Assembly: GCF_048593235.1 (NCBI RefSeq)
Contig: NC_133617.1
Span: 70,206,937 to 70,270,936 of the forward strand
Reading direction: 5' to 3'
From: Sminthopsis crassicaudata
Taxonomy: Eukaryota
DNA: 64,000 nucleotides
The position numbers and the translations under genes are program-made. Each line of letters opens with the position of its first letter. The first letter of the stretch is position 1. Of the stretch, positions 1-64,000 are shown in pieces. A model generated the notes under the pieces. That model ran no database searches. It was not told where the DNA came from and saw only the letters and a program-made list of their open reading frames with translations.

Positions 1-1283
1 GAGGGGGAGAATGCCACATGACTGGAGCTTTTCCTTCCCGTATATATTAAGAATATGGGGTGAGGGAGGGAGTTTCCTGTCTCTCTGACATCTATCTTCC
101 CAAAAATCGATTTAAGCAAGAGCACTTAAGCTCTGCTTGTGTTCCTGAGTTGAGGTTGTCCAGTGATGGGCAGATTGGGATGGGGGTTAATTGGGACTAA
201 GTTGTCTCAGTCCTCTCCAGGGATGGGAGCTGCAGCAAGGAGCCCCCTGGAAAGCCTCCCTTTCCCAAAGGCAAGATAGGGGACGATGCTCCATGGAAGT
301 AAGTCCCCACGGCTGAGCTATGAGTGGGAGTGTGCTCCCCTTTCCTACCTGGGGATCCCAAGGCCCCAAGCAGAACCAGGGGAGGTGAGGTATAATGCCC
401 AGGCCATGGGGCTTGGTGGAGGGGGATACTCCCCTCCTCACAAAATCAACAAGAATCCTTCACTGGGCAAGGGTCGGGGTGGGTGTTTCTGGAGGAAAGG
501 GCGAGTCAAAGGATCCTGGCTCTTCCTCCTTTTCCCCAGGGGCAGGGCACAGACAGTGGAACAAGCCCATAATTCCACTGCAAGTGTTGGAGGTGGAAGG
601 GTTCAAAGTTTGGGCCAAGGAAGATGTGTGGGGTACACATTAGGGATGGGGATGGAGGTGGGGTTTACATGCCATTCATGGGTAATTAAAAGACCTCAAG
701 CCCACAGTGGCTGGGTCTGCTACATTTCCTTCAAGGTCTGGTTCAAAGGGGAAGCTGGCATGCGGGGATATCCCCACCCTAGCTAATCCTAGAGGGTCCA
801 AGAAGCCCAGCCTCCAGTGGGAGAGCTGCTCCAGACAAGCCAGGGTTTTTCACAATAGCTCTTCCCCTTGCCCCCACCCCAGCTGTCCTGGTCTTAGCTG
901 GTCAGGCCTCAGGAGGTTAGGGTATGGCTTCTCATCCTAGGGTCTTTGCCCACACGCATGTATACACATGCACGCTGGCGCCCCTGGAGACCGAGTGGCT
1001 GCTTGGGGGAGGGGGGAAGGAGAGGGCGGGCCTCCTTCCCCATCACCGACTTCATGCCCAGTGACTCCGTCCTCCCTTCTAATCCTTCAAAACCGCTCCA
1101 GACGGTTTCTAACCTAATACTGAAATGCTGATTGCATGGGGAGGTGTGCAAGCCCCTGCTGTATAAATTAAAACACTCAAATCTTCATCTTGTGCCTGGG
1201 GCCCAGCCCGGCTAGGGGAGGGGGGAAAGTGGGAAGTGGCTCTCAGGGGAAGGGGGCTTCCCTCCCCGTGCACCACCAGCCCC

Positions 1284-17800
<16,517 letters not shown>

Positions 17801-19329
17801 GCAGACACTGGGGCTAAGGCTGGGCTGACCCGCAGCGGAGTTCACACCTGGAACTGGGTTGTGTGGGTGTAGGGCACCCTGCCTGGCAGAGCGTACTACG
17901 CGGCTTTGTTTATTGTAGATTCGCTTCCGGTCAACAGGAAGGGGGAAAAAAAAAACACAAAAAAACACAAAACACGCTCACTCTTAGGGGCTGGTCCCTG
18001 CTTTATCCAATGCTCTCTCTCCTCAGAGCACATTTTCGGTCTTGTCCCCGGGGTTTAGCATCCCATTATTGAAGATTTAGAACCCTCTATTCCAAAGCCT
18101 TGTTTTTCCAGCGAAAAAACTGGATTCAGAGTCTCAACCAGGACTTTCAGACTTTCGTCCCTTTCTCCCTTTATTCCTCCATCCAAGCAACAAAACCCCC
18201 AACATTTCCCTCCAAAGGGAGACTCCTTTGTGCTCCAGTCCCCTCCCCTCCCCCACAGTGGAAGGTTCCTCACCGCTCTAAGGATTTCCATTTCTGCTCA
18301 CTCACCCATTGAAAGGACACCATCAAGGCCCTTTACTTCCTTACTCTGTACCCACCCCCATGAATCCCAATGCAGACATCCTGTTTAGTTAATGGTATCT
18401 CCCTCTCACACATACACACAAAAGCATCCAAAGGGGCTGCCTCAAGGATTCTATTAAAGACCAGAGAATCCCTAAACAAATATGCAATTTTAGGAAGCTT
18501 GTGTGATAGATGTGCCTGAGTATGACTTAACAGGGAAGGCCTAATTGCCGGGTCAATTTCAAACCAGGGCCTGAGACATTCAATGGCTTTCCCCCCCCTT
18601 CATAAAGCCACTATGAGGAAGGCAGATTTCCCCTTCCCCCCATGGCCCAGCATGTGCAGCAACTTCAGGGGAATGGAAGCCACATTTATTCCTGACTCCT
18701 CTGATCTCACTGTCTCGGCATTCTGTGATCCTGACCCCAAACAGATGTGTTTCTCTCTATCCACTCAGAAAGGGTGACACCCTCCAAAGAATCTGGATTC
18801 ACACATTTAAGACATAAAAAGGATCTCCCCTACTTTCGCCACTTCCCCTCATCCCCCAAACCCGGCCTCCTCCAGAGGACTTCCAGTGTCCCTCTCCCAG
18901 CATTGTTTACTCTGCTTTACTCACACTGAGACCTCAGGAAACCAGCCAGGTCAGTTTCACTTCCTGGTTCTGAGGCATCAGGGCAGAATCTCCAGGCATG
19001 CCTTCTTGTTTCAGGCTTTTCACTTCAAGATTTCAAAGATTTTTTTTTTTTTTTTTTGATTGTTGTTTCCTTTTGTTTTTAAACACAGGTTCATTAGTGA
19101 AGTCTTGCTACTGTGCCAGAAAACCTGAGCATTCCAGACAGAAAAGGAATAAGATGGAGGAAAGAAAGGAAATGGCCTGGCCAGAAACTCTTCTCTCAGG
19201 GCCAGTTTTAAACACAAGAAAATAATGTTCCTTCTAGAAGAATGAGCTGCGTTTGAATCTTACCATCCTTTGTCCCAGGCTTAGACAAAAAAATCCTACG
19301 ATCCGTTTGTTTTCCTAATTCCACTCTCC

Positions 19330-20168
19330 TCTGAAAGATCTTGACTTTTCCCTCCCCCCAATATCCTGTTTATTGACAAATTTTGTCAATTCTATTTCAA
19401 CAACGTCTCTTAAAAACCTTTTTTTTTTTTTTCTGCTTAGTCACTACCTCTTATCACCTCACCTTGTAAGGTGAAACTGTAGGAATCAATGTAGGAATCA
19501 ATAAGACCTTAGTTCAGTTGGATAACAGGAAAAACCAATTAACCTTTTTGTATCTCATTTTCTTCATCTCTAAAAGAGGAATGCTGTCCTAAATGGCCTC
19601 CAAAGTCCCTCCTAGCTTTAAATCCTTGATCCTCCATGACTACTGCAATCACCTCCTAATTGTTCTTCCCAATTGCCAACATCTCCCTCCCCACAGCAGC
19701 CAAATCAATAATCAATCCTAAGGCATATGTTTGACCCCACTCAGAAATCTCCAGTGGCTCTTTAACGGATAAAATGCAAACTCCCTGGTCTGATGTTTAA
19801 AGCTTTCTGCAGCCAGGCTTCTACTTACCTTTCCAAACATTGATAATAAGGCAAACTGGACTGCCAATAGTCCCTAGACTTGACATCCGATTTCCCATAT
19901 CTAGGCCTTTGGAGCCTCTCTCTCTCTCTCTCAGGAAGGCATTCCCTAGTCACTTAATTTCCTTCAAGGAGCTAGGATATAGGGATCATCTCCTTTTGAA
20001 AATCACTTGATGTCATCATTTGTTTAGTGTCCTTCTTCCCCTCACATTATTTTGTATCTACTTACCCATACAAATATGGTAGTCCCCAACAGAAGGGCCT
20101 TGAGGGTAGGTATTATTTTAATTTCCCCAAGTACACAGTAGGTGCTTAATAAATGTTGGTGGAATGGA
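19330..20168 (+). mobile_element. L2 LINE 3' fragment (interrupted)
   Basis: Pyrimidine-rich L2-like body ending in the typical L2 tail cacagtaggtgcttaataaatgttggtggaatgg; left boundary approximate. Confidence 0.6.
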
Positions 20169-21224
20169 ACTGGGTGAGGAGGATGTTGTAATCTGGGATG
20201 GGAAAACTTGCCCAGTGAGATGACTGGATCAGCCATGGCACTCCTCTTTCTGGGAAACCCCCTGGGAAGCCCTGGTGATGACACGGTCAGCCCAACCCTA
20301 GTTGTCAGTCAAAGCATCTGAAAGCCCGGGAGTTGCTCAAAGACTAAAAGCAAGCTCTTTAATGGCTCTGGGTCTGGGCCACAAAAGTGGACTGTCCAGC
20401 AGAGACCGGTTGGTCTGGGTACAAGTAGGAGAGAATTTCCCTCCTAGGCCAAACGCCACTTACCACATCCACTGTAATGGGGTTAATTTCCAGGGATGGG
20501 TTGGATTAGACAAATACTGAGTTTCTTTTGACCCCTGAGAAAATTTGGTACTTCCTTCTGGCTCTAATTCCTTACATTTCTGTGAATCATTCTCCAGCAG
20601 CCCAGATTTCTCAAAGATGGGATTCGCCCTCTGCTGGCAATTGATACTCTGGCCTTTCCCTTTGGAGGAGACTGCTCTATGAACTGAAAAGCATTCAGGC
20701 CATAGAGCATCAGAGCTGGGATCCTCTTTGAGATCACCCAGTCCTACCTTCCACCTCATAGAAGGGAAATGAAGGGATTTGCCCAAGATTTTACAGCAAG
20801 ATGATGGCAGCAGCCCACTAACTCTAGTATAGCTTGACAAACTCACTTAGGACTTAGGAACCAGATACATTTACCCCCTCCCCCCTGGCTTTCCAGGAAA
20901 TAAATCTCAGCACATCTGGTCAGAACAGCAGAAATTCTGACAGCTGATGGGCTCTTCTCTCGCCAATGGCCACAGCAGGTGCAAGGGCAGCTGGGAAGCT
21001 GAACACCACCACACTCTCCCTTCCCCCTGCAGATGGGTTTCCCCACCCCCAGCAGTTTGTACTGAGAGGTCCTCTCCCCAGTGTTTTGTTTCAACGTCTC
21101 AAGTCAGCACAGGACAGTGGACAGAGCACTGGCATTTGGAGACTAGACAACTGGGTCAGGGTCTCGGCTCTGCCACTTATCATACGACCCTGGGTGAGTC
21201 TAAGTTCCCTCATCAATTCAAATC

Positions 21225-21326
21225 AACTCAAATATTCAATAAACACTTTCTGGGGGTTAGGCTAGGGTGCTCAGGATACAAAGACCAAAGCAGAAACAAT
21301 TAAAATTGCTGCAGTCAAAAGAAGAT

Positions 21327-21361
<35 letters not shown>

Positions 21362-22110
21362 TTTAAGCACAAGGTAATCTGAGAAGGGAGAGAGGAATAA
21401 TAATAAGGGGTCAGATTGGAAGGGTCTAGTGAAGAGGGATTAGGGAAAACTCCTGGGAGAAGGTGGTTAAACTGAGCATTAAGCATGGAGGCGATGGGGA
21501 GCATTCCTAGGAGAGGGGATAGCTGAGAGGAATGGAATGATGGTCCAGGGAACACCAGGAATCCCATATAACTGAAATTTAAGTGTGAAGAGGAAAAATA
21601 TGATAAGAGTCTGGAAAGGCAGCTGAGGAATAAGATCATCAAAAGTTTGAATGCTGGGAAGCATTTTTATTCTATTTTAGAGATAACCAGGAACCTCTGA
21701 AGGCTTTTGAGAAAGGGGGTAACACCATCAGACGTATGCCTTAGAAAAGTTATTCTGGCAGCTGTTCAAAGGACAGATTCAAAGGGGAGAGAGTGAAAGA
21801 AGGGAGACCAATTAGTAGGCTAATAAAATAGTCCAAGGAAGAAGTTATTAGCGCCTGAATTATTTACGGCAGTAGCTTTGTGACTCCAGTGAAATGAAGA
21901 TGGATGTGAGAGAATTATAAGAAAAAAGACTTGGCAGCTGGCTGGAGGGGTGAGGGAGAGAGAAGCGAGAATGACAGCAAGGTTATGAACTGAGGTATCC
22001 TCAACAGAGGGAAATTTGGAGATGGGGGTTTGTGAGGAGAGCAAATAAGTTGTTTTGGATTCTGAACATGTTAAATTTAGATGCTGATGAGACATTCAGT
22101 TTCCAGCTTT
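21225..22110 (-). mobile_element. L2 LINE 3' fragment
   Basis: The L2 tail in reverse (tcaataaacact...ggatacaaagaccaaa) followed by purine-rich L2 body on the plus strand; contains a GT microsatellite. Confidence 0.6.
21329..21359. repeat. (GT)n microsatellite, ~15 units
   Basis: Perfect dinucleotide run read directly. Confidence 0.95.
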
Positions 22111-22859
22111 GTAAAAAGGGGATATCTGCTTCATAGGGTTCCATGCATAGAGGTGATTTCTAGTTTGATGTAAGGAAAAAAAAACATTAAAATGATGGAG
22201 ATCACTTCAGCACTAGATGGAATAGGTTTCCATCACTAGAAGTCTGAATGGAAGGTCTAACTAGATGGTGCAGAAAGAATGCTTGGTTAGATTTAGGTTG
22301 GGCCTCTCTGAAGTCCTTTCTGGCTTTAAGATTCCATGGCCCTGAGCAAGTCACATAACCCCACTTGCCTCAGGGAAAGAAAAAGATTCCATAATATTGT
22401 TCAGAAACTGAAAGAACCTTTGAGACTATCTAGTCTCTTTGAGTCATCTAGTATAGGGATTTTACAGATGAGGAGCAGAGGCTTCCCAGCCCTGATTTTA
22501 ATCCTTTTAGATCTCTCAATCAATCTTCATATGGACTGTTTTCTAATTCCTTCCTGTCCTGATAATCCTCGAATGTGTTTGTATCCTTCCTAAAAGGTGG
22601 CACTCCAAACTGATGCAATGCTTTAGAATAAAATGGCACTGGGAACTAAGATATATTCAGCATATAGGGAAGCATAGTAGAGAATCTGAGTGAAGATCAA
22701 TGAAAGCCCCAGTCCATACAAAAAGTTATAGTAGCAATATGAAAATGTTTAATATGATTGCATACTATCTCAGGAAGGGGGAGAGAGGGATAGAATTTAG
22801 AATGCAAAACTTTAAAAAACATTTTAAAATTATTTTAATTTGTAATTAGAAAAAAATTA

Positions 22860-23140
22860 TAGTAGGACTTTTTGTGCTTCTAAGGAACTGGAAGAAAAGT
22901 GGGTATTGATTGAAGAATGGCTGAACAAATTACAGTATATGAATGCAATGGATTATTATTGTATCCCCCCCAAAAAAAGAAAGAAATATGAAAAATACAG
23001 AGATACTTGGAAAGGCATGTGTGAACTGAGGCAAAGTAACCAGAAACAGGGGAAAAATTTATATGACTATAATGATATAAACAGTAACAAGAAGCTTCAG
23101 AATTTTTATCAATGCAGTGACAAATCATGTCTTCAGAAGT
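22860..23140 (+). mobile_element. Old L1 ORF2 C-terminal fragment
   Basis: ORF 22906-23142 gives IEEWLNKLQYMNAMDYYC, matching [15 protein letters not shown] of the L1 ORF2 at 37131-37913. Confidence 0.6.
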
Positions 23141-23419
23141 GATGCCCAAATATTCCTTCTGTCATTCAGAAGAGGGGGTGGACTAAGTATGGAATGAGAC
23201 TTAAACGTTGGACAGCAATGGAATGAGACTTAAATGTTGGACAGCAACAATTTATTGGTCTGCTTTGCTTGACTGGCTTAATTATAAGAGAGTTCTAATC
23301 GGAAGGCAAGGAAGTAAATGGGAAAAGGAAAAAGAAAACTTTAAGAGCAATATTCAAATACTTAAAAAGGGAAAATAAAAGGTCACTGAAAACAAAAATA
23401 GAAGTATTATAGTGATTAG

Positions 23420-26400
23420 AGAATATTCTGCACGTCACCTGTACCAAAAGGAGATCATGACTTGAGCAAACATCACCAACCTGGCAGAGGAATACTACAT
23501 ATGACAGTGATGGGAAACTTACTCAGACTCTGCTGGGGCTCTCTTTCTGCCGCTAACAATTTCTTGACTTAATGATACTTTCATCTTTTAAAAGGTGAAG
23601 GAACCACTGAGGGAAACTTCTGAACAAGTTTCTGGGTGTATATAATGGGAAGTCATTCTTCTACCTTAGAATTTCCGATGGCAGAGAGGAAAGCTGAGGC
23701 ATGTACCCTAATTTTGGGGAGGGAGATTCCAAAGTGATCAGAGCAAAGATAAGATTTTAAGATTCTATAAGGGAAGTCAGATCATGATGGTTGGGAAGCT
23801 CTGAAGGAAGCAATTTTGAAGACATAAGGAGAAACAGTTCCAATGAATAAAAGGTGTTACCTGAAAGAATCTGATGTGGATATACAAGAATTCATTAACC
23901 TGAATTAAATGTTTAAATATTCAGAAGATGGAAGGGCAGAAAATAAGATGAAATAAAAAAATGTGGCAGAATCCTCCTCAGCAAGGATTCTAAACTTAGA
24001 ATTCTAAAATTCTAAACGTAAACTTGTTGAGCTGAGGAAGCTGGAGAAAAACATATGGATTAAAAAAGGGATAAGACCATAACTTGGCATTGATGGGAGG
24101 ATAAAAAAAAAATGGAAATTAGAAAAAACTGTCCAGGTCTTATTTTAGTTGTTTTCTCTGCTAAGAGGAAAAAAAATAAAACAACAAAAAACAAAACCCA
24201 AAAACCTTAATCTTGAAAAGACCAAACAAAATGACTTGTTAGTCATTGATACCCAGGTTGATACCCAGGGTCTTGGTTCTATCTGCTATATTGGACTCTC
24301 AGGACTACCCTGTAGTCCTGAATATTCTCTTTTATCAGTTTGTTTGTTTTTTTTTTTTAAACATGACCCTCTCTTGGTTCTCCTTCCAGTCTCCTTCATT
24401 GGCTCACATCAGAACTGTAGTTCTCCAAGGTTCTGGTTTAAATCCTAATCTACTCTATGATTTCATCTCATCAACTCTCAGGGGGTTTAATTATCATCTT
24501 TATTCAGATGACTCAAAAACTTATATATCCCAACTCCAGAGTCTCCCCTGCATTTCAGTTCCACATCAAATTTGCCTACTGGACATTTCCAAGTAAACAC
24601 AAGTCAAACTCAAGATAAACAAAACATGTTATCTTATTCCCCACCCACTTATCTTCCATATCTGCATATCTATATCTCCATTCTTCCAGTCTCCCAGGTT
24701 TTTTTTTTTTTTAAACTCTGATGTTATCCTTTTTTATTCCACATATGAAATCAGTTGCCAAACTACCTTAGCTAGCTTGCTGCAGCAGATTCCACATTAG
24801 TTTCCCTACTTCAAGTCCCTCTCCACTTGGATTTATCCTACATACTGTTTTCTGAAAGACCACATAGATCTGCAGAAGGGCAAATGTCCTGATTTTCCAA
24901 AATGGGAAGGGAATAGAGACTGTAAACTTTCATACATCAGTGAGTTTGAATTTTGATTCTTGGAAAAAGTTCTGCTGTGTCTTAGAAAAGAGATAGTTCC
25001 TAAATATCTAGAAAAGGGTGATCAGAGAGAGGTAGTGTGGCTTCTAGAACAGCTCATCTATTTTTTAATGTTAAACATGGTAAAAATATATGTAAATCCA
25101 ATGTAGGCATACATACTTATACAATTATCTTGCTGCATAATAAAAAAAATCAGATCAAAATAGAAAAATATGAGAAAAAAAATAAAATTCAAACAACAAT
25201 AAAAGAAGTGGAAAATGCTGTTGTGATCTACACTCAGTGACTCCAGTCTTTTCTCTGGGTGTAGATGGCTTTCTTCATCACTGAACAATTGGAGCTGGTT
25301 TTAATCGTCTCATTGTTGAAGAGAGCCACATCCATCAGAATTGGTCATTGTCATATAATCTTGCTGTTGCTGTATAGAATGATCTGGTTCTGCTCATTTC
25401 ATTCAATAGCTCATCTCTTTTGACAGGGTTACCAGAGCAGGGGATCCCAACAGACAGCCTAGGTCACCTTGATTTTAGCAAAGCACTGGGCCAAGTCTTA
25501 CATACTGTTCCTGTGAGAGCGAACAAGCTTGGGTTAGCCCAAATACACACTATAGTCAGATGGATGCAAAACTGGCTTAATGACCAGAATCACAGAGGAG
25601 TCATTGATAGGTTGATGTCAACTTGGAAAGAAGCCACCAGTAGAAGTTCTTCAGGAAGCTAGGTTTGGCCCTTTGCCATTTAACTTTTTTTCTTTTTTTA
25701 AATCTTCAGTGTTTTAAATAAAGTCATGGGTGACGTGCTTTTTAATTAGTAGAAGACAAAAAGGAGGAGGACATAGTTATACTGGATGACACATGGAATA
25801 TAATTAGTTCTGGATAGGCTAGAACATTGGGTTAAATTTGGCAACATAAAATTAATAAGAATGAAATATCTAAACATTTAGTCTTACACTTGGGTTCAAA
25901 AAATTACCTTGACAAAAATATATCTTTAGATAGCAGTCTGAGGAAAAAATAGCTAGGGGTCCTATGGGACCATAAACTCTATAAACCAATAAAATGTGAC
26001 AGACAAGAAAAATTAAAAACTTCTAAGGTGGATTATTAACAGCTACTTAGATTGTACCAAAAAGCTAAATTTCCAGGACTAGGGGAAGCTTGCCTTAGCC
26101 CCAGCACAAATAGAATACTGTGTCCAGTTTTGGGAAATGTATTTTTAAAAATAAAACAGAGAACATCTACAGATGAAGGATCCTAAAACCAGTTCCTTTA
26201 GTAATCCTTGTGTAGCATGGGAATATCTGGCTTGGGGAAAAGATTCAAGGGGAACATAAAGCTTTCTCAGAGGACCTCAGGGACTGCTGTTTTCAAAGGA
26301 TTAGTCTTGTTCTGTTAAGCTATCAATATACATATTAAGAAGAAAAGAAAGGAAGGTTTGAAGGGGAAGATGTAGGATTGAAATAAATACTTCTTATGAT

Positions 26401-26530
26401 CAGAACTATCTGAATATGGACTATGCTACCTGAAACATGGGATTTACCCTACCTGGAGGTCTTCAGCAAAAATCACTTTTCTCATAGTGGGGAGAAAGGA
26501 TTCTTGTTCAGGTCTAGGTGGCTCTGAGGT
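23420..26530 (+). mobile_element. Fragmented CR1/L3 LINE ORF2, interrupted by L2 and L1 pieces
   Basis: Degenerate CR1 reverse-transcriptase motifs, e.g. ORF 25420-25662 HLDFSKALGQVLH...VRWMQNWLNDQNHRGVIDRLMSTWKEATS; boundaries approximate. Confidence 0.6.
25060..25415 (-). mobile_element. Older L1 3'-end fragment
   Basis: Same 3' segment (catccatcagaattg...ctgctcatttca) as the L1 copies at 57.5-60.5 kb. Confidence 0.7.
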
Positions 26531-28146
26531 CAGTCAATCAAAAAGCACTTTATTAAGTGTTAGCATGTGCAAGGCACCATACTAAGCACAAGGAATATAA
26601 AGAAAGGCAAGACAGTCCTTGTTCTCAAGGAACTTATAATGGAAGACACAACTGTAAACAGAGTATAAACAAGAAAAATTTGAGACAATTAACCAAGAGA
26701 TGGCATTAGAATTAAGAGGGATCAGGAAGGGCTTCTTGTAAAGGACAGGATTTTACTTGGGATTTGAATGAATCCAGGAGGCAAAGATGAGGGAAGAGAG
26801 AATTCCATATAACTGGGGAAAATGCCTGGAGTTGGGAGTATCCCTTCCAAAACTGAGATTCTGTGATTTGCACAGTCCCACCAATAGTACTGTCACTACA
26901 AGTACCAGAACTAAGTCTGGCACATAGTAAACAGTTAGTAAAGCTGATGGTTAATGCCACCTAAATTGGTGACAGGTTTTTACCAGCTGCCACAGCATAT
27001 CAATAATGCATGTTGAATTTGTGGTCCACTAACACCACCCTGGTCTCTTTCAAATGAACTTTTATCTAGTCCTATTTCCTTTATCCTGTGTGTGAAGTTG
27101 TTTCTCCATATTGACCTGGCCTGTTGGGATTTGTTAGTGGCCTGACTCATCTAACAGGTAGGCTAGTCCTTCCCAGCTTGTGTCATCTCTGAATAAGCAT
27201 GCAATCTATGTCTTCATCCTAGGCATTAATAAAAATGTTCAATAGATCCTCTGGGAACTCCCTCAATAACAAATCAGTTATGCATAACTAAGAGTATTAC
27301 CTCCATTTTACAACTGAAGAAACTGAGGTCCAGAGAAGTTTAAATGACTTCCTCAATGTTATTACACGTAGTATCAACGTTGGGATTTAAACCTGGGTTT
27401 CTTCTGCCTTTGAGTACAGTGTTCTAACTCAACACACTACACTAATTCATCACTCTTCTTTTCTTTAGGACCAGCCAACTAGCTTGGGAATCCATGGAAC
27501 TATATAATCGTCAGTCCTTCTCCAAGTCCTTGAAACTAGGCACCGAGTGCTTTTCTCCTACAGGAAATCCCAGAGTTCTTTCAAAAGCTTCTACATAGTG
27601 AGAAAGCTGCCATTATAGCTTTAGAAGGGAAAAAGACAACATGGCTCTTATTTTTCAATGAATAACAACCAGGCCCCAGCCCCTACTCAACCTCCAACCT
27701 TTACTGTCTTCCTATACCTTATATCCTTTTCTTTATATTCTGTGATCTAGTGACATGGACTTCCTGGATACTCCTCACACAAGATAGTCTTATCTTCTGG
27801 CTCTAGGCATCTTGTCCGCATGTAGTCCTCACCCTCCCCCCCTTGCCTGGGATGCAGCTCTACTTCCTGGCTCCTTCTTAGGTCCCATCTTCTAAGAATG
27901 TCTTTTCCAACTTTCCTTAACTCTAGTGCCTTCCCCCTGGGATGGTCTCCAGTTCATCTCATCTACAGCTTGTTTGTACTCAGTTGTGTTATTATGCAGT
28001 TTTATTGCCTTTTTTTAATCCCTAGCATTTAGCACAGTGTGGGGACACAGTAGGCACTAATGTTTCCTGACTATGGTCACACAACTAGTAAACCTATTTT
28101 CTTTTCACTCTATACCTCCCGCACATTATTATTTATTGTTAAAATC

Positions 28147-28296
28147 TTTTTTCTTTTTTGCTGAGCCAATTGGGGCTAAGTGACTTTGCCCAGGGTCACA
28201 CAGCTAGTAAGTGTTAAGTGGCTGAATCCAGATTTGAACTTAGTTCATCCTGATTCTAGAGCTGGTGCTCTATCCACTGCCCCACCTAGCTGCCCC
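28147..28296 (-). mobile_element. WSINE1/SINE1-type SINE
   Basis: tRNA-like head ggggcagctaggtggggcagtggatagagcaccag on the minus strand, CORE region and A tail. Confidence 0.85.
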
Positions 28297-28375
28297 AAAA
28301 CCTTTATTTTCAAAACATATGTATGGATAATTTTTCAACATTGATCTTTGCAAAATCCCTCCCACATATTGTTAT

Positions 28376-28518
28376 TATTTTTGCTGAGGCAATTGGAGTT
28401 AAGTGGCTTGCCCATGGTCACACAGCCAGGGAATGTTAAATGTCTAAGGCCAAATTTGAACTCAGGTCCTCCTGACTTCAGGGCTGGTGCTCTATCCACT
28501 GCGCCACCTAGCTGCTCC
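28376..28518 (-). mobile_element. WSINE1/SINE1-type SINE
   Basis: Second copy 80 bp from the previous one, with the same head and CORE. Confidence 0.85.
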
Positions 28519-29989
28519 TCCTTCCACATATTATCGAAGCATGAGTCTGACCCTCTTTTTTGCTTCACCCATAGGTGCAGGTAGGTGGTATCAGCTCCAG
28601 AATCAGAACTTGAATTCAAATTTGTCCTCAAATATTTACTAGTTGTGTGATCCTGGGCAAATCACTAAATTCCCTCAGGAACCCGTCCCCCCCCCAAAAA
28701 AAAATCTGGCTCCCTAATACTTTGAGAATAAAATAAAAACTCTTCTGCTTGGCCTTTAAAATCCTTTACAATCAGGGTACCTTCCCAGACTTATTTTATA
28801 TTACTCCCTTTTATATCCCTTAGGTTCCAAATCGGCTCACAAGCAGCTTCTTGTCTTTTGCTCGAGCTGTCCCCCAGTCCAGAAGGTGTTCTTTCCTCAA
28901 CTCCAGTTCTTCATATCAGTGTTTTTCTTCCACATTCATCTCAGATGCAAATGAAAAGAAACAGCTCCTCAGCTATGTTCTTGTCTGTTTCTGTGCTGTA
29001 TTTTTCAGATTTTTTCCCCCCATATCTGACCACCAGGGCCTAACATGTGGCCTTCAGCTTGGTGGACTCTTGAGGCTTCTGAAGCAAAGCCAGAGCTAGC
29101 ATGTGACCCAACCAGCTCTTCTGACTCCAAACACACATAATTTCTACAAAGTTCTCTTCAACCCTACTATATAGAGCAGAATGTCTTCTTCCCTCTCAAA
29201 TCTTAGTTCTGACATTCTTGGAATTGCTGACACTGACCCAACACTCTCTCCACAAAAGCCTAGTTTACGGAAACTGAAGACCACAAGGACTCTGATTTAC
29301 ACGTGGCACGACATATGATGCCTATAAACCACTGTAATTTCCACAAAGGGAATATAATAGAAAGGGTGTGGGAGGGTAAAGGAATGTAATTTCTAGGAGA
29401 ACCAGGCCATAGGATCATGGATCATTGGTTTTCAAGCTGGAAAGGACCAAAAAGATCATATAGGCCAGGATTTCTTAATCTGGAGCCTGTGACCTTGTTT
29501 TTAGAATCTTTTGATAACTATAATTCAATAAAGTGGTTTTCTTTGTACTTTATGCATTTAAATTCAATTTTAAAAATAGCACTCATAGGGAAAGCCCATC
29601 ATCCTGGTATCACGTTTCACTAGTAACCCCTGCCCCTCTGCTTAAACTTTTGACTAGAAGGCAATGATTTGTGCCCCTATTTAAGGAGGGAGCTTTGCCT
29701 GACCCTGTGCCAGGCACTTTCTCCCCACTGCTTTGGCTTTTCCCATTATATTGGAAGCTCCTTGAGAGCAAGGGACCATCTTTGTTTTTTGTTTGTTTTT
29801 TCCCCCCCAAAGCTTAGCGTAATTCCTATTCCATAAGTACTTAAAATGTTCACTGACTTGACTTATTCAGAGAAGGGGCTCATAGGCTCCACCAGAATGT
29901 TAAAAGGGTTCATAATAATAAAAAAGTTAAAGAACTTAATACAGACCATCTCCTTATGAAGAAAGAAATGTTCAAGAATTTTCCAAACA

Positions 29990-30520
29990 CCACAATTATT
30001 TGGTATGAGCCAGGATCTGACCTGGGCCTTAATGCCTCACTCGGGAGAACATCTCTCCTACTCTAGCCTTTCCCCTTCTACAACTGCAGATCTAGGTAAG
30101 GACACTAAAGGGATTCTTTGTAGGCTACATCCAGAATGTCCCTTCATTTCCACCCTGTCCAGTTTCTTGGTGAAAGTAATAGAACAACTTTCAAATCAGT
30201 TCAGAGGGGGAGTTCATTATCCACTAAAGCGGCCCCCCCTTTCCCTTCTGGACAATTTTGTTAGGAGGGCAACCCTAACATCCAACTGCTCCTAGGATAT
30301 TTATGGACCCAAATGACTTCTTCACCCATATGACAGTCCTTCAAATACTTAAAGACGGCTATGCTATCCCTTTGAATTTTTTTTCTAGATTAAACATCCT
30401 TGACTCAAGCGCCTTCCTTCTTTTCCTTACCCTTCCTCTGGACAATCTCCTTCTTAAATGAGATCCAAGTCTTAAGCTAAGAGTCCAGATGGACTTAGTC
30501 TGATGTACAATGCATCTATC
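29990..30520 (-). mobile_element. Degenerate CR1/L3 3' fragment
   Basis: Resembles the CR1 3' region in reverse (ttcttcacccatatgacagtccttcaaatacttaaagac); boundaries approximate. Confidence 0.45.
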
Positions 30521-31288
30521 AACATATATAATATATATACAATGACTCTATCAACTATCTATACCTGGAAGTTAGGCCTCTCTTCAATTTAACCAACATT
30601 TTACTAACTGTATCTATGCTAGAGAAAAAATTCCGTGCCTGACCCTTCCCTGATCATTCCAGATACAGATGTCCTTTCTTGTTTCTAGATCAGAAAGAGG
30701 CTTTGTTGTTGTTGTTCCTAAGAGATGAAAGGGCATCAACATTCTGGGGGAAAACAGGACTCTTAAAAAATATATAAATCAAGGGAATGGCAGGATCTTA
30801 TTTCCAGTTCTAGAGTCAGGTAGCACAATGCATAAGCCTTCTGGGAAAAATTGGCAGCCTGTGTCTACTATGCACATATCCCTTCTGTTCCCCACAAAGT
30901 CCCTTCCTCTCCTAGCCTCCCCTCTCTCCCAGGGATTGGTAAGCACGCCTAACTCCAATGACTCAGTTTCACTCTATGATCTCTTAGGTTTATAATGTCT
31001 TATTATACCCTCCATTCCCCGCCCCCCCCCCAACCCCGACAATGATGTTAGGAATACTGGCTGAAACTAAGGCTCTAAGAGGTTCACAGACTCCTACCAT
31101 CACAAGGCCAGCAAGTAGGTGTTAAGAGCCAGAACTGGCCACCAGGCCTCCTGGCTCAAAATCCAGCATTCTTGTCACTGCTTCTTCCTGCCTTCTCCCC
31201 TCCACAGCATGCAGCCATGAGAAAGCAGGCAAACTCCTTTGTATCCACAGAAGCCCAGAGAGGCACAGTAGAGAGCAACTGTTTCTTT

Positions 31289-31294
31289 TTTATT
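31289..31294 (-). terminator. Polyadenylation signal AATAAA of C19orf53
   Basis: tttatt on the plus strand ~420 nt after the stop codon. Confidence 0.7.
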
Positions 31295-31715
31295 GCTTCA
31301 CATTAGACAGGATGTGGGGCTCAGGGCGGGTACAAGGAAGGAGAAATGAGAAGACAAATTGGGCTGAAGTGACTCCTGGAGCTGTTGAAGATCCCAGCAG
31401 CCTCCTGCCAGCCAGGAAGGCATCCTCTGTTCCTGAGAAGTCCCACTGTCTTCTTCAGGGGCTCTGAGAATTTGCAGGTTTGAGAAGATGCTATTTTAGT
31501 CAAACTGAGGCCTACGTGATTGTGGTGAAAAGGAGGAGAGATAACAGGGCTATTCTTGACTGAGGAGAAGCCTATTTTTTCTTTCCTAAGGCAGCTGTCA
31601 CCACTTATGTATCCACAAACATACGGGGGGATCAAGAGATTTCAGGGCACAGGGTCAAGCAGTCAGGTGAGGTGTGGGACGGAGTCTCCCATTTTTCCCT
31701 TGTTGCCTGCCTGGG

Positions 31716-33192
<1,477 letters not shown>

Positions 33193-33199
33193 GTCCGCG

Positions 33200-33400
33200 C
33201 CTCTCCACTGCAGAAAAGGAACCCGGAAAACACAACGGCTGACGGGATAGTATATAGCGGGCCGGAACGCGCAAGGGCTGACGGGATACAGCGTACAGCC
33301 GGGCAGTACGCGCAAGGGTTGACGGGATGCGGCGGGGCAGGGTCTCGGATTTAAAGGGATAGCCGCCGGTGGGGCGGAGTTCTATGAGATTATAGGATCC
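33200..33400 (-). promoter_or_regulatory. C19orf53 proximal promoter
   Basis: CpG-rich; ETS core CCGGAA (33223-33228), TATATA (33251-33256), GC box at ~33370 and three TGACGGGAT motifs. Confidence 0.6.
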
Positions 33401-34577
33401 TAGAGAGGGAAAGAAAAGTACGGATCTAGTTCCGCGTCAGCATTTTACCCGGGGGAAATAGGCTTATAGGGCCGCAGTAACATGCCTAAGACCACACCTA
33501 GCGTTTGAACCCTTCTGAGGACGTCAAATCCATCTGAGAAAAAAAAAAAGTGGGCATGCTCGTCCGGCCCATTCTACAGATGGGGGAAACTAAGGCTCAA
33601 TCGATTTAGAAAAAACGCTCCGCGGAGCAGCGGGAGTCTCGAGCCCTAGGCAGCCTCCGCCAAAGGCTGCTCATCCCCTCCTCGTTCTCTTCCAGATTCC
33701 CTTATCCTCCCCCATCCTTCTCTGCAGAAAGCGCGGGCCAGTTCCGGACTTGGGAGTCGCCCAGAATCCTAGTCGGCAAAGCAAGGAACCGGCTTACAGC
33801 CGGAAACGGGGAGAGTAGCCTTTGCTGCACAGTTAGTGAGTCGTTCACATGACAATCTGATTTAACCACCCGTTATGCGACCCCTGAAGGAACTTTCTGG
33901 ATCTCCTGACCCTCCAGGTCTACTCTCCCTCCGCGTGAGCCCCGAGGCCCGAAGGCCCGCTCTGTGATGGATCGGTCCCTTCCACTCAGAGGGAAGCGCT
34001 TCAGCCGCCGCGTGTTCCTCGCGCCGAGGCCCCTCCCACCTTCCTCCCCAGGCCCGCCTCCACCCCGCCCCGCCCTCTCCACTGACAGCCTCCTTTACTG
34101 CACCCCAAATCTTCAAAGGGACGCCTCTCCGCTTAGATCTGTGCTTCTGGTACTCGGCGCGTCTGAGTGCTCATCGATGCTGCTTCTGTGGGCGAGCTCG
34201 GCAACCGAGGGCAGTCCCTGCCCCGGGAAGCCAAAGGGAGGCTAGGCTATGAGGACACTTACTCCACCGGAGAGATCGGGACGGGAAACGAGGGAATCTA
34301 CCAATCCGAGGCTCATTTCCGGTGGGGGCGGGGCAGATGGTTTCCACTAGAAGAATCTCAAAATTCTGCTTTATAGGAGGATAATCTGTTTCAGATCTGA
34401 AGGGGCGCCTGGTGGAGAACGCAGGAGACCGGGCACCAGATAGTCCAGTTTAAATGATTATGGGAAGAGCAGAGTAAAAGAAGGCCAGGAAAGCATGCAC
34501 TGTGGAGGCCCTATTACAGGTAATAGGGAGCCACTGAAAGCCCGTTCGTTCAGATCATTTTGGTGGTGATATACATA

Positions 34578-35025
34578 GTAAATCAACAAGCATTTATTAA
34601 GCACCTACTATATACTAGGCAATGTGCAAAACTCTGGGGGTATGAAAAGAGGCAAAAAATAGTGCCTGCCCTCAAATCTAATGGGAGAGACCACAGGCAA
34701 ATGAATATGTACAAACAAGATGCTTGAGCTCTATTATAATTACAACTCCCATTGCTAAATAGGAAATAATTAAGAGAGGGAAGATTGAGAAGGGTTGGGA
34801 ACCATTTTTTAGAAAATATGATTTGGGTTGAGATTTGAAGGAAGGCATTGAATCCAGAAGGAAGGGATGAGGGGGGCATGGCAAAGAGCCAGAAAAAGGG
34901 CCTAGAATCAGGAGATTCTGTGCAAGGAACAGCCAGGAGGCCACTGTTACACTGAAGGGTATGTGCCAGGGAGTAGGGGGTAAGACCTGGAACATGGAGG
35001 GGGCTGAGTCACCAAGGGCTTTAAA
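34578..35025 (-). mobile_element. L2 LINE 3' fragment
   Basis: L2 tail in reverse (aatcaacaagcatttattaagcacctactatatactaggc) followed by L2 body. Confidence 0.65.
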
Positions 35026-35193
35026 CATAAGCAAGGGGCCTGCACTAGGGGTCGATTGTGAGAAGGGAGAGGCCAGAGGTAGAAGTGTTGGGATTGGACA
35101 CCCAGGGTATACAGGGAGAACTAAGGGTCAAAAATGACTTTTTGTCTTCCGGAAAGCACTTCACAAATAGAAGCAATTATCATAAATAAAAAG

Positions 35194-35199
35194 TTTATT
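35194..35199 (-). terminator. Polyadenylation signal AATAAA of MRI1
   Basis: tttatt on the plus strand ~155 nt after the MRI1 stop; an ATTAAA at 35217-35222 is an alternative. Confidence 0.7.
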
Positions 35200-35353
35200 G
35201 TAAAAAAGTTCAGGGATTTAATTCAAACAGACACTTTATGACACAAGGCACTGAGCTTGGAGCATTTAAATAGATGGGACATTGGGTTCCAAGAGCTTAC
35301 AATCTAATTAGAGGTAGAGGAAGGGAGACTTGGGATGGGAGGAGTTGGGTCCA

Positions 35354-38300
35354 TCAGGAGGTCTTAGAGGTCAGGGCAATCTGGAGGTCCTCGGGGGAGA
35401 AGACGCCATGCTCTGTGATGATGCCGCCAGTGATGAGCTCGTGAGGGGTGACGTCAAAGGCTGGGTTCCAAACTCCAATACCTAGGGAAAGGGGAGCCTG
35501 GGTGAGTGGGGGATCCCGGCCTGGCTTCAAGGAGAAATTAGGACCCATGCCCCATCTCCCTTGACCTGTCACTGGTACAAGTGTTTTAAAAGTTTTTTGG
35601 ACATTTTCTCACCATCTGTGCCTTCTTTCAAGGAAAGAGCAGCTCTATATAAAGGTTTATTCCTATTTTCCCTTCTCTTGCCCTTCCCTGCGTCTTGAAC
35701 TCTATTATGATTATACTTACAAGTTCCATTTCTAAAGCATTTTAACATTTATCAAATGCTTTCCTTAGAAGCCTATGAGCTAGGTAATGTGTTGTTGTTC
35801 AGTCATGTTTGATTCTCCATAATCCCATTTGGGGTTTTCTTGGCAAAGATAATGGAATGGCTTGCCATTTCCTTCTCCAGTTCATTTGGCAGATAAGAAA
35901 ACTGAAACAAACAAGGTTAAGTGATTTGCTCAGAGTCACATTGCAAGAATTTTTATACCTTCCCAACTCTGAACGGTATAGCAATTAGCATTGCATAGTG
36001 CAGTACACATTAGGTGCTTAGTAAATATTTATTGATAATACAGCACTAACACTTACCCTGGATTTGGATAAGGAGATGATTATGGTGATATGTCATGTCA
36101 ATTCTCTAGACTTCTGTCTAGAAATGAAGTCAGACTAAATGATTTCTTAAGGTTTTCTCTAGGAAACTTTTTTGTTTTCTCTTAGGTAGCTGGTGAACCG
36201 AGTTCAAATTCAACCTTAGATACTTAATAGCTGTATGACACTGGGGAAGTCACTTAACTTCTGTTTACCTCAGTTGCCATGACTATAGAATGGAGATAAT
36301 ACCTACTTACTTACCTTGCAGAGTTGTTATGGGGAACAANNNNNNNNNNNNNNNNNNNNNNNNNNNNNNNNNNNNNNNNNNNNNNNNNNNNNNNNNNNNN
36401 NNNNNNNNNNNNNNNNNNNNNNNNNNNNNNNNNNNNNNNNNNNNNNNNNNNNNNNNNNNNNNNNNNNNNNNNNNNNNNNNNNNNNNNNNNGAGACCATAT
36501 TTGAACTCGGGTCCTCCTGAATTCAGGGCTGGTGCTCTATCCACTGCGCCCCCTAGCTGTCCCCTACCAGGTACAATATAAAGGCTTGTTTTCTACTTGT
36601 CTTATTCCTGCCTTCTCTACCTCTAATGGGATCATAATTGCATTTCCTTTTTAAAAACACTTTAAAGTTGACCATAGATTTTCCTTAGATTCCTGTTATT
36701 TAGATCAGTGCTTAAACTATACTTGTGATAGTCCTCCCTTTTCACCTAAGAAATTTTTTTTTGTTTTGTTTTGTTTTGTTTTTTTATTTTATATATATAT
36801 ATATATATATTTTATAATATTATCCCTTGTATTCATTTTTCCAAATTACCCCCCTTCCCTCTATTCCCTCCCCCCGACGACAGGCAATACCATACATTTT
36901 ACATGTGTTACAATATAGTCTAGGTACAATACATGTGTGCGAATATCATTTTCTTGTTGCACAATAAACATTAGAATCCGAAGGTACATGCAACCTGGGC
37001 AGACAGATATTAGTGCTAACAATTTTCATTCCCCTCCCAGTGTTTCTTCTCTGGGTGCAGCTACCCCTGTCCATCATTGATCAACTGGAAGTGAGTTGAA
37101 TCTTCTTTATGTTGAAGATTTCCACTTCCATCAGAATACATCCCCATACAGTATTGTTGTTGAAGTGTACAGTGATCTTCTGGTTCTGCTCATTTCACTC
37201 AGCATCAGTTGATTTAAGTCTCTCCAGGCCTCTCTATATTCCTCCTGCTGGTCATTTCTTACAGAGCAATAATATTCCATAACCTTCATATACCACAATT
37301 TACCCAACCATTCTCCAACTGATGGACATCCATTCATCTTCCAGTTTCTAGCTACAACAAAAAGAGCTGCCACAAACATTTTGGCACATATATGTCTCTT
37401 TCCGCTCTTCAGTATTTCTTTGGGATATAAGCCCAGTAGTAGCGCTGCTGGGTCAAAGGGTATGCACAGTTTGATAACTTTTTGGGCATAATTCCAAATT
37501 GCTCTCCAGAATGGCTGGATTCTTTCACAACTCCACCAGCAATGTATTAGTGTCCCAATTTCCCCACATCCCCTCCAACATTTGTCATTATTTGTTCCTG
37601 TCATCTTAGCCAATCTGACAGGTGTGTAGTGGTATCTCAGAGTTGTCTTAATTTGCATTTCTCTGATCAGTAGTGATTTGGAACACTCTTTCATGTGAGT
37701 GGATATAGTTTCAATTTCTTCCTCTGAGAATTGTCTGTTCATATCCTTTGACCATTTATCAATTGGAGAATGGTTCGGTTTCTTATAAATTATGGTCAGT
37801 TCTCTATATATTTTGGAAATGAGACCTTTGTCAGAACCTTTGTTTTTAAAAATATTTTCCCAATTTGTTACTTCCCTTCTAATCTTGTTTGCATTAGTAT
37901 TATTTGTACACACCTAAGAAATTTTTACATGACCCTGGGGATATAGGTATACAAACAAGGGTACAGATCAAATGTTTACTGATAATTTTGTGACTTTCAC
38001 ATTCAGTTATGAGACCCCATATGGATTGTGAATCAGAGTTTAAGAAGCTGTTATCACAATAATAAAAGTATTCCTAGCCTTGTTTTATCTTCCCCCCCCC
38101 CCCTGAGGCTGGGGTTAAGTGACTTGCCCAGGGTCACACAGCTAGGAAGTGTTAAGTGTCTGAGATCAGATTTTGAACTTGGGTCCTCCTGAATTCAAGG
38201 CTGGTGCTCTATCCACTGCACCATCTAGCTGCCCCCCCAGCCTTATTTTATAACTGAGAAAACCAAGACGTAATATCAACTAGTGCTAGAGCTATAATTC

Positions 38301-41300
38301 CAGACTTGGTCTCTTGACTCCAAGACTGACACACTTCTTATCTACATAAAATATGCCTTCAGGAGTTTGTCTATCCTCTTTTTATTTATATCTGGAAGTT
38401 GTTTTCCAGTGTTTCTCAGCCTTTGTTCCCTTAGATCAAAGATGTAGAAAGGTTATGGAGGTTCTTGAACTTGAGGGGGAAATTACATCCTTATTTTCAC
38501 TGATCTCTAATTGGAATGTAGAATTTCTTTTGGTTATGAATTAAAAAAAAATACTTCTGAGAAAGGGTTCATAGACATCAGCAGAAGTCTGTGACAAAGA
38601 AAAGATTAAGTTGGTTGTCCCTTCCCCAAACTGGACCTAGGATGGGCTGTGCTACCTGTTTTATTGGATTCAGTTCAAAAGGCATCTAAATGCCTCACTG
38701 GGTGAAGTGCTGATGATGCAAGACAAAAATTAAATAGCTCCTGCCCTCAGAGTTTATACTCTATTCACTGCATATCTTGTTGATTAATGACTTCCTATCT
38801 CCTCCTACCCCCTGCTTTGCAGTAGGGGGGTAAGCTGTGAGGCAATAGAAAAGGGGCCAGGAGATAAAAAAGGTCTACAGCTTCTGTCTTCAGACCCAGT
38901 AAAGTGGTCCCATTCTCTTCCTGCCACCTGTCCTCAAAGGGAGACATGGAGTTCAGAAAACAAACAAGCATCAGGCCTTCTGGTCCTATCTGCTACTGTG
39001 CTGGACCTACCTGGGGCAGCAATCCTGGTCCCACAGAGACTGGTCAGCTCCTGGCCTGGCCGCTCCTCAATGACAATCTCCTGACCTGTCTTCAAGCTGA
39101 GATCACAAGAGGAAACGGGAGCAGCCACGTAGAAAGGGATCCCGTGGTGCTTGGCAACAATGGCCAGCTGGTAAGTCCCCACTTTGTTGGCAGTATCACC
39201 ATTGGCGACCACCCGGTCTGCTCCCACAATGACTGCTGCAGGGAGAAAGGAAAGGCCCTGTTAGCTGTTTAATCCCAGGCAAGTCTGGATTCTTGCTTCT
39301 TTGTCTGTTAAATGGGGGCATTACCTATTTTATGTGGTTGCTTTGAGGCAAGCAATATATAAACTTTGAAGAACCATAAAAATAGGTGCTAGTATTATTA
39401 CAGAAAGCTAAGGGGTAGAGGATTGAAAGGTCTCTAGAGTGCTGGGAAGGATTTATAGAAGTGATGAACAAGAATGGGTGCAGAAGACATCTTTGGGTTA
39501 TGAGCTGCCCAAATGGGGGAGGAGATTCTACATCTAACTGAAGTATTGAGGGCCAGGTAACAAGGAAAGGTTGGAAATTACAGGAGCATGGGGAAAGGAA
39601 TCTATGGCATCCATGGGGTAATAAGGAAGGAAACTAAGTAGTGCAAAGAGCACTGGAACTGAAGTCAGAAAATCTTGCTTCTACTCTGGGCTCTGCCAAT
39701 TAAATGTCTATTAAACTTGGGGAAGTCCTCTTTTTCTAATAAGATTCAGTTTATTCACTTCCTCCCACCCCATGCAATTAGGGAGAATGAATGGTTCCCA
39801 GCCCACCTCCGGACACTCAGCTAGACCACTGACCTCCCACCTCCTTGTGGGCCATGGCAGCAGCTACCATGCTGTCTGTGATGAGGGTGGCCGGGATCTT
39901 CTCATACACCAGCTCATAGGCCGTCAGCCGTGCCCCCTGGTTGTAGGGCCGAGTCTCCGTACAGAACACATGCTTCAGGCGGCCCAGGGCATGCAGAGAT
40001 CTGATCACACCTGTGAATGACCCACATTCCCCTTACCCCAAGGCAGAAGAGACAATAAGAAGCCCTGTGAGGGGCAGGGTAGAGTAGAGGCCCCATAGTG
40101 TGAGAGAAAGGAGTAGGGCAATCAAGGAAGGCTTCAGAGAAGAGGTGGCAACTTGAGCTGAGCCCTGAAGGAAGATTAGGGTTCTAAAAAGTAGAGAAGG
40201 GAGGGAATAAGTGTATTCAGGTATGGGAGTACAGCACATGAAAATGCATGTAGATGGGAAGTGGTATATTTCATTTAAAAGAGAATTAAGGGACCTCTAA
40301 GATGCTTTCCAGATCTCAGTTCTGTAATCCTATAATCTGTTCTTTCCCCTCACTCACCCAAAGCTGTTCCATAGCCTGCGGTGGCTAATGAGCCAGTGTT
40401 GCAGTGGGTCAGTACGGTCACCTGGCCACCCCCTGGTGCCACACGCTCCAGAAGGTGCTGGGCCCCATGGTCCCCAATGCTTTGGTTGTCCTTGATGTCT
40501 TTCTCCAGCATGTGCTCAGCCCAGCAGATCAACCTGGGGAGGGAGCAAGGGTGGGCGAATGAAGGATGGGTAAAGAGCTATTACCTGCACACCCAGCGGA
40601 TATCTGCTCCCAGCTGGCACTTAAACAGGTACCCGAATTCAGATTTGGTCCTAAAAGAATGTTAGCTGTATGATCTTGGCCAAGTCACAGTAAACATACC
40701 TCAATTTTTTGGTCCACAAAATGGGGATTAATTTATCTGTAGTGCTTAATCGTAGGGTTGTTATGAATCAAGAAACTCCCTCAGCCTGTTACAGAGAAAT
40801 TTGTAGCTTCACACAGATGGTTTGATCATTGAGATCTGACTTGTCCAGGGTCATATAGCCAGGATGTGTCAAGAGGCAGGTGAAACTTAAAAAATTACAT
40901 AAATACACAGTAACATAACACATGCTAGAAGAGATGTAACAAATCAGTAGAAAAACCTTTTAAATGAAGTTTTTGTACAATAGAAACTTCTCAGAAGTCG
41001 AAATTTAGGCTGTAAAAAACACATGCAAAACATACTTCTCTGAAAACACCAAACTACACAAATGCAGAATGAAAACAGCATTTCAACTCCACCAAAAGTA
41101 GTCTTCATAAAAGGTGTAAAAGTCACCTATTCACTAGGCACTGTTCACTTTTAAACAGGAGACAATAAAAAAATATTGTTCACAAAACAAAATCCCATTT
41201 CAGAAATCCACCATCTTCATGCTTTAGTAGCGACGAGGTGAATAAGATCGAGATCGAGACCGTGACCTGTAACCAACACGACTGTAATATGGGGAGGAGG

Positions 41301-44300
41301 GTGATCTCCTCCTATAAATCTGACCCCTGTCTTGGGCAGCTCTCCACCCTCCTCCTCCTCCACCACCTCCTCTGTAAGATCTGCTGTAATAATCACTATC
41401 ATCATAGCCTCGATTGTATCTTCGATCATAGTAATCACGAAGGTGAGAACGTCTTCCCATGTAGATTCCAGGGATTGGGCTGTGGGGTCTTTTTGTTATA
41501 GAAAACTCTACTCAGATCCTCCGGCCACCCAGTTCCATTCCATTGGCACGCTCTTTAGCTTCCTTGGCATCATCCACATTCTCAAAATAGACAAAGGCAA
41601 ATCCTTGGGGAGCGCGGGACTGTTGGTCATACACAATGGACACATCTGCGATTGGGCCATAATTGGAAAACACTTCTCTGAGATCCCTCTCGGTAGTATA
41701 CAGATTCAATCCAAACACTCCGAGACAACAGTTGGGGTCAGGATTGGCTCGATTCCCAATGTGCCACCTACGGGTAGACATTGGAGAATGACTGTGGCTA
41801 TATCGCCTTCGGTAATCTCGACTGTACCACCTGCTCTGGGATCATCTGTGGGAGCGGGAGCAAGAATGGGATCTAGTATAATACCTTTAAAAACTTCTGG
41901 ATCTCGATCGAGACTCTGAACTGGACCTCGACTTGGATCTGGAGCACTGGGAATCTTCCTGGGAACATGACCTTGCGGATTTCCCAGATCTGTGGGCACT
42001 GTCACTTCTGGAAGTGGAACGGGATTCCCCCTCACTGTAATTCTGCTCGCCGCTGTTGCTCATGGTGCCACTGGGCTGCCTCACTGCCCTCTCTTGCAGT
42101 TGAATCCGCTGCTGCCGGGTCTCCGCCGAAAACTGACCACCCGCCACTGCCTCTGTGTCCTGCTCTGCCCCACTTGTTGGGCGCCAAAATGTCAAGTCCT
42201 GTCGTCTCTTAATTGTAATCCTTCTCTGGGAGCAGGTTTCTTGGGAGACTTCTGGAGCCTCCAGCCAGAGCGAAGGTAGAATCTCGAATCCTTCTCTTGC
42301 TGAATCCTGACTCTGAATCTCCTCCAGCTTCCCTGAAGTTCTCCTGGGAAGTCTCATCCTTGACCCAATCCAGACTCTAACTTCTTCCAGACTGCCCTTA
42401 GCTCCTTTTGTCCTCCCAGAGAATGGGCTTGTGAGTACCCCAAAAGTGTAAACCTCTTTAAGAAGTCTAAAGGTGTAAACTTCCCCCCCCCCTCCTGAGG
42501 CTGGGGTTAAGTGACTTGCCCAGGGTCACACAGCTGGAAAGTGTTAAGTGTCTGAGATTACATTTGAACTCGGGTCCTCCTGAATTCAGGGCTGGTGCTC
42601 TATCCACTGTGCCACCTAGCTGCCCCTGGTGTAAACTTCTTTAAAGGTTTGAACTAAAGGTGTGAACTCTGAGCTCGAGAATTGTTAAGTACTATGCTAA
42701 ATTAGACAACCAAGTTAGCACCTAGTAATCCTAACAACCTATGTGACACTTAACCTCTGCCTGCCTCAGTTTCCTCACTTGTAAAAAGGAGAAAAATAAT
42801 AGCTCCTCCCTCCTAAGGTTGTTGTGAGAATAAAATGAAATAGTGTTTGTAAAGCATTTAGCACAGGTGCTAACTAGTGTTATGATTATTGGTTAATAGA
42901 GTTACTAGAAAATTCCTTTACCCATTTATCTTGTACTGATTAGTTAGTACATTGTATGGGTATTTTTCCATTGCATGAAGTAGAAAGAGCACAGGTGTTA
43001 GAGAAAAGGGTCCTGGGTTTGAATTCTTCATATTTGTATGATGTTGGGAAAGTCACTGTCCCCCACACTAAGCTTCAGGTTCCTTATCTAAAAAATGAAG
43101 AGGCGGCTGGCCCTGGGAGACCTATGATCTCCCCAGCTGACTAACTCTTACTTTGCCCTACCAAGTTAGTGAAATGGGAAGGTTTCCCAAAGGAGTTTCA
43201 AACTGCTTGTGTTCCCAGAACCACAAGAGCTTGGGGAGGGAGGACAGCTCTTCTCTTACCTCTCTCGGACTGCAGTCTCTGTTGCCCCTTCCTGTCCAGC
43301 CTCTTGGGTGGCTACCTCAGACATCTCCTGGGCAGCCTGAGCCATATTGACAGCAGTCGGCCTGGCTGTCACCAGGTACTTTAGTGAGTCCTGCACGAAG
43401 GTCACCAGGGCCTCAAGACCAGGTCCCCCTGATCCAGCGTGCAGCTCTACAGCCAAGCTCAGGCAGCCTACTATGGCAATAGCTGGAGCACCTCTCACCT
43501 GGGATGAGGAAGAGAATAAGTCAAGGGATCTGTCTCTGATTAATCCAGAGGGGTGACAGGTGAAACCTGGCCTGTTGGGGCTCAGGTTAGGATGCATACA
43601 GGCCTCAGGTTAAGCTATTCTGGGATACCCAAACTTTGCCTCAGTTTTCCTATCCTAAGTCAAGAAGTATTTTTGCATCCCCAGAACTTAGCACAGTGCC
43701 ATGCACATAGTAGTAGGTCCTTAATAAGTGTTTGTTAATTGGTTGGTTGATTATGCAGACCCTGAAGAGAAGAGGTCATAGACTCAGTCACAGACTGTCA
43801 GAAGAGTTCAAATGGCTTATTATCTAGACAAGGAAATTTGGGATTGGAGAAGGAAGGAGACTTTATTAAGATCAAAGAATGATTAAGCAGCAGAGAAGGA
43901 TTTGAATCCAAATATTCCATATCATATCCAAAGTTCTTTCTATTCTCTCATATTGCTGATTAATGGACAGTTGATTTATGCTGGCCATGCTGGGCACTCA
44001 AAACCCATTCTGATCCATAGTATCTACATAGTGCTAACAGATTAAACAGTTTTAGAGATCTTTGGAACAGAGAATATCTTAACTCAGAGGGGCTTAAATG
44101 ATAGTATGTCAGAGCTGGGAGGGCCCTTAGAACCCAGGATGTCAGAGCTGGGAGGGCCCTTAGAACCCGGGATGTCAGAGCTGGGAGGGCCCTTAGAACC
44201 CAGGATGTCAGGGCTGGGAGGGCCCTTAGAACCCAGGATGTCAGGGCTGGGAGGGCCCTTAGAACCCGGGATGTCAGAGCTGGGAGGGCCTTTAGAACCC

Positions 44301-45046
44301 AGGATGTCAGGGCTGGGAGGGCCCTTAGAACCCAGGAGGTCAGAGCTGGGAGGGCCCTTAGAACCCAGGAGGTCAGAGCTGGGAGGGCCCCTAGAACCCA
44401 GGACGTTAGAGCTGGGAGAGGCCTTAGAACCCAGGATGTCAGAGCTGGGAGGGCCCTTAGAACCCAGGACGTTAGAGCTGGGAGAGGCCTTAGAACTCAG
44501 GATGTCAGAGCTGGGAGGGCCCTTAGAACCCAGGATGTCAGAGCTGGGAGGGCCCTTAGAACCCAGGATGTCAGAGCTGGGAGGGTCCTTAGAACCCAGG
44601 ATGTCAGAGCTGGGAGGGCCCTTAGAACCCAGCATGTCAGAGCTGGGAGGGCCCTTAGAACCCAGGATGTTAGAGCTGGGAGGGCCCTTAGAACCCAGGA
44701 TGTCAGAGCTGGGAAGACACTTATTCAATGAGTGTCAGAGTAGGAAGTGACCGCAGGGCCCAGATCTGAGCCTGGAGGTGTTTTATGGGTTTCTCGGCTG
44801 CCTCCTCCCCAGCCCAGGGCTCACTTCTTCGGACACACAGCTGACCTCACACTAGGGTTCTCCAGGCCCTCCATCCCAGCCTGGCGCCCCCCCCCCCCCT
44901 TTCCCTTCTTCCACCTTCATGGCCCTGATGGCTTCCCAGGCCTGTTGCACAGAGGTCACGGCCTCATAATGGCTCTGTTGGGGCAGCAGCAGCTGGTCCA
45001 GGATGTGCAGGGAGCCCCGGTGATAGCGGATCGCTTCTAAGCTCAT
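35354..45046 (-). CDS. MRI1: Methylthioribose-1-phosphate isomerase 1 (methionine salvage), 6 exons, 358 aa
   Basis: Exons 45046-44915, 43498-43260, 40533-40358, 40010-39834, 39235-39011, 35481-35354; GT-AG; 1077 nt. Hallmark motifs [70 protein letters not shown]. Confidence 0.96.
35791..35950 (-). mobile_element. MAR1/MIR-type SINE
   Basis: gttgttgttcagtcatg...ggggttttcttggcaaagat...gccatttccttctccag is the MAR1 tail in reverse, followed by CORE. Confidence 0.7.
36340..36490. other. Assembly gap (151 N) in MRI1 intron 5
   Basis: Run of N; the right edge is a truncated WSINE1. Confidence 0.99.
36491..36564 (-). mobile_element. WSINE1 5' portion abutting the gap
   Basis: Same head sequence as the other WSINE1 copies. 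Confidence 0.85.
36759..37910 (-). mobile_element. Young 5'-truncated L1 (1.15 kb) in MRI1 intron 5, sense to MRI1
   Basis: 16-bp TSD cacctaagaaattttt at 36743-36758 and 37911-37926. Stop-free ORF2 C-terminus (ORF 37131-37913) with the Cys-rich [16 protein letters not shown] motif. 3' UTR and an (A/AAAAC) tail are present. Confidence 0.95.
38089..38238 (-). mobile_element. WSINE1 with G-rich tail
   Basis: Full-length copy; 13-bp TSD agcctt(g/a)ttttat at 38076-38088 and 38239-38251. Confidence 0.9.
40944..42063 (-). pseudogene. TRA2B: Intronless TRA2B (transformer-2 beta) retrocopy in MRI1 intron 2: CDS 42063-41224 plus ~280 nt of 3' UTR; three in-frame stops
   Basis: Translates as [16 protein letters not shown]..., RRM LGVFGL...[25 protein letters not shown], poly-[15 protein letters not shown] and [12 protein letters not shown]. 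No introns. Stops at 41889-41887, 41844-41842 and 41514-41512, all in one frame. The 3' UTR resembles recalled TRA2B UTR (aagtgaacagtgcctagtg...aaaaggtttttctactga). Confidence 0.95.
42167..42186 (-). mobile_element. Retroviral primer-binding site, tRNA-Lys(1,2) type, with a 2-nt insertion
   Basis: Minus strand TGGCGCCCAAC-AA-GTGGGGC versus canonical TGGCGCCCAACGTGGGGC; starts 3 nt after the LTR-terminal CA. Confidence 0.85.
42190..42736 (-). mobile_element. ERV LTR (probably class II/beta-like), ~390 bp after removing an inserted WSINE1
   Basis: Minus strand begins TGTTAGG (42736) and ends ...aggacttgaCA (42190), directly followed by the PBS. Body resembles marsupial LTRs I recall (ttgtctaatttagcatagtacttaac; ctaccttcg..ctggctggaggc; ttaagagacgacaggact). 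The outer flank is a MIR CORE fragment. Family not verified. Confidence 0.75.
42483..42627 (-). mobile_element. WSINE1 inserted inside the LTR
   Basis: Full-length SINE with TSD ggtgtaaactt at 42472-42482 and 42628-42638. Confidence 0.92.
44106..44715. repeat. 33-bp minisatellite, ~18.5 copies, in MRI1 intron 1
   Basis: Unit atgtcagagctgggagggcccttagaacccagg repeated head to tail with few variants and no spacers. Confidence 0.97.
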
Positions 45047-45420
45047 GGCAGGTCAGGGAAGAAGCCTGAGTACTAGCTCCAGGAGCCAAGCAGCTCTGAG
45101 GAAGCCTGAGAACTAGTCGGAACACACGTGAGGCCCGGCTTCCCCTGGGCCCTAAAGAGAGCGGGTAAATGGAGGTGGGGCTTTCTGAGAAAAAGGCGGG
45201 GCAGACCTTAAGCTCTTTAACTGGGGGAGTGAAGTGACCGCAGGGTAGGGCCGGCGTAGGTAAATGCTAATTGATTGATCGATGGTCCTAAAGGACCGCT
45301 TGGGATTCCTTCCCCGCCCCCATTCTCACCCAGGGTTACTTGCTGTCGCTTTGGGTCTAAAAAGTAAGAATGTAGGAAACGCCCGGAGGGTACAAGCCGA
45401 AGCCATCCTAGCCTTTACCC
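45047..45420 (-). promoter_or_regulatory. MRI1 promoter / 5' UTR region
   Basis: Locally CpG-richer; E-box CACGTG (45125-45130) and GC box (~45195) upstream of the ATG. Confidence 0.5.
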
Positions 45421-47549
45421 CATCCCGTAGGTTCTTCTGGCTGTTAGGACACAGCTTCTAAACTCGCCTGACCTCTTTGCTACGTGACCTTCGGCCAGCC
45501 TGCTGCAATTATCTGCTTTGGAAGTCTGTGGGGCTGGCTTTGTAAGGATTCTCTTATGGAATTACTTAAGAAGGCAACGACTTGGAAGTCGTTTCTCCGG
45601 GGCTTCCATTTCTCCAGTCTAAACCTAGTGGGCTCGACAGGGTCCCCTGTAGTCCATTGCAGCTCTAAATCTATAATCCTCTAGATAAGGTTTGAGTCCT
45701 CTAATTCGCTGTCAATTTCATTTTGTGTAAAAGTTTTTGTAACAAGCGAAGGAGGTCGTACTAGGAAATATGTCAAAACAAAAGACAAAAACATTTCTCA
45801 AAGAATTTTTTTTTAACCACTGGATCTGGTCCGGAAAGCTAGGACTGAATCTAAGTTCTGTCCTGGACTTTCCCCTCTTGACCTACAGTTTCCTAAAACT
45901 GGAGAGAGGTTCTGCTTCCAGTAATATACGTGAAGAGAATACTGAAATGAAAGCTGATGCTGTAGTCACCTTTCTCCTCTGGAAAGGGTGGTGACTATGG
46001 GCATGAAATATGGCGCACTTTTAACTTGGTCACGGTAGGTTCCATTTTTTGTCTAAAAGTTTTTGTAATAGGAAGGAGACCATACTAGGAAATATGTTCA
46101 AAACAAGGCCAAATAAAAACAGAAGTGATGTGCCCAGATAATCTTTAGGGGCAATGTGCTGATTTTATAGCTCATGTGTGCTGATCATAATCCTACCTTC
46201 TTAATCAAGATACCATAGGCTACAAAGTAGCTACCCCTACAATCCCTCTTAAATTTCCTTTCAAGCCCCTAAACCTTAGGAATACCGGACCTAACAAAGG
46301 GTACGAGAAGCTTCTCAGGCAATAGTTTAGCTCTCCCAAAAGGCTTAAATTTGGGAATTCAGTGAATCTCCAGACCCCTCAGGTTGCCACAATGCAAGGC
46401 AATGGCTACCTTTCTGCTTCCACAGCAATAGGGCAGGGAGCCCAACAAGGTTTGGGTAGAAGTCAACGGGCTTTTTTTTGTTTCCCAACTTGCTCAAACT
46501 TTTCCCCTCAGGACAATGGACGGGAGGAAGGGTGAAAGGGAATAATAGTTCCTTAACAGCTACTTCTGGGACAGCTTTGTCTTCACAGTGTTTGACCAAT
46601 TTTCATGGAAACCAAACATGAATGCATTTCTGTTCCATTTATGTCCAGAAAGAACTAAGAAGTCAAGGATAAATTGGCCTATGTAGGCAATAAAGTGAAC
46701 ACAAAGGACACTGGACGTGGAGTCAGGAGACTTGCCTGAGCCTCTGTTTCCTAATTTATCAAATGGGCATAGTAATTATTCAAATGACCTATTTGACAAC
46801 AGCTGGTGGTAGATGTATGTGAAACCTTATATTTCACACACACGTTACACATAAATGATATAAATTACTTACTAGTTACTGTGTGGCCCTGAACAGTCTG
46901 TTTCCTCATCTGTAAATGTGTTGGAGGAAAAGAGCAAACCATTCCAATCTTTGCCAAAAGAACCTCGAATGGGGTCACAGAGTCAGATGTGACTGAACAA
47001 TAAATATACACATACAACTGCTGCATACAGCATATAATACATGCATATGTATTTATGTGTGTGCGTGTACATGTACATGTGAGACCTATGTATTCTTGGT
47101 CAATTAACTTGCCTTCTCTAAGGTCCCTTCTAGATCTAAATCCCCTGATTTCTTCAGACTCAGGGGAAACAGGGCTGAGGTCTTTATTTAGTTTCCATAT
47201 TTTAACACTGCTTACTCTTCATTCCAATATAGAAAGGAGGGAGTGCTGTCTACATCTAATAATCTGATGCACCAACTGAATTTAATAGGTGGGGGTTTAA
47301 TAAATTCATGTCAGAGATTCAAGTCAAGACACCACACGCTCCCTCCTCAGTTAAATAAATAAAAACCCAATTATTTACAGAGAATTGAAGTCCTGAGGGG
47401 AAAAAAAGTTTCTCATTCTAGGAAGGCTTGGTGGGAAGAAGCCTATCCAGATATGGTCTCTTTGCTAAGTGGAAGCCTCCCTGGGGGAGTGAGGATTTCT
47501 TGAGGGGGAAGGTAGCCTAGGATGGAGGGAATGATAATATTAGTCACTA

Positions 47550-50500
47550 TTAGTCACTCTCAGAGTCTGAATAGTCTGCAACTAGAGAAGAACTGAGGAT
47601 GGAAGTGCTGCTGGGGCCCCCCTGTGTTTCCACATCTGGGGAATAGTGTGTCTCCGATGAAGATCCTCCTGGAATGTTTTCATCCACCTCCTTCATTGTA
47701 CTTGGCTCTGGAGCTTCGCCTGATTCCTGAGGGCCCTCAAGACCATCCCTGGACTTCCGACGTACAATTCCTAAGTCACTGCTAGTGATGGAGGATGCAC
47801 TGGGGATGGGTTTTCGGCTAACTGCCAGTTTCTTGAGAACACTGTTCACCTTGCTATTGCTGGCCCCAGGTATTGGGGAAGAAGGGAACCAGGAGCGGCC
47901 GAAGATTTCTGTCCGTTTCAATTTCTGTTTGTCTTCATATGCTGGCAAATGGAGATGAGGCAGATTAAAAGGTAGGGTAAGAGCCATCCAGGAGTATTTC
48001 TTTAACGTGCTCCAGACAGGTTCTCATGTACTCAATATTAAGAACTTTCCTCCCTTTCCTACTCTCACATCCCTTCTTCCTCCTTGTCCTTAATAAGATG
48101 TCTCCCCTGAATCCATCCTCCCTTTCTTTCCCTCCCCCCCCACTCCTCTCCCCACTCCCACTCCTAGTCCACAACAGATAAGACTAGGACGCACAGTCCA
48201 GGCTGTGGTACTTGAGCAGAGCAGCAAGCTTCCGGTCCTCCTCTGTTTCAGGCACCAGGGGGATACTGAGGTTTGCCTTTGTCTGTAGAGCCAGTGTTTT
48301 TTCCTCTTCTTCCTTTATGGCCTTTTTCTTTTCCTAAAGTAAAAGATTGGCAAAAGAAGGAGGAAAGAAAGATGAAGAGGGAAGCATGAGGAAAATACGA
48401 GGAGAGGTGAATGGAAACCTCCTTTTTACCACTGCCCTCCAAGAACTAAAGTCTGTCCTAGGCAAGGACAAGAGCCCCAGTTGGCTCCCTTGCTCCAAGA
48501 CTGACATTGCAATCCAGACAGGCCTTGCTTTCTCTAGCCAGTATTACCCATGTGATGGAAACAGACCTGGATTCGAACACTGATTATTACTGAAAAAATA
48601 CTACCTTTAAAAAGTCTCGTAAATCCCTTTGAGTCTCTTTTTTTTTAAGTTTGTAAAATGAAGGATTGGATTAGATGAGACAAAGACTCCTTCCAGCTCT
48701 AGCCCCTATAAACCTCTTCGTTATCTGTGGTGACCACTGAAAAATCATTTAACTTCCCCCCCCCCCCCATTTAACTCTTTTAGGCTTCAGTTTCCTCCTC
48801 TGACAAATCAGCTAGCTTAGACTAGAAGATGAGAGTGATCTATTCTGACTCACAGCTCTGGGCAAAGAGACTGATGGCCTGTTCCTCAGAGCAGTTTAAC
48901 CTGAAAGGTAGCAGCCTCCAGTGACTGCCCAGCATTCAGAAATGTTTCCCCTTAGCCCCAGCCCTCCTCACCCTAAACTTTCTCCTTAGCATGCTGTTAA
49001 GGGCAAAGTCATCCTTCCAGGCGCTCTGGGCTTCCTGGATGTTGGACAGGCTGGGAATGGCCTTCTGCAACTTGCTCTGGTCTGTGGTGCCATGCTCCAG
49101 GCGGAACATGGCGTCAGTCTCCAGCTTCTGTTTCTTCTCCTGCTCTGGAAGGAAAATGGGGTGAGATATTTGGCGGTCCTGCTCTGGGGCAGGGGAAGGC
49201 CTGGAGCTAGAGGGCAGGGCTCACCTGTGGTCAGGATCTGTTCATTGTCCGCCATGTCCCAGCGCTCTTCCTTCCTCTGGGCACCACTCACAATCACATA
49301 GTCACAATTGGCAGGATCTGTCTGCATCTCGATGTAGTTGACACAGAGGTGACATTTCATTCTGAACCTGGAGAGGAATTTGCCAACAGAAACCATGAGA
49401 TCACAGAACCATTATACTCTAGGGGAGTTGCCAGTGAGTCTCAAAGAGTCAAAGGTGGGAGGTGGGCTCAGCAGGAGTCATAGAAAGGGACAAGTGGGCT
49501 AGGAGCTCTTTGTGTGGAGAGGTGGAAATAAAGAACAGGGTCAAGAGAAAATATTCAAAACTGACCAAGGGAAGGGACCTCCAAATACATCCATTTCTAC
49601 CCCCTCATTTAATGGGTGAGTACTCTTGAGACCTGAAGAGCACAAGTAATTTGCCAGAGGCCTATGAGAGGATCAAATCCAGAATTCCAGCGCAGTCCAG
49701 AACCCTGTGCTGCCTCTGAATGATGCCTCTTGTTTCTATCATGTTAAGAAGTTATAAAGTTCCTTCTTCACTATCTAAAGGCAGAGACTGCCAACACCAG
49801 GCCCATTTCACAGTTGAAGAGAAGCCCAAAGGCTGCTACTTGCTAGGGTCACATGATCACCAAATCTCAGGGCTGGGTCATCACCCAGGAGTCAGAGCAG
49901 ACAGAGTGGGAGGTGCAGCATGGCCCAAAAGGTGGTGAGAGCGGAAGGCTGAGTGGCAGACCTGGCAGAGCTCCTGCTGGGCTGGGGAACCTCTCTGCTG
50001 GAGGCAGGCTGGGGACTGGCACCCAGCGCACTGAGATTTCTCTTTCTGCTCTGAATCACAAGCTTCTTTGCATAGACAGAAGAAAGCAAGGCCTGAACTA
50101 ACTCTGCCCACCCCAGGCCTGCCATTGGCTCTCAGTGGGGTTAGTACGGGTCACAGTGGCTGGGAGATGGCATTCCACCTGGGCTGGTCCCCTTCTCCCA
50201 CCAGAATGGAGATGAGCTGCTTACACTGACTGCAGCCATAGTTGTTCTCTTCCCCTTTCACTCATTTTCCCCCAAAAGCATCTGAGTTTTCTGTAGCTCA
50301 CCCACCCAGAATATTCAACATTGCAATACACAGCAGCACTCACCTGTAGATGGGGGTTGTGTAATAATTGCCAACCTTCTTCTTTTCAGCATTGTAACGA
50401 ACACCTGGGAAGGAAGGGAAGAGCAAATGAAAGACTCAGGAAAACTTTCTGGGCATATAGCAATGCTTTGCCAGATCAGTCCATTCAGTTAATATTAACT

Positions 50501-63474: not shown

Positions 63475-64000
63475 TTGGGAAGTATGTTGCTTTATATTTA
63501 AGTGTACTGCTGCATTTTCTAAATGGAAAGTATGTGAGGGGTGCGGTTTGGGGTCAGGAGCTAGAGTGGTGAGTAGTAGGAATATATTACCCCAAACCCT
63601 GGGTTACTCCTAAGATCCTTAAAGAGTTGAATAAGTAAACTTGTATCTGATCCCCTCTTTGCCCACTCTGGAAAAATAACTCAAAACTGGAAGTATGAGT
63701 GTCAGCTTAGAGTGAATGGATCACCCATGTAGAAGTGGGAGTGTGGGTGCCATGTATAGTGCCATGCCCAGGTTATTTAGAGAACTGGTGACTTCAGAAA
63801 TGGAAGAAGGAAAGAGGTTGAAACCTAAGAAGGCTTAGGATTTGAGTGGCAGTCCTCTTGCCCAAAATATGTCCCTTTATCACCCCAAATTCCATAAATT
63901 AGAAACTAATTTGAAAATATCTTAAAACAAAAATAAAAACAAAAACAAGTGAATACCCAGGAAGTCTTAAGGGACTATCAGTCAGTCATTCACTTCTTAT

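Follow-up and report, generated by a model that had tools for sequence, protein, structure and literature searches.

A tail-less, decayed TRA2B cDNA behind a tRNA-Lys primer-binding site in MRI1 intron 2 of a dunnart: a candidate LTR-mediated retrocopy

Acute transforming retroviruses transduce host genes by way of a read-through transcript and non-homologous RNA recombination, and priming by tRNA-Lys is usual for retroviruses of the beta type. LTR-mediated retroposition leaves a signature of its own, namely a partial mRNA that lacks both poly(A) and a target-site duplication (TSD) and is flanked by LTR-element sequence (Tan et al., 2016, Genome Res, PMC5131818). Three such retrocopies have been documented in human and eight in mouse, including human FAM8A1_r and a retrocopy borne by a mouse IAPEy element; in mammals they are vastly outnumbered by L1 retrocopies (PMC5131818). 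Our literature search found no reported LTR-mediated retrocopy from a marsupial. Class II ERVs dominate the genomes of dasyurids, where they form the MEBrv clades, with reported LTR lengths of 373-469 nt (PMC11334065).

The locus described here lies in a 64-kb stretch of the genome of the dunnart Sminthopsis crassicaudata (the window; Table 1). It resembles the cases of Tan et al. (2016, PMC5131818) in that an intronless cDNA, representing a partial mRNA, stands in putative LTR-element sequence in place of the internal genes, is truncated at the 3' end and carries neither poly(A) nor an L1-type TSD. It differs from them in its flanks: the published copies have LTR-element sequence on both sides, many with microsimilarity at the junctions, whereas the window copy has an LTR-like segment and a primer-binding site (PBS) on its 5' side only. 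The arrangement also recalls classical retroviral transduction, with LTR, PBS and leader followed by spliced host coding sequence in the place of gag. Unlike in that process, however, the host part includes exon 1 with its ATG and thus did not enter by splicing to an exon further downstream. Nor was there a sign of an element that replicated or multiplied, and the cargo is a decayed pseudogene.

Table 1. Features of the TRA2B-bearing unit and its host gene (positions in the window)
Feature	Position	Strand	Remarks
5' flank: end of old MIR/CORE-like repeat	42747..42795	opposite orientation to unit	neighbour, outside unit
LTR-like segment (putative U3-R-U5)	42736..42190	(-)	TG...CA ends; 547 nt; PBS 3 nt beyond CA
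Span with two copies of ~40-nt direct repeat	42668..42446	(-)	copies 42668-42629 and 42481-42446, flanking SINE
Nested tRNA-head/CORE-type SINE, G-run tail	42627..42484	(-)	inside LTR-like segment
3-nt spacer between CA and PBS	42189-42187	(-)	
tRNA-Lys(1,2) PBS	42186..42167	(-)	18/18 with 2-nt insertion; complementary to tRNA-Lys 3' end
Leader, ERV leader and/or TRA2B 5'UTR	42166..42064	(-)	103 nt; holds ERV/TRA2B junction
Intronless TRA2B coding sequence, broken	42063..41224	(-)	3 premature stops, 0 frameshifts, 279 sense codons
TRA2B 3'UTR, first ~280 nt	41223..40944	(-)	ends ~95-100 nt short of natural poly(A) site; tail-less
3' flank	40943..40837	(-)	66 AT-rich nt (40943-40878), then CORE-SINE/MIR-like fragment (40877-40837)
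Host gene MRI1	45046..39820	(-)	exon-bearing ORFs: ~45046-44915 (exon 1), within 43597-43259 (exon 2)
MRI1 exons 3, 4	within 40532-40353 (exon 3), within 40008-39820 (exon 4)	(-)	

The TRA2B copy was compared with eutherian, bird and other loci (L001-L005) and with a diverged TRA2B-like retrogene of the dunnart (L017). These comparators were gathered by an HMMER representative search, cluster listings and a full-length search, and no marsupial parent gene is among them. The coding sequence is read in a single frame. Its RRM-bearing piece matches 'Transformer-2 protein homolog beta' in PDB (E=3.9e-49), Pfam recognizes an RRM_1 domain, and the predicted protein has the RS1-RRM-RS2 architecture, with TRA2B proteins as its closest named relatives. 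The nine exon blocks that the rodent TRA2B locus (L002) spreads over ~17 kb correspond to one contiguous stretch (42065-40944), and the copy is fully spliced and intronless, just as the initial annotation had described it. That annotation also spoke of a full-length cDNA. For the coding sequence this holds in extent, as residues 1-288 of the 288-aa TRA2B are covered at 86% identity by the 279 codons, but not in integrity. The reading frame is broken by the three stops, and the copy therefore is a pseudogene; 31 of 247 residues that are invariant among tetrapods are altered. In our view it is a pseudogene that has been decaying for tens of millions of years and not an intact cassette. The protein collection contained no match of more than 92% identity to the RRM ORF, so the locus itself and any orthologous copy are absent from it. 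For a 156-aa ORF that runs across the LTR-like segment, PBS, leader and TRA2B, no homologue was found in protein databases. The 98 stop-free codons upstream of the TRA2B ATG and in frame with it carry no meaning, since such a run is expected in 6.8% of shuffles.

The homology to the TRA2B 3'UTR breaks off at 40944 +/- 2. The rodent gene, the duck gene, the canid retrocopy and the old dunnart retrogene all run ~95-100 nt further, to the AATAAA and poly(A) site, and the window copy is therefore 3'-truncated and tail-less, which bears out the reported ~280 nt of 3'UTR without poly(A). The canid retrocopy (L001) is instructive because it looks as an L1 product should: it ends in AATAAA and poly(A), and a TSD of 12 nt accompanies it. 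Both copies are intronless, derive from the same mRNA isoform and reach from the 5'UTR into the 3'UTR. Unlike L001, however, the window copy lacks TSD, AATAAA and poly(A) and ends ~100 nt earlier. The poly(A) tail at the natural 3' end and the TSD that mark an L1 processed pseudogene are thus both missing, although a later deletion could have removed them. In the 3' flank of the unit, a PPT, an LTR and a poly(A) remnant or A-run were looked for and not seen, and Smith-Waterman comparisons with shuffles found no similarity between this flank and the LTR pieces (z <= 1.5). A TSD around the whole unit was not seen either.

The host gene is MRI1, as shown by a match to PDB 4LDR (E=7.8e-29) and by Pfam IF-2B hits on three of the exon ORFs. 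With exon 1 located, the unit falls into intron 2 on the same strand as the gene, in agreement with the sense orientation noted before. This intron measures 2726 nt and is accounted for by repeats, the LTR-like segment, PBS and leader, and TRA2B. It contains no gag, pol or env, and a second LTR in direct orientation is missing within the 64 kb; the earlier statement that TSD, retroviral genes and 3' LTR are all lacking thus stands. An L1-like ORF is located nearby at 37131-37913.

Of the upstream features, the PBS is the most telling. Compared with the 18-nt tRNA-Lys PBS printed in PMC4261875, all 18 positions match once two inserted bases are allowed for. With 0-3 inserted bases permitted, the pattern occurs once in the 64-kb window and in 0 of 100 shuffles, a match far beyond chance; the first 11 nt by themselves are not significant. 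The site contains TGG, the complement of CCA, and begins 3 nt after the terminal CA of the LTR-like segment, within the 2-3 nt downstream of the 5' LTR at which the PBS of an ERV is expected. It is thus found where the initial annotation had placed it. Lying ahead of the cDNA on the sense strand and containing the CCA complement, it conforms to the layout of a retroviral genome, which neither a tRNA gene in antisense nor a cDNA primed by a tRNA would do. Antisense tRNA or a tRNA-derived SINE was ruled out as the source: there is no tRNA or Rfam match, the CCA is included, and complementarity to the tRNA extends no further. A MAFFT column in which the PBS aligned with a stretch of rodent 5'UTR was discarded as well, as this stretch is a rodent-specific insert missing in desman and canid. 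A tRNA-Lys PBS is what the locus shares with beta-type retroviruses.

The nature of the segment in front of the PBS is less clear-cut. Its nested SINE, which had escaped the initial annotation, is flanked by an exact 12-nt TSD (42639-42628 and 42483-42472) and has a second copy at 38092-38235 that is 92-94% identical to 42484-42627. Minus this SINE the segment is 404 nt long, with a 5' boundary uncertain by some tens of nucleotides. It thereby falls within the 373-469 nt of dasyurid class II ERV LTRs (PMC11334065), a likeness in length. When the two LTR pieces were compared separately, the ~40-nt direct repeat gave a local alignment score of 37, and it resembles an enhancer-type repeat of U3. 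The adjoining PBS, the TG..CA ends and this internal repeat are the features on which the putative assignment as an LTR is based. TG..CA ends are trivial by chance. The segment has a GC content of 35-48% and a CpG o/e of 0.19. TATAAA and AATAAA were sought in it and are absent, and only an AATTAA occurs, 19 nt from the 3' end; the segment also is old and CpG-depleted. Within the 64 kb, neither blastn with word sizes 7-9 nor Smith-Waterman alignment with shuffles found the LTR pieces, the PBS or the leader a second time. Among viral contigs, a collection without marsupial genomes, the LTR/PBS junction had 0 matches, and the 11 matches among metagenome contigs, likewise without marsupial genomes, concern the 21-nt pattern alone, in unrelated contigs. 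A solo LTR with TSD can be dismissed because the hexamers just beyond its ends are not the same (ATAGGT upstream, TTTTGG downstream); in addition, the PBS follows. The LTR proposed previously is thus backed by its ends and by the PBS 3 nt on, but not by family members, a TATA box or AATAAA.

The 103-nt leader differs from the LTR-like segment in composition (GC 64%, CpG o/e 0.50). It had been suggested that aligning it with the TRA2B 5'UTR would disclose the switch point and any microhomology. This expectation was disappointed for the sequences compared: neither eutherian TRA2B 5'UTRs (z <= 1.1) nor the region upstream of the dunnart retrogene (z 0.6) matched it significantly. The latter comparison yielded a single 13/14 match ~30-45 nt before the ATG.

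The sequential order of LTR-like segment, 3-nt spacer, PBS, leader and spliced, tail-less cDNA is the one predicted by LTR-element capture (PMC5131818). Retroviral-type reverse transcription is the most likely origin of this TRA2B copy, over the usual L1 route, as far as one locus, which is no proof, can tell. More specifically, we see about an even chance that the locus preserves the 5' part of a chimera made long ago by reverse transcription, that is, an LTR-mediated retrocopy of TRA2B. We infer that LTR and PBS would stem from a Lys-primed ERV of the class II or beta-like type and would have been joined, at most ~100 nt after the PBS, to spliced TRA2B cDNA. For this to happen, TRA2B mRNA may have been packaged along with ERV RNA or fused to it. 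Leaving the ERV RNA, reverse transcriptase would have switched to a point in the TRA2B 3'UTR short of the poly(A) site, which would explain the missing tail, and then have copied the mRNA towards its 5' end. This cDNA might have been joined to U3-R-U5-PBS by a further switch, now to the ERV leader, or by an aberrant plus-strand transfer; the junction may lie so near the PBS because LTR plus PBS is the exact content of plus-strand strong-stop DNA. The 3' part of the ERV with PPT and 3' LTR might have been deleted later or, if an incomplete cDNA was captured at a chromosome break, might never have integrated. Neutral decay over tens of millions of years and the SINE insertion would have followed. 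Today the unit is an inert passenger of the MRI1 intron.

How far does the evidence favour this route? For it speaks that the cDNA stops ~100 nt short of the poly(A) site, which a genuine L1 retrocopy of TRA2B keeps along with its TSD, and that the junction is no more than ~100 nt from the PBS, which would be improbable for a random L1 insertion. Against it count that relatives of the LTR were not detected, that the segment has no TATA or poly(A) signal, that the leader has no assignable origin and that a single locus is involved. As there is no retroelement sequence 3' of the cDNA, two-sided flanking is missing, and one has to postulate an additional loss. The retroviral capture originally proposed thus agrees with the feature order and with the spliced, tail-less and 3'-truncated cDNA, but a 3' retroelement, an LTR family and a switch point were not found for it. 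The rival reading closest to it, raised as an alternative in the initial annotation too, we consider possible though rather improbable: a TRA2B processed pseudogene of L1 origin would have inserted by chance into the leader of an ERV already present, just downstream of the PBS, and a single later deletion would have taken the end of the 3'UTR, the poly(A), the 3' TSD and what remained of the provirus, 3' LTR included. L1 is the chief maker of retrocopies in mammals (PMC5131818), and an L1-like ORF is close by. The 3' truncation does not discriminate, because loss of the 3' half is assumed for an LTR-mediated retrocopy too. However, a target within ~100 nt of the PBS would be a tiny fraction of the genome, the deletion would have to end inside the retrocopy and beyond the 3' LTR, and neither an A-rich remnant nor a TSD was seen. 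Retrocopies truncated within the 5'UTR are nonetheless common among L1 products. Both this reading and the model of the initial annotation need one rare event plus a 3' loss.

Other histories fare worse. If the TRA2B retrocopy came first and an ERV inserted just upstream later, deletions must have removed the ERV body with its 3' LTR and, separately, the 3' end of the retrocopy. That both components are old and decayed and that several repeats have reshaped the intron would suit such a course; yet it takes two or more independent deletions that end in unusual places, the LTR-like segment has no TSD around it, and ERVs normally are lost by LTR-LTR recombination, which leaves a solo LTR and does not keep the PBS. 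We thus deem it unlikely. The least probable reading is that the upstream segment is no LTR and that the PBS-like 20-mer, by chance or of unrelated origin, adjoins an ordinary, later damaged retrocopy. Although the lack of family members in the 64-kb window and in the viral and metagenome contigs, the absent promoter and poly(A) signals, the trivial ends and the 2-nt insertion in the PBS would all fit, the pattern is found once in the window and in no shuffle, it has the TGG and lies 3 nt after the CA, and the retrocopy independently lacks L1 hallmarks. Doubtful, finally, are two variants of the LTR-mediated route. The locus might be the relic of a non-autonomous ERV that spread a splicing-factor cDNA; further LTR-PBS-TRA2B junctions between paired LTRs would then be expected in the same genome or in relatives. 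Alternatively, an incomplete chimeric reverse transcript, in which plus-strand strong-stop DNA was joined to host cDNA, might have been caught at a chromosome break in one step. We know of no documented case of such break capture in mammalian germlines.

Because the copy is single, old and dead and shows no sign of function, its value lies in comparative follow-up and not in a functional element. A marsupial case with the junction right behind the PBS would add evidence that ERVs pick up host mRNAs, and such a junction could reveal the step of the reverse-transcription cycle at which they do so.

The minus strand of the window, read from 42736 to 40944, carries an LTR-like segment, a primer-binding site (PBS), a short leader and a TRA2B cDNA, and the coordinates given for these parts in the initial annotation were accurate on re-reading.

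Components of the TRA2B-bearing unit in minus-strand order (window positions)
Feature	Position	Strand	Description	Basis
LTR-like segment	42736-42190	-	547 nt, TG start, CA end	sequence reading
Spacer		-	three T residues between LTR-like segment and PBS	sequence reading
PBS stretch	42186-42167	-	20 nt	match to tRNA-Lys PBS
Leader	42166-42064	-	GC-rich, 103 nt	between PBS and ATG
TRA2B-like reading frame	42063-41224	-	ATG start	sequence reading
TRA2B 3'UTR continuation	to 40944	-	~280 nt	homology to TRA2B

The unit occupies 1793 nt of the 2726-nt intron 2 of MRI1. Its proposed sense orientation within this intron was confirmed, because the minus-strand ORFs on either side of it correspond to exons of MRI1 (Pfam IF-2B; PDB 4LDR, E=7.8e-29), with exon 1 at about 45046-44915. 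Intron 1 contains a 33-nt minisatellite (44106-44714; 18.5 copies, 93% matches), which yields spurious 214-aa ORFs on both strands. Next to MRI1 lies a ZSWIM4-like gene, since a terminal exon at 1287-2138 (-) encodes a ZSWIM4-8 C-terminal domain (Pfam PF21055, E=8.8e-72). A 260-aa open frame at 37131-37913 (-), which we interpret as the C-terminal portion of an L1 ORF2, gave no Pfam match at E <= 0.001 and is adjoined by a 151-nt run of N (36340-36490).

The TRA2B copy is a fully processed cDNA, because the nine exon blocks of a rodent TRA2B gene (L002), spread across 17 kb, collapse onto one contiguous stretch of the window (42065-40944), and the exons of a duck gene (L003) give the same picture. 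Its frame comprises 279 sense codons in a single register, with three premature stops and no frameshifts. In comparisons that handled the pieces between the stops separately, the RRM-bearing piece matched structures named 'Transformer-2 protein homolog beta' (E=3.9e-49) and also Pfam RRM_1, and the pieces jointly spanned residues 1-288 of the 288-aa TRA2B at 86% identity. The earlier description as a full-length spliced cDNA thus holds for the coverage and the lack of introns, but the frame is broken. Among the covered positions that are invariant in five tetrapod orthologues, 31 of 247 are changed. Change at non-synonymous sites amounts to ~6%, which at usual mammalian rates corresponds to tens of millions of years, and the pattern of change is that of neutral decay. 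A 156-aa ORF (42064-42357, -) runs stop-free from the LTR-like segment via the PBS and leader, in frame with the TRA2B ATG; it found no homologue in a protein search. There is no evidence of a function of the copy, because its frame is broken, promoter signals were not seen and an upstream stop-free stretch of this length is expected in 6.8% of shuffles.

The strongest single evidence for putatively retroviral sequence upstream of the cDNA is the predicted PBS. With a 2-nt insertion allowed, it matches the 18-nt tRNA-Lys PBS as printed in PMC4261875 at 18 of 18 positions. When 0-3 inserted bases are allowed, this pattern has a single occurrence in the window and not one of 100 dinucleotide-preserving shuffles contained it, which upholds the tRNA-Lys assignment; the first 11 nt by themselves would not be significant. 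An antisense tRNA gene, a tRNA-derived SINE or a tRNA-primed cDNA was also considered as the source of the match. These are argued against by the TGG within it, the complement of the post-transcriptionally added CCA, by its sense-strand location upstream of the cDNA, and by the lack of continuing complementarity: no further tRNA complementarity follows it, and ARAGORN and Rfam gave no hit.

The evidence that the segment preceding the PBS is an LTR is thin. Its terminal CA, 3 nt before the PBS, counts for an LTR, and so does its length: when a nested SINE is set aside, the segment measures 404 nt and falls inside the range of dasyurid class II ERV LTRs (373-469 nt; PMC11334065). A direct repeat of ~40 nt, found with the two pieces beside the SINE compared apart, also counts for it. 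So does the difference between the 6-nt flanks of its ends, which shows that it is no solo LTR. The lack of TATAAA and AATAAA motifs counts against an LTR, as does the uncertain 5' boundary, which abuts an old MIR-like repeat. No relatives were found in the window, IMG/VR, JGI metagenome contigs or ORF homologues; this says little, because the collections searched contain no marsupial genomes. The nested tRNA-head/CORE SINE (42484-42627), absent from the initial annotation, has a perfect 12-nt target-site duplication (TSD). A second copy at 38092-38235 is 92-94% identical, and both terminate in a run of G (of C on the plus strand) instead of an A-tail. WSINE1 was silenced about 30 Ma (PMC4408412); if the nested SINE is a WSINE1 in a dasyurid genome, the LTR would be older than this date, consistent with how far the cDNA has decayed.

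The leader has a GC content of 64% and a CpG o/e of 0.50, compared with 48% and 0.19 in the LTR, a composition that would fit a CpG-island 5'UTR. Local alignments to canid, rodent and desman TRA2B 5'UTRs did not rise above shuffles (z <= 1.1), a test of low power because eutherian TRA2B 5'UTRs hardly align even to one another. Nor did the alignment to the region upstream of a 'TRA2B-like' gene in the fat-tailed dunnart (L017), an apparent old retrogene, rise above shuffles (z 0.6). An alignment of the PBS to a stretch of the rodent 5'UTR is meaningless, as that stretch is a rodent-specific insert. Judged from these sequences, the ERV/TRA2B junction would lie somewhere within the leader.

At the other end, TRA2B homology stops at 40944 +/- 2 in all comparisons. 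The rodent and duck genes and a canid retrocopy share a conserved 3'UTR for a further 95-100 nt, to the AATAAA (alignment A1), and homology in the dunnart retrogene also extends beyond the equivalent position. The canid retrocopy (L001, Nyctereutes procyonoides), made by L1 from the same mRNA, was used as internal control. It carries a 12-nt TSD, an AATAAA and a poly(A) tail, whereas the window copy lacks all three, in line with the earlier report of neither tail nor TSD. Beyond the copy come 66 AT-rich nt and a CORE-SINE/MIR-like fragment, a flank that does not resemble the LTR-like segment. In the canid locus, the 288-aa gene model annotated TRA2B / TRA2B-like (L001:2831-4311) is a textbook L1-type retrocopy, and the 10-kb gene range annotated there looks like a model extended too far. 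The dunnart locus (L017:5001-6620; GCA_048593235.1) has an intact 300-aa frame and looks like an old retrogene. It shares 68% nucleotide identity and 3'UTR homology with the window copy and shows nothing similar to the LTR or PBS of the window.

In LTR-mediated retroposition, reverse transcriptase switches between two templates, the RNA of the element and an mRNA packaged alongside it; the published signature is that of the unit, with LTR, PBS, short leader and a spliced, 3'-truncated, tail-less host cDNA replacing the gag start (Tan et al., 2016). We regard such a capture, here with TRA2B mRNA as the co-packaged template, as the most likely origin, with the chances for and against it evenly balanced. 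The element order postulated in the initial annotation agrees with this signature; the weak point of the capture model is that no retroviral sequence survives 3' of the cDNA. This part may have been removed by a later deletion, or an incomplete chimeric cDNA may have been captured without integrase. LTR plus PBS is the exact content of plus-strand strong-stop DNA. Aberrant transfer of this DNA onto TRA2B minus-strand cDNA would, we infer, create a junction directly behind the PBS and explain a position that is otherwise improbable.

In the main alternative, an L1 retrocopy may have landed just downstream of the PBS in an ERV already resident there, and one deletion may then have taken both its tail and the remaining provirus. 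This scenario needs as many events as capture and would account for the missing poly(A), but it leaves the junction position to chance; we consider it unlikely, though deserving of attention. A secondary juxtaposition of an ERV and a TRA2B retrocopy is improbable. That the upstream segment is not an LTR at all would suit its missing motifs and uncertain boundary, but in view of the adjoining PBS this is very improbable. The unit is best filed with the LTR-mediated retrocopies. Element sequence on both sides and microsimilarity are defining for these. The unit has element sequence on the 5' side only, and it is a candidate further case of an LTR-mediated retrocopy rather than a new kind.
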